Assembly: GCA_965207265.1 (NCBI GenBank)
Contig: OZ242279.1
Location: 6,235,359 to 6,299,358, forward strand
Length of the DNA: 64,000 bases
Direction: 5' to 3'
Source: Vicinamibacterales bacterium
GTDB taxonomy: Bacteria; Acidobacteriota; Vicinamibacteria; Vicinamibacterales; UBA8438
Position numbers and translations under genes: made by a program. Under the pieces are notes generated by a model, which was not told where the DNA came from, made no database searches, and saw only the letters and a program-made list of their open reading frames with translations. Shown here one piece after another: positions 1 through 64,000 of this stretch. Each line of letters begins with the position of its first letter. Positions within the stretch are counted from its first letter, which is position 1.

Positions 1-200
1 TCTCCGCGGATGAGGTTGCGCGCGATGTCGGCATAGCACCACTCGACCGCCGTGGTCTTGACCTCCCAATCGGCGCGGGCATGAGGCCAGACGAGCCAGG
101 TCGCGTGGTGAGGCTCCCACTCCGCGGGCATCCGGAAGCCGGCGTCGCTCGGCGCCGGCGCCGCTCCCCGGCGGGACGGCGCGCGCCGCAGGCCGCTCAT
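1..200 (-). CDS. aguA: Agmatine deiminase, N-terminal fragment (gene continues past the window start)
   Basis: Reverse translation from the ATG at 200 gives MSGLRRAPSRRGAAPAPSDAGFRMPAEWEPHHATWLVWPHARADWEVKTTAVEWCYADIARNLIRGE. MPAEWEPH..TW..WPH..DW is the conserved agmatine deiminase N-terminus. The ATG overlaps the TGA of the upstream amidase (ATGA at 197-200). Too short for the ORF track. Confidence 0.75.
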   Translation of the reverse strand, partial: MSGLRRAPSRRGAAPAPSDAGFRMPAEWEPHHATWLVWPHARADWEVKTTAVEWCYADIARNLIRG

Positions 201-1141
201 CGCGCCCGCTGGACCTCGCGCGGCGGGTCGTCCAGATAGCGCCGCGTGATCGGTGCGTAGGTATCGATGCGGCGATCCCGGAGAAACGGCCACGCCCGCC
301 GTTGTTCCTCCAGGGCGCGCCGGCTGCATCGCGCGACCACCACGCCGGCAGTGTCTCCGTCCGCCCGGGCGATTACCCGCCCCCCGGGGTCGCAGACGAA
401 CGAGCCGCCCCAGAATCGCAGCGCACCCGCTTCCGACGTCTCCGTGCCTACACGGTTCACGGCTGCCACGTAGACCCCGTTCGCGATGGCGTGTCCCCGC
501 TGCACCGTCATCCAGGCATCGCGTTCGGCGAGCCCGTCGTCACCCGGCTCGCCGGTGCCGATCCAACCGATTGCCGTCGGATAGAAGATTGCCTCGGCGC
601 CCTGCAGAGCGGTCAGGCGAGCCGCCTCCGGGTACCATTGATCCCAGCAGATCAGCACGCCGATACGTGCGTGCCGGGTCTCGAAGACGCGGTAGCCGAG
701 GTCGCCCGGCGTGAAGTAGAACTTCTCGAGGAACTGCGGATCGTCGGGCACGTGCACCTTGCGGTACACGCCGAGCAGCTCTCCCGAAGCGTCGATCACG
801 ACCGCGGAATTGTGGTACAGGCCGGCGGCGCGACGCTCGAAGAGCGGCACTATCAGCACGACGCCGAGCGCCCGCGCGAGCCTCGCGTAGCGCGTGGTGA
901 GGGTTCCGGGAATCTCCTCGGCCAGATCGAAGCAGGCGGCGTCCTCGCGCTGGCAGAAGTACGGCGTCGCGAACAACTCCTGCAAGCAGACGATCTGCGC
1001 GCCCCGCCCTGCCGCGTCGCGGACGCCGGCCTCGGCCGCCTCGTGGTTGCGGGCGGCCAGCGGGCGGCAGGCCATCTGTACGAGACCGATGGTGAACTCG
1101 CCGGCCGGGGATGCCGGCGCCTTGGTCATGTCTCGTGCCAC
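197..1141 (-). CDS. aguB: N-carbamoylputrescine amidase (carbon-nitrogen hydrolase family)
   Basis: 314-aa track ORF with nitrilase-superfamily signatures (CLQELF, GVLICWDQWYPE with catalytic Cys, FYPTAIGW). It is translationally coupled to agmatine deiminase downstream. Confidence 0.8.
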   Translation of the reverse strand: MARDMTKAPASPAGEFTIGLVQMACRPLAARNHEAAEAGVRDAAGRGAQIVCLQELFATPYFCQREDAACFDLAEEIPGTLTTRYARLARALGVVLIVPLFERRAAGLYHNSAVVIDASGELLGVYRKVHVPDDPQFLEKFYFTPGDLGYRVFETRHARIGVLICWDQWYPEAARLTALQGAEAIFYPTAIGWIGTGEPGDDGLAERDAWMTVQRGHAIANGVYVAAVNRVGTETSEAGALRFWGGSFVCDPGGRVIARADGDTAGVVVARCSRRALEEQRRAWPFLRDRRIDTYAPITRRYLDDPPREVQRAR

Positions 1142-1157
1142 CGCGACCCGGACCGAC

Positions 1158-1877
1158 CTATCGCCCGGAGTTCAGCGTGTCGAGCTCGCGCTCGGCATCG
1201 AAACGGTAGCCGGAGGCCGGAAACTCGTCGACGAGACGCTGGAACGCCTGCATCGCCTCGGCCGGCCTGGCGGCCAGGCGATACGACTGGCCGAGCCGCA
1301 TCAGCACTGCATCGAAGGGGAACTCGGCGTCCGCGAGCCGGGATTCCGCTTCGAGCAGGTCAATCGCCTCCTCGTACTCCCCGGCCTGCAGATGCGCTTC
1401 GGCGCGTCCGAGACGGGCCATGCGCGCATAGATGCCGTCGCTGGCGACCTCGATCAGGCGTTGGTACTGCGCTGCGGCTTCCGTGGTGCGGCCCAGGGCT
1501 CCGAGCGCGACCGCCGCCTGATAGCGGGCCACGATGCCCTGCTGCAGGCTCGGATACGCATCGGCCGCCGCGAGCAGCCGGGGCACCGCGGTCTCGAGCT
1601 TGGCGGCCTCCGACGGGTACGCGTCCGGTCCGGCGGCCGCCTGTCCGTCCGCAGGAACGACCGGGGCATCCACCACCGCCATCGCGGACGCCAGCAACTC
1701 GCTGGCGCGCGAGGTGCGCCACTGCTGCCAACCGAATACCGACGCACCGGCAACCAGCACGCCGAGGACGCTTACGGTGCCGACGGCCCACCGACCTCTC
1801 CGCATGGACTCCAGCAGGGGCTGCAGCCCGGCGGCCAGTGGGTCGGCCTTGAGATGGTGTCTCTCCGCTCTCTTCAT
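1158..1877 (-). CDS. Membrane-anchored tetratricopeptide-repeat protein (YfgM-like)
   Basis: Track ORF 1158..1928 trimmed to the MKRAERHH start. It has one N-terminal TM helix (WAVGTVSVLGVLVAGASVFGW) followed by TPR-like Ala/Leu-rich repeats. Confidence 0.6.
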   Translation of the reverse strand: MKRAERHHLKADPLAAGLQPLLESMRRGRWAVGTVSVLGVLVAGASVFGWQQWRTSRASELLASAMAVVDAPVVPADGQAAAGPDAYPSEAAKLETAVPRLLAAADAYPSLQQGIVARYQAAVALGALGRTTEAAAQYQRLIEVASDGIYARMARLGRAEAHLQAGEYEEAIDLLEAESRLADAEFPFDAVLMRLGQSYRLAARPAEAMQAFQRLVDEFPASGYRFDAERELDTLNSGR

Positions 1878-2074
1878 GGTGTCATCATCGAGGGATCCCC
1901 TAATCTTAACAAAAAAGAGCACGCCCACCGGCGGCCCCGCGGGGCCTGGCGCTGCAACCGATGTGGTAGAGTAGCGCGCGGCGCCGGGTCGGGAAGCGCA
2001 TCAGTCCCAGCGGTTGCGCTGAATTTTCCCGACGCGCCGAGGCGGGCGCCTCGCCCCGGACCACCTGTTGACGT

Positions 2075-3587
2075 AATGAGTCACGACTCGCAAGAGCCTT
2101 CGAGACGCCAGTTCTTGCGTGCCGCGGGGTTCGCGCTTGCCGGCAACGCGGTACGGGCGCCTGCCCTGCTTCGCGGGCAGGAAGGTCCGCCGCTGCTCCC
2201 GCCGTACGTCACCGACATCGACGGCAGCGGCGCGATCGACGCCTCCGACCGGGAGATCGTCAGCACCGCCCTGTACGCGCAACGGGGATTCGGTCTCACG
2301 CCGCGGCCGGGATTCGACTACCGGGCCGACGTGTTCGGACGCGCAGTCGTCGAGCCGCTGGTCGTCGATTCGGTCACGCATTCCATCCAACGCTACGGCG
2401 AATCGCCCATGCCGACGCCCCGCCGGCCGATCACCGTCGCCTGGCACTATGGCTGGTACAACACCCTGGACCGCCCTCCCGGCTCCCAGACCGTCCGTTT
2501 CAAGGGAGGCGACTATCTGTCGTCCGATCCGGAGGTCGAAACGACCTTCCATGATCTGAAGAACGAGTTCGGCGTCACGGTGGACGCCTTGAGCTGGATC
2601 CCGCGGCGCTTGACGACCGGCAACAATCGCAACTACTTCCGTGGATTCCTGCAGGCGCCGAACGTCGCCACCCGTCACGTCTGCCTGCTCTACGAGGACA
2701 CTCTGGCGCTGCCGGCCACCGGCGGGCGAATCGGCTTTCTTGCGCCGACCGTGCAGTCCGCCTTCCGCGACGACTTCGTCGCGATGGCCCGCTTCCTGAA
2801 AGACGTGCGCCGCGTCAGTCCCGTCCGTATCTTCGCTCTGGACGGACGTCCGGTGGTCTTCATCTTCGGCACGCACACCTGGGGACGGTTGCCGCTCAGC
2901 ACGCGGGAAGCGTCCGCGATGCAGACGACGATCGCGAGCGCCAGACAGGACTTCGCCGACGTCTACGGGGAGTTCCCGTACCTCGTCGGCGAGGAGATGC
3001 AACTGTCCTCGACCGGGCAGTTCTCGGCCGACCGTCGCACGCGCAGCCGCTTCTTCGACGCCATCTACATCTATCATCACGCCGCCAACATCAAGCAGGG
3101 CAGCGAGCAGCGGCTGCGGATGTCGCCCTTGTACCTCCAGAACCAGATCAACACCCTCCGCACCACGTATGCCGCCGCGACAGAAATCCGCAACCTCTTC
3201 ACCGGGCGCCGCCTCCTGGTCATCCCCAATCTGGCTCCCGGCTTCGCCAAGTCGGGCCATCCGACCCTGGAAATCGGGCGCGGCGAGTACGCCGATTTCA
3301 TGAAGCTCCTGAAGGGCATGCACATGGAGGAGCACATCCTGCGGTACTGGTCCGGCGAGCTCGGGCAGGCCGTGCTGCCGGCGCCGGTCTATGTCGTCGG
3401 TTCCTGGAACGAGGAGTTCGAAGGGCACTGCGTATGGCCCTTCGATTTCAACCTGTCGGTGCCTGCCGAATCGGTCGAGCAGCACGGCTTCGACATCCCG
3501 ATGGCGCTCAAGGAGGTCTTCGGCTGGAATCACTACGCGTTTCGCGACATAGCCCCCGCCGCACCGCCGGCCGAACCGGTCTTCTGA
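2075..3587 (+). CDS. TAT-signal secreted protein with dockerin/EF-hand-like DxDxSG motif and a GH99-like (WbsX-like) TIM-barrel region
   Basis: Track ORF 894..3587 trimmed to the ATG at 2075 (MSHDSQEPSRRQFLRAAGFALAG is a twin-arginine signal). Motifs seen: DIDGSGAIDASD calcium-loop-like, WHYGWYN and GSWNEEFEG reminiscent of the GH99 SFNEWHEG. Functional assignment is weak. Confidence 0.5.
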
Positions 3588-3602
3588 CGCCACGGCGTTC
3601 CA

Positions 3603-4928
3603 ATGCGCACGCAAATCCTGGCGACGATCATCGTCGGCGTCACCGAGTGGCTGGCAGAGCGGTCCATCCGTGTCCGCCGACTGCTGACGGTAATCTATGA
3701 CCGGCTCTACGCCACGGAGTGGATGAACCGGCCGCCGGCCGCCCATTCGCGGTTCACGCCCGAGCAGATCGTCGCCCGGACCGACATCTTCAACGCCGCC
3801 GCCGATCGCTACTTCGCCGAGCAGACGGATCAACCGTTCCTGCTGGGCAAGCCGTATACCGATATCGACAACTTCGCGCGACGCTTCTTCGACATCGGCG
3901 TCGTCACGCACTGGCTCCGCCTCGCGCCCGGCGACGTCGTGATGGAGCTCGGCGCCGGGACCTGCTGGCTGCTGCATTTTCTGAATCGGTACGGCTGCCC
4001 CACCATCGCCGTCGACGTGTCCCCCGCGGCGCTGGAGATGGGTCGCCAACTGTTCGAGCGCGACCCGCAGACCAACTGGGATCTCGATCCGCAGTTCCTC
4101 CCCTATGACGGGCACCGGATCCCGTTGCCCGATGGGCACGTCGACAAGATCCTGCTGTACGATGCCTTTCATCACGTTCCCAATCAGGACGAGGTCCTGC
4201 GAGAGATGGCGCGCGTCCTCAAGGTCGGTGGCGTCGTCGCGATGTGCGAGCCGGCCCCGGGACACAGCCACACCGAGGCGAGCCTGAACGAAATGGACGC
4301 CTGGGACGTGCTGGAGAACGACATCGACGTGGAGGCGCTGGAACAGCGTGCGCTCGCCTGCGGATTCAGCAGAATGACCGTGGTCCCCATCGGTCTGCCG
4401 CTCTCGGTGGAAGTGCCGGCGGGGAGTCTGCGCGACTTTCTCATGGGCCGCGAGCTGGGTCACTACTGGAGGTTGTGGACAACAGCGATGCGCGCGGTGA
4501 CCTACATCGTGGTCTACAAGGGCGAGTACCACGCCACGACCCGCAACCCCGACAACCTGCAAGCCCGCATCGAGCCTGCCGTCGACCGCGGACGGGTGAC
4601 CGCCGGCGCCCCCATCCAGCTTCATGTCCGCGTGACCAACACCGGCGATACCCGCTGGCTGTGCGGCACGCCGGATCGGCGCGGCACGACCCAGCTTGCC
4701 GCGAATCTTCACCGCATCGACCCGGACACCTGCATCGACCCGAAGTGGTCGCGGACCTTGCTGCCGCGCGACGTCCCCCCCGGCGACCACGTGACACTGC
4801 ACGTCGTGCTGCCGACCATCGAGACGTCGGGCGAATACCGGATCGAGTTCGACGTCATTGCCGAGCATGTCTGTGCGTTCGCCGAACGCGGCTCTCCGAC
4901 CACTGACCTGCCCATGACCATCATCTGA
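3603..4928 (+). CDS. Class I SAM-dependent methyltransferase with C-terminal Ig/NBR1-like domain
   Basis: 441-aa ORF with SAM motif I VMELGAGTCWL, then DVSPAALE and ILLYDAFHH. The C-terminal beta-rich region (HVRVTNTGDTRW...YRIEFDVI) resembles NBR1-like Ig domains. Confidence 0.75.
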   Translation: MRTQILATIIVGVTEWLAERSIRVRRLLTVIYDRLYATEWMNRPPAAHSRFTPEQIVARTDIFNAAADRYFAEQTDQPFLLGKPYTDIDNFARRFFDIGVVTHWLRLAPGDVVMELGAGTCWLLHFLNRYGCPTIAVDVSPAALEMGRQLFERDPQTNWDLDPQFLPYDGHRIPLPDGHVDKILLYDAFHHVPNQDEVLREMARVLKVGGVVAMCEPAPGHSHTEASLNEMDAWDVLENDIDVEALEQRALACGFSRMTVVPIGLPLSVEVPAGSLRDFLMGRELGHYWRLWTTAMRAVTYIVVYKGEYHATTRNPDNLQARIEPAVDRGRVTAGAPIQLHVRVTNTGDTRWLCGTPDRRGTTQLAANLHRIDPDTCIDPKWSRTLLPRDVPPGDHVTLHVVLPTIETSGEYRIEFDVIAEHVCAFAERGSPTTDLPMTII

Positions 4929-4946
4929 GGTGGGATCCGCTGGGAA

Positions 4947-5023
4947 TGGCGCGCGTGCCCGGACTCGAACCGGGGGCCTGCCGCTTAGGAGGCGGCCGCT
5001 CTATCCAACTGAGCTACACGCGC
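4947..5023 (-). tRNA. tRNA-Arg (anticodon CCT)
   Basis: Reverse complement is GCGCGTGTAGCTCAGTTGGATAGAGCGGCCGCCTCCTAAGCGGCAGGCCCCCGGTTCGAGTCCGGGCACGCGCGCCA. It folds as a cloverleaf (7-bp acceptor, D loop AGTTGGATA, anticodon loop CTCCTAA, TTCGAGT T-loop, encoded CCA). Confidence 0.95.
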
Positions 5024-5084
5024 ATGGAGGTCGCGGGCGCTGGGCCGAAGGCCAGCGTTCCGTCCAGCTTACACCGTCGCCCGG

Positions 5085-5621
5085 TCAGGACGCTCTCTCG
5101 CCCTCCGACGCCCGTTCGCGGAGCGCCGCCAGTCCGTTACCGATACGGACGTACTCTTCGTAGCGCTCCTGGTAGGCCTGCAGCTTCTCGTCGTCGAGCG
5201 CGGACAGCCGCGCCCGTACTCCAGCCGGCGTATCCCCCGCCGCCCGCAGATCGGTCTCGAGCGCGTTCGCCCGCTGCTTGAAGTCGGCGTCGTGCCGGCG
5301 CTCCCACGCCAGCCATTCCGCCGTCCAGCGCGCGTGCGCGTCGTCCACTACCGCGTGTGGAAACGGGAACGCCTCGCCGGTTCGTCGCTCGATGGCGCCG
5401 ACCGCTTCCGGGAACAGCCGCCGGGCGGTGTCGGCGGCGCCGCGCCACGCCAGCAGGTCGCGCGGCTCGCTGCGCGCAGCGGCCGGGGACAGGCTCGTGA
5501 TCAGGATGGCGACCAGGCGCTCGCGATGCTGCCGCGCAAGATCCCGGCGGGCGCGCTCCGCGACGAAGAGCACGACACAGATCAGTGCAAAGATGAGAGC
5601 CTCGGTCATGCCGTCCCCCAC
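5085..5621 (-). CDS. Hypothetical membrane-anchored protein
   Basis: 178-aa ORF with an N-terminal TM helix (ALIFALICVVLFVA) and a coiled-coil-like charged C-terminus. It is co-oriented with apt upstream. No family recognised. Confidence 0.5.
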   Translation of the reverse strand: MGDGMTEALIFALICVVLFVAERARRDLARQHRERLVAILITSLSPAAARSEPRDLLAWRGAADTARRLFPEAVGAIERRTGEAFPFPHAVVDDAHARWTAEWLAWERRHDADFKQRANALETDLRAAGDTPAGVRARLSALDDEKLQAYQERYEEYVRIGNGLAALRERASEGERAS

Positions 5622-5642
5622 GAGGCCGCGTCCGGCGGGGAG

Positions 5643-6158
5643 CTAGTAATGCAGCGCCGCGAAGATGTCGTGGCCGGCCAGCCGGTCGCGGCCGCGCAGG
5701 GCGTCGAGCTCGACGAGAAACGCAAGCGCGTGCACCTCGGCGCCGCGTCCGGCGACGAGGTCGGCTGCCGCGCGCGCCGTGCCGCCCGTCGCCAGTAGAT
5801 CGTCCACGATCAGTACGCGCTGGCCGCTGCCCAGCGCGTCCTCGTGAAGCTCCAGGGTGTCGGTGCCGTACTCGAGAGCGTACTCGACACGGACCGTACG
5901 GGCCGGCAGCTTCCCCGGCTTGCGCGCCGGCACGAACCCCGCGCCGAGACGGTCCGCCACCGCCGCGCCGAAGATGAAGCCCCGGCTCTCGATCCCCACC
6001 ACCTTGTCGATTGCGGCCTCCTGAAACGGCTCGACGAGGCACGCGATGGCCCGGCGCAGTCCACCGGGGTCGCCGAGAAGCGTCGTGATGTCCTTGAACA
6101 GGATGCCCGGCTTCGGAAAGTCCGGCACCTCGCGGATCAGACTCTTCAGCTCTTGCAT
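5643..6158 (-). CDS. apt: Adenine phosphoribosyltransferase
   Basis: Track ORF 5643..6398 trimmed to [28 protein letters not shown]. The PRPP-binding motif [13 protein letters not shown] is present. Confidence 0.9.
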
Positions 6159-6177
6159 CTCTCGGGTCGCGGCTCCG

Positions 6178-6453
6178 TCAGGTGCGAACCACGAATCCTC
6201 CGGTCGCGTCCAGCGGCGCGACGTCTTCGACGGTGATGCCGAGCACTCTCGACAGCCGGGGGCCCCGGTGCAGGGCGCGCTCGAACCGATCCATCGCCTC
6301 GCGGTCGCCCTCGCCGACCGCCTCCACCCGGCCGTCGGCGAGGTTGCGCACGAAGCCGCGCACGCCTTCCCGCCGAGCCGCCCCGGCTGCGAACGCACGG
6401 AATCCGACGCGCTGTACGCGACCGCTCACGAGCAGACGCCTGGTCACCGTCAT
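6178..6453 (-). CDS. acyP: Acylphosphatase
   Basis: Track ORF 6178..6540 trimmed to [19 protein letters not shown] (the acylphosphatase signature V.G.VQGVGFR) plus [12 protein letters not shown]. About 91 aa, the typical size. Confidence 0.85.
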
Positions 6454-6570
6454 CGTCGGGATCGCCCGCCGGGCGCCGTGATTATAGCCGACCGGCGCGC
6501 TTCGCCGCGGTCGGGAATCCGGTCGCTCGGGCCGGCGCATATGCTAACCTGCCGTGATATGGAGGTTCCC

Positions 6571-8127
6571 ATGAGATCCGTAGTCTGTCTGTTGGCTGCC
6601 ATGTTGCTGGCCGCCCCCGCCGGTGCGCAGTTCGCCGAGGTCGGTTCGCTCGACTTCCCGACGTCCGCGCGTTCCGAAGAAGCGCAACGCCATTTCCTGC
6701 GCGGAGTGGCCGTTCTCCACAGCTTCGGCTGGAAGCAGGCCATCGAGCAGTTCCAGGCGGCGCAGGCCATCGAGCCGGACTTCGCGATGGCCTACTGGGG
6801 CGAAACGCTGAGTTACAACCACCCGCTCTTCGGCGGCGGCCCCAACCTCGACGAGGAGAGTCCCCGGGCGGTGCTCGCACGCCTGGGTCCGACCCGGGCG
6901 GCACGGGCCGCCAAGGCGCCGACCGACCGGGAGAAGGGCTTCCTCGAAGCGGTCGAGGTGCTGTGGAGCGATGAGGGCGCCTACGACGAGAGGCGCGTCG
7001 GTTACATGGAGGCGATGGGCCGGCTCTACGACCGCCATCCCGACGACCACGAGGTGGCCACCTTCTACTCGCTGTCGATGCTGGCCGGTTCACGGGCGCT
7101 TGGCGATCAGTCCTTGCGGCTCGAGGTCCGGGCGGGCAACATCGCCATGAAGGTCTTCCACGCCAATGCGGATCATCCGGGAGCACCGCACTACACGATT
7201 CACGCCTTCGACGACCCGATCCATGCGCCCCTGGCGCTCGACGCCGCACGCCGCTACGCCGAGATCGCGCCGGCCGTCTCGCACGCGCGCCACATGCCCA
7301 CCCACATCTTCATCCAGCACGGCATGTGGGATCTCGTTTCGAACCACAACCAGTCGGCGCACGACGCGGCCCGCGCCCTCTGGGAGCCGGGCGACAGCGT
7401 CGGCGACGCCGTCCACTCCCTCGACTGGGGCCAGTACGGCGACCTGCAGCGCGGCGACTACGACAAGGCGCAAGTCTGGATCGAGCGCCTGGAGCAGCTC
7501 ATCGACCAGAGCGACGGGCAGGCCCGCGCGGTCAGCACCCTGCCCCTGGTGAACGCCCGGTACGTGGTCGAGACCGAGCAGTGGCGCACCGAGCCGATTA
7601 CCGACGACTCGTCCATGCACGAGTTGCTGGCCACCGGACTCAGCGCCGTGCGCAAAGGTGATCTGACGTTGGCGCGCGAGGCCGAGGCGGCGCTCGCGGC
7701 GCGGGCCGCGGACGGCGGGGCGCAGGACCGGATCGCCCACAAGGAGGTCGCGGCGTCGATTCGGGCGGCGGAAGGCGACCAGGACGGGGCGACGGCGCTG
7801 ATGGACGAGGCGATTGCCATCGTCGAAACGCTGCGACTGCCCAACGGCGCAGCCAGCCCGGTCAAGCCCCCCTACGAGCTGTACGGAGAGATCCTGCTCC
7901 AGCTCGGCCGCCCCGCTGAAGCGCTGGCGAAGTTCGATACGTCGCTGCTGCGGATGCCGAATCGCATGCGCTCCGTGCTCGGAGCCGCGCGCTCGGCCGC
8001 CGCGAGTGGAGACCGGGTCACCGCCCGGGAGCGCTACGGCACGCTTGTCGATTTCTGGGTGGGTGCGGCCGACGAGCCGGGCTACGCCGAGGCGCGCCAG
8101 TTCCTGGCGGCGACGAACGAGAACTGA
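6571..8127 (+). CDS. Secreted TPR-like helical-repeat protein
   Basis: Track ORF 6046..8127 trimmed to MRSVVCLLAAMLLAAPAGAQ (Sec signal), with GGAGG 6 nt upstream. The body is all-helical and repeat-like. Function unknown. Confidence 0.6.
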   Translation: MRSVVCLLAAMLLAAPAGAQFAEVGSLDFPTSARSEEAQRHFLRGVAVLHSFGWKQAIEQFQAAQAIEPDFAMAYWGETLSYNHPLFGGGPNLDEESPRAVLARLGPTRAARAAKAPTDREKGFLEAVEVLWSDEGAYDERRVGYMEAMGRLYDRHPDDHEVATFYSLSMLAGSRALGDQSLRLEVRAGNIAMKVFHANADHPGAPHYTIHAFDDPIHAPLALDAARRYAEIAPAVSHARHMPTHIFIQHGMWDLVSNHNQSAHDAARALWEPGDSVGDAVHSLDWGQYGDLQRGDYDKAQVWIERLEQLIDQSDGQARAVSTLPLVNARYVVETEQWRTEPITDDSSMHELLATGLSAVRKGDLTLAREAEAALAARAADGGAQDRIAHKEVAASIRAAEGDQDGATALMDEAIAIVETLRLPNGAASPVKPPYELYGEILLQLGRPAEALAKFDTSLLRMPNRMRSVLGAARSAAASGDRVTARERYGTLVDFWVGAADEPGYAEARQFLAATNEN

Positions 8128-8147
8128 TGCAATCGCCGTGGCCGACC

Positions 8148-8224
8148 GTTGCCGGTCCCGCGCACCCGCTGCGCACGGCCGGCAACAGGCCGCGGCGCAT
8201 CCCATCGCCGTTCGCGAAACGGCG
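8148..8224. terminator. Two GC-rich hairpins between the TPR gene and tRNA-Pro (possible bidirectional terminators, no U-tract)
   Basis: GTTGCCGG (8148-8155) pairs with CCGGCAAC (8179-8186), enclosing an inner GCGCA/TGCGC stem. A second hairpin is CGCCGTT-cgcga-AACGGCG (8206-8224). Confidence 0.3.
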
Positions 8225-8270
8225 GCGTGAGTTTGTCGCTACGGATCAGCGCGAAAACCGGGAAGGAAGG

Positions 8271-8347
<77 letters not shown>

Positions 8348-8379
8348 ACACAGAACATTCATTGTAGCACCACTGGCGG

Positions 8380-9135
8380 TCAGCGCGTGGCGATGCCGTA
8401 CGGCCGGGCCCAGTCCAGGCCCGCCAGCGTGTCGCCGGCCGGACGGTACTCGCAACCCACCCATCCTTCGAACCCGAGATCGTCGATGACGTCGAACAGG
8501 TAGGGGAAGTTGATCTCCTGCGTACCGTTCGGCTCGTGGCGTCCGGGGACGCCGCCGATCTGGAAGTGGCTGATGATGTCGATGTTCGCCCGGACGGTCT
8601 CCGCGAGGCGCCCCTCCATGATCTGCATGTGGTAGAAGTCATACTGCAGGAAGACGTTGTCGGCGCCGACGCGCTCGATGATCCGCCGCGCCTGGGCCGA
8701 ACCGGTCAGGAAGTAGCCGGGGTTGTCCTGCGTGTTGAGAGGTTCGAGCAGCAGTCGGATCCCGAGCGGCCGTGCATGCGCCGACGCCCAGCGGAGGTTC
8801 GACACGAAGGTCTCCTCCGCTCGCGAATCTTCGGTGACGCCGGCCAGACAGTGAATCTGACCACAACCGGCGGCGGCCGCGTACTCGATCGCCCGCGTCA
8901 ACCCGTCGCGGTACTCCTGCTCGCGGCCCGGGACGGCGCCGGCCGCGGACGGAACGTTCATGAGCGCGGCGTCGAGCCCGTGGCTGCGAACGGACCCGGC
9001 GATGTCCCGCGGCGACTCTCCGTACGGCGCCTGGATCTCGACGCCGTCGAACCCCGCGCCGGCGGCCTGCTCGAAGCGGTCGAGCAGCTCCCACTCGTTG
9101 AACATCATCGTGACGCTGGCGGCAAACCTCGGCAT
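8380..9135 (-). CDS. hyi: Hydroxypyruvate isomerase family protein (xylose isomerase-like TIM barrel)
   Basis: Track ORF 8380..9168 trimmed to MPRFAASVTMMFNEWELLDRFEQAAGAGFDGVE, the typical Hyi N-terminus. HFQIGGVPGRHEP is also present. Confidence 0.8.
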   Translation of the reverse strand: MPRFAASVTMMFNEWELLDRFEQAAGAGFDGVEIQAPYGESPRDIAGSVRSHGLDAALMNVPSAAGAVPGREQEYRDGLTRAIEYAAAAGCGQIHCLAGVTEDSRAEETFVSNLRWASAHARPLGIRLLLEPLNTQDNPGYFLTGSAQARRIIERVGADNVFLQYDFYHMQIMEGRLAETVRANIDIISHFQIGGVPGRHEPNGTQEINFPYLFDVIDDLGFEGWVGCEYRPAGDTLAGLDWARPYGIATR

Positions 9136-9207
9136 GCTGCTCCTCTCGCGGCGCGCCCATCCTATCATCCACCCTCGGGCCGGTCGATGCGCCCGCAGCG
9201 CCCCGGC

Positions 9208-9213
9208 TATGAT
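9208..9213 (+). promoter_or_regulatory. -10 box TATGAT placed 8 nt before the hemH ATG (leaderless arrangement)
   Basis: The sequence reads ggcTATGATtctccgccATG, with no Shine-Dalgarno sequence between the box and the start codon. Confidence 0.35.
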
Positions 9214-9221
9214 TCTCCGCC

Positions 9222-10244
9222 ATGCCCTGGAACGTCTGCCCCTTCGACGCCGTGCTGCTGATCAGCTTCGGCGGACCGCTGCGCCGCGCCGACATCCGGC
9301 CGTTCCTGCAGAACGTCCTCCGGGGACGACGGGTGCCGCCGGCCCGCGTCGAGGCGGTGGCGCAACACTACGAGTTGTTCGACGGCGTGTCGCCGCTCAC
9401 CGCGATCACCCGGCGGCAGGCGGAGGGGTTGCGCGCACGTCTCGCCGCGATCGGCCCGAGGCTGCCGGTTTTCGTCGGCATGCGGAACTGGCACCCGTTT
9501 CTCGACGACACCCTGGAGGAGATGGCGGCGGCGGGGATCGGACGGGCGCTCGGCATCGTCCTGGCTGCGCACCACAGCTACTCGAGCTGCGGGCAGTACC
9601 GCCAGAACGTCGCGCAGGCCCGGCAGGAGCTGCGGGCGCGTGCCGCGGCCGACGTCGAGGTGCTGTTCGCGCCCGGCTGGCACACGCACGGAGGGTTCGT
9701 GGAAGCCAACGCTCGACGGATCGATGCCGCCCGACGCCAGCTTCCCGGCGCCGTGCGGGAGGCCGCCCGCATCGTCTTCACCGCACACAGCATCCCGACG
9801 ACGATGGCGGCGGCGTGTCGCTACGAGACGGACCTGCGGGAGACGGCCGAACGCGTCGCCGCCCGCCTGGAGACCGACGACTGGGTGCTGGCGTACCAGA
9901 GCCGGAGCGGGCGGCCCGAGGACCCCTGGCTGGAGCCGGATGTCTGCGAGTATCTGCGCGCGGCGCATGATCGCGGCCTGCGGGCGGCGATCATCGCTCC
10001 GATCGGGTTCGTGGCCGATCACATCGAGGTGCTGTACGACCTCGACACCGAAGCGGCCGAGGTCTGCCGCAACCTCGGCCTGCCGATGCGCCGCGCGGCC
10101 GCGGTCAACGACCACCCAGCCTTCATCGACACGCTGGCCGACGTGACGCGGCGCGCCTGCGAGCAAGCCCGCTGCCGTCGGCCGTTGCCAATCGTACCGG
10201 CGTCGCCCCCCGCCCGGCTCGAGCCCCCGCCGCCGGCGCGCTGA
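9222..10244 (+). CDS. hemH: Ferrochelatase
   Basis: 340-aa ORF. The N-terminus FDAVLLISFGGP...IRPFLQNVL and the SPL..IT.RQA motif are ferrochelatase-typical, as is the C-terminal FVADHIEVLYDLD. Confidence 0.9.
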   Translation: MPWNVCPFDAVLLISFGGPLRRADIRPFLQNVLRGRRVPPARVEAVAQHYELFDGVSPLTAITRRQAEGLRARLAAIGPRLPVFVGMRNWHPFLDDTLEEMAAAGIGRALGIVLAAHHSYSSCGQYRQNVAQARQELRARAAADVEVLFAPGWHTHGGFVEANARRIDAARRQLPGAVREAARIVFTAHSIPTTMAAACRYETDLRETAERVAARLETDDWVLAYQSRSGRPEDPWLEPDVCEYLRAAHDRGLRAAIIAPIGFVADHIEVLYDLDTEAAEVCRNLGLPMRRAAAVNDHPAFIDTLADVTRRACEQARCRRPLPIVPASPPARLEPPPPAR

Positions 10245-10287
10245 CGGGACGGCAGCGCGACCTCACGGCCGCGGCGGGGTCCGGACT

Positions 10288-10719
10288 CTACGCGACGGGC
10301 GCCGGCGCACAGTGCTTGTCGAACGCCGCGGTCAGATCCCGGGCGATGACATCGGCCTCCCGGTTCTCGATCTGGTGCCGCTCCATCATGTAGATCAGCT
10401 TGCCGTCCCGTAGGAGGGCGACGGCGGGCGAGGACGGCGGATAACCGGTGAGGTACTCCCGCGCACGCTGCGTCGCCTCGATGTCGGCGCCGGCGAACAC
10501 GGTGGCGACCACGTCCGGCCTGGTCTCGTGCCGCAGCGCCAGCGCCACGCCCGGGCGTGCCCTGCCGGCCGCGCAGCCGCAGACGGAGTTGACCACGAGC
10601 ATGAGGGTGCCGGCCTGTCCGGCCACCGCGTCGTCAACGTCCTTGGCGGTCCGCAGCTCCTTGACGCCGAGCTGGGTCAACTCCTCGCGCATCGGGGCGA
10701 TAAAGAATTCTGGATACAC
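10288..10719 (-). CDS. Bacilliredoxin (BrxA/BrxB, YphP/YqiW family)
   Basis: 143 aa, near-collinear with B. subtilis YphP as I remember it: LVVNSVCGCAAG (CGC active site), VFAG, EYLTGYPPSSPAVALL, LTAAFDKHC. Confidence 0.85.
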   Translation of the reverse strand: MYPEFFIAPMREELTQLGVKELRTAKDVDDAVAGQAGTLMLVVNSVCGCAAGRARPGVALALRHETRPDVVATVFAGADIEATQRAREYLTGYPPSSPAVALLRDGKLIYMMERHQIENREADVIARDLTAAFDKHCAPAPVA

Positions 10720-10771
10720 GCTTGGGCTCCTTTCGCGTTACGCGCGCCCCCATGGGACGCGCGATTCATCG

Positions 10772-12241
10772 TCAACCAACAAGCGTAGCACGGTCCGCCG
10801 CGCTCCGCTCGCCGAGGCGGCGGTTGAACGCCCAGAGCACAGCCAGTGCGATGCCCCACTGCGCCACGCAGGTGCCGACGCTGTATACCCGCAGGGGATT
10901 CCACCAGCCCTCAGGGTCGTACACCGTCGCCGCCTGATACATCCACCAGCCGAACATCACCGCGAACTCCACCGGCACCAGGTATTTCAGGATCCACGCC
11001 CAGACCGGCCCGATCCGGCGCCCCGACGAGTGGGTGTTGACCAGCTCGTCGCCGAAGCGGTCGACTCCGTAGCGCAGGGTCGCAATGGCGATGAACACGC
11101 CGCTGACCATCAGCGCCAGCCCCCAGACCCAGTCCTGGTTCTCGAAGACCGCGAGGCTGACCGCCGACGGCAGGCCGCAGACGACGGCCGCGCCGACCAC
11201 GAGCGGCACGGCGCGCGAACGGGCGGCGCCCGCGTCGATGAGCACGCGCGTCCCGAGCTCCACCATCGCGATCAGCGACGAGAGTGCGGCGCAGAACATG
11301 GCCACGAAGAAGAGCGGCAGGAACAGCCCGCCGGCCGGCATCCGGGCGAACACCTGCGGAATCCAGATGAAGGTCAGTCCGGTGTTTCCCGCGGCCAGCG
11401 CCTCGCCCGCCTCCCCCGCCGGCAGGATGGCGAAGGCGGCCGGCAGGATCGCCATCGCGGCGAGCAGCGACGCCACGTTGTTGCCCAGACCGATCGTCGC
11501 GGCGTTGGTGACGACGTCGTCGCTCTCGCGCACGTAGATGGCGTAGCAGAGAATGAGCCCCCACCCGGCGCCGGTCGACCACGCCGACTGCGTCAGGGCC
11601 TCCAGCCATGTCCGGTAGTTCGTCAGGGCGCTCAGATCCGGGGTGAACAGATAGGCCAGTCCCTCGCCGGCTCCCGGCAGCGTGACCGCCCGCGCCACCG
11701 CGAACAGCAGCAGCACGAACAGCAGCGGGATGAGTATCCGGTTCGCCCGCTCGATGCCGCCGATCACGCCGCGGGCCACCACGAAACCCGCGCCGGCCAC
11801 CGCCAGCACGTGAAACAGCACCGGCTGCCACACCGACGTGCTGTACGCGTTCCAGTAGGCCGCAGCGTCGACTCCGGCGAGATCACCCGTCGATGCCGCG
11901 ACCGCGTACTTCAGCATCCACCCGGTGACGACCGAGTAGTAGAACATGATCATCACGCTCGTCACTGCGACGAAGCCGCCCATCCACGCGGTTCGCCCCC
12001 CGGTCAGCTTGGCGAACGCACCGATGGGGCCGCGGCGCGCGCCCCGGCCGAGCCCGAACTCGGCGATCAGCAGCGGAATGGACCAGGCGAACAGGAACAG
12101 CAGCCACGGAATGAGGAACGCGCCGCCGCCGTTCTGGGCCGCGACACGCGGAAAGCGCCACAGGTTGCCGGTGCCGACGGCCATTCCGAGACCGGCCAGG
12201 ATGATGCCCCAGCGCGACGAGAAGAAATCGGACGTCTTCAT
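10772..12241 (-). CDS. Sodium-dependent transporter (neurotransmitter:sodium symporter/SNF family)
   Basis: Track ORF 10772..12361 trimmed to MKTSDFFSSRWGIILAGLGMAVGTGNLWRFP (SNF signature). It is a polytopic membrane protein. Confidence 0.85.
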   Translation of the reverse strand: MKTSDFFSSRWGIILAGLGMAVGTGNLWRFPRVAAQNGGGAFLIPWLLFLFAWSIPLLIAEFGLGRGARRGPIGAFAKLTGGRTAWMGGFVAVTSVMIMFYYSVVTGWMLKYAVAASTGDLAGVDAAAYWNAYSTSVWQPVLFHVLAVAGAGFVVARGVIGGIERANRILIPLLFVLLLFAVARAVTLPGAGEGLAYLFTPDLSALTNYRTWLEALTQSAWSTGAGWGLILCYAIYVRESDDVVTNAATIGLGNNVASLLAAMAILPAAFAILPAGEAGEALAAGNTGLTFIWIPQVFARMPAGGLFLPLFFVAMFCAALSSLIAMVELGTRVLIDAGAARSRAVPLVVGAAVVCGLPSAVSLAVFENQDWVWGLALMVSGVFIAIATLRYGVDRFGDELVNTHSSGRRIGPVWAWILKYLVPVEFAVMFGWWMYQAATVYDPEGWWNPLRVYSVGTCVAQWGIALAVLWAFNRRLGERSAADRATLVG

Positions 12242-12422
12242 CGAATGCTCCTGATGCGTTGCATCTACAGTGTAGGCGGATCGGCCGCCGCAGTCCCGTT
12301 GCGCGCGAATCCGTAGCGGGCCGGGCGCGGCGCGCCGCAGCCGCCAGCCGTTCCCGACCACCGGGAACCTCCGCCAATTCTTATACGTCTCATATCAATG
12401 CATAGAGTCGGGGCGACGCATC

Positions 12423-12761
12423 ATGAGCGAGATCCTCTTCATCAGCACGGCTTCGCGCCTGCTGGGCATGCATCCGCAGACCCTCCGCAAGTACGAGCGT
12501 CTCGGACTGGTGCGCCCCGACCGCACGGTCGGCAGCATGCGGATCTACTCGACGGAACAGATCGAGCGCCTGCGCTTCATCAAGCATCTGGTCGACGAGC
12601 GCGGGATCAACCTCGCCGGCGTGCGGCACCTGCTCGCGGTGGCGGATGCGGTACAGCGGCTCCGGCCGCTCGCCGGCGGAGATGCGCTGAGCAGGCGCGG
12701 CGGGCATCGCCGCCTCCTGCGGGAGCTGGAGCATCTGAGCGAGCTGGTCGGTCTGCCGTGA
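12423..12761 (+). CDS. hspR: MerR-family heat-shock repressor HspR
   Basis: 112 aa. The N-terminal MerR helix-turn-helix is [34 protein letters not shown]. It sits immediately upstream of clpB, as in actinobacterial hspR regulons. Confidence 0.75.
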
Positions 12762-12804
12762 GCACGGAAGGACGCATGCAGTCGACGACTCGAGGACCAT
12801 TGCC

Positions 12805-15435
12805 ATGAACATCAATCGACTGACCGAGAAGGCCCAGGAGGCCGTCGTCGCGGCCCAGCAACTCGCCGAGCAGGCGGGGCATCCGCAGATCGAGCCGGAG
12901 CACCTGCTGCTGACCCTGATCGAGCAGCATGAAGGCGTAGTGCCGGCGCTGCTGCAGAAGCTCGCGGTGGATCCGGCATCCCTGGCCGCCGCCGCTCGCG
13001 CCGGCCTGGATCGGCTGCCTGCGGCGACGGGCGGCGCACCCCCGGCCCCGTCCGCCCGCCTTCACGGCGTCCTGACCGCCGCGAGCAGCGAGGCGGAGCG
13101 CCTGACCGACGAGTACGTCAGCACCGAGCACCTCTTCCTGGCCCTGGCGACCGAGCAGGGCACCGCCCCGGCGGCCCGCCTGCTGTCCGAACACGGGGTC
13201 GGCAAGGACCGGCTCTACGGCGCGCTGACCGCGGTCCGCGGCTCTCACCGGGTGACCGACCAGCATCCCGAAGGGAAGTATCAAGCGCTCGAACGCTACG
13301 CCTGCGATCTGACCGCGCTGGCCCGCGGCGCCAAGCTCGATCCGGTCATCGGCCGCGACGAAGAGATCCGCCGGGTCATCCAGGTGCTCTCGCGCCGGAC
13401 CAAGAACAACCCGGTTCTCATCGGTGAGCCGGGCGTCGGCAAGACCGCGATCGTGGAAGGCCTGGCCCAGCGCATCGTACGCGGCGACGTCCCCGAGGGA
13501 CTCGACGACAAGCGTCTGGTCGCCCTCGACATGGGGTCCCTCATTGCCGGGGCCAAGTACCGCGGCGAGTTCGAGGAGCGGCTCAAGGCGGTGCTCAAGG
13601 AGATCACCGACGCCGAGGGCCGCATCGTGCTCTTCATCGACGAGTTGCACACGGTGGTCGGCGCGGGCGCGTCCGAGGGTGCGATCGACGCCTCCAACAT
13701 GCTCAAGCCGCTGCTCGCCCGCGGCGAGCTGCACACCATCGGGGCGACGACCCTGGACGAGTACCGCAAGTACATCGAGAAGGATGCGGCGCTCGAGCGG
13801 CGCTTCCAGCCGGTGCTCGTCGCCGAGCCCACGGTCGAGGACACCATCAGCGTCCTGCGCGGCCTGCGCGAGCGGTACGAGATCCACCACGGCGTGAAGT
13901 TCAAGGACGCCGCCCTGGTCGCCGCCGCAGTGCTATCGAACCGCTACATCAGCGACCGTTTCCTGCCGGACAAGGCCATCGACCTGATCGACGAGGCGGC
14001 CTCGAAGCTGCGCACCGAGATCGACTCGCTGCCGGTGGAGCTAGACGAGGTCGAACGGCGCATCATGCAACTGGAGATCGAACGCGAGGCGCTGCGCAAG
14101 GAGACCGACGACGCCTCGCGCGGCCGCCTCGAGCGCCTGGAGAAGGAGTTGGCCGACCTGCAGGAGGAGCGCCACCGGCTGCGCACCCGGTGGGAGCACG
14201 AGAAGGCGGAGATTCAAGCCGCGCGCAGCATGCAGGGCGAGCTCGAAACGTTGCGCCACGAGGTGGAGCGGGCGCAGCGCGAGGGGGACTACACGCGCGC
14301 TTCCGAGCTGCAGTACGGACGGCTCCCGGAGCTCGAGCAGCAGTTGCGGCGGAGCCGCGAGACCGCCGCTTCAGGCTCGCGCATGCTCAAGGAAGAGGTG
14401 GATGAACAGGACATCGCCGCCGTCGTGAGCAAGTGGACGCACATTCCGGTCAGCCGGCTCGTCGAGGGCGAGATCGAGAAGCTCGTCCGGATGGAGGATC
14501 GGCTCCGGAAGCGCGTCATCGGCCAGGACGACGCCATCACGGCCGTATCCAACGCGGTGCGCCGCGCCCGCGCCGGCCTGCAGGACCCGGACCGCCCGCT
14601 CGGCAGCTTCATCTTCCTCGGGCCAACCGGCGTCGGAAAGACGGAGCTTGCGCGCGCCCTGGCCGAGTTCCTCTTCGACGACGAACGGGCCATGGTGCGC
14701 GTCGACATGTCGGAGTACCAGGAGAAGCACTCCATCTCGCGGCTGGTCGGCGCCCCTCCCGGCTACGTCGGCCACGACGAGGCGGGCCAGCTCACCGAGG
14801 CCGTGCGGCGGCGTCCCTACTCGGTGGTGCTGTTCGACGAGGTCGAGAAGACCCACCCGGACGTGCTGAACGTCATGCTGCAGCTTCTGGACGACGGCCG
14901 CCTGACCGACGGCAAGGGGCGGACGGTCGATTTCCGGAACGTCGTCGTCATCATGACCTCGAACCTGGGCAGCGAGTTCATCGCCGCGCGCGCCATCGAC
15001 GGCGGCGACCTGGACGAGGACACGCGGCGGCGGATCGACGACGTCGTGCGGCGGCACTTCCGGCCCGAGTTTCTCAACCGCGTCGACGAGATCATCGTCT
15101 TTCACGCCCTCGCACGGGACCATCTGGCGGATATCGCGGCCATCCAGCTCGCCCATCTCGGGCGGCGGCTGGCCGAGCGCCAGGTCACAATCGAGACGAC
15201 CGACGGCGCATTGCGTGGCTTGATCGACGAGGGATACGACCCCGCCTACGGGACGCGGCCGCTGCGCCGGACGATCCAGCGCCGGGTGCTCGACCCGCTG
15301 GCGATGGACCTGCTCCGGGGCGATTTCGCGGACGGCGACACCGTGGTCGTCGACCGCGGCGCGGACGGGCTGACGTTCACCCGGCGTGCGCCGGTCGCCG
15401 CGAACGAGAATCCCGGGAACGAGATCGAAGCGTGA
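12805..15435 (+). CDS. clpB: ATP-dependent chaperone ClpB
   Basis: 876 aa with a Clp N-domain, two AAA+ modules (GEPGVGKT and GPTGVGKT) and a long middle coiled-coil. Confidence 0.97.
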
Positions 15436-15564
15436 CTCTGCCCCGTCACGCTACGTGCGGGAAGGCAGCGGGCGCCTCGCGGGTCTCGATGCTACGCGCG
15501 GTTCCACCGCGGACTGCCAGGGCGCCGCGCCACGGCGGTCCGGGCGGCCCGGTCCGGCAGGGGG

Positions 15565-15770
15565 TTACCCGCCCGCGCGGGTAGCGGCCTCGAAGCCCTC
15601 GCGGTTGTGGGAGCCGTCGCAGAACGGTTTGTTCTCGGAGTGTCCGCAGCGGCACAGCGCGAACGGCCGGCGCGTGATCGGAAACTCGTTGCCGTCGGCG
15701 TCCACCACCCGCACGTCGTCGCCGTCGACCAGGCAGGGACCGTTGTCTCGAATTCGGATCGTCGCCATCA

Positions 15771-15774
<4 letters not shown>
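15565..15774 (-). CDS. CDGSH iron-sulfur domain protein
   Basis: Track ORF 15565..15894 trimmed to [29 protein letters not shown] is the CDGSH 2Fe-2S motif. Its ATG run overlaps the rho TGA (15771-15773). Confidence 0.8.
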
Positions 15775-17132
<1,358 letters not shown>

Positions 17133-17505
17133 GTCTTGGCTAGAACTCTCGGTTACGGGTTGACGTCGGGCCGTGACGGCCAGGTTGAGGATGGGAGGGG
17201 CGATTCTCCGGGACGAGGCCCGGAGCAGGGTCACAGGTTTCCGGTATCCGTTCTCGTCGCGCCCCGACTCGGGCTCGTCCCGTCCGGCTCGACCGGACGC
17301 AACGCTCTCATGGCAGACTGCTGAAACACGGAACCGTCTGAATGCTCACGCGTCGAGACGCAACGGTCAGCTTGGAGGATGCGTTCAACGCCGTGCTGAC
17401 GAGTAACGCCGTCGAACTCGTCGCGAGGTTCGTGTCGGGCCCCAGCCCCCCAACGCCCCGGGAGCTTGCGCCGCAGAACTCACTGCGTTGCGTTCTAAGG
17501 CTCCT

Positions 17506-17534
17506 AGCATAGAAAGCCGGCTGGAAGCTGTCAA
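17506..17534 (-). promoter_or_regulatory. Sigma-70-type promoter of rho (TTGACA-N17-TATGCT), giving a roughly 365-nt leader
   Basis: The minus strand reads gGTTGACAgcttccagccggctttcTATGCTagg. The -35 box is 17534-17529 and the -10 box is 17511-17506. This is the only near-consensus promoter in the 436-bp gap upstream of rho. Confidence 0.45.
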
Positions 17535-17568
17535 CCCCGGCCGCGCCGTCGCACCCTTCCCCGTTGCG

Positions 17569-17946
17569 TCAGTAGAGCGCGGGCGACTCGTCGACGGCCA
17601 GGATGCTGCACTGCAGGCGGGTGTCGAGCCCGAGGGCCCTCGCCCGCACCAGGAGCGAGTCGCTCTCGGCGCCCGGGTTCACCCAGAGTTCGGAAATCCC
17701 CTTGGCGGCGATCTCCGGCAGCACCCCCTCGCCCACCGCCGGGTGGACGTAGAGCGTCGCCACGTCCACGGGACCCGGTACGTCGACCACCGAGGCGTAC
17801 GCCGGCAAGCCCTCGATCCGGCCCGCCGCGCGGGCGCGACGGGGATTGATCGGCACCACCTCGTGTCCGGCGTGCCGGAGCGCCCGGACCGCCTTGTTCC
17901 CGAACTTGGCGCGATCCTCCGAGGCGCCGATGACTGCGACCCTCAT
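17569..17946 (-). CDS. CoA-binding domain protein
   Basis: Track ORF 17569..18018 trimmed to MRVAVIGASEDRAKFGNKAVRALRHAGHEVVPINP (CoA_binding_2-like Rossmann N-terminus). Confidence 0.8.
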   Translation of the reverse strand: MRVAVIGASEDRAKFGNKAVRALRHAGHEVVPINPRRARAAGRIEGLPAYASVVDVPGPVDVATLYVHPAVGEGVLPEIAAKGISELWVNPGAESDSLLVRARALGLDTRLQCSILAVDESPALY

Positions 17947-18013
17947 GGTCTCAGTGTCGCAGGTCCCGCGTGCCGCGGCAACCCGGGCGCGCGGACCGGT
18001 GCCGCGCGAGATG

Positions 18014-18019
18014 TACAAT
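18014..18019 (+). promoter_or_regulatory. -10 box TACAAT placed 8 nt before the GTG start of the GT39 gene (leaderless arrangement)
   Basis: The sequence reads gatgTACAATccgccgcgGTG, with no Shine-Dalgarno sequence. The spacing is the same as at hemH. Confidence 0.3.
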
Positions 18020-18027
18020 CCGCCGCG

Positions 18028-19719
18028 GTGTCACGCCACGCGGTGATTCTTGCCGGCGTTTGCGTCCTGACGTTCTTCGTCGGGCTCGGGCGCCCGGCGC
18101 TGACCGACTCCGACGAAGCCTTCTACGCCGAGAGCGCCCGCGAGATGATCGAGCGCGGCGACTGGCTCACGCCCTACTACAACGGCCAGCCGCGCTTCGA
18201 GAAGCCGGTGCTCTACTACTGGCTGGTTGCCGTCACCTACGTGGCGGCGGGACCCTCCCCCGGCGCGGCGCGGTTCCCTGCCGCGCTGGCCGGCGTCGGC
18301 CTGGTACTGGTCACCTTCGCCTGCGCGCGGCGCTGGTACGACGGGTCGACCGCCCTGCTGGCCGGCCTCATCGGGGCGACCAGCACGGGCATCGTCGCGA
18401 TGGCCCGTCAGGCGCTGCCCGATCTGCCCCTCGCCTTCTTCGTGACGCTCGCCGTCTGGGCGGCGCTCGTCGCCCTGCTTGAGGATCCGCACCGGTCGCC
18501 GGGACCGCGCCAGCGCCGCGCCTGGCTGCTCCTGGCCGCGCTGGCCGCAGGCGCCGCGTTCCTCGTGAAGGGCCCTGTCGGTCCGGCGCTTGCCGCACTG
18601 GTCGTGCTACCCCTCGCCGCACTGGACTGGCGGCGGCACGGCCTGCCGTCCCGGGCGACCCGGGTCGACCTGGCGCTTGCCGCCGCGCTCTTTCTGCTCG
18701 TGGCGGCGCCCTGGTACGCCGCGATGGCGATCGAGCACGGCGCCGGGTATCTGGAGCGGTTCTTCCTTGCCGAGAATCTCGAACGTTACGCCTCCGATCG
18801 CTACAACGCGCCGCGGCCGCCGTGGTACTACCTGCCGATAATCGCCGGCGGCCTGCTTCCGTGGTCCCCGTTCATGCTTCTGTGGGCGGCGGCGGCACGA
18901 GAGAGCTGGCGCCGCCGGATCCTCGACCAGCGCGCGCTGCGGCTGGCGGTCTGGGCGGCGGCGCCGCTGGCCTTCTACACGCTGTCCGTCGGCAAGCAGC
19001 CGCGCTACATCCTGCCTCTGCTGGCGCCCCTGGCCATCCTCCTCGCGCGCGCCGTGACGCGGGCCATCGAGGGGACACCCGCCAGGCGGCGTGCTCTCGC
19101 GACGCTCGGCGCCGCGACGGGCGCCGTGGTCATGGTCATCGGCGGGCTCGTTTACCGCGCCCGGCCGCTGTTGGTCGAATGGAACGAGCCGGTCACTCTG
19201 ATTGTCGCGCTCGCAGTCTTTCTCGCCGGCGGCGCCGTCGCCGCGTTCTCGGTGGGCGCGTGGCGGCACGGGCCGGACGCAACGGCGCGGGCCGGGGTGA
19301 TTCCTACGCTCGTCGCCGCCGCCGCGGTGGTCATGGCGGTCGGGGCGCACCTGGTCGTGCTGGCGTCCCCCGGTCCGTCCCCCGTCGAGCGCATGGCCGC
19401 CATGCTCGCGGTCGAGCGCAACGCCGGTGAGCCCTACGGCCGCCACCGGGTGTTCGACCGCAACCTTGTGTATTACATGCGCACGCCGCACGTGGAGTTG
19501 CCCGTGCTGCCGGCGGCGTACGATTTCCTGCGTTCACCCGGGCGGGTGCTGTGCGTGCTGCGGGCGGAGGACGCCGTGCGGCTCCGAGAGGATGGCCTGC
19601 GGCTGCAGCGCCTGGCAGAGGTGCGCTATCTGAACACCGGCAGCCTCAACCTGCGCACCCTGCTCAACCCCGACCCGCAACGCTACCTGCAGCGTGTGGT
19701 GCTGGTCGCCAACCGCTAG
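18028..19719 (+). CDS. Glycosyltransferase family 39 (ArnT/PMT-like) membrane protein
   Basis: Track ORF 17488..19719 trimmed to the GTG at 18028 (VSRHAVILAGVCVLTFFVGL). LTDSDEAFYAESAREM...FEKPVLYYWL is the GT-C/GT39 DE motif region, followed by many TM helices. The start is uncertain by a few codons. Confidence 0.75.
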   Translation: MSRHAVILAGVCVLTFFVGLGRPALTDSDEAFYAESAREMIERGDWLTPYYNGQPRFEKPVLYYWLVAVTYVAAGPSPGAARFPAALAGVGLVLVTFACARRWYDGSTALLAGLIGATSTGIVAMARQALPDLPLAFFVTLAVWAALVALLEDPHRSPGPRQRRAWLLLAALAAGAAFLVKGPVGPALAALVVLPLAALDWRRHGLPSRATRVDLALAAALFLLVAAPWYAAMAIEHGAGYLERFFLAENLERYASDRYNAPRPPWYYLPIIAGGLLPWSPFMLLWAAAARESWRRRILDQRALRLAVWAAAPLAFYTLSVGKQPRYILPLLAPLAILLARAVTRAIEGTPARRRALATLGAATGAVVMVIGGLVYRARPLLVEWNEPVTLIVALAVFLAGGAVAAFSVGAWRHGPDATARAGVIPTLVAAAAVVMAVGAHLVVLASPGPSPVERMAAMLAVERNAGEPYGRHRVFDRNLVYYMRTPHVELPVLPAAYDFLRSPGRVLCVLRAEDAVRLREDGLRLQRLAEVRYLNTGSLNLRTLLNPDPQRYLQRVVLVANR

Positions 19720-19803
19720 CCCGACAATCGTCGCCTGCGGCTCCGATTGCCGCCCAACCGGGCCTGACGAGCAGTCTACGCCGTTCTACGGCGCAGACTG
19801 CTA
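19720..19803 (-). repeat. Copy A of a roughly 87-nt two-hairpin intergenic repeat (functional sense inferred on the minus strand)
   Basis: About 90% identical to the reverse complement of 24740-24826. Hairpin 1 is at 19770-19802 (15 bp). Hairpin 2 is CAATCG-ga-GCC-gca-GGC-ga-CGATTG, closed by GCCCG/CGGGC. Confidence 0.7.
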
Positions 19804-19841
19804 GCCCTCCGCTGGCCCGACCATCGTCTGCGCACCAGGAG

Positions 19842-20357
19842 TCAGACGTTCAGGCCCGGCGCGCGCGCGCCGGCCTTCTGCCGGAGACGCGTCTCCACCA
19901 CTTCCGGCACCAGTCCGTCCAACGAGCCCCCCAGGGCGAAGACTTCCTTGGCGAGTCGGGAGCTGAGATAGGTGTACCTTTCGTCCGGCATCATGAAGAC
20001 GGTTTCTATCGACTGGCTGAGCCGCCGGTTCATGAGCGCCATCTGCATCTCGAACTCGAAGTCGGAGATCGCCCGCAGCCCGCGAACGATCACGTCCGCC
20101 CCCCGGCGCTCCGCATAGTGGACGAGCAGGCCGTTGAACTTCTCCACTTCGACGTTGGCATCCTGGCGGAACACCTGGCGCGCGATCTCGACCCGCTCCT
20201 CCACCGAGAACAGCGGGGACTTGTCCATGTTGACCAGGATCGCGATGACGATCCGGTCGAACAGCAGCGCGCCGCGACGGATGATGTCGACGTGGCCGTT
20301 GGTCAACGGGTCGAACGACCCCGGATAGACGGCCAGCCTACTCCTTGGCTCTGACAT
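19842..20357 (-). CDS. coaD: Pantetheine-phosphate adenylyltransferase
   Basis: 171 aa with YPGSFDPLTNGHVDII (the nucleotidyltransferase HxGH-type motif) and ISDFEFEMQMA. Confidence 0.9.
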   Translation of the reverse strand: MSEPRSRLAVYPGSFDPLTNGHVDIIRRGALLFDRIVIAILVNMDKSPLFSVEERVEIARQVFRQDANVEVEKFNGLLVHYAERRGADVIVRGLRAISDFEFEMQMALMNRRLSQSIETVFMMPDERYTYLSSRLAKEVFALGGSLDGLVPEVVETRLRQKAGARAPGLNV

Positions 20358-20889
20358 GGAAATCGAGAACGCTGTCGCCGGCCCTCACCCGACGCGTGTG
20401 CCGCAGCGGCTCCACGGCGACCCTCTCGGCACGCCGCGTCCGCTCCACTACTACCTGCCCCCCGGCGGCGGTACGCCGGCCGGCAGCTGACAGTATGGCA
20501 CCTATCGCGCGGTCATCATACTCGTACGGCGGATCCAGCAGCACCAGATCGAAGGTGACGGCGGCGCCCAGCCGGTCCAGCGCGCCCGGCAGCGTGCCGC
20601 GCACCACCTGTCCCAGGGCGGCGACGCCGCAACGGTCCAGATTGGCCTCGATCAGAGCGACGGCCCGCGCGTCGCGGTCGACGAACGTGACGCCGGCGGC
20701 GCCGCGGCTGAGCGCCTCCAGCCCGAGCGCGCCGGTTCCCGCGCAGCCGTCCAGGACAAGCGCGCCGGCGACGTCGCCGGCCAGGATGTTGAACAGGGTC
20801 TCACGCAGCCGGTCCGACGTCGGTCGCAGGCCGGACCAGGTCGGAGACGGCAGGCGACGCCCTTTCAGCTCCCCGCCGATGATGCGCAT
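20338..20889 (-). CDS. rsmD: 16S rRNA (guanine966-N2)-methyltransferase RsmD
   Basis: 183 aa with MRIIGGELKGRRL, RPTSDRLRETLFNIL, DGCAGTGALGLEALSRGA and the DPPY motif. Confidence 0.85.
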   Translation of the reverse strand: MRIIGGELKGRRLPSPTWSGLRPTSDRLRETLFNILAGDVAGALVLDGCAGTGALGLEALSRGAAGVTFVDRDARAVALIEANLDRCGVAALGQVVRGTLPGALDRLGAAVTFDLVLLDPPYEYDDRAIGAILSAAGRRTAAGGQVVVERTRRAERVAVEPLRHTRRVRAGDSVLDFHVRAKE

Positions 20890-20895
20890 CGCGTC

Positions 20896-23016
20896 TCAGG
20901 CCACCCCGGCCAGTCCGAAGCGGCGGGTCCAGGCGCTGCGCACCGCGTCGAGCCGCGGACCGATCGCTTCCGGGCCGTCGATCCACGCCGCCGCGGCGCG
21001 GCGCGCCTCCTCCATCAGCCGGTGGTCGCGCAACAGATCGCCGACCCGAAACAGCGGGACGCCGGACTGCCTGGTGCCGAAGAAGTCGCCCGGGCCGCGC
21101 AGCTCCAGATCGCGCTCCGCGATCTGGAATCCGTCCGTCGTCCCCGCCAGCGCCCGCAACCGGGCCGCGGCCGCATCGGAGAGCCGCGCGGCGTGCATCA
21201 GGACGCAGCAGGACCGGGCCGCGCCACGCCCCACGCGGCCGCGCAACTGGTGCAACTGGGCCAGCCCGAAACGCTCCGCCTGCTCTATCACCATCACCGT
21301 CGCGTTCGGCACGTCGATGCCCACCTCGATCACCGTCGTCGCAACCAGCACATCGATCCGGGCCGCCGCGAACGCCGCCATCGTCCGCTCGCGCTCGGCG
21401 GTCGCCATGCGGCCGTGGACCAGGCCGACGCGGGCGTCCGGGAACACGCGCGCCTGCAGCTCCGCGGCCATTTCGGTCGCCGCTCTCAGGTCCAGTTTCT
21501 CCGATTCCTCGACGAGCGGGTAGACGACGAACGCCTGCCTTCCGGCACGCAGCTCCGTGCGAACGAGGTCGTAGGTCTCGGTGCGGCGCGCCTCGCTGCG
21601 TATCACCGTTTTCACCGGTTGCCGGCCGGGAAGCCGCTCCCTGATCTCGGAAACGTCCAGGTCGCCGTATGCGGTCAGGGCCAGGGTCCGTGGAATCGGC
21701 GTGGCCGTCATCACGAGCACGTCCGGATCGAGGCCCTTGTCGCGCAGGATCGCACGCTGCACGACGCCGAAGCGGTGCTGCTCGTCGATGATCGCGAGGC
21801 CCAGCGCCCTGAACCGGACGTCGCCCTGCACGATCGCGTGGGTGCCCACGACGAGCTGCGACGCGCCGTTGGCGATGCGGCTGCCGGCCTCGCGCCGCGT
21901 CCGCGCCGGGAGCGTGCCGGTCAGCAAGGCGGCGGCGAAGCGCGACCGCGACAGTACGCGGCTGATGTTCGCGTAGTGTTGCTCCGCGAGGATCTCGGTC
22001 GGCGCCATGAACGCCACCTGCAGCCCGTTCTCCATGGCGACGAGCGCCGCGAGCAGCGCCACTATGGTCTTGCCCGAGCCGACATCGCCCTGCAGCAGGC
22101 GGTTCATCGGCCGCGGGCGCTGCAGGTCCTCGACGATCTCCTTCAGGGCCTGCCGCTGATGCCGCGTGAGGCGGAACGGGAGCAGGTCCCGGGCAGCCTG
22201 CCGGATCCGGTCGTCGACGACGAGTCGCCGCGGCTTGACGCGGGTGTCCGACTCGCGCCGCCGCAACAGCAGGCCGACCTGGAAGAAGAAGAACTCCTCG
22301 AAAATCAGACGCTGCTGCGCAGGCGTCCCGAAACGGTCGAGTGCCTCGATAGAGGTTCCGGTCGGCGGAAAGTGTGCATCGGCAAGCGCCTGCCGGCGCG
22401 GGGGCGCGCCGAGCGAGCGGCGGACGCCGTCGGGCAGCGGGTCGTCCACCTCCGCCGGCAGGCGCTGGAGTGCGTCGTGGACGACGCGACGAAGCGATTT
22501 CGGCGTCAGCGACCCGATCTTCTCGTAGACGGGCACGATGCGCCCGGTGTGGATCGGCTCACCCCATGCGTCGTCCTCCTCGTCGGACACGATCTCGTGA
22601 TCCGGATTGGTGATCTGCAGACCCCCGGTCGGACGCCGGTCGACCCGGCCGTGCAACAGGACCTGCTGCCGCGCCGCGAAGACGCCCTTGAGGAACGCCT
22701 GGTTCAGGAAGGCGACGCGCACGCGGCCCGTCGCGTCCTGAACGAGCATCTCGAAGATCCGAAACCCCGGCCGGCGAGTGGTACGCAGACCGCAGCTCAG
22801 CACCGTGCCGCCGATCGTGGTCGCCTCGCCGGGGCGCAGGTCGCGGATCGATTGCAGGATCGCCCGGTCCTCGTAGCGGCGAGGGAGGGTCAGGAGCAGA
22901 TCCTCGACCGTCTGCACACCAACGGCGGCAAGGTCCCCGGCGCGTCGCGGGCCAACGCCCTTCAGGTACTGGACAGGAGTCTGCAGAGCGTCAGCGGCGG
23001 CGGCGGCAGACCGCAT
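20896..23016 (-). CDS. recG: ATP-dependent DNA helicase RecG
   Basis: 706 aa with a wedge domain, Walker A GDVGSGKT, DEQHRFG, and the TRG-like region QLHQLRGRVGRG. Confidence 0.95.
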   Translation of the reverse strand: MRSAAAAADALQTPVQYLKGVGPRRAGDLAAVGVQTVEDLLLTLPRRYEDRAILQSIRDLRPGEATTIGGTVLSCGLRTTRRPGFRIFEMLVQDATGRVRVAFLNQAFLKGVFAARQQVLLHGRVDRRPTGGLQITNPDHEIVSDEEDDAWGEPIHTGRIVPVYEKIGSLTPKSLRRVVHDALQRLPAEVDDPLPDGVRRSLGAPPRRQALADAHFPPTGTSIEALDRFGTPAQQRLIFEEFFFFQVGLLLRRRESDTRVKPRRLVVDDRIRQAARDLLPFRLTRHQRQALKEIVEDLQRPRPMNRLLQGDVGSGKTIVALLAALVAMENGLQVAFMAPTEILAEQHYANISRVLSRSRFAAALLTGTLPARTRREAGSRIANGASQLVVGTHAIVQGDVRFRALGLAIIDEQHRFGVVQRAILRDKGLDPDVLVMTATPIPRTLALTAYGDLDVSEIRERLPGRQPVKTVIRSEARRTETYDLVRTELRAGRQAFVVYPLVEESEKLDLRAATEMAAELQARVFPDARVGLVHGRMATAERERTMAAFAAARIDVLVATTVIEVGIDVPNATVMVIEQAERFGLAQLHQLRGRVGRGAARSCCVLMHAARLSDAAAARLRALAGTTDGFQIAERDLELRGPGDFFGTRQSGVPLFRVGDLLRDHRLMEEARRAAAAWIDGPEAIGPRLDAVRSAWTRRFGLAGVA

Positions 23017-23019
23017 CGC

Positions 23020-23610
23020 TCACTGGACGACCACAGTCCGCCGTGACTCGACGCGCACGGCGTCGATACCGCTCGGAAGCGGAATCGGCTCGCTCACGTC
23101 GATCCCGTCGGGATACTGATCCGACCGTGTGTAGACTTGCACCAGTTCGGCCACGAGGGTCGCCGGCACCGGAAGCGCTCCGACCCGCGCCGACTCGATC
23201 CGGATCGTCAGCGTACGGCGGGACGACTGCACGATGCCGATCGCCGTGACCGGCAGCCTTCCGCTCAGGAAGCGGAGGGGATTCAGCGGCCCCGGCGACT
23301 GCTGCTCGCGCACCGCATCCAGATCGACGGTGGCGGTGACCGTCAGGCGCCCGCCCGCCTCCATGCGCAACTCCGGATCGGCCAGTCCCGGCGGCAGGCT
23401 GTCGGCGGCCTGAAATCGCAGAAAGCCGGCCACCGCCCGTTCGGTGATGATCACCTCGCGGGGCTCGCCGCGACGCGGCGTGGCGGCATTGAGCAGGATG
23501 CGGGCCAGCGCCGATTCGAATTCGCGGCCGTCGGCGGCGGTCGGCGGCCCGCCCTGCGGGGCCGGCGCCGCCGCGCCGAGCATCACCATCGCGGCAACTA
23601 TCCAGATCAC
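23020..23610 (-). CDS. Hypothetical membrane-anchored/exported protein
   Basis: 196-aa ORF with a GTG start and an N-terminal hydrophobic segment (IWIVAAMVMLGAAA). Its stop is 3 nt from the recG start. No family recognised with confidence. Confidence 0.5.
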   Translation of the reverse strand: MIWIVAAMVMLGAAAPAPQGGPPTAADGREFESALARILLNAATPRRGEPREVIITERAVAGFLRFQAADSLPPGLADPELRMEAGGRLTVTATVDLDAVREQQSPGPLNPLRFLSGRLPVTAIGIVQSSRRTLTIRIESARVGALPVPATLVAELVQVYTRSDQYPDGIDVSEPIPLPSGIDAVRVESRRTVVVQ

Positions 23611-23729
23611 TCCGAAACTTTAGCATGCGGCGCGGATCGCGCGGCGTCGCTGCGGTCTTGATATTCGCCTTTTGTTTGCTGTAGGGTAGGGAGTCCCATG
23701 CCCGGGTGAACACGCCATGAGGAGGCACC

Positions 23730-24335
23730 GTGCAACCGCTCACGAGGCGACAGCGAGAGATCCTCGATTACCTCACCGAGTTCATCCAGCACCACGGCTA
23801 CAGTCCGAGCCTGGAGGAGATCGGCCGGCGTTTCGGGCTCTCTTCGCTCGCCACCGTGCACAAGCATCTGACGAATCTGCAGGAGAAGGGTTTCGTCAAG
23901 CGCGCCTGGAACCGCAGCCGCTCCGTGGAGCTGCTTCCGACCGGCGCCGGCGGACGGGCGATCGAGATCCCGTTGCAGGGCTATGTCGCCGCCGGCGATC
24001 CCATCGAGGCGGTGGTCTCTCCGGAGACCGTCGCGGTGCCCGAGAACCTCACGGGCACCCGCGCCACGTATGCGCTCCGGGTGCGTGGCCAGTCCATGAT
24101 CGACGAGCAGATCCGCGACGGCGACATCGTAATCGTCGAAGATCGCAGGACGGCGGAGAACGGCGAGATGGTGATTGCCTTGCTCGACGCGTCCGAGGCG
24201 ACGCTCAAGACGTTCTACCGGGAGGACGGGCGCATCCGCCTGCAGCCGGCGAATCCCGCGATGCAGCCGCTCGTGGTGGACGCCGGGCGGGTACAGATAC
24301 AGGGCGTCGTCGTCGGCCTCATGAGAAGATACTGA
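23730..24335 (+). CDS. lexA: LexA repressor
   Basis: 201 aa with a GTG start preceded by AGGAGG. The N-terminal winged helix is LTRRQREILDYL...GYSPSLEEIG. The S24 peptidase domain has VRGQSM (Ser nucleophile) and TLKTFY (Lys). Confidence 0.92.
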   Translation: MQPLTRRQREILDYLTEFIQHHGYSPSLEEIGRRFGLSSLATVHKHLTNLQEKGFVKRAWNRSRSVELLPTGAGGRAIEIPLQGYVAAGDPIEAVVSPETVAVPENLTGTRATYALRVRGQSMIDEQIRDGDIVIVEDRRTAENGEMVIALLDASEATLKTFYREDGRIRLQPANPAMQPLVVDAGRVQIQGVVVGLMRRY

Positions 24336-24406
24336 CCGCGCCCGCCTCCGCGGGGCGTCGAGGCACCCGGACGGGCGTCGACGCGCATCAACCGAGGACG
24401 AGACGA

Positions 24407-24742
24407 ATGCCCGAACGCAAGCAGATCAATTTCACGATAGTGCCGGACGAACCGAGCGACGTCGCACGCACGTACGCGAACTTCTGCGCCATCTCGCACA
24501 CGCCCTTCGATTTCACTCTCACCTTCTGCGAGGTGCTGCCGCCCTCCGAGACCGAGGTGCGGGAGGCGGACGGCGACGAACAGCAGTCGGACGGACCTCG
24601 TCAGCTCCGGGCGCCGGTCCGCGCCCGGATCGTCGTGCCGGCAGCGTTCATTCCAAGCCTGATCACCGCGCTGCAGGAACACGCGCGCGCCTTCAGCGAG
24701 GCGCCTCCGAAGGTCGCCTCTCCGAGGGACGCGGTGCACTAG
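24407..24742 (+). CDS. DUF3467 domain protein
   Basis: This is the in-frame sub-ORF of track ORF 23717..24742 starting at MPERKQINF. YANFCAISHTPFDFTLTFCEV is the DUF3467 core as I remember it. Confidence 0.7.
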   Translation: MPERKQINFTIVPDEPSDVARTYANFCAISHTPFDFTLTFCEVLPPSETEVREADGDEQQSDGPRQLRAPVRARIVVPAAFIPSLITALQEHARAFSEAPPKVASPRDAVH

Positions 24743-24826
24743 GAGTCTGCGCCGTAGCAACGGCGTAGACTCCTAGTCAGGCCCGGTTGGGCGGCAATCG
24801 GCGCCGCCGGCGACGGATTGTCGGGC
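24740..24826 (+). repeat. Copy B of the roughly 87-nt two-hairpin intergenic repeat (sense on the plus strand)
   Basis: Hairpin 1 is TAGGAGTCTGCGCCGT-agca-ACGGCGTAGACTCCTA (24740-24775) and begins on the TAG stop of the DUF3467 gene. The conserved tail GTCAGGCCCGGTTGGGCGGCAATCGGCGCCGCCGGCGACGGATTGTCGGG follows. Confidence 0.7.
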
Positions 24827-24837
24827 GAGTCGAGGCC

Positions 24838-25233
24838 ATGACCGACGAGCGGTTCGAGGAACTCGTGGCGGAGGCCTTCGAGCTGATTCCGCGACAGTTT
24901 CGCGAAGCGATGCGGAACGTCGCCCTGGTGATCGAGGACGAGCCCTCCCCGGAATTGCTCGCCGAGCTGGGCATCGCCCCCCCGGATACGCTGTACGGGC
25001 TCTACCAGGGAACCTCGCTGGTGGAACGAGAGTGGGGTCAGTTGGCCGAGCTTCCGGACCAGGTCATCATCTTCCGCGATCCGATCCTGGAAGACGCCGA
25101 GGACGAGGACGACGTCGTACGCGCCGTCGGCGAGACGGTCATTCACGAGTTTGGCCACCATTTCGGGCTCAGCGAGGAGGAGATCGACGAGGCCGAAGCG
25201 ATCTGGGCCGAAGAGACGTTCGGCGACCAGTGA
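24838..25233 (+). CDS. Small zinc metallopeptidase-like protein (DUF1025/minigluzincin-like)
   Basis: Track ORF 24787..25233 trimmed to MTDERFEELV. HEFGHHFG is an HExxH zinc motif near the C-terminus. About 131 aa. Confidence 0.7.
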   Translation: MTDERFEELVAEAFELIPRQFREAMRNVALVIEDEPSPELLAELGIAPPDTLYGLYQGTSLVEREWGQLAELPDQVIIFRDPILEDAEDEDDVVRAVGETVIHEFGHHFGLSEEEIDEAEAIWAEETFGDQ

Positions 25234-26080
25234 TGACCCGGCGGGCATCCCGCGGCAATCCAGGCCTCGGCGGCGGCTGGGGCAGCACTTCCTGGAGCCG
25301 GCCTGGGTACGGAAGGTCGTCGATGTCGTCGCGCCGACGCCGGAGCAGGTCCTCCTCGAGATCGGGCCGGGCCGCGGAGCGCTCACCTTCGCGCTCGCGA
25401 ATCGTGCCGGGCGGCTGCTGGCGGTCGAGTTGGACGAGAATCTCGTGCAGCGGCTGAAGGCCGGCGCTCCCGCCAACGTCGAAATCCGTCACGCCGACTT
25501 CCTGCAACTGGACCTGCGCGAAACGACCGCGAGCTTGCGCCGCGGCGCCGGCGGGCGGCCGGCGGACTCGTTGCGGGTCGTCGGGAATCTGCCGTACGGG
25601 ATCTCAGCCCCGATTCTGCTGCGTCTGCTCCGCCACGCTCTCGCGGCTGGAATACGCGACGCGGTGGTCATGCTGCAGCGCGAGGTGGCCGAACGTGTCG
25701 TTGCCGGCGCCGGATCGCGGGCGTACGGGCCGCTGGCGGTCATGTCGGCCCTGCACGCCGACACCCGCTGGATGCTCGACGTGCCGCCCGGAGCATTCCG
25801 CCCGGCGCCAAGGGTCCGATCGGCGGTCGTCTCCCTGAACTTTCGCGATCCGGTCCGCGCTCCCGTCGACCCGGCGGGCTTCGAGCTCCTCGTACGCCGT
25901 CTTTTCACCCGACGCCGCAAGCAGGTCGTGAACGCCCTCGCCGCGTTCAACTCCTCCCCGGGATTCGATCCGCTGTCGGTGTGCCGCGCCGCGGGTCTCT
26001 GCCCGACCCGTCGGCCGGGCGCCCTCGACCTGCCGGAACTCATTGACCTGTCTGATGTTCTGGCCGCCATGCCAGACTGA
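25151..26080 (+). CDS. rsmA: 16S rRNA (adenine1518/1519-N6)-dimethyltransferase RsmA/KsgA
   Basis: Motifs seen: RRLGQHFL, SAM motif LEIGPGRGALT, and VGNLPYGIS. The only in-frame start is the TTG at 25151, 83 nt inside the upstream gene, so the true start is uncertain. Confidence 0.8.
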   Translation: MATISGSARRRSTRPKRSGPKRRSATSDDPAGIPRQSRPRRRLGQHFLEPAWVRKVVDVVAPTPEQVLLEIGPGRGALTFALANRAGRLLAVELDENLVQRLKAGAPANVEIRHADFLQLDLRETTASLRRGAGGRPADSLRVVGNLPYGISAPILLRLLRHALAAGIRDAVVMLQREVAERVVAGAGSRAYGPLAVMSALHADTRWMLDVPPGAFRPAPRVRSAVVSLNFRDPVRAPVDPAGFELLVRRLFTRRRKQVVNALAAFNSSPGFDPLSVCRAAGLCPTRRPGALDLPELIDLSDVLAAMPD

Positions 26081-26086
26081 CCTCTG

Positions 26087-26095
26087 TGCTATACT
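26087..26095 (+). promoter_or_regulatory. Extended -10 promoter TGcTATACT upstream of rnj
   Basis: The sequence ctctgTGcTATACTgcgg lies just after the rsmA stop and would give a roughly 160-nt rnj leader. Confidence 0.3.
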
Positions 26096-26260
26096 GCGGT
26101 GCGTTCCTGTCGTTCGCGGGTTCCCCCAGCAGCCCGCACATGGACCGTGGCGCCGGGCAGTCCCGTCCGGTTGCGCGCTCGGCTCCTCCCCGTCGGCGCG
26201 TCCGCCCCGGCCGGTGATGCGTTGATCGAGCGGCACCGCCGCTCCCGCGAGAGATCCGAG

Positions 26261-27937
26261 ATGACCCGCGATTTCGGGCGCACGCCGCTGGTCGAGGTGC
26301 TGCTCCTCGGCGGCGTCGGTGAGTTCGGCATGAACATGATGGCCGTCCGCTGCGGACCGGACAGCCTGCTGGTCGACGCCGGGGTGATGTTCCCCGGCCC
26401 CGAGCACTTCGGTGTGGACCTCGTCATTCCCGACGTGCGCTCCCTCGCGGGAGAGCTCGGGCGGTTGTCGGCGCTGGTGCTGACGCACGGCCACGAGGAC
26501 CATATCGGCGCCGTTCCCTACATCTGGGATCTGATCGACGGACCGACGTACGGCACCCGGCTCACCCTCGCCCTGCTGGAGCGCAAGCTCGCCGAGCACG
26601 GCTGCGATACCTCCGGCCGCCTGGTGACGGTCGAGCCGTCGGAGACCGTGACCGCCGCCGGGCTCGACGTGGAGTTCGTGCAGGTCGCCCACAGCATTCC
26701 CGATTCCGTGGCGGTGGCCATCCACACGCCCGCCGGCACGCTGCTGCACAGCGGGGACTTCAAGTTCGACCAGACGCCTCTCGACGGCCGCCCCACCGAT
26801 GCCCATCGTCTCGCCGACCTGGGCCGGCGCGGCGTGCTGGCTCTCTTCGCGGACAGCACGAACGCGTCGCAGCCGGGCCACTCGGGATCCGAGCGGCACG
26901 TGGAGCCAGCGCTCGAGGAGATATTCGCCGGCGCACCCCGGCGGCTCGTCGTGACCACCTTCTCGTCCAGCCTCCACCGGCTGCAGTTGCTCGTCGATCT
27001 TGCCGACCGCTTCGGCCGCCAGGTCGCGTTCGTCGGCCGCGGGGTCGTGGAGAATGCGGCGCTCGCCGCCAGGCTCGGCTATCTGCGCCTGCCCGCAGGT
27101 CTGCAGATCGCCGAGACCGACGTCGCGCACCTGCCGCCGGAGAAGGTGCTCTGCATCGTCACCGGCTCACAAGGCGAGCCGTTCTCCGCCCTTGCGCGCA
27201 TGGCCGTCGGCGCCCACCGCCACGTTCGCCTGGAGGCGGGCGACGTCGTCGTCTTCTCCGCCCGCGCGATACCCGGCAACCGGCACGCCATCGATCGGCT
27301 GATGAATCACATCGCCCGCCGCGGCGCGCGGGTCGTCGACGAGCCGTCGAAACGGGTTCACGTCTCCGGGCACGGCAGCGAGGAGGACCTCAAGCTGCTG
27401 CTCTCGCTGATCAGCCCGCGCTGCTTCGTGCCGATACATGGAGAGTACCGCCATCTGGCGCACCATGCCCGGCTCGCCGAGCAGGTGTGCGGCGAGAGCG
27501 TGACGGTGCTGCTGGCCGAGAACAGCGATCGCATCTGTTTCGACGAATCGGGCGGATGGATTGGCGAGCCGCTTCGCGCGGGGCGTGTGCTCATCGACGG
27601 AACGCGCAGCGGTCAGGTGGCCGACGAGGTTCTGCGCGACCGCCGGCACCTGGCCGTCGACGGAGTCGTGGTCGCCGTCCTGACGATGAACGCGCACAGC
27701 GGCGGCATCGAACAGGCCACGGAGCTGATCACCCGCGGGTTCGTCCTCGACGGGCCGACCGAGTCGCTGCTCGACGCCGCGACGGGCCGGCTGCGCGCAC
27801 TCGCCGCCGAGGCCAGCGTCGAGGAGCGCACGGACCAGGGGGTCATGGGCGAGCGGGTGCGGGTCGAATTGCAACGGTTCTTTCGCAAACGGTGCGGCCG
27901 GCGGCCACTGGTGCTGCCGGTCATCCTGGAGATCTGA
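26261..27937 (+). CDS. rnj: Ribonuclease J
   Basis: Track ORF 26099..27937 trimmed to MTRDFGRTP. The metallo-beta-lactamase motif THGHEDHIGA is present, with beta-CASP and C-terminal domains of the length typical of RNase J. Confidence 0.9.
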   Translation: MTRDFGRTPLVEVLLLGGVGEFGMNMMAVRCGPDSLLVDAGVMFPGPEHFGVDLVIPDVRSLAGELGRLSALVLTHGHEDHIGAVPYIWDLIDGPTYGTRLTLALLERKLAEHGCDTSGRLVTVEPSETVTAAGLDVEFVQVAHSIPDSVAVAIHTPAGTLLHSGDFKFDQTPLDGRPTDAHRLADLGRRGVLALFADSTNASQPGHSGSERHVEPALEEIFAGAPRRLVVTTFSSSLHRLQLLVDLADRFGRQVAFVGRGVVENAALAARLGYLRLPAGLQIAETDVAHLPPEKVLCIVTGSQGEPFSALARMAVGAHRHVRLEAGDVVVFSARAIPGNRHAIDRLMNHIARRGARVVDEPSKRVHVSGHGSEEDLKLLLSLISPRCFVPIHGEYRHLAHHARLAEQVCGESVTVLLAENSDRICFDESGGWIGEPLRAGRVLIDGTRSGQVADEVLRDRRHLAVDGVVVAVLTMNAHSGGIEQATELITRGFVLDGPTESLLDAATGRLRALAAEASVEERTDQGVMGERVRVELQRFFRKRCGRRPLVLPVILEI

Positions 27938-27940
27938 TCT

Positions 27941-30340
27941 GTGGTAGCCACGACCCTGTCCCGTCGCGCAAGCGAGACGCTCGGCGTCGCCTTCTTCGCG
28001 GGCGCTCTCGTCTGGCTCGTCTCACTGGCGACCTACGACGCCGCCGACGCCGTCTGGTTCTTCTATCCCGGCGGGGTGACGCCGCCAATGAACCTGGTCG
28101 GCCGAGTCGGGGCGTTCCTGGCCGAGCTCTCCTACCAGGCTCTGGGGTTGACGGCGTTTCTGATTCCGTTGCAACTCGTCGTGCTCGGCTGGCACGCCTT
28201 CTGGTGCCGGCCCGTCGGTGGCGCCTACGCGAAACTGCTCGGCCTCGGCGTGATCGTGGGGTGCAGCGCCGGGTTCCTGAGTCTTGCGGTCGGACACCTC
28301 GTCGAGTCGCCCCGCCCCGTCGATGCAGGCGGATATCTTGGAGCCGTACTCACGGGCCTGCTGGCCGAGTATTTCAACCGGATCGGATCGAGCATCGTCA
28401 TCCTGACCGTCCTGTTTCTGGCAGTGATGCTGTCGACCCAGTTCTCCCTGGGGCAGCTCCTGTCGGCCGTCTGGCGCGGTCTGGGCGGCCTCTCGCAGGC
28501 GGTGCGCGGGACGATCGGGGGCTGGTGGACGCAACGCCAGCGCGCGCGGCAGCGGCGGGACGTCGTCAACAAGCATCTGGCGAAGACCGGCTCGTCGTCC
28601 GCGCGCACCGAGATTCTGGCTCGCAGCCACGCTCCGGAACGTCCGCGGCGGAGCATGCCGCGGAAGGCGCCAACCGGGCCGCGAGAGCCGGAGCCGGTAC
28701 CCTCGGCCGGCGATCCGGCCGGGAACGTCGCTCTCGATGCGGAGCCGCCGCCCCCACCGGCTCCGCTGCCCGCGTCCGCGCCCGCGATATCGTCACCGCC
28801 CGAACCACTTGAGCCCGTGTCGGCGCCGACGCCCGACCTGTCGATGCAGGAACGGCGCAGCCGCTACACCTCGCCTCCGATCTCGCTGCTCGACTCCCCG
28901 CGAGCGATGCAGACCTTCGACGAACGCCAGCTCATGGACCGGGCCCATCTGCTCGAGGAGAAGTGCCGTGAGTTCTCCGTCGAGGGCTCCGTGGTTCAGA
29001 TCCATCCGGGTCCGGTGGTCACGACCTTCGAGTTCAAGCCGGACGCCGGCGTCAAGTACAGCCGGGTCACCGGCCTCGCCGACGACCTGTGCCTGGCGAT
29101 GCAGGCCGAGTCGGTGCTCATCGAGCGCATCCCCGGCAAGTCGACCGTGGGCATGCAGATCCCGAACGCGGAACGCGATCAGATCTCGCTGCGGGAGCTG
29201 CTGCAGTCGGAACCGTACGCGCAGTCGTCGTCGAAGCTGACTCTCGCGCTCGGCAAGACCATCCATGGCGAACCGGTCGTCGCCGATCTCGCCACCATGC
29301 CGCATCTGCTGATTGCCGGCGCCACCGGCACGGGCAAGTCCGTCTGCCTGAACGCGATGCTGACCAGCATCCTGTACCGGGCGACACCCGACGAGGTGCG
29401 GCTGATCATGATCGACCCGAAGCGCCTGGAGCTCGGGATGTACGCGGACATCCCTCACCTTCTGACGCCGGTCGTGGTCGAGCCCAAGCAGGCCAACAAT
29501 GCGCTCCGCTGGGCGGTTCGCGAGATGGAGGAACGGTACAAGCAGCTCGCCGCGGAGGGGGTGCGCAATATCGGCCAGTACAACCGGAACGTGCGCCGGC
29601 AAATCGAGGAGCGCGTCGGCGCCGGCGCCGCCCAGGCCGGTGGCGAGGGAGGCGAAGGGGCCGAGACCCCGGCGCCCCTGCCCTACGTGATTCTCGCCAT
29701 CGACGAGCTCGCCGATCTGATGATGGTGGCGAGCAAGGACGTCGAGGAATCGATAGCGCGTCTGGCCCAGATGGCGCGGGCGGTCGGGATTCACCTCATC
29801 CTGGCGACGCAGCGGCCGTCGGTCGACGTAATCACCGGTCTGATCAAGGCGAATCTGCCCTCGCGCATCGCGTTCCGCGTGTCCTCCAAGGTCGACTCGC
29901 GCACCATTCTCGACGGCAACGGGGCCGAGCAGCTTCTCGGAAAGGGAGACATGCTGTACCTGCCGCCGGCGTCGTCCCGTTGCGTCCGGCTGCACGGTCC
30001 GTACATATCGGAGCGCGAGACCGCACGTCTGTGCAGCTTCCTGCGCAAACAGGGCGCGCCCGGCTACGACGAGTCGATTACCGCGGACGAGAAGGCGCCG
30101 GAAGCGGCTCCGGTAGAGCACGACGACCTCTACGACCAGGCCGCGCGCATCATCGTCAGCAGCGGCCAGGCCTCCATCTCGTTTCTCCAGCGGCGTCTCC
30201 GCATCGGGTTCAGCCGCGCTGCGCGCCTCGTCGACATGATGGAGGCGGACGGTCTCGTCTCCGCAGGAACCGCGGGCAAGCCGCGGGAAGTGCTGGTCAA
30301 GCCCGACTACTTCGACCAGGTCGATCTGCAGCTCCACTAG
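27941..30340 (+). CDS. ftsK: DNA translocase FtsK
   Basis: 799 aa with N-terminal TM helices, a Pro/Ala-rich linker, Walker A GATGTGKS, and the gamma winged helix ISFLQRRLRIGFSRAARLVDMME. Confidence 0.93.
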   Translation: MVATTLSRRASETLGVAFFAGALVWLVSLATYDAADAVWFFYPGGVTPPMNLVGRVGAFLAELSYQALGLTAFLIPLQLVVLGWHAFWCRPVGGAYAKLLGLGVIVGCSAGFLSLAVGHLVESPRPVDAGGYLGAVLTGLLAEYFNRIGSSIVILTVLFLAVMLSTQFSLGQLLSAVWRGLGGLSQAVRGTIGGWWTQRQRARQRRDVVNKHLAKTGSSSARTEILARSHAPERPRRSMPRKAPTGPREPEPVPSAGDPAGNVALDAEPPPPPAPLPASAPAISSPPEPLEPVSAPTPDLSMQERRSRYTSPPISLLDSPRAMQTFDERQLMDRAHLLEEKCREFSVEGSVVQIHPGPVVTTFEFKPDAGVKYSRVTGLADDLCLAMQAESVLIERIPGKSTVGMQIPNAERDQISLRELLQSEPYAQSSSKLTLALGKTIHGEPVVADLATMPHLLIAGATGTGKSVCLNAMLTSILYRATPDEVRLIMIDPKRLELGMYADIPHLLTPVVVEPKQANNALRWAVREMEERYKQLAAEGVRNIGQYNRNVRRQIEERVGAGAAQAGGEGGEGAETPAPLPYVILAIDELADLMMVASKDVEESIARLAQMARAVGIHLILATQRPSVDVITGLIKANLPSRIAFRVSSKVDSRTILDGNGAEQLLGKGDMLYLPPASSRCVRLHGPYISERETARLCSFLRKQGAPGYDESITADEKAPEAAPVEHDDLYDQAARIIVSSGQASISFLQRRLRIGFSRAARLVDMMEADGLVSAGTAGKPREVLVKPDYFDQVDLQLH

Positions 30341-30366
30341 CGAAGGAGCGAAGGGCGGGCAGGCGA

Positions 30367-30618
30367 TCAGCGGCCGGAGGCTCCCAGACCGAGACGGGTT
30401 GCGCCTCCGCCGGCGGTTCCATCGATGTCCCGGCCGCGCAGCTTCCGCATGCCGATGAGGAGGCCGGCCAGGGATACGCCGAGCAGGACGGCGACGAGGC
30501 CGAGCACGCCCACGACCGAGAACGCGCCGAGCACCACGTCGATGACGGTCGTCTGCTCGGTGGTGGCCTCTACCACCTCGTAGATCAGCGGCGTCACCGG
30601 CTCGGGCTGGACGACCAC
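30367..30618 (-). CDS. Small hypothetical membrane protein
   Basis: 83-aa ORF directly downstream of pepA. It has one clear TM helix (VVLGAFSVVGVLGLVAVLLGVSLAGLLIG). Coding status is not certain. Confidence 0.4.
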   Translation of the reverse strand: MVVQPEPVTPLIYEVVEATTEQTTVIDVVLGAFSVVGVLGLVAVLLGVSLAGLLIGMRKLRGRDIDGTAGGGATRLGLGASGR

Positions 30619-30627
30619 GAAGACAGC

Positions 30628-32145
30628 CTACCAATTCCAGTCGTCGGTCGCCAACCTGGTCAGCGTGCGCACCATGACGCCGGTGGCCCCGGCGGCGGCG
30701 TCCTCCCGGGGCTTCTCGATCCAGGCGGTACCGGCGATGTCTATGTGGGCCCAGGGCAGCCCGCCGGTGAACGCGTCGAGAAACGCCGCCGCGGTGCAGG
30801 CCCCGCCCTCGCGCCCGCCGATGTTCTTCAGGTCCGCCAGCTCCGATCGCAATTGCTCCCGGTATTCCTCATAGAGGGGCAGTGGCCACACCCGCTCGCC
30901 GGCCCGGGCGCCCGCTGCCTGGAGCGCGTCGCTCCATGCCGGCGGGCGGGCGAAGAGCCCGCTGGCGGCTCCGCCCAGCGCAATCACGCAGGCCCCGGTC
31001 AGCGTCGCCACGTCGACAAGATGGGTGGCCCCGCATTCCCGCGCGTACCAGAGTGCATCGCCGAGGATCAAGCGGCCCTCGGCGTCCGTGTTCAGCACCT
31101 CGACCGTGGTGCCGCCGGCGCCGGTCAGAATGTCGCCCGGCCGCGTGGCGCGGCCGCCGGGCATGTTCTCGGCCATCGGGACGATGCCCAGAACGCGGCG
31201 GGGAACCCCCAGCGCCCCGATCGCGCGCATCGCGCCGACGACCGCGGCGCCGCCCGCCATGTCGCTCTTCATCCACTCCATGCCGGCCGCCGGCTTGATC
31301 GAGATCCCGCCCGTGTCGAAGGTCACGCCCTTGCCGACCAGCGCCAGCACCGGCTCGGCGGGTGCGTCTGACGGCTCGTGACGCATGATCAGCAGACGCG
31401 GCGGCGCCGCGCTGCCCTGGCCGACACCCAGGAGCAACCCCATGCCGAGCCCACGGATGGCGGTCTCGTCCAGAACCTGGGTGGCCACTCCTGTTTCGGC
31501 GACAGCTTCCACTGCCCGTTCCGCGAACACGGCCGGAGGCAGCAGGTTGGACGGCTGGTTCGCGAGCTCGCGGGCCAGGTTGGTCGCCGCACCGATGGTG
31601 ACGCCCCGGGCGACGGCCTCCGTCGTACCGGTGACGCCCTTCCCGTCCGGCCAGACGACGTCGCACGCCGGGGCCGGGCCGTCCGCTTCCGGCTCGCTCT
31701 TGTAGCGGGTGTCGGCGAACCCGCCGCTGACGACGCCCTCCCCTACCGCCTGAGCCAACTCCGCCGGTTCCCCGTCGCTCCGGCAGACGAAGGCGAATCG
31801 TTGGACACGGCGGGCGCGCGCCACCCGGCTGGCTACCGCCGCCGCTTCGCGCAGGCGTGCCGCCGGTCCTTCCGGCCCGGGCGGTGCACCGACCAGGAGC
31901 AATCGCGACGCGCGCCACCCGGCGCCGGTCAGCGCAGTCTCGAACGTCTCGCGGCGTTTTCCCCGGAACGCACCCGAAGACCGGGCCTGTGCGAGCACAC
32001 CGCCGGTAGCGGCGTCGAGACCGGGAAGATCGTCCAGCGTGTCGGCTGCGGCATCGCCCAGCACGGGAACGGCGAGCAGCGTCGCGTCGGCCGCCGCCGC
32101 CGGGGCGCCGCTCGCGCCGGCGGTGGCGGAAGTCGTTGTCGGCAT
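30628..32145 (-). CDS. pepA: Leucyl aminopeptidase (M17)
   Basis: Track ORF 30628..32214 trimmed to MPTTTSAT. The M17 signature NTDAEGRLILGDAL is present, with GKGVTFDTGG. Confidence 0.9.
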   Translation of the reverse strand: MPTTTSATAGASGAPAAAADATLLAVPVLGDAAADTLDDLPGLDAATGGVLAQARSSGAFRGKRRETFETALTGAGWRASRLLLVGAPPGPEGPAARLREAAAVASRVARARRVQRFAFVCRSDGEPAELAQAVGEGVVSGGFADTRYKSEPEADGPAPACDVVWPDGKGVTGTTEAVARGVTIGAATNLARELANQPSNLLPPAVFAERAVEAVAETGVATQVLDETAIRGLGMGLLLGVGQGSAAPPRLLIMRHEPSDAPAEPVLALVGKGVTFDTGGISIKPAAGMEWMKSDMAGGAAVVGAMRAIGALGVPRRVLGIVPMAENMPGGRATRPGDILTGAGGTTVEVLNTDAEGRLILGDALWYARECGATHLVDVATLTGACVIALGGAASGLFARPPAWSDALQAAGARAGERVWPLPLYEEYREQLRSELADLKNIGGREGGACTAAAFLDAFTGGLPWAHIDIAGTAWIEKPREDAAAGATGVMVRTLTRLATDDWNW

Positions 32146-32151
32146 CCCGCA

Positions 32152-32157
32152 ATTATA
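32152..32157 (-). promoter_or_regulatory. Perfect -10 box TATAAT placed 6 nt before the pepA ATG (leaderless arrangement)
   Basis: The minus strand reads cccgaTATAATtgcgggATG. A plus-strand TACAAT (32164-32169) faces the divergent gene at 32199. Confidence 0.4.
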
Positions 32158-32198
32158 TCGGGCTACAATGAGGAGATTACTGTCTGAGAGGTCAGCCC

Positions 32199-32660
32199 AT
32201 GGCTCGTTCATCATCCCGGCGGCGCGGCGCGTTTCTCGGTTTCTCGGTCGGCGTGCTGGCGGTCGTCCTCGCCGCCGGGCAGATGTCCGATGGATACGCT
32301 GCGTTCCAGCGGCGAGGTCCCGACGACGACCCCCGGCTCCGGCTGCGCGCTACGCCGCGCGTGGGGCTCGCTCCCGCGAGCATTCTCTTCGTCGGAACGC
32401 TCGACGGTGGTCCCGACGACAACGAGGAGCTCTACTGCACGACCATCGAGTGGGACTGGGGCGACGACACGTTGTCGGAGAGCACCCCGGATTGCGAGCC
32501 GCTCGAGCCGGGCCGGACCGAGATCCGCCGGCGCTTCTCGGTCCGCCACACCTTCGACTACGCCGGTCGCTACGAGGTGCGCCTCAATCTGAAGCGGCGG
32601 GACGACATCCTCATCTCGGCGCGCACGCGCATCGAGGTGCGCGGCAACCGGTTCCGCTAG
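32199..32660 (+). CDS. Hypothetical exported protein (beta-rich, PKD/Ig-like?)
   Basis: 153 aa with an N-terminal signal/anchor ([16 protein letters not shown]) and GAGAGG upstream. No family recognised. Confidence 0.5.
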
Positions 32661-32667
32661 AGCCGGT

Positions 32668-33591
32668 TCACTCTCCCTGGGGCGCACGGCGGCGGGCCGC
32701 GAGTGCGGCCCTCCACCGGGAAGCCGAGTCGAAGATCCGGTCCACCGCCCCACCGTCGGCGAGATGGTCTCGAGCCGCCTGAAGCTCCCGGATCAGCACG
32801 TCGAGCGCTGTACCAATCTCGTCCGCGTTCGTGGCGCAGATGTCCCGCCAGATGTCCGCCGGGCTCGACGCCAGCCGCGTGGTGTCCGCCAGACCCCGCC
32901 CGCTCAGCGCCAACCCGTCCTCGCCGATGGCATCTCCGACGACATGCATCAGCACGCTGGCGGTGAGTTGCGGCACGTGGCTGAGGAAGGCGAGCAGGCG
33001 GTCATGGGCGTCGGGGGCCAGCACGTGAGGCGCCGCGCCGAAGCCGGTGACGAACCGGCGCAGCTTCTCGAGCGCTGCGCCATGGTGGTCGTCGGACGGG
33101 GTGAAGAGCCACGGTCGGTCCCGGAACAGGTCCGGACGCGCGTGGTCGATGCCGCCGCGCGGCGCGCCTCCGAGCGGATGTCCGCCGACGAAGGTCAGGC
33201 GGGAAGGCAGCGCGCGCGCCGCTGCGACCAGGTCGCGCTTGGTGCTGCCGACGTCGGTGACGATGGCCGCGCCCCGGACGTGCTCTTCGAGGTCGGCAAG
33301 CAGGGCCAGATTGGTGCGGACGGGAGCGGCCAGCACCACGAGATCGGCTTCCGCCATCACGACCGGATCGTCCGCAGCGACGTCGATGGCGTGGCGCAGC
33401 ATCGCGCGCTCGAGCACCGGCTTGTCGTCGACGCCGATCACCAGTCCGGCCGGCCAGGTCTCCCGAATGGCGAGGGCCAGGGACCCGCCAATCAGGCCGA
33501 GGCCGACGATTGCCACCCGATCGAACACCGGCGGGACCGACGATGCCGTTCCCGGCTGTATGACCGGCAGGGTGCGAGGCGTGTCCGCCAT
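32668..33591 (-). CDS. tyrA: Prephenate dehydrogenase
   Basis: Track ORF 32668..34014 trimmed to MADTPRTL. Rossmann motif [14 protein letters not shown] is present, with GGHPLGG. Confidence 0.85.
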
Positions 33592-33605
33592 GGCTGTTGC
33601 CCGGG

Positions 33606-34661
33606 TCAGACGTGCGACGCCGCCACGCGGCGGGCCACCGGCTCCACGCAGATGCTCCGGCCGATGGCCGGGGCGATGATGCGCAGCTCGGACATCAGGC
33701 GCTCGAACTGCTCCGGAAACATCGACTGCGCGCCGTCGCTCCGGGCGTGGTCCGGGTCGGGATGCACCTCGATCAGGAGTCCGTCGGCACCTGCCGCCAC
33801 CGCCGCACGGGCCATCGGGGCCACCTTGTCGCGCAGTCCGGTTCCGTGGCTCGGGTCGACGATGACGGGCAGGTGGCTCAGCTTGTGAATCACCGGGATC
33901 GCCGAGATGTCCAGCGTATTCCGGGTGTAGGGCTCGAACGTGCGGATGCCCCGCTCGCAGAGGACCACGTTGCCGTTGCCGCCGGCCAGCACGTACTCCG
34001 ACGAGAGCAGCCACTCCTCGATCGTCGCCGAGATGCCGCGCTTGAGCAGAATGGGCGTCCGCGACCGGCCGAGCTCCCGCAGGAGGCTGTAGTTCTGCAT
34101 GTTGCGGGCGCCCACCTGCAGCATGTCGGCGTACCTGCCTACCAGCTCGATCTGGCCGACGTCCATCACCTCGGTCACCAGCTTCAGCCGATGCCGGTCG
34201 CAGGCGGCGCGCAGCATGCGCAGGCCCTCCTCGCCGAGGCCCTGGAAGCTGTAGGGCGAGCTGCGCGGCTTGAACGCCCCTCCGCGCAGCATCTTGGCGC
34301 CGGCCCCGGCTACCGTGGCGGCGGCGGCATCGACCTGCTCCTCCGTCTCGGCGGAGCAGGGCCCCGCCATGACGATCACCTCGTCGCCGCCGATCCGGAA
34401 CCCTCCCAGCGAAACGAGGGTGGAAGTCGGCCTGAAGGTGCGGCTGGCCAGCTTGTAGGGCTCGGTGATGCGCAGCACCTGCTGCACGCCGTCCATGACC
34501 TCGATCACGCCGGTGTCGAATTCCCGGTTCCCTCCGACCGCCCCGAGCACGGTCTTGAGCGCGCCGGTCGAGCGATGCACGTCGAAGTTCCGCTCGACGA
34601 GCGTGGCGATGACGTGCTGAATCTGGTCCTCCGACGCGCGTTCCTGCATGACGACCACCAT
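33606..34661 (-). CDS. 3-deoxy-7-phosphoheptulonate (DAHP) synthase, type I-beta, with N-terminal ferredoxin-like regulatory domain
   Basis: 351 aa. Motifs seen: [23 protein letters not shown]. The roughly 75-aa N-terminal extension resembles the Thermotoga-type regulatory domain. Confidence 0.9.
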
Positions 34662-34698
34662 CGCACTCTACTCCCTGCGCCCGGCGTCTGCCGCCGGG

Positions 34699-35034
34699 CT
34701 ACCCGTTCCCGGGCTCTCCTGCATCCCGCAGCCGTTCCAGACGGCGCGACTCGTCGATGATCCGCTCGAACAGGCGGATTATCGCGACGTCCGCCAGGGG
34801 ACCCGCGTTGACCCGCCGCACGTGATCGAGCACGGTCCGTTCCCGACCAGGCTGGTAGACTTCCATTCCCACCTGCTCCTTGAGCCGCCCGATCTCGTTC
34901 GCGCAGGTTGCGCGGGCGTTCAGGAGACGCACGATTTCCTCGTCCAATCGATCGATCCGGCGCCTGTACGCATCGAGCCGCTCCGCGATGTTCTCGGGCG
35001 CCGGAGGATCGCCCTGGGACCTGCCTTCCGGCAT
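34699..35034 (-). CDS. Chorismate mutase (AroQ class)
   Basis: Track ORF 34699..35124 trimmed to MPEGRSQ. LDAYRRRIDRLDEEIVRLLNARA...IGRLK is the AroQ helix-1 pattern. The ATG lies 1 nt after the trpA stop. Confidence 0.8.
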   Translation of the reverse strand: MPEGRSQGDPPAPENIAERLDAYRRRIDRLDEEIVRLLNARATCANEIGRLKEQVGMEVYQPGRERTVLDHVRRVNAGPLADVAIIRLFERIIDESRRLERLRDAGEPGNG

Positions 35035-35035
35035 C

Positions 35036-35869
35036 TCATTGCTCTCCCGCGCCCACGGACGCGGCGCGGCCCTCGGGAGTGTCGACGTCGCCGCGCAGCC
35101 ACCGCACGTACCGTTCCACGTCACCCAGCACGCTGCTCGGCGCGGCCCGGGCGATGACGTCGATCAATGCGCTGCCAACGACCGCCGCGTCGGCCCAGCG
35201 TCCCACTTCAGCCACGTGTTCCGGGCGCGAGATGCCGAAGCCGAGCGCGACCGGCAGATCGGTAGCCCGCCGAATGCGGCCGACCAGTGCCTCGGCGCCG
35301 TCGGCGATCGCGCTGCGGGCGCCGGTCACCCCCAACCGCGATATGCCGTAGAGGAACCCGCGCCCCAGCTCCGCCGCCCGGCGGATGCGCGCGTCGGTCG
35401 TGGTGGGGCTGAGCAGGAAGATCGGGTCGATTCCGGCGCCCAGCGTCGCGTCGCGAAACCGGTCGGCCTCCTCGATCGGCAGATCGAGTGCGAGCACGCC
35501 GTCGACGCCGGCCGCGGCGGCCCGCTCGACGAACCCGGTCGTGCCCATGCGCACGACCGGGTTGGCATAGGTGAACAGCACGATGCCGGCCGAGATGTCC
35601 GGTCGCACCTCGGCCACGAGGTCCAGCACGCGGGCGAGCGTGGCGCCGGCGCGCAGGGCCCGTTCCGAGGCCCGCTGAATCACCGGTCCGTCGGCGAGCG
35701 GGTCGGAGAACGGCACGCCGACTTCCAGGACGTCGGCGCCGGCCCGGTCCAGCACCTGCAGGATCTCGGCGGAACGCTCCAGATCCGGATCGCCGGCCGT
35801 CGTGAACGTCACGAGGCCGTGCCGGCCGCGGCGCCGCAAGGTCTCGAACGTACGCTCCAGACGCGACAT
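35036..35869 (-). CDS. trpA: Tryptophan synthase alpha chain
   Basis: Track ORF 35036..35917 trimmed to MSRLERTFETL. LEVGVPFSDPLADGPVIQ signature is present. Confidence 0.93.
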   Translation of the reverse strand: MSRLERTFETLRRRGRHGLVTFTTAGDPDLERSAEILQVLDRAGADVLEVGVPFSDPLADGPVIQRASERALRAGATLARVLDLVAEVRPDISAGIVLFTYANPVVRMGTTGFVERAAAAGVDGVLALDLPIEEADRFRDATLGAGIDPIFLLSPTTTDARIRRAAELGRGFLYGISRLGVTGARSAIADGAEALVGRIRRATDLPVALGFGISRPEHVAEVGRWADAAVVGSALIDVIARAAPSSVLGDVERYVRWLRGDVDTPEGRAASVGAGEQ

Positions 35870-35876
35870 GCTCTTC

Positions 35877-37109
35877 CTATCCCTCCGCCGGCTCGCGTTC
35901 CCTGATCGCGTCCACATCCTTGTCGCCGCGCCCCGAGAGGTTCACCGCGATGATGTGTTCGCTGCCCAGTTCCGGCGCGAGACGGCATGCGTGCGACACC
36001 GCGTGGGCCGACTCGAGCGCCGGCAGAATCCCTTCGGTGCGGGCGAGCAGCCGGAACGCGCCGAGCGCTTCCTCATCGGACGCCGAGGCGTACTCCGCAC
36101 GGCCGAGATCGCGGAGCCACGCGTGCTCGGGCCCCACGGCGGCGTAGTCGAGCCCGGCCGACACCGAGTGCGTGGGCTCGATGTTGCCGTCGAGGTCCTG
36201 CAGGAGATAGCTGCGCGTGCCTTGCAGCACGCCGGCCACCCCGGTGGCGAATCGCGCCGCGTGACGCCCCGCCACCAGCGCCTCGCCACCCGCCTCGACG
36301 CCGACCAGCCGCACGTCGCCGTCCTCGACGAAGCCGTCGAAGATGCCCAGGGCGTTGCTGCCCCCCCCGACGCAGGCGACCACGACGTCCGGGGCCCGAC
36401 CGGCCAGCTCGCCCATCTGCGTACGCGCCTCGCGGCCGATCACCGACTGGAACTCGCGCACCATCAGCGGATACGGGTGCGGGCCCAGCACCGAGCCGAG
36501 CAGGTAGTAGGTGTCCCCGACGTTCGTCACCCAGTCCCGCATCGCCTCGTTGATGGCGTCCTTCAAGGTCCGGCTCCCGGAGTCGACCTGCGAGACGGTC
36601 GCCCCGAGCAGACGCATCCGATAGACGTTGAGCGCCTGCCGCCGCATGTCGTCGGCGCCCATGTAGACCTCGCACGCGAGCCCGAGCAGCGCGCAGGCGG
36701 TGGCCGTGGCCACGCCGTGCTGTCCGGCGCCGGTCTCCGCCACGACCCGCCGCTTGCCCATCCTGACCGCGAGCAACGCCTGGCCGAGCGCGTTGTTGAT
36801 CTTGTGGGCGCCGGTATGGGCCAGATCCTCCCGCTTCAGAAAGATCCGCGCCACGCCGCCCGATCCCGCGCCGGCTTCCAGCGCGGCCCGGAGGCGGGTC
36901 GCCTCGTAGACGGGCGTGGGCCGGCCGACGTAGTGCCGCAGCAGCGCTTCGAGATCGGCGGAGAACGCCGGGTCCCGGCGGGCCTCGCGATAGGCCTCCT
37001 CCAACTCCTCCACCGGTGCGACCAGCGTTTCGGGAACGAACCGGCCTCCGTACTCCCCGAAGTACCCGCGCGAGTCCGGATCGCGCCGCCCGAAGCTCGG
37101 AGCCGTCAT
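35877..37109 (-). CDS. trpB: Tryptophan synthase beta chain
   Basis: Track ORF 35877..37703 trimmed to [29 protein letters not shown]. The PLP lysine motif HTGAHKINN is present. Confidence 0.95.
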
Positions 37110-37726
37110 GCGCGTGCCACCTCCTCGAAGAACTCGCGCAGCCGGCCGGCGTCCTTGCGGCCCGGCTGCTCCTCGACACCACTCGATACGTCGATCCCGT
37201 ACGGCCGGACGGTTTCCAGCGCGGCGCCCACGTTCTCCGGGGCGAGGCCGCCGGCCAGGAAGATCCGGCGGCGGGCGGCCACGCCGGCCGCCACGCGCCA
37301 GTCCACGGTTCGTCCGGTCCCTCCCCTGCGTACCGGATCGCGGGCGTCGAGCAGCACCGTGATGTGGCCGGGCACCCGGCCGGCGGCGTCGCGGGTGGTC
37401 TCGCCCTCCACCGCCACCGCCTTCAGCACGCGATACGGCAACCCGTCGCACAGCGTGGCCGGCTCGTCTCCGTGAAGCTGAACCGCGGCCAGGCCCACGA
37501 GCTCGGCGATACGCCGCACGTCGCTCACCGCGGGATCGACGAAGACCCCTACGGGCGCGACGTCGGCCGGCAGCTCGCGGGCCAATGCCGCCGCCGTCTC
37601 GGGCTCTACGTAGCGCGGGCTCCGCGGCCAAAAGACGAAGCCGATGGCCGACGCTCCGAGATCGGCCGCGAGCAGGGCATCGTCCCGTCGCGTGATGCCG
37701 CACACCTTCACTTTCGCACGAGCCAT
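37106..37726 (-). CDS. trpF: N-(5'-phosphoribosyl)anthranilate isomerase
   Basis: Track ORF 37106..38686 trimmed to [17 protein letters not shown]. Its stop overlaps the trpB ATG (ATGA). Confidence 0.9.
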
Positions 37727-38589
37727 GGTTCTCGATCTCGGGCAGTGTCGCGGCCGCGGGCGCCCCGCGGCGCCGGCTCGACCGCAGCGAGCATCCGCGC
37801 GAGGGCGTCGCCGGGGTCGGACCGGCTCATGAGCGACTCGCCCATCAGGAACGCGTCGTACCCCGCGTCGCGCAGCGCCTCCAGGTCGGCCGCACTGCGC
37901 AGCCCGCTCTCCGCGACCGCGACGACCCCTTCGGGAATCGCTTCGATCAGGGTCCGCGACGCTTCGAGGTCGACGGCGAGCGTCCGCAGGTTGCGGTTGT
38001 TGACGCCGACCACCGCCGCTCCCGCCCCCAGCACCCTGTCGAGCTCCCGCCGATTGTGGACCTCGGCCAGCACGGCAAGCTCCAGATCGGCGGCCTCGGC
38101 CGCAAGTCTGCGGAGCGTCCGGTCGTCGAGCGCAGCCGCGATCAGGAGCGCCGCGTCGGCCCCGGCCGCCCGCCCCTCGATCAACTGGTACTCGGAAACG
38201 ATGAAGTCCTTCTGCAGCAACGGCGCGTCCACCCGCTCGCGCACCGCGCGGAGATGATCGCGCGCGCCGTCGAAAAAGGCGGGCTCGGTGAGAACGGATA
38301 TCGCCGCGGCGCCGGCCGCCTCGTAACCGGCCGCGATCTGCGTGGGTTCGTAGTCGGCACGGATCACGCCGCGCGAGGGCGAGCGGCGCTTGCACTCCGC
38401 GATCACGCTGCAGCGATCCGGGTCGGCCAGCGCGGCGGCGAAGCGATCCCCGCGAGGTCGCCGGCGCGCCGCGGCGCGCTCGACTTCGTGCAGCGGGCAG
38501 CGCGCCCGCCGCTCCTCCACCGCGCGGCGTGTGGCCTCGACTATGGTCTCCAGGAGGTCGGCCGGCGTGGTCTGCACGGCGGCGGTCAT
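37708..38589 (-). CDS. trpC: Indole-3-glycerol phosphate synthase
   Basis: 293 aa. Motifs seen: [24 protein letters not shown]. Confidence 0.9.
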
Positions 38590-39608
38590 CCTCCCGCCTC
38601 CGCGGACTGCGAGCTCTGCGCCAAGCGCTCCATCTTCGCCGCCGCGCGGCCGCTCCGCAGTGCGTCGAGTCCCATCTGCACGCCATCCTTCAGCGAGTCG
38701 ACGCGGCCGGCCACCAGCAACCCTGCCGCGGCGTTGGCGAGCACGAAATCGCGCGGCGGGCCCGCCGCGCCGCCCAGCACCGAGCGTGCGATCCGGACGC
38801 TGTCGTCCAGCCCGTCGACGCGCAGCCGGTCCAGCGTCGTCGGCGTCAGACCGAGGTCGGACGGGTGCACATGCAGCGTCGAGACCGTGCCGTCGCGTAC
38901 CTCGCAGACCTTCGTGTGCCCCACCACCGAGACTTCGTCCAGCCCCTCCGCACCGTGCACCACCCAGGCGCGCTCGGAGCCCAGGTCGGCCAGCGCGCGC
39001 GCGACCAGCTCGGCAAGCTCCGGCCGCGGCACCCCGACCACCTGGCGGCGTGCGCCGGCGGGATTCGTGAGCGGGCCGAGCAGGTTGAACGCCGTCCGGA
39101 TGCCGAGCTCCCGCCGGACCGGGCCGGCGTGCCGCATGGCCGGATGAAACGTGGGCGCGAAGAAGAACGCGATGCCGGCCTCGTCGAGACAGCGCTCGAC
39201 CACCGCGGGCGGCGCAGTCAGGTTCACCCCGAGCGCCTCGAACAGGTCTGCGCTTCCGCAGCGGCTCGACACCGAACGGTTGCCGTGCTTGGCCACCTCG
39301 ACGCCGCAGGCGGCGAGCACGACGGCGGAGAGCGACGAGACGTTGAACGTATGCGACCGGTCGCCGCCGGTGCCGCAGGTGTCGAAGCTCGACTCGCGGG
39401 GCCGCGACAGGGCCACCGCATGCGCCCGCATGGTGCGGGCGAGTCCGACGATCTCCCGCGGGCGCTCCCCCTTCATGGCCAGGGCGACGAGGAAGCCGGC
39501 GATCTGCGCGGGCGTGGCGGCGCCTTGCATCACCTGGTCCATCGCGTCCGCGGCCTGCGCCTCGGTCATATCCTCGCGCCGGAGCAGCGTATCGAGTGTC
39601 TCGCGCAT
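38586..39608 (-). CDS. trpD: Anthranilate phosphoribosyltransferase
   Basis: Track ORF 38586..40250 trimmed to MRETLDTLL. Motifs seen: CGTGGD, KHGNRSVSS. Confidence 0.92.
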   Translation of the reverse strand: MRETLDTLLRREDMTEAQAADAMDQVMQGAATPAQIAGFLVALAMKGERPREIVGLARTMRAHAVALSRPRESSFDTCGTGGDRSHTFNVSSLSAVVLAACGVEVAKHGNRSVSSRCGSADLFEALGVNLTAPPAVVERCLDEAGIAFFFAPTFHPAMRHAGPVRRELGIRTAFNLLGPLTNPAGARRQVVGVPRPELAELVARALADLGSERAWVVHGAEGLDEVSVVGHTKVCEVRDGTVSTLHVHPSDLGLTPTTLDRLRVDGLDDSVRIARSVLGGAAGPPRDFVLANAAAGLLVAGRVDSLKDGVQMGLDALRSGRAAAKMERLAQSSQSAEAGG

Positions 39609-39613
39609 GACTC

Positions 39614-40188
<575 letters not shown>

Positions 40189-40189
<1 letters not shown>

Positions 40190-41712
40190 CACCGGTTCCT
40201 CGCTCCGGTGGCCGACGGGCCGCGCCCGCTCTCGGCCATGCGCAGCGCACCGAACAGCGCCGACGCCTTGGCCCGCGTTTCCTCGTACTCGGCCGTCGGA
40301 TCCGAATCGGCCACGATGCCGGCCCCGGCCTGCACCCACGCGCGCCCGTCGCGCATCACGATCGTGCGGATCGTAATGCAGCAGTCGAGATGCCCGGCGA
40401 AGTCGACGTAGCCGACCGCGCCGGCGTAGATGCCGCGCCGGGTGGGCTCGAGCTCGTCGATGATCTCCATCGCACGGATTTTCGGGGCCCCGGACACCGT
40501 GCCCGCCGGAAAGCACGCCGCGAGGGCGTCGAGCCGGTCGCGGTCGTCGGTCAGCTCGCCGACCACGCGCGAGACCAGGTGCATCACGTGCGAGTACCGC
40601 TCCAGGGCCATGTACTGCGGCACCTGCACGGAACCGTAGGCCGAGACCCTCCCGAGGTCGTTGCGGCCGAGGTCGACCAGCATCACGTGCTCGGCCCGCT
40701 CCTTCTCGTTCGCCCGCAGCTCGTCGGCCAGCTTCGCGTCGGCCTCGGCGGTCACCCCCCGCGGCCGCGTGCCGGCGATCGGGTGCGTCTCGGCGCGCCG
40801 GCCCTCGACGCGGACGAGCATCTCGGGCGACGATCCGACGATGGAAACGCCTCCCAGACGGATGAAGTACATGTAGGGGGACGGATTCACGTACCGCAGC
40901 GCACGATAGACGGTGAACGGATCGCTTTCGATCTCGGTCTCGAACCGCTGCGAGAGCACGACCTGGAAGATGTCGCCGGCCGTGATGTAGTCCTTGGCGC
41001 GGCGCACGGCATCCTCGAAGGCCGCCTGCGTCGTGTTCGAGCGAAACGATACGGCGCCCCCCGAGGCGGTCGGCGGCTCCGAGAGCTGGCGCCGCAGCTC
41101 GGCCTCCAGAAAGCCGATCCGGGCCAGCGCGAGCGCGTAGCACGCCTCGAGATCGCAGCCCTCCTCCACCTCGGCGTTGGCGATGATCAGGATGCGGTGC
41201 TTGACGTGGTCGAAGGCCATGACGGTGTCGAACAGCATGAACGCCGCGTCGTCGCCCGCCTCGGCCGGCTTCGGATGCGCGGCGCGCGCCCGTTCCAGGG
41301 TCGGCTCGAACCACCTCGCGGTGTCGTACCCGAGGAATCCGACCGCCCCGCCCGCGAAGCGGGGCAGGCCGGGCACCCGCGGCGCCCGGTAGCGAGCCAG
41401 CAGTCCTCGCAGCGCTCCCAGAAACGGTTCGGCCAGCTCCTCGCTGCGGCCTCCCTGCCGGCGGATCGTCCTTCCCTCGGCCGACCGCAGCACGAGGAAC
41501 GGATCCTTGCCGAGAAACGAGTACCTGGCGAGATGCTCGCCCCCGGCCACGCTCTCGAACAGAAAGGCATGGTCGGCGCTGTCGGCGACCTTCAGGAAGG
41601 CCGAGACCGGGGTCAGCAGGTCGGCCAGCACCTCCCGGCAGACCGGCACGAACGTGGCGCCGCGGGCCAGCTCTCGGAACTCGTCGAACGTCGTTGCGGT
41701 CATCGTGTCCAT
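40189..41712 (-). CDS. trpE: Anthranilate synthase component I
   Basis: Track ORF 40189..41898 trimmed to MDTMTATTF. Motifs seen: LLTPVSAF, LVDLGRNDLGRV, and GAGIVADS in the chorismate-binding domain. Confidence 0.93.
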
Positions 41713-41725
41713 GACGGCGCTTCCG

Positions 41726-43216
41726 TCACGCGGGCTGCGGGGGGGTCCCCTGGGCCCCTTGCGCCTGCCGGGCGAGATCCTGCTCGGCCGCCCGCCTGAA
41801 CAGATCGGCGGACGGCGTCTCGCCCGTCCACCACGCGAACTGGCGCACGGCCTGCGCCACGAGCATGTCGAGTCCGCCGATGGTGTCGCACCCCGCACGC
41901 GCCGCGTCCGCCATCAGGCGGGTCTCCGGCGGGTTGTACACGAGGTCGTACACCAGGCGTCCATCGAACGGCCCGTCCGGCAGCGGGCTCCGGGCGGCCG
42001 CGGGCCACGTCCCCAGCGGCGTGGTGTTGACCAGCAGGTCCCACGACCCCGGGCGCGGGGGCAGCGGCGCGGCCCGGGTTCCGGGCGCCACGGCGGCGAC
42101 GGCGGCGGCCCGTTCCGGGCGCCGCGCGCAAACGGTCACTTCCGCGCCCTCGCCGTGCAGCGCGAACGCCGCGGCTCGGGCCACGCCGCCCGACCCGAGC
42201 ACCGTCGCCCGCGCACCGGCCAGCGCCATGCGGCCGGCCAGCGGCGCCAGCAGTCCGTGCACGTCGGTGTTGAGGCCTTCCCAGACCCCGCCGGCGAGAG
42301 GGCGCACCGTGTTCACCGCGCCAATCGCGTTGCCGATGGCGTCCTGCTCGACCACGTGCGGCACGATCGCTTCCTTGAAGGGCGCGGTGACGCTGGCGCC
42401 CCGCAGTTGGACGGCGTCGGCGAAGGCCAGGAAATCCTCCACGTCGGCGGCCTCGAGCGGCAGGTAGACCGCGTCGATGCCGTGCGCCCGAAAGCCGGCG
42501 TTGTGCATCGCCGGGGAGAGCGAGTGACCGATGGGCGACCCGAGCACCCCGTAGACCGCGGTGCCCTCCGAGAGCTCCCGAAAGCGGAACTGCTCCCGCA
42601 TCCGCGCAAGGTCGATCTGCCCGGGCGCGATCCCGTCCCCCGCGTAGGTCCAGCACGAACCGAACCGGGCGGCCAGCACGCGCGACGGGATCCCCGCCGC
42701 CCCCATGCCGATCAGGACCCGGCTCTCGTCGTCGCGCCCCAATCTCGCCACCCGCACCGATTCCGTCAGGCTCCCCGCGGCCGCCGCGATCTTGACTACC
42801 TCGGCTCCGGTGGCCCGCATCGATCGATAGCGGCCCTCCAGATCCGGCGGCACGCCGTCGAAGACGTGGAACGACAGGACCACCCCGCGGCCGCCGCGGG
42901 CATCGAGGACCTCATCCACGAATCCGGCTCGCTGCTCCACGTCGACGTACTCGGCGCCGAGGCGGCAAGCCTCCAGCAGAATGCGGCGGCGCTCGGCCTC
43001 GCTGCCCGCGAACGCGCCTCCCTCCCAGGTCGGCCGGCAGGTGGCCACCACCGGGTGTCGGCGGTCCGCCAGCGCGCCGCCGACGTCCGGATCGGCCACG
43101 CCGTCCAGGCGCAACTCCACGAGATCCGCCCCCTCCTGAGCATCGCGCCGCGCACGCAACTCGGACGTCGTTTCCGCCGTCACCGTCGCGCACAACCGGG
43201 TCCTGCCGTCGGCCAT
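41726..43216 (-). CDS. Bifunctional type I 3-dehydroquinate dehydratase / shikimate dehydrogenase
   Basis: 496 aa. The N-terminal roughly 230 aa are AroD-like (LVELRLD, VVKIA with catalytic Lys, GMGAAG). The C-terminal part is AroE-like (GSPIGHSLSPAMHNAGF, NTD, GSGGVARA). Confidence 0.85.
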   Translation of the reverse strand: MADGRTRLCATVTAETTSELRARRDAQEGADLVELRLDGVADPDVGGALADRRHPVVATCRPTWEGGAFAGSEAERRRILLEACRLGAEYVDVEQRAGFVDEVLDARGGRGVVLSFHVFDGVPPDLEGRYRSMRATGAEVVKIAAAAGSLTESVRVARLGRDDESRVLIGMGAAGIPSRVLAARFGSCWTYAGDGIAPGQIDLARMREQFRFRELSEGTAVYGVLGSPIGHSLSPAMHNAGFRAHGIDAVYLPLEAADVEDFLAFADAVQLRGASVTAPFKEAIVPHVVEQDAIGNAIGAVNTVRPLAGGVWEGLNTDVHGLLAPLAGRMALAGARATVLGSGGVARAAAFALHGEGAEVTVCARRPERAAAVAAVAPGTRAAPLPPRPGSWDLLVNTTPLGTWPAAARSPLPDGPFDGRLVYDLVYNPPETRLMADAARAGCDTIGGLDMLVAQAVRQFAWWTGETPSADLFRRAAEQDLARQAQGAQGTPPQPA

Positions 43217-43233
43217 TCGTTTCCGCTGCCCAC

Positions 43234-43269
43234 AAAAAAAGCCTCTTCACCCTGGGGGTTGAAGAGGCT
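43234..43269 (-). terminator. Intrinsic terminator (attenuator) 17 nt upstream of the aroDE start codon
   Basis: The minus strand reads aGCCUCUUCA-a-CCC-cca-GGG-UGAAGAGGC followed by UUUUUUU. That is 9+3 bp with one bulged A and a U7 tract at 43240-43234. Confidence 0.75.
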
Positions 43270-43299
43270 GGGTTGTCCTGTCCAGTGACGCTCGGCCTG

Positions 43300-43383
43300 T
43301 CAGCCAGCCCCTCCCTGCGAGGCGGTAAACGTGCGTCGCCACCAATAGGCCCGACCCGTCACCGCGTCATCAGGATTGCGCAT
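43300..43383 (-). CDS. Candidate trp leader peptide (27 aa, tandem Trp codons)
   Basis: ATG 43383 to TGA 43300 encodes MRNPDDAVTGRAYWWRRTFTASQGGAG. TGG TGG lies at 43344-43339. An in-frame TGA lies 8 codons upstream. Only a weak AAGG lies 2 nt before the ATG. The ORF is below the ORF-track size cutoff. Confidence 0.6.
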   Translation of the reverse strand: MRNPDDAVTGRAYWWRRTFTASQGGAG

Positions 43384-43444
43384 CGCCTTGGCCGTGAGAA
43401 GGCATCACCGCCGCCGTTCGCTCGGCTGCGCGAGCCAGCCTCTG

Positions 43445-43473
43445 ACGGTAGCAGAGGCAGATCGGAGTGTCAA
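43445..43473 (-). promoter_or_regulatory. Sigma-70-type promoter of the aro-trp leader (TTGACA-N17-TACCGT)
   Basis: The minus strand reads caaTTGACActccgatctgcctctgcTACCGTcag. The -35 box is 43473-43468 and the -10 box is 43450-43445. Confidence 0.45.
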
Positions 43474-43535
43474 TTGCGGTCGCCGGGAACCGCTTGACGG
43501 TATGATGGTTCCCGACGGAAGGAAGCCCGGTCGCC

Positions 43536-45407
43536 ATGAGACTCACGCCAAGCCGCTTTTCGGCCGTTGCCGCGGGTATCGCGCTTGGGGCCGCGACGCT
43601 GGCCCCGTTGCCGGCGGTCACCTCGCGGATGCCGGTGGACGAGGTCGAGGTCGGGATGCGGGGCTTCGGCGTCACGGTATTCGGCGGAGCGACCCGCGAG
43701 CGGTTCGACGTACAGGTGCTCGGGGTGCTCACCAACGTGCTCGGTCCCCGGCGCTCGCTCATCGTCGCCAGGCTCGAAGGCGGTCCGCTGGCGCAGACCG
43801 GGGTCATCCAGGGCATGAGCGGCAGCCCGGTCTACATCGACGATCGGCTGGTGGGCGCCGTCTCCTACGCGCTCGGGTCGTTCTCGCGCGAGGCGATCGC
43901 GGGCATCACCCCGATCGAGGAGATGGCCGCGACGGACTCGACCCCGCTGCTTGCCGCCCGGCGCTGGTCCACGCCGCTTCCGCCGGCGCGCGAGGTCACA
44001 CGGGACACCCTGGTCGACGTCGTCGCGCGAGCCCTGCCCCCCGCCGAGCCGTTCGCCCGGCGCCCGGGCGACGTCCGCGCCGCCGGACTGCCGGCGGTCG
44101 CCGCGGGGCGCCTCGGCGCGTTGCTGCGCCCGATTGCGACACCGCTCGTGCTGAGCGGGTTCACGCCCGAGATCCATGACCTCTGGAGCGCCGCGTTCGG
44201 CGCCGGCGGCCTCGTTCCCACGGTGGGAGGCCAGCGCGGGGGGCCGTCTCCCAGCGTCGACGACGGGCCGCCCCTGGAACCGGGAGACCCGATAGGGGCC
44301 AGCCTGATCCAGGGCGACCTGGCCATGGCGGGAACCGGCACGGTCACTCTGGTGGAGGAGGGTCGGGTGTATGCCTTCGGCCACCCGTTCTACAACCTCG
44401 GACGGGCCCAGTTGCCGATGACGCGAGCGCACGTCACGACGCTGCTGCCGAGTCTCGCGATCTCCTCGCGGCTCGCCACCATCGGCCCCGTACTCGGGAC
44501 GATCGACCAGGACCGATCGACGGGCATCTACGGGAGTCTCGGGAGCGGACCCGAGCTGATTCCCGTCACGCTGTCGATCTCGGCCGGCGACCGCCGCCTG
44601 CGCGAGCGTTTCTCGTTCGAGATCATCGACGACCCCTTGTTCACGCCGATCCTGACGCTGACCGGCGTGCTCAACACGTTCCTTTCCTGGAACCGCGACG
44701 TCGCCCCCAGCAGCACCTACGAAGTGTCGGGGACCGCCGCCCTGGGAGGCGGGTACGGCAACGTGGCGTTCGGCAACGTCTTTACGGGACAATCGGCCGC
44801 CTTCAGCGCGGCGCTCTCGGCGACCACGCCGCTGATGTCTCTGCTCGGCAACCGATTCGGACCGGTCGAGGTGGAACGCATCGACATCGATATCAACACC
44901 TACGAACGCCCCCGTACGGCCACGCTGGAGCAGGTCCGCATTGACGCGGATCGCATCCGGCCCGGTGATACGGTTCCGATCGGGGTGGCCGTCCGTACGG
45001 TCGAAGGTGTCGCGATAGCGAATACGGTCGACGTCGAGCTGCCTCGCGACGTGATCGGCTCCGTGCGGCTCCTGGTGGCCGACGCAACGACGCTCGACCG
45101 CCGCGAGGTGCAGGCCGGACGGCAGCCGCAGCAGGCCCGCTCGCTGCCGCAGTTGATCCGGGCCCTCAGCACGGGACGGCAGCAGGACCGCCTGTACGTG
45201 CAGTTGCTGGCCTCGCGACCCGGCGCCGTGGTGCGCGGGCAGCCGCGGGCGGGGTTGCCCCCGTCGGTTCTCGCGGTGCTCGACGGTGATCGCGCCGGCG
45301 GCGACGTGACCCGCCTGCGCGAAGCGACGCTGGGCGAATGGGAGGTTCCGATCGGCTACGTCACCTCCGGCTCCCGCCAACTCTCCTTCACGGTCGAGGC
45401 CGAATGA
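43536..45407 (+). CDS. Secreted peptidase S55 (SpoIVB-type) domain protein
   Basis: 623 aa with a signal peptide (FSAVAAGIALGAATLAPLPA). The N-terminal domain has GFGVTVF...FDVQVLGV...GVIQGMSGSPVYIDDRLVGAVSY, a chymotrypsin-like GxSGSP serine motif matching my memory of Pfam S55. Confidence 0.6.
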   Translation: MRLTPSRFSAVAAGIALGAATLAPLPAVTSRMPVDEVEVGMRGFGVTVFGGATRERFDVQVLGVLTNVLGPRRSLIVARLEGGPLAQTGVIQGMSGSPVYIDDRLVGAVSYALGSFSREAIAGITPIEEMAATDSTPLLAARRWSTPLPPAREVTRDTLVDVVARALPPAEPFARRPGDVRAAGLPAVAAGRLGALLRPIATPLVLSGFTPEIHDLWSAAFGAGGLVPTVGGQRGGPSPSVDDGPPLEPGDPIGASLIQGDLAMAGTGTVTLVEEGRVYAFGHPFYNLGRAQLPMTRAHVTTLLPSLAISSRLATIGPVLGTIDQDRSTGIYGSLGSGPELIPVTLSISAGDRRLRERFSFEIIDDPLFTPILTLTGVLNTFLSWNRDVAPSSTYEVSGTAALGGGYGNVAFGNVFTGQSAAFSAALSATTPLMSLLGNRFGPVEVERIDIDINTYERPRTATLEQVRIDADRIRPGDTVPIGVAVRTVEGVAIANTVDVELPRDVIGSVRLLVADATTLDRREVQAGRQPQQARSLPQLIRALSTGRQQDRLYVQLLASRPGAVVRGQPRAGLPPSVLAVLDGDRAGGDVTRLREATLGEWEVPIGYVTSGSRQLSFTVEAE

Positions 45408-47617
45408 GGTCTTTCGCGCGCCGGCGCATCAAGGGAGTTGCCGCCGCCGCGGTCGCCGCGGTCGTTGCAATCGTCGTCGTGTCGGCGGCCTCCCCGGTCT
45501 TCTGGCGCGTCTCCACACAGGCGGAGTTCCTGCGCGGCAGGGCGGACAACGTTTCCATCGACGCCGGCGGGCGGCTGCTGCTGGGGCCGAACGCCGAGCG
45601 CGTGCATGCCACGGGCCTCCCGTTTCTCTGGTCGCTGGTGCAGACGGAAGGAGCGCTGTGGGTCGGCGGCGGCCCTCCCGGCGCCGTCTACCGCGTGCCT
45701 CCCGCCGGTGAAGCGAGCACCGTCCTCGATGGCGCCTCCGGCGACGTGCAGGCGCTGGCGGTCGGGGCGGGCGGGACCGTGTACGCCGCGCTGTCGCCCG
45801 GCGGACTGATCGTCGCCCTCGACGCCCGCGGCACGCGGCGCGACGTGTTCGACGCCGAGGAACCGTACGTCTGGGCGCTGGCGACGGGCTCCGACGGATC
45901 GCTGTACGCGGGCACCGGCAATCCCGGACGGATCTACCGCATTCCGCCGGACGGCAGCGCGGCACTACTGTACGACACCGGCGCCGCGCACGTCCGGTCG
46001 CTCGCAGTGGACGCGCAAGGCCGTCTCATCGCCGGCACCGGCTCGCCCGGCCGCGTGCTGCGCCTCGACGCGGCGGGGCGCGCGTTCGTGCTGCTCGACA
46101 CGCAGCACGACGAGATCACATCGATCCGCCTGGCCCGCGACGGCGCTGTCCTGGCGCTGGCCGCCGGCGGCGCCGCGGCGCCGATCGCGGCAGGCCCGCC
46201 CCCCGCCGCGGCGGCTGCTTCCGCTACCCCGGTGGTGACGACGAGCGTGTCGGTCACGGTGACGGCCAGCGCTCCGGCCACGCCGGCGGCGGCCCCGTCC
46301 GGGCCGAGCACCGGCGCCGCCGCGCCCTCGACCGCATTGGGCGGCGCCGTGTATCGCATCGCGCCGGACGGCATCTGGGACGTGGTGTGGCAGTCGACCG
46401 CGGACACTCCCTATGACGCCGTGATCGACGCAGACGGCGCCGTCGTCGTCGGCACCGGTCCGGACGGAAAGATCTTCCGCGTGCAGGGCCGGCCGCGGAC
46501 GACGGTGCTCCTCACCCGCGCCGCCGCCGGGCAGGTCACCCGTTTCGTCGACGGACCGGACGGCCAGACCTACTTCACGACGGCCAACCCGGGCAACCTG
46601 CACCGTCTCGCCTCGAGCCGGGCCGGCAGCGGCACCTACGTTTCCGATGTGCACGATGCGCGTACGGTGGCGACATGGGGCACGATTCGCTGGCGCGCGA
46701 GCACGCCGGGCAACAGCTCCGTCCGCCTGCATACCCGCGCGGGCAACACCGCGGTGCCCGGCGAGACCTGGAGTCCCTGGTCCGAGGCGTACACCGTTCC
46801 GGCGGGCACGGCCATCAGCAGCCCCAAGGCGCGCTACCTGCAGTGGAAGGCGGAGTTCGAGGGGGCCGGCGTCGCACCGGCGCTCTTCTCGGTCACCGCG
46901 GCCTACCTGCCGCGCAACCTCGCCCCCGAGGTCACGCAGGTCACGGTCCATCCCCCCGGACGGGTCAACCTGCGGGCGTTTCCGACCGACCCGCCGATAG
47001 CCGGACTGGACGCCGAGCGCGATCCCGCGGCCCCGCCGCCGGCGCCCGGCGCGGCGCAGACGCCGACCCTGGGCCGGCAGGTCTATCGCAAGGGCCTCCA
47101 GTCCTTCGCCTGGGAGGCCCGCGATCCCAACGACGACCCGCTCCGGTTCGAGATCCGCTACCGCGAGGAGACCGCCGCCGAATGGCGGGTGCTGCAGCGG
47201 GACCTGACGACGCGCCTCTTCACCTGGGACACGACGTCGACCCCGGACGGCACCTACGTCGTACGCATCGTCGCCACCGACGCCGGAGCGAACGCACCGG
47301 GCCAGGCACTGACAGCCCTGCGCGACACGGCGCCCTTCGACGTCGACAACACCCCGCCCCGCATCGTCGTCGAGAGCCTGACCCCGTCCGGGAACCAGGT
47401 GCGGGTGCGTCTGCTGGTCTCCGACGCGCAATCGACTCTAGATCGCGTGGAGTACAGGGTGGACCCCGATCGCTGGCAGGCGGCCTATCCGGCGGACGGC
47501 ATTGCCGACGAGCGGGAGGAGCGCTTCGAGCTGGCCGTGGCGGCCGCGGACGTCGACCGCCTGGTGCTGCGCGTCACCGACGCCATGCGGAACACCGCCA
47601 CGGCCTCGGCTCGCTGA
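45404..47617 (+). CDS. Membrane-anchored beta-propeller / Ig-like repeat protein of unknown function
   Basis: Track ORF 45338..47617 trimmed to MRSFARRRIKGVAAAAVAAVVAIVVV. The ATG overlaps the upstream TGA (ATGA at 45404-45407). It has repeated G.G..YR.. blades, an Ala/Pro/Thr linker, and C-terminal beta-sandwich-like repeats. Confidence 0.6.
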   Translation: MRSFARRRIKGVAAAAVAAVVAIVVVSAASPVFWRVSTQAEFLRGRADNVSIDAGGRLLLGPNAERVHATGLPFLWSLVQTEGALWVGGGPPGAVYRVPPAGEASTVLDGASGDVQALAVGAGGTVYAALSPGGLIVALDARGTRRDVFDAEEPYVWALATGSDGSLYAGTGNPGRIYRIPPDGSAALLYDTGAAHVRSLAVDAQGRLIAGTGSPGRVLRLDAAGRAFVLLDTQHDEITSIRLARDGAVLALAAGGAAAPIAAGPPPAAAAASATPVVTTSVSVTVTASAPATPAAAPSGPSTGAAAPSTALGGAVYRIAPDGIWDVVWQSTADTPYDAVIDADGAVVVGTGPDGKIFRVQGRPRTTVLLTRAAAGQVTRFVDGPDGQTYFTTANPGNLHRLASSRAGSGTYVSDVHDARTVATWGTIRWRASTPGNSSVRLHTRAGNTAVPGETWSPWSEAYTVPAGTAISSPKARYLQWKAEFEGAGVAPALFSVTAAYLPRNLAPEVTQVTVHPPGRVNLRAFPTDPPIAGLDAERDPAAPPPAPGAAQTPTLGRQVYRKGLQSFAWEARDPNDDPLRFEIRYREETAAEWRVLQRDLTTRLFTWDTTSTPDGTYVVRIVATDAGANAPGQALTALRDTAPFDVDNTPPRIVVESLTPSGNQVRVRLLVSDAQSTLDRVEYRVDPDRWQAAYPADGIADEREERFELAVAAADVDRLVLRVTDAMRNTATASAR

Positions 47618-47641
47618 TCTCTCGCGGCGCCGGGTCTCCGG

Positions 47642-48424
47642 CTACGCGGTGGGCGCAAAGGCGAAGTCGCGGCCGTCGGACATCGACGCGTCGGCCAGGA
47701 TCGTCACCTGCTCGACCACCCAGACCATGTTGACCGCCACCGGCGCGCCGCGGTACTCGGCCGGCAGGAACCGCGAGCCGTAAGCCGAGTCGACCAGCTC
47801 GTGCCAGCTCAGCGGGTCCGGCCCGCTCGACCCGAGCACCTCGATTCCCGAGACCGTTCCCTCCCGCGTGACGACGACTGCGAACGTCACTCCGGTCGGG
47901 CGGCCGGGCAGCGGCATCGGCTCGGGCAGGGTCAGCAGCACCGCTTCGGGGCTCAACTGCGGTGCCACCATTCCGGTCCGAAGCTGCACGGGATTCTCGT
48001 TCGAACCGGGATTCGAAAGAGCCTCCATCATCGCCGCCAGCGAATCCGGGCTCTGCACGGTACTGACGGCGCTGGCTGCGGCCAACGCGCAGAGGACGGT
48101 CACCGCACAGGCGGCGCCGGCCAGCCAGACCCTGTGCAGGTTGTCCGCCAGGCCGCGCATGCCGGTCGTACGGGCCACTTCCCGTTCCGCGGCGATGCGG
48201 CTCAGCACCATGCCGCCGACCACGCGCAGGCGCTCGACGAGATCGTCGTCCAGCCGATCTCCCGCCGCCAGCCGCACGGCGCGGCTCAGCTCGCGCTGCT
48301 CGTCCGCGAGACGAACGCAGGCCGGGCATTCGTCGAGGTGCGCGTCGACGGCAATCCGGTTGCCGACGCTGAGCTCGTCGTCGATATAGGCGGCCAGACG
48401 CCGCCGCGTCCATCTGCAGGTCAC
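47642..48424 (-). CDS. Anti-sigma factor (zf-HC2) with TonB C-terminal-like domain
   Basis: 260 aa with a GTG start overlapping the sigma factor TGA. The N-terminal H-x3-C-x2-C motif is DAHLDECPAC. It has one TM helix (VWLAGAACAVTVLCALAAA). The C-terminus GVTFAVVVTREGTVSGIEVLGSSG...FLPAEYRGAPVAV is TonB_C-like. Confidence 0.7.
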   Translation of the reverse strand: MTCRWTRRRLAAYIDDELSVGNRIAVDAHLDECPACVRLADEQRELSRAVRLAAGDRLDDDLVERLRVVGGMVLSRIAAEREVARTTGMRGLADNLHRVWLAGAACAVTVLCALAAASAVSTVQSPDSLAAMMEALSNPGSNENPVQLRTGMVAPQLSPEAVLLTLPEPMPLPGRPTGVTFAVVVTREGTVSGIEVLGSSGPDPLSWHELVDSAYGSRFLPAEYRGAPVAVNMVWVVEQVTILADASMSDGRDFAFAPTA

Positions 48425-49035
48425 CTTGGCCAGAGCTCCTTCATCGATTCGCGGAGCGCGGCGCGCCCGCGCGCGAGTCTAGACTTGACCGTACCCACCG
48501 TCACGCCGAGCGAGAAAGCGATCTCCTGGTACCGCATGCCGTGGAACTCCCGGAGCACCAGGGCCGACCGCTGTTCGAACGGCAGCGCGCCGATGGCCGC
48601 CCGCATGCGCGTCGCGAGCTGCCGCCGCTCGAGTCGCACGTCGGCTCCCGGTTGATTGGTGGCCCGCAGCTCGCCGTGGGTGGACGCGTAGTCCTCCAGC
48701 GAAACTTGCGCGTCCCGCCGCCGCCGCGTCCAGGACCGTTGCCGGTTGCGGGCCTGGTTGACGACGATGCGATAGATCCAGGTCCTGAGAGTCGCGTCTC
48801 CGCGGAACCTCGCCAGGGTCCGGAACACGCGCAGGAAGACCTCCTGCGAGACGTCGAGCGCCTCCTCGCGGTCCCCCAGCAGGGCGAGGGCGAGCTGGAA
48901 CACCATCGCCTGGTGCGTTTCGACCAGCCGGCGGCACGCCTCCTCGTCCCCTTCGACGCACCGATCGATCAGGGAGGTGTCAGTCGCCGGGAGCGCCGAC
49001 CATTCGACAGCCGATGCAGATCTCAAGAACTCCAC
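48421..49035 (-). CDS. ECF-type RNA polymerase sigma-70 factor
   Basis: Track ORF 48421..49563 trimmed to the GTG at 49035 (alternative TTG at 49026). Region 2 is DVSQEVFLRVFR...TWIYRIVVN. Region 4 is LREFHGMRYQEIAFSLGVTVGTVKSRLARGR. Confidence 0.85.
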   Translation of the reverse strand: MEFLRSASAVEWSALPATDTSLIDRCVEGDEEACRRLVETHQAMVFQLALALLGDREEALDVSQEVFLRVFRTLARFRGDATLRTWIYRIVVNQARNRQRSWTRRRRDAQVSLEDYASTHGELRATNQPGADVRLERRQLATRMRAAIGALPFEQRSALVLREFHGMRYQEIAFSLGVTVGTVKSRLARGRAALRESMKELWPR

Positions 49036-49149
49036 CAGAGGCCGCGTTCGCGGCCCTCGCCGTCCCGCCAAGGTTCGCGTACCACCGTCCCGTATGCAAG
49101 GGCAGCGACCCTGCGGTCGCCGGACGATCGCTCCCGAGCCCCTGTACGC

Positions 49150-49177
49150 TTGGACACCGGCGGCGTCCGAAAGTTCC
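49150..49177 (-). promoter_or_regulatory. Possible ECF-type autoregulated promoter (GGAAC-N17-GTCCAA)
   Basis: The minus strand reads cagGGAACtttcggacgccgccggtGTCCAAgcg, about 110 nt upstream of the sigma factor start. The assignment rests on motif resemblance only. Confidence 0.25.
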
Positions 49178-49225
49178 CTGATTCCTGCTACGATCCGCTC
49201 GGTCGCCGATAGCGTGGCCTGCCCA

Positions 49226-50554
49226 ATGCTGAACGGCCTCTTCGTCTCGGTCGCCCTCGCCTCCGTCCTCCTGGCTGCGGCCACCGGCCGGATGGAGGAA
49301 CTCACCGGATCGATCCTCACGTCGGCGCGTAGCGCCGTAGACCTCGCGATCGGGCTCGTCGGCGTGATGGCCTTCTTCCTGGGGTTGATGCGCGTCGCCG
49401 AGAACGGCGGCCTGATGGCCACCATCGCCCGCCTGGTACGTCCCGTCATGCGCCGGCTCTTCCCCGACGTGCCGGACGACAGCCCGGCGATCAGCGCGAT
49501 GATCCTCAACATCGCCGCCAACATGATGGGCCTGGGCAACGCCGCCACGCCGTTCGGCATCAAGGCGATTCAGGAGCTCGACAAGCTGAACAGCCGGCCG
49601 GGCACGGCCACCAACGCGATGGCGCTGTTTCTCGCCATCAACACGGCCGGACTGGCCGTGCTGCCCAGCGGCATGATCGGCGTGCGGGCCTCTCTCGGAT
49701 CCGAGGATGCGGCCGGCATCTTCTTCCCGACCTGGTTCGCCAGTGGATCGGCAACGATCGTCGGCATCACCGCCGCCATTCTGCTGTCGCGGGCCGGCGG
49801 CTACCGCCGTACGGCGCCGCCGCCTGTCGAGGCCGCGACGACGCGGGCGCCGGAGCCCGCAGGAACGCAGGAAACGCCGGTCCCCGACGGCGCGGCGGCC
49901 GGACCGGAAGCGGCCCCGGAGCCTTCTCCGAGGCGGGTCTGGGTTGCCAGGGCATTCTGGATCGGCCTGCTGGCGCTGGCTCTCCGTGACTTCGTCGCCC
50001 GGCTGGCTACGGAACCCGCGCTGGACGCGTTCCGCGGCATGACCTCGTTCTGGATGCTGCCGGCCCTGGTTTCGGGCCTTGTCCTGTATGGCTGGGTCCG
50101 CCGCGTCCGCGTCTACGATTCCGTGGTCGAAGGAGCGAAGCAGGGCTTCGACGTCGCCCTGCGCATCATTCCTTTCCTGGTCGCGATTCTCGTGGCGATC
50201 GGCATGTTCCGCGCCGCCGGCGGCATCGACGCGCTCGTGACCGTGCTGGGACCGGTTACCGCCCTCATCGGCATGCCCGCCGAGGTGTTGCCGATAGCCG
50301 TGCTCCGCCCCCTGTCCGGCTCCGGCTCGCTGGGCGTGGCGGCGGAAACGCTGCAGACCTACGGTCCCGACTCGCTGATCGGGTATCTGGCCAGCACCGT
50401 CTACGGCAGCACGGAGACCACCTTCTACACGCTGGCGGTGTACTTCGGCGCGGTCGGCGTGCGGAACACCCGCCACACCCTGCCGTCCTGCCTGCTGGCC
50501 GACGTCGCCGGGATTCTCGCGGCGACGTTCATCGTGAACCTGCTGTTCGGCTGA
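49226..50554 (+). CDS. Nucleoside recognition domain membrane protein (fused SpmA/SpmB-like)
   Basis: Track ORF 48977..50554 trimmed to MLNGLFVSVALAS. MILNIAANMMGLGNAATPFGIKAI is SpmA-like. A second Gate-like domain follows a Pro/Ala linker. Confidence 0.75.
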   Translation: MLNGLFVSVALASVLLAAATGRMEELTGSILTSARSAVDLAIGLVGVMAFFLGLMRVAENGGLMATIARLVRPVMRRLFPDVPDDSPAISAMILNIAANMMGLGNAATPFGIKAIQELDKLNSRPGTATNAMALFLAINTAGLAVLPSGMIGVRASLGSEDAAGIFFPTWFASGSATIVGITAAILLSRAGGYRRTAPPPVEAATTRAPEPAGTQETPVPDGAAAGPEAAPEPSPRRVWVARAFWIGLLALALRDFVARLATEPALDAFRGMTSFWMLPALVSGLVLYGWVRRVRVYDSVVEGAKQGFDVALRIIPFLVAILVAIGMFRAAGGIDALVTVLGPVTALIGMPAEVLPIAVLRPLSGSGSLGVAAETLQTYGPDSLIGYLASTVYGSTETTFYTLAVYFGAVGVRNTRHTLPSCLLADVAGILAATFIVNLLFG

Positions 50555-50565
50555 CCGATGAGGGA

Positions 50566-51000
50566 TCAGGGGTCGAACGGAATGGCGTCGAGCGTCTCTT
50601 CGTCTTCCGGGAGCACCGTCTCTCCCGCCGGCAGGCGGTTGCCGCGCAGGATGTGCGCGACGATCTCGGCAGTCTGGGCGGCAGTCAAGGTTCCCGGCGC
50701 ATCCTGAGGCATCGTCTCCCGGATGTATCCGAACATCTCGCCCAGCGAGCGGCCTCGCCAGGCGTTCCGGAAATTGTGATCGCCGAGCAGGGCCGCCATC
50801 TCCGGAACGAACTGCCGGATCGCGCCGTGACACACGGCGCACTGGTCGTCGTACAGGACCTCGCCGCGGTCGGCCTGCCCGGTCGTGTAGACGCCGTCCC
50901 GCACGGATGGCGCCGACGGCTCCTGCGCGGCAGAAAGAGCGGCGGCCCCCACCGCCAGGGTGAGGGCCGCCGCGCCGCAAACATTGAAGAAAACGCGCAT
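50566..51000 (-). CDS. Periplasmic c-type cytochrome
   Basis: 144 aa with a signal peptide and one heme-binding CAVCH motif. Confidence 0.8.
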   Translation of the reverse strand: MRVFFNVCGAAALTLAVGAAALSAAQEPSAPSVRDGVYTTGQADRGEVLYDDQCAVCHGAIRQFVPEMAALLGDHNFRNAWRGRSLGEMFGYIRETMPQDAPGTLTAAQTAEIVAHILRGNRLPAGETVLPEDEETLDAIPFDP

Positions 51001-51010
51001 GCCGTTGCGG

Positions 51011-52039
51011 CTACTGATCCAGGATCAGCGTGGCGTTGCGCTTCGGCACCTGGCCGCCGGTCTGGATCTCGGCGATCTTCTCGACCGTCTCGATCTCGAC
51101 CACCGCGACGCTGTTGTTCCCCGACAGCGAGATGTAGGCGTACTTGCTGTCCGGGGTGATGGTGACCCAGTTCGGCGAGTGGCCCACGCGGACGCCGCCG
51201 ACCAGCTCCAGGTCCGGCACCGTGTAGACGTAGACGCTGCTGTTCAGGCTGCTGTTGGCGACGATGTACTTGTTGTCGGGGGTCACGCCGATGCCGTGCG
51301 CGGTGTTGCCGCCGTGGCCGGGCGTCCGCTCGTCGGGCGGCACCTCGGGATACTCGATCCGGCGAACTTCCTTGCGCGTGTCGAAGTCCACGACGCCGAA
51401 GCCGTTGAAGTTCGAGAGCTGCGCATAGATGTGGCGGGTCGAGCCGTCCGCGTTCACGTCGAAGGTCATCGGGCGGATGCCGAGATCGAAGTAGGTGGTC
51501 CACACCGGCCGGTCGGTCGCCGTATCCACGACGGTGATGTTGCGCCCGCCGACCATGCCGGCGATGGCGTACTTGCCGTCCGGCGTGACGTAGGTGTTGT
51601 GCACCCCGCCATGGACGGAGATAACCGCGACGATCTCGTTCGACTCGGTGTCGAGCACGTCGAGCGCGCCGGGGGCCTGTGCGATGGCCGTGTAGACCTT
51701 CTTGCCGTCCGGCGTGACCGCGATGTTGTTGGGCCGCCCGCTGAGCGGAACCTTCTTGATCACCTTCAGCGCCGCAACGTCGACGATGTCGATCGTGTCG
51801 TCGGACTCGTTGGCCACGTACAGCCACTTGCCGTCGGGCGACGGCGCCGCGCCGTGCGCCCGCTCGATGCCGTCGACCACGCCGACCACCTCGTTGGTGA
51901 CCGGATCGATGAAGTGCACGTTGTCGCCGGCGCTGTTCGTCTGGACGATCCGCACGGTGCCCTGCGCTGCCGCGGTCAGGGGCAGGAGGAGAATCGCCGC
52001 CGCCGCCAGATAACAGATTGCCCGGTGTTTCATCGCCAT
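51011..52039 (-). CDS. YVTN-family beta-propeller repeat protein (secreted)
   Basis: 342 aa with a signal peptide. The repeats are P.G...YV.N.....V.V.D type (SPDGKWLYVANESDDTIDIVD, TPDGKKVYTA, TPDNKYIVANS, TPDSKYAYISL). The start may be the second ATG at 52033. Confidence 0.8.
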   Translation of the reverse strand: MAMKHRAICYLAAAAILLLPLTAAAQGTVRIVQTNSAGDNVHFIDPVTNEVVGVVDGIERAHGAAPSPDGKWLYVANESDDTIDIVDVAALKVIKKVPLSGRPNNIAVTPDGKKVYTAIAQAPGALDVLDTESNEIVAVISVHGGVHNTYVTPDGKYAIAGMVGGRNITVVDTATDRPVWTTYFDLGIRPMTFDVNADGSTRHIYAQLSNFNGFGVVDFDTRKEVRRIEYPEVPPDERTPGHGGNTAHGIGVTPDNKYIVANSSLNSSVYVYTVPDLELVGGVRVGHSPNWVTITPDSKYAYISLSGNNSVAVVEIETVEKIAEIQTGGQVPKRNATLILDQ

Positions 52040-52080
52040 CCTTCAAGCTCCTCTGTTGTGAGACCCTGCTTTCGCTCGGT

Positions 52081-52494
52081 CTACTGTCCGGCCGTCTCGC
52101 CGTTCACCCAGGCCGCCAGGGTCTGGAACCACGGGTCTTCCTGCGAGGTGAACTGCCGCCCGCCGTTGTGGAACTCGTCGCCGCCCGCGTCCGGCTCCAG
52201 CGGGTGCATCAGCAACCGGCTGGCCTGCGGGTCGCCCGGCACGACGAGTCGGGAAACCGCCTCGAAGTTGGCCCGCGACTGCTCCTCGTCCCACTCCGTG
52301 GCGCCCCGCTCCATCTCCTCCAGGAAACCGACGCGTCCGCCCTCGGCGTGGCAGACGACGCAGCGGGTGAAACCCGACTTGCGTTCCAGAAAGATCGGCT
52401 GGACCTGGCTCCGGAAGAACTCGAAATCCAACTCCACTGTCGCCTCGGCCGGTTGCTGCCCCAGCAGCGCCGTAAAGGCCAGGATCATGATCAC
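52081..52494 (-). CDS. Small secreted CxxCH protein (planctomycete-cytochrome-C/PSCyt1-like)
   Basis: Track ORF 52081..52881 trimmed to the GTG at 52494, 7 nt after AGGAAGGAGGA. It has a short signal (IMILAFTALLGQQPAEA). FFRSQVQPIFLERKSGFTRCVVCH resembles the PSCyt1 motif. Confidence 0.6.
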   Translation of the reverse strand: MIMILAFTALLGQQPAEATVELDFEFFRSQVQPIFLERKSGFTRCVVCHAEGGRVGFLEEMERGATEWDEEQSRANFEAVSRLVVPGDPQASRLLMHPLEPDAGGDEFHNGGRQFTSQEDPWFQTLAAWVNGETAGQ

Positions 52495-52522
52495 GGCGAG
52501 TCCTCCTTCCTTGTCACGCGGC

Positions 52523-52546
52523 CAGGGTGCGCACGTGCGCACCCTG
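52523..52546. promoter_or_regulatory. Perfect 24-bp palindrome CAGGGTGCGCACGTGCGCACCCTG (candidate operator)
   Basis: The sequence is self-complementary over all 24 nt, centred on CACGTG. It lies 29 nt upstream of the PSCyt-like gene start, in the divergent intergenic region. Confidence 0.6.
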
Positions 52547-52661
52547 ACCCGATCGACTCGTTCAGCGATATTACCATCGCAGGAGCACCTCGGAACGGAT
52601 GGAAATCGCATCGATAGCGGCGCGCCGCGCTTCCCCGGTCCGGTGACGCTCTCGGAACGGG

Positions 52662-52683
52662 TAGAATCGCCTGATATCAGGCG
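52662..52683 (+). promoter_or_regulatory. -10 box TAGAAT abutting a perfect 16-bp palindrome CGCCTGATATCAGGCG (candidate promoter plus operator of the Mo-enzyme gene)
   Basis: TAGAAT is at 52662-52667 and the palindrome at 52668-52683. AGGAGG at 52693-52698 and the ATG at 52707 follow. Confidence 0.45.
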
Positions 52684-52706
52684 CGACCGATCCAGGAGGT
52701 GCAGCG

Positions 52707-53429
52707 ATGACACTCTCGCGACGCAAGGCGCTTTCCATTTCCGGCTCCACCCTCGCCGGACTTTCCCTCGGTGTCGTCGGGCCCGGACGTCCCGGTGCGG
52801 TCCAGGCCCAGGAGACGCAGGACTGGCCGGACCGGCTCGTCGAGCGGCCGCTCCGCGAGGGTTTCCCGGCCCCGCTGCCACTGAATCCCGACGGGTCGGC
52901 CCCCGACCATCCGGAGAGCGCGGCCGGAGCGATCACCGACCCGCTGATGTGGCGCACGGCGGGCCGGCGGACACCGGAGATCGAGTTCGACTACCGGCGG
53001 ATGGCGATCCGGGTCGATACGCGCGGCATGGCGCGGCTGTCCGGCACGCTGCGCTTCTCGGACCTGGAGCAGCTTCCGGTCGTGTCCGGCACCTGGCTGC
53101 TGCAGTGCGGCGCGCCGAATCCGCGCGGCATCGTCAAGTGGACCGGCGTCCGCTTCAGCGACTTCGCCGACATGTTGGGCGTGATCCCCGAGGTGCACTA
53201 CTGCCGCTTCGTCGGTTCCGACCGCTTCTACGCGGACGAGCCGATGACGACGCTGCGGCAACCGCAGGTAATCCTCGCGTGGCTGATGAACGACGAGCCG
53301 ATCCCGCCGCGGCACGGGGCTCCGCTGCGGTTGATCGTTCCCTTCCGCTACGGGAACCGGAGCGTGAAGGCGATCACCGAGATGACCTTCAGCACGCCGG
53401 GGCCGCGGATGCCGCCGTTGCCGGGCTAG
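52707..53429 (+). CDS. Molybdopterin-dependent oxidoreductase (sulfite-oxidase fold, catalytic domain only), TAT-exported
   Basis: 240 aa with the twin-arginine signal MTLSRRKALSISGSTLAG. WTGVRFSDF...GAPLRLIVPFRYGNRSVKAI is typical of the Oxidored_molyb domain (YedY/SUOX-like). Confidence 0.75.
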   Translation: MTLSRRKALSISGSTLAGLSLGVVGPGRPGAVQAQETQDWPDRLVERPLREGFPAPLPLNPDGSAPDHPESAAGAITDPLMWRTAGRRTPEIEFDYRRMAIRVDTRGMARLSGTLRFSDLEQLPVVSGTWLLQCGAPNPRGIVKWTGVRFSDFADMLGVIPEVHYCRFVGSDRFYADEPMTTLRQPQVILAWLMNDEPIPPRHGAPLRLIVPFRYGNRSVKAITEMTFSTPGPRMPPLPG

Positions 53430-54634
53430 TCGCTCACGCGCGTGAACTTCTGGTTCCGCCGCCCGCCGACCGTCTCGGCGGCGTACAGGTCGCCTTGTGA
53501 ATCGATCACGATGGTGTGGGGAAAGGTGAACTCCCCCGCCATATGCCCGGATCCGCCGATGCTGCCGACGATGTCGCCGCTCTCCCGCTCCAGGATCCAG
53601 ATGCGGTTGCTGCCGAGGTCCACGACGAACAGGTGCCGCTGCTCGGGGTCGCGCGAGAGCTCGATGTCGGTGGCCCGCAGCGTCGCCTCGCCGTACGCGG
53701 CGGGGTCGACCGGGATGATGCGCTGCAGGTTGCCCTCCCGATCGAACACCTGGATGCGGTTCTGGCCACGGTCGCAGGCATAGACGAGACCGTCGTTGCC
53801 GAGCACGACGCAGTGCGGGTGTCCCCCGCCGCCCTCGACGAACTGCCCCTCGCCGCTCCCGGCCGAGCCCCACTGGCGCAGATAGTTGCCCTCGCGGTCG
53901 AAGACCACGATGCGGTGGTTGCCGTAGCCGTCCGCGATGTACACCGAGCCGCGCTCGCCGGTCACCGGATCCGGGTTCGGATCGACCGCGATGTCGGCCG
54001 GGGCGTTGAGCAGGGTCCGGCTGCTGTTGAACCCCGGCTCGCCGCAGGTCGGATGGGGAGCGTTCGGGTTCAGCGTGGGCGGGCCGTCGCAGACCCCCTT
54101 GGTGCCGATCTGCAACAGCATCTCCGATCCATTGTGCGTCCATTTCTGGACCACGCCGTCGGAGTTGCCGGCGATCCAGATGTTGTCCATCTCGTCCACG
54201 AAGCAGCCGTGGATCCCGTGCGGCAGCACTGCGGCCGCGCCGTCCTCGGTGAGCGTCGGATCGCCCCAGCTCGCGGCGACGTTTCCGGCCCTGTCGTAGA
54301 GAATCACCGGCGGCGACGGGATCGACTGCGAGCCCTCCTGCGGCAGCAACCCGTTGGGCAGGAAGCCCCGGTTGACGGTGACGACGCGGTCGTGCGAGTC
54401 GATGCAGCTCGCACCCACCATCCCGGTCACCCACTGCCGCTCCAGGCCGTCGTCGTCCGTCATGGTCGGCAGCGGCTTGGGCCAGAACGGGTCGACCCGA
54501 TACGCGGGGGCCTGCCCCGCGTCCTGGGCCGCGGGCAGCGCCATCCAGAGCGCGCCGCCGAGCAGCGCCGCGAGCAGCACGGCCGCGCGAGTACGCCGTC
54601 CGCCGAACAGTGCGCCGGCAGGTCGTTGCTTCAT
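53426..54634 (-). CDS. NHL-repeat six-bladed beta-propeller protein (secreted)
   Basis: 402 aa with a signal peptide. NHL-like repeats include VYIADGYGNHRIVVFDREGNYLRQWG, VYACDRGQNRIQVFDREGN and LFVVDLGSNRIWIL. Confidence 0.8.
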   Translation of the reverse strand: MKQRPAGALFGGRRTRAAVLLAALLGGALWMALPAAQDAGQAPAYRVDPFWPKPLPTMTDDDGLERQWVTGMVGASCIDSHDRVVTVNRGFLPNGLLPQEGSQSIPSPPVILYDRAGNVAASWGDPTLTEDGAAAVLPHGIHGCFVDEMDNIWIAGNSDGVVQKWTHNGSEMLLQIGTKGVCDGPPTLNPNAPHPTCGEPGFNSSRTLLNAPADIAVDPNPDPVTGERGSVYIADGYGNHRIVVFDREGNYLRQWGSAGSGEGQFVEGGGGHPHCVVLGNDGLVYACDRGQNRIQVFDREGNLQRIIPVDPAAYGEATLRATDIELSRDPEQRHLFVVDLGSNRIWILERESGDIVGSIGGSGHMAGEFTFPHTIVIDSQGDLYAAETVGGRRNQKFTRVSD

Positions 54635-54838
54635 GGTTCCTCCTTATATCACCTGCACGGGAGTGCCGCGAGCACGATCCGCACTCCGCGCCGGCGCACC
54701 CTGGAAAGCGACCACCGTCTCCGGGCTGCTAGAGTAGGGCACGCGCGCGACCTCTCGGTCGCGTTGGGAGTTTCGCTGGGGCGAAACTCCTGTGAAGCCA
54801 GCCTTCAGGAGTCGGAAACACGAGATGAGGAGGTTTCG

Positions 54839-55711
54839 ATGAGCACGACATACGCGACACGTGGCACCAGCTCGCGGCGAGCACGTTGGATCGCCGGGGC
54901 GACCGTCGCCGGACTGGCGCTCGCCGGCGGACTCGCCGTCGAGGACGTCCAGGCCCAGGAGCGGACGCGGATCAACAAGGTGATCGAGGCGATCGAGCAG
55001 GGGCGGCCCGCCATCGCCAACCAGGACTGGCGCTTCGTCGACATGGAGCACTCGCCCTTCTCGGCCGGGGGGATCGTGGATGCCTTCGCCGAGGCGGATC
55101 AGGACCGCGACGAGCAGGGCCGCATGCGGCTGACGCCGATGGTGCGCATCCCGCAGGAGGGCGACGAGGACTTCAAGTGGGCCGTCAAGCAGGTCCTCGA
55201 CCTCGGCGGCCTCGGCGTCATCGTCCCGCACGTCGACACCGGCGAGGAGGCCGTGCGGCTCGTCCAGGCGGCGCGCTACCCGCCGGCGCGCGATGACGCA
55301 CAGCCCGAGCCGCGCGGCGAGCGGGGCTGGGGACCCGGTAGAGCCACCCGCCTGTGGGGCGTCGACACCGCCGAGTATCACGCGCGCGCCGACGTCTGGC
55401 CGCTCGACCCGGACGGGGAGCTCTTCGTCGTCGCCATGGTCGAATCGGCCGAGGCGGTCGCGAACATCGACGCCATCCTGGCCGCCCCGGTGAGCGCGAT
55501 CATGGTCGTGCCGGGCGACATGAGCATCGACCTCGGGCTCGGACCCGCACCCGGGCCGGAGAACCACCCCGAAGTCGACGCCATGTTCGACAAGGTCCTC
55601 GAAGCCTGCAAGGCGCAGGATCGCGTGATCTGCGGCTGCGGCGACGGCGCCGTCCGGCTGCAGCAGCGCATCGACGAAGGCTGGCAGTTCATCCTGCCGC
55701 TCGGCGGATAG
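54839..55711 (+). CDS. HpcH/HpaI aldolase family protein with N-terminal TAT-like signal
   Basis: This is the sub-ORF of track ORF 53516..55711 starting at MSTTYATRGTSSRRARWIAGATVAGLALAGG, with GAGGAGG upstream. FVDMEHSPF, RIPQ and MVESAEAV are HpcH_HpaI-type motifs. Confidence 0.75.
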   Translation: MSTTYATRGTSSRRARWIAGATVAGLALAGGLAVEDVQAQERTRINKVIEAIEQGRPAIANQDWRFVDMEHSPFSAGGIVDAFAEADQDRDEQGRMRLTPMVRIPQEGDEDFKWAVKQVLDLGGLGVIVPHVDTGEEAVRLVQAARYPPARDDAQPEPRGERGWGPGRATRLWGVDTAEYHARADVWPLDPDGELFVVAMVESAEAVANIDAILAAPVSAIMVVPGDMSIDLGLGPAPGPENHPEVDAMFDKVLEACKAQDRVICGCGDGAVRLQQRIDEGWQFILPLGG

Positions 55712-55727
55712 CGGTAGCGTCAAGAGA

Positions 55728-55767
55728 GCCGGAGGAATTGACACCAATCTCCTCCGGCTTTCTTCTT
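55728..55767 (+). terminator. Intrinsic terminator of the aldolase gene
   Basis: GCCGGAGGA (55728-55736) pairs with TCCTCCGGC (55750-55758), followed by TTTCTTCTT. It lies 17 nt after the TAG stop. Confidence 0.8.
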
Positions 55768-55901
55768 CCCGCTCCGCGAAGACCGCCACCTTCACGGCCC
55801 TGCCGCCGTCGGTCCTGCTACGCTGCCGGTACGACCCTCGACATTAGAGCCACCTTCGGAACACACTGTCCGAACGGCTCCACCCGCCGCGGCGCTGTGT
55901 C

Positions 55902-58013
55902 CTACTTCGCGAGCGGATGCGGCCGGACCTGGAACTTCACCGCCTTCTGCAGCGTGCCCGGCCCTCCCTCCAGATGCCACGCGGCGTAGTTCGAATAGCT
56001 CGACCAAAGCCCCTTGCCCTTCCAGCCGGTCGTCGGGTCGTCGATTCGGCCGACCGACGAGCGCGAGAAGAAGCCCATCGGATACGGGACGCGCAGCGTC
56101 ACGTACTCCTCGGTCGACGGCACGAACACCTCCAGCGAGTCGGTGTTGACCACGCCGTAGACCGGCGTCTCGGCCCCGAACCCGAGCACGTCGTGGTGGT
56201 CGATCTGCGTCAGGTAGCTCTCGTCCGAGTTGATCGGCATCTCGGCGTTCGAGTAGGTCGGCTTGTCCATGCGATGGAACGTCCAGCCCTCCGGGCAGCT
56301 CTGCCCCGTCGCGGTCGGACCGTTCCTGACGGTGCAGACGCTGTGGTCGAACGAGGCGAAGTGGCCGCTGCCGCGCCAGTCCTGCCAGATGATGCCGTCG
56401 CGGGTGACGTGCAGGCCGCCGCTCCCGTAGGGCGGTGGGTTCGTGACGCTCGGCGGCGGCATGTAGACCTCGGCGATGCAGGTCTCCGGCGGGTTGTCGC
56501 CCAGTTCCAGGCGCACCAGCGTGTTGTCGTCGCGCCCGTTGTCCGAGCACCAGACGCTGCCGTCCGCATCGTTGAAGGCCGGCGAATAGCAGCCGTAGGC
56601 GACGCGGTGGTCGCGGGTCGGGTCGACCGGCTCGTCCGGCTCGGTCCAGCCGGGGGTGATCACGCCGTCGCCGTTCGTGTCGATGACCGTGGGACACCAG
56701 CCCTGCGACGCTTCGGCGTCCCCGGTCTCGTCCCACAGCTCCACGTCCACCCAGCCGACCCCGTCGCGGAAGCCGTAGTAGAAGCGCTCGTCGTGGCCGA
56801 GCTGGTTGTGGTCGGACGAGAAGCAGGTGTCGATCTCGCTGAACTGCTCGCTCTCCGGGTCGTACAGGAAGACCTGCCGCGTGCCCACCTCCAGCGGGAA
56901 GTAGTCGCCGAACGCGTTCTCGCCGTCGGTGCAGAAGTCGGGCTGCTCGTCCGGGGCGCGGATGCGGCCGGTCAGCCAGACGCGTCCCTCGCCGTCCATG
57001 GCGACGCTGCGCGGATCGGAGCGGCGCGCCCAGATCGGGTCGTCGCCGTAGTAGGGCGACGTCGGCGTGTCGGTCAGGATGGGCGGGGCGTTCGACGGAA
57101 TGGAAATCGTGGTCGCCCGGTGCTCCACCGGATCGATCACGGCGAGGATGTCGCTCGGCTGGACCACGCCGTAGACGAGGCCGTTGGCGTTGACGGTGCC
57201 GTCACGCACGTCGGCGGGGGTGCTGTCCGTCCGCCCGTCGTGCTCCGTCCCCCAGTCCCAGAGGGTGACCACGACGTTGCGCTCCGCGCCGGCCGGCCGC
57301 GGCGGGGTCTGGGCCGGCGCCTCACCGGACGCGATGCGGTCCGTCCAGTCCGCGAACATCGCCCGCTGCGGGCCGAGCCGGCGGAAGGCACCAGCCATCG
57401 AGGCGCCCATGGGCCCCATCGCGACGCGGCGGTCCCACGCTTCGAGGTGCGAGTCGACGTCGCTCAGGATGCTGTCGGGAATCGCGCGGGTCGCCTCGTT
57501 GCCGATCTGGTGGCAGTTCAGGCAGCCGGTTACCGAGCTGCCCAGCTCCTGCTGGGAATGCTCCCCCTCGGGCAGCTCCATCATCGAGAGCCACCAGGCG
57601 GCGGGATAGACCTGCGCGGCGGCCAGCGCGTCGGGGGCCACGACCGCGTCGAGATCCAGCGCCTGTCCCGGCGTCGCCGATACGCGCTCCGAATCGACGA
57701 GACCGTAGCCGCGCACCCAGATCTCGTAGGTCGCCTCGGGCAGGTCGGGCAGCACGTAACGGCCCTCGTCGTCGGTCGCCACGATGCGGATGAAGCGGGT
57801 CGGCAGCTCGGTCGTCTCGGCAACCACCCACACGCCCGCCTCGGGACCGTCGGCGCTGGTCACCACGCCGCCGATGTCGTCGGCGTCGAGCTCGATCCCG
57901 GACGATTGGGCGAGCCCCGCTCCGCCGACCAGCCCCGTGCCGAGGGCAATCACCAATGCGGCCGCGGCGGCGGCCGCACCCGACGTCAGCGTCGACTGCA
58001 TGCGTCTCTTCAT
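55902..58013 (-). CDS. Large secreted protein: carboxypeptidase-regulatory-like N-domain, single CxxCH motif, beta-propeller-like C-terminal region
   Basis: Track ORF 55902..58088 trimmed to MKRRMQSTL (signal peptide). VWVVAETTELPTRFIRIVATDDEGRYVLPDLPEATYEIWV is CarboxypepD_reg-like. GCLNCH is a heme c motif. The rest is unassigned. Confidence 0.6.
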   Translation of the reverse strand: MKRRMQSTLTSGAAAAAAALVIALGTGLVGGAGLAQSSGIELDADDIGGVVTSADGPEAGVWVVAETTELPTRFIRIVATDDEGRYVLPDLPEATYEIWVRGYGLVDSERVSATPGQALDLDAVVAPDALAAAQVYPAAWWLSMMELPEGEHSQQELGSSVTGCLNCHQIGNEATRAIPDSILSDVDSHLEAWDRRVAMGPMGASMAGAFRRLGPQRAMFADWTDRIASGEAPAQTPPRPAGAERNVVVTLWDWGTEHDGRTDSTPADVRDGTVNANGLVYGVVQPSDILAVIDPVEHRATTISIPSNAPPILTDTPTSPYYGDDPIWARRSDPRSVAMDGEGRVWLTGRIRAPDEQPDFCTDGENAFGDYFPLEVGTRQVFLYDPESEQFSEIDTCFSSDHNQLGHDERFYYGFRDGVGWVDVELWDETGDAEASQGWCPTVIDTNGDGVITPGWTEPDEPVDPTRDHRVAYGCYSPAFNDADGSVWCSDNGRDDNTLVRLELGDNPPETCIAEVYMPPPSVTNPPPYGSGGLHVTRDGIIWQDWRGSGHFASFDHSVCTVRNGPTATGQSCPEGWTFHRMDKPTYSNAEMPINSDESYLTQIDHHDVLGFGAETPVYGVVNTDSLEVFVPSTEEYVTLRVPYPMGFFSRSSVGRIDDPTTGWKGKGLWSSYSNYAAWHLEGGPGTLQKAVKFQVRPHPLAK

Positions 58014-58314
58014 CAATGCCTCCTCACGACAACTTCCGCACCGCTCCGATCGTCCATGGCGGCGGATGCACGCGCCCGCCGCCACCATCGTCGCACACCA
58101 GAGGGACTATACCGTCAACAATCTCGGGCTGATCGCGGTTCTCATCGGCCGCGGCAGGCACGCGAACCGATGCGTGTCGGGATCCAGCCCATGGATGTCC
58201 GACGCCGGGGAATTTTCGACGCCCGGGCGGGAACAACTCCCCAGCCCGCCTGCCGTATGCAGCACCGTGGCGCCGGGTTTCTCCACGAACGCTGCGCGAC
58301 GCGTCGACACGGGA

Positions 58315-58330
58315 TGGCGCGAACCTTGCC
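58315..58330 (+). promoter_or_regulatory. Candidate sigma-54 promoter TGGCGCG-N4-TTGCC upstream of hsp20
   Basis: In gaTGGCGCgaaccTTGCCgt, the GG and GC dinucleotides have the canonical -24/-12 spacing (TGGCACG-N4-TTGC). It ends 31 nt before the ATG at 58362. Confidence 0.4.
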
Positions 58331-58361
58331 GTAGGCGATTGCGCAGACGCAAAGAGGTTGC

Positions 58362-58886
58362 ATGATGAAAGCGAGGACCGAAAAACGGGAGGAGGGGCGG
58401 CGGCTGGTGCCGGTCGGTGCACAGGGTGCACAGTGGTTCATGAATCCGTTCGCGGGCATGCGGCGGCTGTCCGATGAGATGGAACGGATCTTCGAAGGGG
58501 TTCGCGGCGCAAGACCGCGGCCCTGGCACGACTTCGAGTTCGACGGCGCGTGGTTGCCCGACATCGAGGTCTTCGAAAAGAAGAAGAATCTCGTCGTGCG
58601 GGCGGACGTTCCCGGCATGTCGAAGGACGACATCACGGTGACGGTCGGCGCCGACACGCTGACGATCGAGGGCGAGCGCAAGCTCGACGAGGAGGAGCGA
58701 GCCGAGGGCTACTACCGGTCGGAGCGCGCCTATGGCCGCTTCCACCGCTGTCTCGGACTCCCGGCCGGCGTCGACCCCGACAAGGCGACGGCGAGCTTCA
58801 AGGATGGCGTCCTGGAGGTCACCATGCCGGCCCCGCCGGCGCCGGCGGGGAAGAAGGTACATCGACTGGACATCGCGGGCGCGTAA
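58362..58886 (+). CDS. Hsp20/alpha-crystallin small heat shock protein
   Basis: 174 aa. The alpha-crystallin domain is LPDIEVFEKKKNLVVRADVPGMSKDDITVTV...LTIEGER...GRFHRCLGLPAGVD...ASFKDGVLEVTMP. Confidence 0.9.
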   Translation: MMKARTEKREEGRRLVPVGAQGAQWFMNPFAGMRRLSDEMERIFEGVRGARPRPWHDFEFDGAWLPDIEVFEKKKNLVVRADVPGMSKDDITVTVGADTLTIEGERKLDEEERAEGYYRSERAYGRFHRCLGLPAGVDPDKATASFKDGVLEVTMPAPPAPAGKKVHRLDIAGA

Positions 58887-58899
58887 AGGGGTGACGGCA

Positions 58900-59379
58900 A
58901 TGTCGCGATGCAGCCTTGTCGTCGTTCTTCTGATGGCGACCAGCGGGTGCGCCGGGGAATCGGCGTTGCCCGGGACCCGACCGGCCGCCGCTCCCACCGG
59001 AGACGAGCGGCCTGCGGCGGGGACGACCGGCTACGACACCGTCGTGTTGTCGCTGCCGCGGGGCGCGACCGGTGCGGGACGGCAGGCGTTCGTCGACCTC
59101 AAGTGCACGGCGTGTCATCACGTGACCGGCGAACCCGACCTTCCCGCCCCCGTGTCCGCCAATCCGGGGCCGGATCTCGGCGCCGGATTGGCGAGCCGGC
59201 CGTCTGGGGTCGTAGCCACCGCGATCGTGGCGCCGTCGCACGCCATGAGCGTGGACACAAGCGCCGAGGTGCGGGCGGGCGTCACGGGGGTGCTGTCGCC
59301 CATGGGCGATTACAGCGAGTCGATGACCGTGCGCCAGTTGCTCGACCTGATCGCCTACCTGCAGTCGGCGAACCAGTGA
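58900..59379 (+). CDS. c-type cytochrome lipoprotein
   Basis: Track ORF 58732..59379 trimmed to MSRCSLVVVLLMATSGC (lipobox). It has one CTACH heme motif and a distal Met region (SPMGDYSESMTV). Confidence 0.7.
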   Translation: MSRCSLVVVLLMATSGCAGESALPGTRPAAAPTGDERPAAGTTGYDTVVLSLPRGATGAGRQAFVDLKCTACHHVTGEPDLPAPVSANPGPDLGAGLASRPSGVVATAIVAPSHAMSVDTSAEVRAGVTGVLSPMGDYSESMTVRQLLDLIAYLQSANQ

Positions 59380-59517
59380 AGCCGCGACGCCCGCAGTCCG
59401 CGAAGCCGCCGTGGTCCGGGTGACGAGTGCGCCGGCGCCGAACGCCCGGCGCGGCTCGTCTCCCGGCCGTCGGGATCCCCAGGCTTCACAGTCTGGGGTG
59501 AAAGCGCCACGGGCTGT

Positions 59518-59883
59518 TCAATACTCCATGGTGACGAGCCCGCCGGTCGCGGTCCACTGGAACCGCATGGCCGGCAGGTGTCCGCCCTCTCCTTCACCGG
59601 CCGCGTAGACGTAGACGAGCGCCTCGGCGTAGCGGCTCTCGAGCGGCGCCAGCAGTTCGCGCGCAACGGCGGACGCCGTCTCCAGATCCGCCACCTCCAC
59701 CTCGAGCGTGATGACGTCGTGCGCGGTCGCCATCTTCAGGATGCGCCATCCGTCGTTGACGACGCCCAGCTCGTCGAACGCCGGCGGCGACGACTCGACG
59801 CGCGAGTCCTCCTGCCCGCAGCCCGCGACGACCGCGTACAGCGCCGCGCACGCCCAGAAGCCGCCGCCCTTGCCGGTCCTCAG
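59518..59883 (-). CDS. Small putative lipoprotein; start uncertain (track gives only 59518..59733)
   Basis: In frame upstream of the ATG at 59733 the sequence encodes RLRTGKGGGFWACAALYAVVAGCGQED, a lipoprotein signal with lipobox VAGC. The only near-cognate start is the CTG at 59883. No ATG, GTG or TTG lies between it and the in-frame TGA at 59914-59916. Confidence 0.4.
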   Translation of the reverse strand: MRTGKGGGFWACAALYAVVAGCGQEDSRVESSPPAFDELGVVNDGWRILKMATAHDVITLEVEVADLETASAVARELLAPLESRYAEALVYVYAAGEGEGGHLPAMRFQWTATGGLVTMEY

Positions 59884-59913
59884 GCGCCCTCCCGTTTTCG
59901 CGTTGCGCGCCCC

Positions 59914-60339
59914 TCAGCCGAGGCTCGCGAGGAACGCGTCGATGCCCGCCTGCGCCACGACCTCGTCCTGATCCGGTGTTCCGGAACTGCAGCCGACCCC
60001 GCCGACGATCTGCTCGTCGACGAACAGCGGCAACCCGCCCGCCACGATCATGAACCGTCCCTGGTTGCTCACATGAATGCCGAAGGCAGGACCGCCGGGT
60101 CCGCTCACCTCGCCGTACGCGCGCGTCGAGCGCCGCGCCGCCGACGCCGTGAACGCCTTGCTGATCGCCACGTCGATGCTGGTGATGCGCCCGTTGTCCA
60201 TGCGCTGGAACATCAGCAGGCTGCCGTTGTCGTCGGTGATCGCGATATCCATGTCGACGCCCATCTCGCGCGCCTTGGCCTCTGCGCCGGCCATGATGAC
60301 GCGCGCGTCGTCTAGCGTCAGCTTCTGTACCGTCTTCAT
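59914..60339 (-). CDS. GlcG/HbpS-like heme-binding protein (DUF336)
   Basis: 141 aa. MKTVQKLTLDDARVIMAGAEAKAREMGVDMDIAITDDNGSLL...GGLPL...GGVGCSSGTPDQDEVVA is the DUF336 pattern. Confidence 0.85.
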   Translation of the reverse strand: MKTVQKLTLDDARVIMAGAEAKAREMGVDMDIAITDDNGSLLMFQRMDNGRITSIDVAISKAFTASAARRSTRAYGEVSGPGGPAFGIHVSNQGRFMIVAGGLPLFVDEQIVGGVGCSSGTPDQDEVVAQAGIDAFLASLG

Positions 60340-60401
60340 CTCCGCTGTCCTCCTCCGCCGCGTCCTGGGGCCGACGAGCCCTGCGACCGGATTTGGCGGC
60401 G

Positions 60402-61928
60402 CTAATCCGTCGCGCCCAGGGCCCGCAGCAGGTCCGCCGTGCTCGTGTCGCTGTAGTCGGTCAGGCTGCGGGTCAGGCGCGCCGGGGCCCGCGCGGCGAG
60501 CGCGCGGTCCAGGGGCGTTTCCCCGCGGTGGTTGGTGGCGTCCAGCCTGGCCCCAAGGCTCACGAGATACCGCACCACGGACTTGAAGCCATGGAAGGCG
60601 GCCATGTGCAGCGCGGTGTCACCGGTGGCGCTGGCGGCGTTGACGTCGGCGCCCAGCTCCACCGCCGCCTTCACCGCGTCGATGCCGCTGTTCATGACGC
60701 TGCGGCGATCCGGATCCTGGGTGAGGGCCACCTCCATCTCGGCCGAGTCCATCTCGCGCCCGAGACGGTCCTTGCCGGCCCGGCCGAACCCGCCGGTGAG
60801 CATGCCGGCGGCGGCCATCAGCGGCGTCACGCCGCCATCCAGGCCGGCGTGCGGGTCCGCCCCGCTCTCGGCGAGCCGGCGCATGATGTCGCCCCGGCCG
60901 AACTTGGCCGCAAGAAAGAACGGCTCCGCCCCGGTCCAGGCCACGTCCAGCGCGAAGAGCTTGCCCTGTCGCGCGTAGCGGGTGCCCCGCAGGAGGCGGG
61001 CGTTCGGATCCGCGCCGTGCGCCAGAAGCACCGCCACCAGCGCCTCGTCGCCGCGCAGGATCGCCGCGTGCAGGGGCGTGTAGCCCGCCCCGGCGGCGTT
61101 CGGGTCGGCGCCGGCAGCGAGCAGTATCGCAGCCAGCGCCCCGTGGCCGCTGTGAGCGGCTACGACGAGCGCGCTCGTACCGGCCGGCGCGGTGTCGTTC
61201 GAATCGGCGCCCGCGGCCAGCAGCAACTCGGCGGACGCGAGATTGCCACTGCGTGCCGCGAACAGCAGCGGCGTGAAGCCGCCCTCTTCGACCACGACGA
61301 CGGCGCCGTCGCGGCTCGTGCGGGCGGAATGCGCCTGCACCACGGGACGGAAACGCGAACGGGCGTGCACGTCCGCTCCCGCGCCCAGCAGCGCTTCGAC
61401 GACCCCGGCATGCCGCTGCGACGCTGCCCACATGAGAGCGGTCTGCTCCTCCATCGCCTCCCGCGCCTGCACGTCGGCGCCGTGCGCCAGCAATGCTCGC
61501 ACCGCGCCGATGCTGCCGGCGCGCGCCGCGGTCATCAGGGGGGTCTCGCCGCTCGGCAGCACCGCGTGCGGCGTGGCGCCGGCCGCGAGCAGCAACCGCA
61601 CCATCGCCGGGTTCCCGTTCTCGCACGCCAAGTAGAGCGGTGTGACGCCGAGCTGGTTCGAAACGTCCGCGACCGCGCCCGCCTCGATGAGCAGCTCCGC
61701 CGTCTCCAGATCGTTCAGATAGGCCGCCCAGTGCAGCGCCGTCGCTCCGTCCGGTTGCCGGGCGTCAACGTCTACCGGTTCCTCCAGCAGCGCTTGCACG
61801 GCGTGCCGATCGCCATCCCGAATCGCCTCCACGAGGCGCAGGTCGGCTTGCTGCGCCAGGACCGGAGCGGCCAGCAACACCCCAAGGCAGATCCCGACCA
61901 GACGCGGGCTCACGGCTCTGCATTGCAT
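60402..61928 (-). CDS. Secreted ankyrin-repeat protein
   Basis: 508 aa with a signal peptide (LVGICLGVLLAAPVLAQQ). It has more than 10 ankyrin repeats (G.TALHWAA...ELLI.AGADV...). Confidence 0.85.
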   Translation of the reverse strand: MQCRAVSPRLVGICLGVLLAAPVLAQQADLRLVEAIRDGDRHAVQALLEEPVDVDARQPDGATALHWAAYLNDLETAELLIEAGAVADVSNQLGVTPLYLACENGNPAMVRLLLAAGATPHAVLPSGETPLMTAARAGSIGAVRALLAHGADVQAREAMEEQTALMWAASQRHAGVVEALLGAGADVHARSRFRPVVQAHSARTSRDGAVVVVEEGGFTPLLFAARSGNLASAELLLAAGADSNDTAPAGTSALVVAAHSGHGALAAILLAAGADPNAAGAGYTPLHAAILRGDEALVAVLLAHGADPNARLLRGTRYARQGKLFALDVAWTGAEPFFLAAKFGRGDIMRRLAESGADPHAGLDGGVTPLMAAAGMLTGGFGRAGKDRLGREMDSAEMEVALTQDPDRRSVMNSGIDAVKAAVELGADVNAASATGDTALHMAAFHGFKSVVRYLVSLGARLDATNHRGETPLDRALAARAPARLTRSLTDYSDTSTADLLRALGATD

Positions 61929-61940
61929 GGGGACGCGCTC

Positions 61941-63275
61941 CTAAACGCCCGAGAGCTCCCGAATCTCCCCCGTGCTCGTCCCGAACTCGTCGACAGGCAC
62001 GCCCAGCTTGTCCATCAGCGTCACGTGCAGGTTGGACATCGGCGTCGGGTCCGGACACCGCAGATGCTGTCCGCAGTGAAGCGTCCCCGCTCCGCCGCCT
62101 GCGAGCAGGATCGGCAGGTTCTCCGAGGAATGCCGGTTGCCGTCGCTCAGGCCGGCGCCGTACAGCACCGCCACGTGGTCGAGCAGCGAGCCGTCGCCGT
62201 CCGGCGTGGCGCGCAGCTTGTCCAGGTAGTATGCCAGCAGCGACGTGTGGTACGTGTTGATCCGGGTCAGCTTGTCGAGCTTGTCCGGGTCCTGCTGATG
62301 ATGCGACGTCGGGTGATGCGCCTCCGGCACGCCGATCTGCGGATAGGTCCGACCGCTGTACTCGCGGCTGATCATGAAGCTGACGACGCGGGTCAGGTCG
62401 GTCTGGTAGGCCAGCACCTGCAGATCGAACATCAGCTTGGCGTGCTCGTCGAAGGCGGCCGGAACGCCCAGGGGCGGCGCAATGTCCGGCAGCTCCTGAT
62501 CGACCTGCGCCTCGGCTTTCTGGATGCGGCGCTCGATGTCCCGCACCGCCTCGAGGTACTCGCCGAGCTTCAGCCGGTCGCGCGGCCCCAGATCGCGGCG
62601 CAACGCTGCCACCTTGTCCGTCACCGCGTCGAGGAGGCTGCGGTTCTGCTCGATGCGCGCGAGCCGGGCGGCAGGATCCGTGCCCCCGGTGTCTCCGAGC
62701 AGCCGTTCGAAGACCGTCCGCGGGTTGGTCTCCATCGGCAACGGCGTCGTCGCGCTCAGCCAGCAGATCGTGTTGGTGTATGCGCAGGTGTATCCGCCAC
62801 CGCACGTGCCCACATCGTCGCCCGACTCGAGGGCCAGCTCCAGCGACGCGAGTTGCGTGTGCCGGGCCGCCTCCCGCGCCACCTGCTGGTCCATCGACAC
62901 GCCGGCCCCGAGCTGGGAGCCCTGCGTGCGCTTCGGCGGCACGCCGGTCAGGAAGCTGGTGGCGCCGGTCTCGTGGATGTTGTCCGGCCCCTTGTTGCTG
63001 AGCCCCGACACGACCAGCAAGCGGTCGCGGAAGCGCTCCAGCGGCTGCAGGATCGGGGTGATCTCGAACCCCGTGCCCGCCGTCGCGGGAGTCCACCGCT
63101 CCATCACGATCCCGTTCGGGACATAGACGACGCCCAGCCGCCTGACCGGCTTCGCGGCGGTCCGGCCGAGGGCGGTCAGCGCCGGCACCATGCCGTCGAG
63201 GAGCGGCAGCGCCAGCGTGGCGCCGATTCCGCGGAGCACGGTGCGGCGAGGGAGAGCCTTCTTGCTGATCATCAT
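61941..63275 (-). CDS. DUF1552 domain protein (TAT signal)
   Basis: Track ORF 61941..63572 trimmed to MMISKKALPRRTVLRGIGATLALPLLDGM, the characteristic DUF1552 N-terminus. The ATG overlaps the upstream stop. Confidence 0.88.
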   Translation of the reverse strand: MMISKKALPRRTVLRGIGATLALPLLDGMVPALTALGRTAAKPVRRLGVVYVPNGIVMERWTPATAGTGFEITPILQPLERFRDRLLVVSGLSNKGPDNIHETGATSFLTGVPPKRTQGSQLGAGVSMDQQVAREAARHTQLASLELALESGDDVGTCGGGYTCAYTNTICWLSATTPLPMETNPRTVFERLLGDTGGTDPAARLARIEQNRSLLDAVTDKVAALRRDLGPRDRLKLGEYLEAVRDIERRIQKAEAQVDQELPDIAPPLGVPAAFDEHAKLMFDLQVLAYQTDLTRVVSFMISREYSGRTYPQIGVPEAHHPTSHHQQDPDKLDKLTRINTYHTSLLAYYLDKLRATPDGDGSLLDHVAVLYGAGLSDGNRHSSENLPILLAGGGAGTLHCGQHLRCPDPTPMSNLHVTLMDKLGVPVDEFGTSTGEIRELSGV

Positions 63276-64000
63276 GATTCTGATCTCCGCATCTGAAACT
63301 GGGTGCTCTCGACGATCCCGAGCACGAGGGAGGACCACGTGTAGTCGTCCGCAGCCGCGTCGCGAATGATCTCGCGAAGGGCCGGCATGTCGTAGTACTC
63401 CAACCCACGGCCGAGGGCGTAGGTGGCCAGCTTCTCGGTCACGGTCCACACGAACTGCCGGTGACGCTCCAGCAACATCGCCTTGAGTCCCGCCAACCCC
63501 TCGAACCCGGTCCCGTCCGGGAAGACGCCCGACGCGTCGATCGGGTCGCCTCCCTCCCCGGTCGCCCGCCACTTGCCGATCGCATCGAAGTGCTCCAGGG
63601 CGAAGCCGAGCGGATCCATCGGGGCATGGCAGTTGGCGCAGACCGGGTTCTCGCGGTGCTGCTCCAGCCGCTCGCGCACCGAGGCCGGCCGGCCGCCCTC
63701 CCCCCGGTCCGGTAGCGCCGGCACGTCAGGCGGCGGAGGCGGCGGGGCCGCGCCGAGCAGGTGCGAGAGCAGCCAGTGGCCGCGGAGCACCGGCGACGTC
63801 CGCGTGGGATAGGAGGTGACGGTCAGGATGCTGCCGTGGCCCAGCAGGCCGCCGCGCACGCCGTCGGGGAACGTCACGCGCCGGAACCGGCTGCCGTAGA
63901 CGTTCGGGATTCCGTAGTGCTCCGCCAACCGCTCGTTGGCAAACGTGTAGTCGGCGCGTACGAGGTCCAGAATACTGCGGTCCTCGCGGATCTGGCTGGC
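63272..64000 (-). CDS. DUF1588/DUF1585-containing protein, C-terminal part (gene continues past the window end)
   Basis: LVRADYTFANERLAEHYGI, LTVTSYPTRTSPVLRG.W, and CANCHAPMDPLGFALEHFDAIGKWR are DUF1588/DUF1585 hallmarks. The frame stays open to position 64000. Confidence 0.85.
   Translation of the reverse strand, partial: ASQIREDRSILDLVRADYTFANERLAEHYGIPNVYGSRFRRVTFPDGVRGGLLGHGSILTVTSYPTRTSPVLRGHWLLSHLLGAAPPPPPPDVPALPDRGEGGRPASVRERLEQHRENPVCANCHAPMDPLGFALEHFDAIGKWRATGEGGDPIDASGVFPDGTGFEGLAGLKAMLLERHRQFVWTVTEKLATYALGRGLEYYDMPALREIIRDAAADDYTWSSLVLGIVESTQFQMRRSES

Follow-up and report, generated by a model that had tools for sequence, protein, structure and literature searches.

The 319-bp gap upstream of aroDE very probably contains a trpL-type, ribosome-mediated (leader-peptide) transcription attenuator that would control an 11-gene aromatic supraoperon in Vicinamibacterales (Acidobacteriota), a classic ribosome-sensed switch favored here because a leader ORF, an intrinsic terminator, and a competing hairpin are all conserved across Vicinamibacterales. 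The E. coli trpL logic that had been proposed in a sequence-only reading of this DNA is supported by that conservation, by the reading frame of the Trp codons, by covariation in the terminator, by the fold predicted for the nascent transcript in 70/71 loci, and by the constant position in front of aroDE. The window, meaning the whole stretch of 64,000 nucleotides that was analyzed, has a GC content of ~70%, and its aroDE product shares 99% identity with an Acidobacteria MAG protein. The comparison set consisted of the best 80 genome matches to aroDE, loci that share ancestry and whose counts are not independent events; their labels are nearly all Vicinamibacterales, Vicinamibacteria or Acidobacteriota. 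The features of the window are collected in the table below, all of them on the minus strand.

Features of the candidate attenuator and of the aromatic supraoperon downstream of it (window coordinates)
Feature	Position	Strand	Details and basis
Predicted sigma-70-type promoter	43445..43473	-	-35 TTGACA 43473-43468; 17-nt spacer; TACCGT 43450-43445; extended -10 TGcTACCGT 43453-43445
Near-duplicate segment, 5′ copy, GGCUGGCU..GCCGAGCG, in the 5′ UTR	43419..43440	-	Direct reading; 3′ copy 43309-43289
Leader ORF, 27 codons + TGA, encoding MRNPDDAVTGRAYWWRRTFTASQGGAG	43300..43383	-	ATG at 43383; TGA 43302-43300
Tandem Trp codons UGG UGG, codons 14-15, proposed sensing site	43339..43344	-	Direct reading
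Antiterminator 5′ strand (block 2), GGAGGGGCUGG	43304..43314	-	Conserved core GGAGGGGC 43314-43307, leader codons 24-26
Shared strand CCAGCCUCUUC, antiterminator 3′ strand and terminator 5′ arm	43261..43271	-	Complementary to GGAGGGGCUGG
Intrinsic terminator, stem AGCCUCUUCA/UGAAGAGGCU with inner CCC/GGG helix, then U7	43234..43269	-	Hairpin 43269-43240; U7 43240-43234
aroDE, first structural gene	41726..43216	-	Type I 3-dehydroquinase + shikimate dehydrogenase fusion; Pfam DHquinase_I, Shikimate_dh_N, SDH_C
Rest of aromatic supraoperon, closely spaced, single strand	32668..41712	-	Pfam matches
trpE	41712-40189	-	Pfam; start read directly
trpG	about 40190-39614	-	Pfam
trpD	to 38586	-	Pfam
trpC	38589-37708	-	Pfam
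trpF	about 37717-37106	-	Pfam
trpB	to 35877	-	Pfam
trpA	35917-35036	-	Pfam
Chorismate mutase	35034-34699	-	Pfam
DAHP synthase	34661-33606	-	Pfam
tyrA, prephenate dehydrogenase	about 33600-32668	-	Pfam

The gap is bounded by the aroDE ATG at 43216, and the gene adjoining it on the other side is divergent. The unit downstream had been described as an aro-trp operon; both aro and trp genes are present, but the unit is larger than that name implies, with 11 aromatic-pathway genes including tyrA identified by Pfam. The same gene order, aroDE-trpEGDCFBA-chorismate mutase-DAHP synthase-tyrA, was also found in relatives with aroDE identities of 60% and 66%. The genes to be regulated are those of the Trp pathway together with the common steps of the aromatic pathway, which is functionally sensible for an attenuator.

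Direct reading of the minus strand placed every base of the leader ORF and its tandem Trp codons exactly where the sequence-only reading had put them. In the window, the Trp pair is flanked by a Tyr codon, UAU (43347-43345), and a Phe codon, UUU (43329-43327). When the 319-bp gap was shuffled 20000 times, 692 of the shuffled sequences (3.5%, p ~0.035) had an in-frame TGGTGG within a closed ORF, and a WW ORF is thus only mildly improbable from the single sequence alone; its weight comes from conservation across relatives. Alignment of the regions upstream of aroDE bore out the expectation that a short multi-Trp ORF and a covarying terminator stem would be conserved, and these elements persist across species in which aroDE is only 53-82% identical, an order-level radiation. 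The 80 related aroDE loci include at least 77 with a multi-Trp leader ORF, in clusters of the form WW, WWW, WWWW, WRW or WYW, and two to four Trp codons fall within the last 25 codons in 67 of the 69 leaders that were scored. Trp accounts for 24.7% of codons near the cluster versus 0.2% elsewhere in the leaders. Within the 48 nt before block 2, the 5′ strand of the antiterminator, TGG occurs 180 times in the phase of the ORF as compared to 15 and 19 times in the other two phases, and the spacer between the Trp cluster and block 2 varies among loci while nearly always remaining a multiple of 3 (12, 15, 18, 24, 27, 30). The frame bias, the multiple-of-3 spacing, and the fixed position of the ATG described below support the view that the ORF is read as codons. 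Its stop lies 26-44 nt ahead of the terminator in most loci. The leader ORFs were uncalled in the two relatives inspected, in line with the earlier suggestion that gene callers would miss them. Two close relatives, L001 and L005, are without a leader ORF, indicating that it is dispensable in some lineages.

The terminator, including its U7 tract and its end 17 nt before the aroDE ATG, had likewise been proposed from the letters of the window and was confirmed by direct reading. The hairpin has a predicted energy of -20.5 kcal/mol in the window, forms part of the whole-leader MFE structure, and was also predicted by RNAalifold from the related leaders. Across these leaders the stem covaries, with 93.5% of cells paired and 35 double-change cells, a score reached by 0/500 shuffles. 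A pattern with GCCUCUUC...GAAGAGGC as terminator arms and a T-rich tail behind them was matched in 75/80 related loci, and the motif occurs as a single copy in the window. In the 80 genome loci, the distance from this tail to the start of aroDE is usually no more than about 100 nt.

The antiterminator had been proposed as an 11-bp helix. This complementarity is present in the window, but only an 8-bp core (43314-43307 with 43268-43261) is conserved, the three outer pairs holding in a minority of relatives. Across 76 sequences the core, G[GA]AG[GA]GGC, hardly varies and keeps codon phase 1 throughout, and its eight pairs are retained in ~99% of cells; the full helix of 11 pairs is 78.8% paired, versus 43-58% when the partner strand was slid out of register. 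Block 2 varies by G/A transitions (GGA, GAA or GGG in the first codon, GGG or GAG in the second), which swap Gly for Glu yet keep pairing with U, a pattern that supports constraint on block 2 as RNA and not as peptide. Changes in the antiterminator are one-sided only (GU, AU, GC), with none compensatory, and the case for this helix is therefore made by conservation, register, and energy. A shuffle-based covariation test could not tell the antiterminator from chance and was uninformative, since with purines on one side and pyrimidines on the other the strands still pair however they are shuffled.

Folding of the leader agreed with the two-hairpin scheme of the sequence-only reading, as the antiterminator and the terminator are mutually exclusive and matched in energy. 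Partial transcripts that begin at block 2 and stop after the terminator 5′ arm adopt the antiterminator fold in 70/71 loci, with a median energy of -23.6 kcal/mol versus -23.1 kcal/mol for the terminator; the corresponding values for the window are -22.9 and -20.5 kcal/mol. Across loci, 21-45 nt separate the first Trp codon from block 2, which itself lies 9-21 nt before the stop in most of them. The claim that a ribosome at the stop codon would cover the antiterminator strand holds fully in the window and partly in the 37/71 relatives whose block begins 21 nt ahead of the stop codon. A search for a conserved 1:2 helix, acting as anti-antiterminator or pause hairpin, found none in the 69 listed loci, where the upstream MFE partners of block 2 are inconsistent, nor was a 1:2 helix returned by RNAalifold, for which the 5′ part of the leaders aligns poorly and a clade-specific helix is possible. 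In the window, masking of the stalled ribosome alone leaves the equilibrium fold unflipped, and the choice between the two hairpins must therefore be kinetic and co-transcriptional.

Transcription is predicted to start near 43438. All coordinates of the promoter given in the sequence-only reading are exact; its description as near-consensus is qualified by a -10 hexamer that agrees with TATAAT at 3/6 positions only. The -10 element fits the form TGnTAnnnT, which is kept in relatives, and the pattern TTGAC[AT]-spacer-(TGn)TAnnnT occurs at the equivalent position in 59/80 related loci, mostly with the extended TGn. A built-in promoter/terminator scanner run on the window reported neither a promoter nor a terminator. 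We attribute this, on a point where the output is silent, to rules that want four of six matches per hexamer and a loop of ≤8 nt, and the null result was therefore not counted against either element. Most relatives have their leader ATG at a constant 9-11 nt past the -10 element despite variable peptide sequence, and near-leaderless translation of the leader ORF is predicted for them. A Shine-Dalgarno-like motif was found in 3/53 loci only, and the predicted near-leaderless starts would account for its absence from the remaining 50. In the window, the leader ATG is ~55 nt from the predicted start site and a good Shine-Dalgarno sequence is absent, making initiation at 43383 less certain here than in the relatives.

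In the mechanism we propose, transcription would start at the conserved promoter (-35 at 43473, extended -10 at 43453-43445) and the nascent RNA would encode the short leader peptide, its two Trp codons side by side. Under a shortage of charged tRNA-Trp, the ribosome would stall at 43344-43339, 25 nt upstream of GGAGGGGC (43314-43307), leaving this block exposed and able to pair with GCCUCUUC (43268-43261) once that strand is transcribed. The 5′ arm of the terminator would be sequestered in the resulting antiterminator, and RNA polymerase would read through into aroDE-trpEGDCFBA-CM-DAHPS-tyrA. When Trp is plentiful, the ribosome would pass block 2 to the stop at 43302-43300 and occlude the block, the 5′ arm would pair instead with UGAAGAGGC (43249-41), and the U7 tract would end transcription 17 nt before aroDE. 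From sequence we infer where transcription starts, that the ORF is translated, that ribosomes stall on it, that transcription and translation are coupled, and what the regulatory outcome is. Of the features that characterize the trpL-type class, a Trp-enriched ORF, an intervening terminator, an exclusive antiterminator, and a geometry suited to stalling and occlusion are found here.

Given the composition of the leaders, the same mechanism may sense Tyr as well as Trp, and perhaps Phe, a refinement of the main reading that we regard as possible but tentative. Of the codons lying no more than a few positions from the Trp cluster, 14.5% encode Tyr, versus 1.3% elsewhere in the same leaders, with typical runs such as YAYWWYY, WWYW and WWWRY, and the operon holds aroDE, chorismate mutase, DAHP synthase, and prephenate dehydrogenase besides trpEGDCFBA, a gene set kept in distant relatives. 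The leader of the window, however, has one Tyr and one Phe codon only, Phe is barely enriched near the Trp cluster (5.8% vs 4.1% elsewhere), and the enrichment of Tyr could stem from a constraint on the RNA or the nascent peptide or from shared ancestry. A stricter version, which we hold to be doubtful, is a minimalist multivalent attenuator in which a leaderless Trp+Tyr leader is combined with a three-element RNA that has no anti-antiterminator, so that the ribosome would be the sole block to antitermination. If this were true, an untranslated leader would give read-through by default, the opposite of E. coli super-attenuation, and a shortage of either Trp-tRNA or Tyr-tRNA would open the operon.

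A ribosome-independent switch, in which a TRAP-like protein, a T-box-like uncharged tRNA, or a small molecule is sensed and the UGG triplets serve as binding determinants, is improbable. It would fit the far greater conservation of the RNA blocks than of the peptide, the 50/53 leader ORFs without a Shine-Dalgarno sequence, and the complementarity of UGG to the tRNA-Trp anticodon and to the 3′ CCA end. It does not fit the phase bias of TGG (180:15:19), indels that keep the frame, the conserved position of the start codon, or the narrow range in which the stop lies before the terminator. A search of Rfam gave no family match in the window at E ≤ 10, nor in six relatives at the gathering score, T-box and Trp_leader (RF00513) included; the best score, to BcKCsr2, was 17.9 bits against a cut-off of 40 and was terminator-driven. 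Arrays of the (G/U)AG repeats bound by TRAP, which in Bacillus trp leaders number about 9-11 at spacings of 2-3 nt, were also sought, and no run of four or more repeats was found, the 319-nt gap containing five GAG/UAG triplets. The missing Shine-Dalgarno sequences are explained by the predicted near-leaderless starts, for which Deinococcus deserti offers a precedent (PMC4007540). The preferred reading is thus of an element that would work like trpL yet lies outside the RF00513 sequence family.

A metagenome scan returned 120 stretches matching the pattern of Trp codons and terminator arms. All 49 of the matches with a T tail and a recognizable downstream gene precede aroDE, and no leader was seen in front of another gene among those of the 120 stretches with readable downstream sequence. 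The other matches are chance occurrences, ordinary gene-end terminators, or truncated contigs, two of which (L143 and L190) carry genuine leaders. Overall, the element was seen at no fewer than 75 loci in genomes and about 50 in metagenomes. This distribution bears on the idea of an independent sRNA or dual-function attenuator RNA, a ~200-nt transcript that would act in trans with cis regulation secondary or absent, to which we give only a slim chance. Such an RNA would be expected to have its own promoter and a strong terminator, as here, and it could explain terminator arms that are unusually invariant across the order; trans-acting attenuator RNAs also have a precedent in rnTrpL of Sinorhizobium (PMC6614838). 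On the other hand, all genuine metagenome leaders with readable downstream sequence precede aroDE in the same orientation, the tail keeps close to the aroDE start in the 80 genome loci, the frame signal of the Trp codons needs translation, and a plain sRNA would have no use for an antiterminator. The RNA could also act in trans in addition to its cis function. Finally, a chance ORF beside an ordinary terminator of no regulatory role, conceivable given the 3.5% of intergenic shuffles that yield an in-frame WW ORF and the ease with which DNA of 70% GC keeps ORFs open, is refuted in practice by elements conserved at aroDE identities of only 53-82%, and no same-strand gene upstream needs a terminator here because the neighboring gene is divergent.

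The sequence-only reading had also noted a near-duplicate segment and taken it to suggest further alternative pairings. The similarity is real, but in the three relatives compared (L002-L004, 78-79% aroDE identity) the 5′ copy is absent and the 3′ copy retained, so that it is not a conserved element, and direct repeats cannot pair mutually; the segment was rejected as an alternative pairing element on these grounds. It is probably a lineage-specific duplication lying outside the conserved switch.

In a 2010 survey, almost no predicted attenuator of the Acidobacteriota had an associated function, and leader-peptide systems were unshown outside Proteobacteria and Actinobacteria save for the survey's own finding in Firmicutes (PMC2965389). 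A search of the open literature returned no description of a trp leader in Acidobacteriota. Both are consistent with the earlier remark that attenuation of this type is poorly documented in the phylum. The present element would give one attenuator a defined role in a phylum that is abundant in soil and has seen hardly any genetics, and it represents a well-populated family of a cis-regulatory RNA with a small ORF that is absent from Rfam. Since gene callers miss the leader, the family can improve the annotation of Vicinamibacteria genomes. It also offers natural variation for attenuator design in the form of leaderless starts, mixtures of Trp and Tyr codons, and loss events. The textbook picture of attenuation is unchanged.

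As in E. coli trpL, a short ORF with adjacent UGG UGG codons is followed by a terminator just upstream of the first biosynthetic gene, and an exclusive antiterminator makes use of the terminator 5′ arm. The E. coli peptide ends in GWWRTS, where the corresponding run here is YWWRRT, and its Trp codons lie about 20 nt before the antiterminator 5′ strand, a spacing similar to the 21-45 nt seen here. The element shows no sequence or structure homology to E. coli trpL detectable with Rfam, and the search for a conserved counterpart of the 1:2 helix, whether pause hairpin or anti-antiterminator, came up empty; the antiterminator 5′ strand is placed within the ORF, upstream of the stop, and not directly behind the stop as in E. 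coli. The leader ORF of most relatives is also predicted to sit on a near-leaderless mRNA, and the regulated unit, in contrast to E. coli trp, is an 11-gene supraoperon starting with aroDE. Leaders that mix codons for several amino acids of a shared pathway are familiar from thr and ilvGMEDA of E. coli, whereas sensing of Trp and Tyr here is only suggested by codon enrichment. B. subtilis likewise transcribes aro, trp, and tyrA genes together in a single supraoperon, and it uses TRAP, the binding repeats for which are absent here.

Outside these models, the trp leader peptides of Corynebacterium glutamicum and Streptomyces venezuelae have been cited as experimentally supported (PMC4833913), and comparative predictions of actinobacterial trp leader peptides are available (PMC1262725). 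The present leaders resemble the actinobacterial ones in high GC content, a Trp-rich peptide, and the alternative between terminator and antiterminator. They differ in belonging to another phylum, in preceding aroDE where the actinobacterial leaders are upstream of trpE, and in the Tyr codons that accompany Trp. The leader peptides of Deinococcus deserti, including that of trpEGD, have a start codon at or 1 nt from the 5′ end of the transcript and no Shine-Dalgarno sequence (PMC4007540), much as 50/53 leaders here are without this motif and have their ATG typically 9-11 nt past the -10 element; start sites were mapped in Deinococcus and are predicted here, where the window itself has an apparent 5′ UTR of ~55 nt. 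In Sinorhizobium meliloti, trpL/rnTrpL is a ribosome-dependent trp attenuator, and both its terminated RNA and its peptide can serve additional functions (PMC6614838, PMC7298713); such trans roles are known for Sinorhizobium, where the attenuator precedes trpE(G) alone, while the attenuator proposed here precedes an entire aromatic supraoperon.

Direct reading of the minus strand over 43100-43650 placed a promoter, a leader ORF with tandem Trp codons and a terminator ahead of aroDE, all at the coordinates given by the sequence-only reading. The promoter it had claimed, TTGACA-N17-TACCGT, is present, although TACCGT matches only 3/6 positions of the -10 hexamer consensus; since the last bases of the spacer are TGC, the extended -10 reads TGcTACCGT. 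A simple scanner with rules of at least 4/6 matches per hexamer and a loop of at most 8 nt called neither promoter nor terminator in the leader region, which, going by these rules, is attributed to the 3/6 score and to the 10-nt loop of the outer terminator stem. The terminator motif occurs once in the whole window and serves no upstream gene, as the gene at 43536 is divergent. That gene and the leader operon may share an intergenic control region, and a Peptidase_S55-like divergent gene also adjoins the leader in a relative, L201. An in-frame TGGTGG within a closed ORF arose in 692 of 20,000 shuffles of the 319-bp gap, and on single-sequence grounds the ORF is only mildly unlikely.

Features of the leader region and the genes around it
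Feature	Coordinates	Strand	Remarks
-35 TTGACA	43473-43468	minus	direct read
-10 TACCGT	43450-43445	minus	17-nt spacer from -35; direct read
Leader ORF, product MRNPDDAVTGRAYWWRRTFTASQGGAG	ATG 43383 to TGA 43302-43300	minus	direct read
UGG UGG, tandem Trp codons of leader ORF	43344-43339	minus	direct read
Terminator hairpin AGCCUCUUCA-loop-UGAAGAGGCU	43269-43240	minus	inner CCC/GGG helix; direct read
U7 tract of terminator	43240-43234	minus	direct read
aroDE ATG	43216	minus	17 nt beyond U tract
Aromatic supraoperon, 11 genes	32668-43216	minus	genes tightly spaced or overlapping
trpE	41712-40189	minus	
Chorismate mutase	35034-34699	minus	CM_2
DAHP synthase	34661-33606	minus	with FXD domain
Divergent gene, 623-aa protein	43536-45407	plus	partial Peptidase_S55 (SpoIVB-like) match

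The window has a GC content of ~70%, and its aroDE protein shares 99% identity with one from an Acidobacteria MAG. For comparison, loci around aroDE homologues were taken from the 80 best genomic matches (53-82% identity), nearly all labeled Vicinamibacterales, Vicinamibacteria or Acidobacteriota, the others being two Bifidobacteriaceae and one "uncultured bacterium". Pattern matching found the terminator arms GCCUCUUC...GAAGAGGC with a T-rich tail behind them in 75/80 loci and, about 190-200 nt farther upstream, the promoter TTGACA-spacer-(TGn)TAnnnT in 59/80. At least 77 of the 80 have a small ORF that contains clustered Trp codons (WW, WWW, WWWW, WRW, WYW or WHYW), and in most loci its stop precedes the terminator by 26-44 nt. 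The conserved short ORF with two or more Trp codons that the sequence-only reading had proposed to look for was recovered, with 2-4 Trp codons within the last 25 codons in 67 of 69 scored leaders. Mean column identity across 76 aligned leaders is 42%, with conserved islands at the Trp-codon cluster, at the terminator and at block 2 (G[GA]AG[GA]GGC), the purine stretch in the 3' end of the ORF that forms the 5' strand of the antiterminator. Leaving aside L068, whose contig ends within the locus, the ORF is absent only from L001 and L005 among the loci compared. These are two of the closest aroDE relatives; the 330 nt upstream in L001 (3670-4000) contain no leader elements and resemble coding sequence, and in L005 (3670-4000) the promoter leads straight into a degenerate, long-looped hairpin and a weak U tract. 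Both look like natural loss variants. In L008, the trp leader is preceded, at a distance of a few hundred nt, by a cobalamin riboswitch (RF00174, 87 bits; 3422-3592, minus strand); the relative L202 has the same leader promoter sequence as L008, and its divergent neighbors are TonB-dependent receptor and ABC transporter genes.

Several lines argue that the ORF is read as codons. Block 2 served as the anchor and is always in codon phase 1 of the ORF; in the 48 nt before it, TGG triplets number 180 in phase versus 15 and 19 out of phase. The distances from Trp cluster to block 2 are diverse yet nearly always divisible by three. In most relatives (L007-L079) the ATG is fixed 9-11 nt past the -10 hexamer despite differing N-terminal peptides, and 50 of 53 leaders lack a Shine-Dalgarno motif, predicting leaderless or near-leaderless translation, as for the mapped leader peptides of Deinococcus deserti, that of trpEGD included (PMC4007540). 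The window is an exception, with a 5' UTR of ~55 nt between its predicted start site and its ATG (promoter to ATG, 43383-43445). The leader start codon of its nearest relatives, L002-L004, corresponds in the window to an out-of-frame ATG (43404), and a 1-nt indel seems to have put this ancestral start out of frame. The ATG at 43404 opens a 10-codon ORF, MPSHGQGDAQ... (43372-43404, minus strand), which overlaps the leader ATG and stops at a TGA (43374-43372).

Block 2 closely repeats the terminator 3' arm, so that both compete for one 5' arm. The terminator predicted by RNAalifold shows 93.5% pairing and 35 double-substitution cells, which none of 500 shuffles reached. The proposed 11-bp antiterminator held in its 8-pair core (43314-43307 with 43268-43261), where ~99% of cells form standard pairs, while the three outer pairs are kept only in some clades; the full helix is 78.8% paired, and sliding the partner strand by 1-3 columns lowers this to 43-58%. 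Changes in the antiterminator are one-sided (GU, AU, GC) and give no compensatory proof. Block 2 varies by G/A transitions (first codon GGA, GAA or GGG; second GGG or GAG) that switch Gly to Glu yet retain pairing with U, indicating RNA rather than peptide constraint. Block 2 (43307-43314) and the terminator 3' arm (GGAGGGG, GAAGAGG) are Shine-Dalgarno-like and the common 5' arm (GCCUCUUC) is anti-SD-like; block 2 and both terminator arms (43307-43314, 43241-43268) are unusually invariant across the order.

When folded, the part of the window's nascent RNA that runs from block 2 through the 5' arm forms the antiterminator at -22.9 kcal/mol, compared to -20.5 kcal/mol for the terminator hairpin alone, and at equilibrium the terminator is favored (-37.1, as against -29.6 when the antiterminator is forced). 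Across the relatives, the antiterminator is the fold of the partial transcript in 70 of 71 loci, and the energy comparison suggested earlier gave matched medians (-23.6 for the partial transcript, -23.1 for the terminator), which point to a choice that would be kinetic and co-transcriptional. A conserved upstream partner of block 2, acting as an anti-antiterminator, was sought among the leaders and not found. The near-duplicate reported at 43440-43419 and 43309-43289 is real in the window. Since L002-L004 lack its 5' copy, it is taken to be a 5' UTR duplication specific to this lineage.

A ribosome stalled at the first Trp codon, 21-45 nt upstream of block 2, would leave block 2 free. In most loci only 9-21 nt separate block 2 from the stop, so that a ribosome reaching the end of the ORF would cover the block. 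This coverage, as originally proposed, would be complete in the window and partial in loci with the 21-nt distance. The geometry fits classical attenuation. That the ORF is translated, that ribosomes stall on it, that translation is coupled to transcription and that the operon is regulated accordingly are inferred.

The element had been placed before an aro-trp operon; those genes are present, but it heads a larger aromatic supraoperon, aroDE-trpE-trpG-trpD-trpC-trpF-trpB-trpA-chorismate mutase-DAHP synthase-prephenate dehydrogenase, in an order identical in L201 and L202 (60% and 66% aroDE identity). No gene had been placed in the leader region of these two relatives, as expected of an ORF that gene callers would miss. 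Tyr codons make up 14.5% of positions around the Trp cluster compared to 1.3% elsewhere in the leaders of L002-L080 (~11-fold), in runs such as YAYWWYY, WWYW and WWWRY; the window leader has a single one (43345-43347). As the transcript also carries tyrA, chorismate mutase and DAHP synthase, the enrichment suggests that the leader may sense Trp and Tyr multivalently.

That the element is instead a free-standing sRNA, or a dual-function attenuator RNA acting in trans with its cis regulation secondary or absent, is very improbable given the conserved frame and its position: every genuine leader whose downstream sequence could be read precedes aroDE, these being the 49/49 metagenome hits that have a T tail and a recognizable downstream gene. 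A trans role in addition to the cis one may exist. The remaining metagenome hits were chance matches, gene-end terminators or truncated contigs, of which L143 and L190 carry genuine leaders. Conservation across relatives rules out chance, the lack of a (G/U)AG repeat array argues against TRAP, and the lack of any Rfam match in the window and in six relatives argues against a T-box or other Rfam family.

The mechanism of the preferred reading, a ribosome-mediated attenuator, is itself textbook. Proteobacteria and Actinobacteria have documented leader peptides, and for Deinococcus there are predicted ones (PMC4833913, PMC1262725, PMC4007540); no description of a trp leader in Acidobacteria was found in the searchable open literature. 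Possible variant features are that translation would be leaderless, that one antiterminator strand lies within the ORF, that a 1:2 helix is not evident, and that Trp and Tyr codons are combined.
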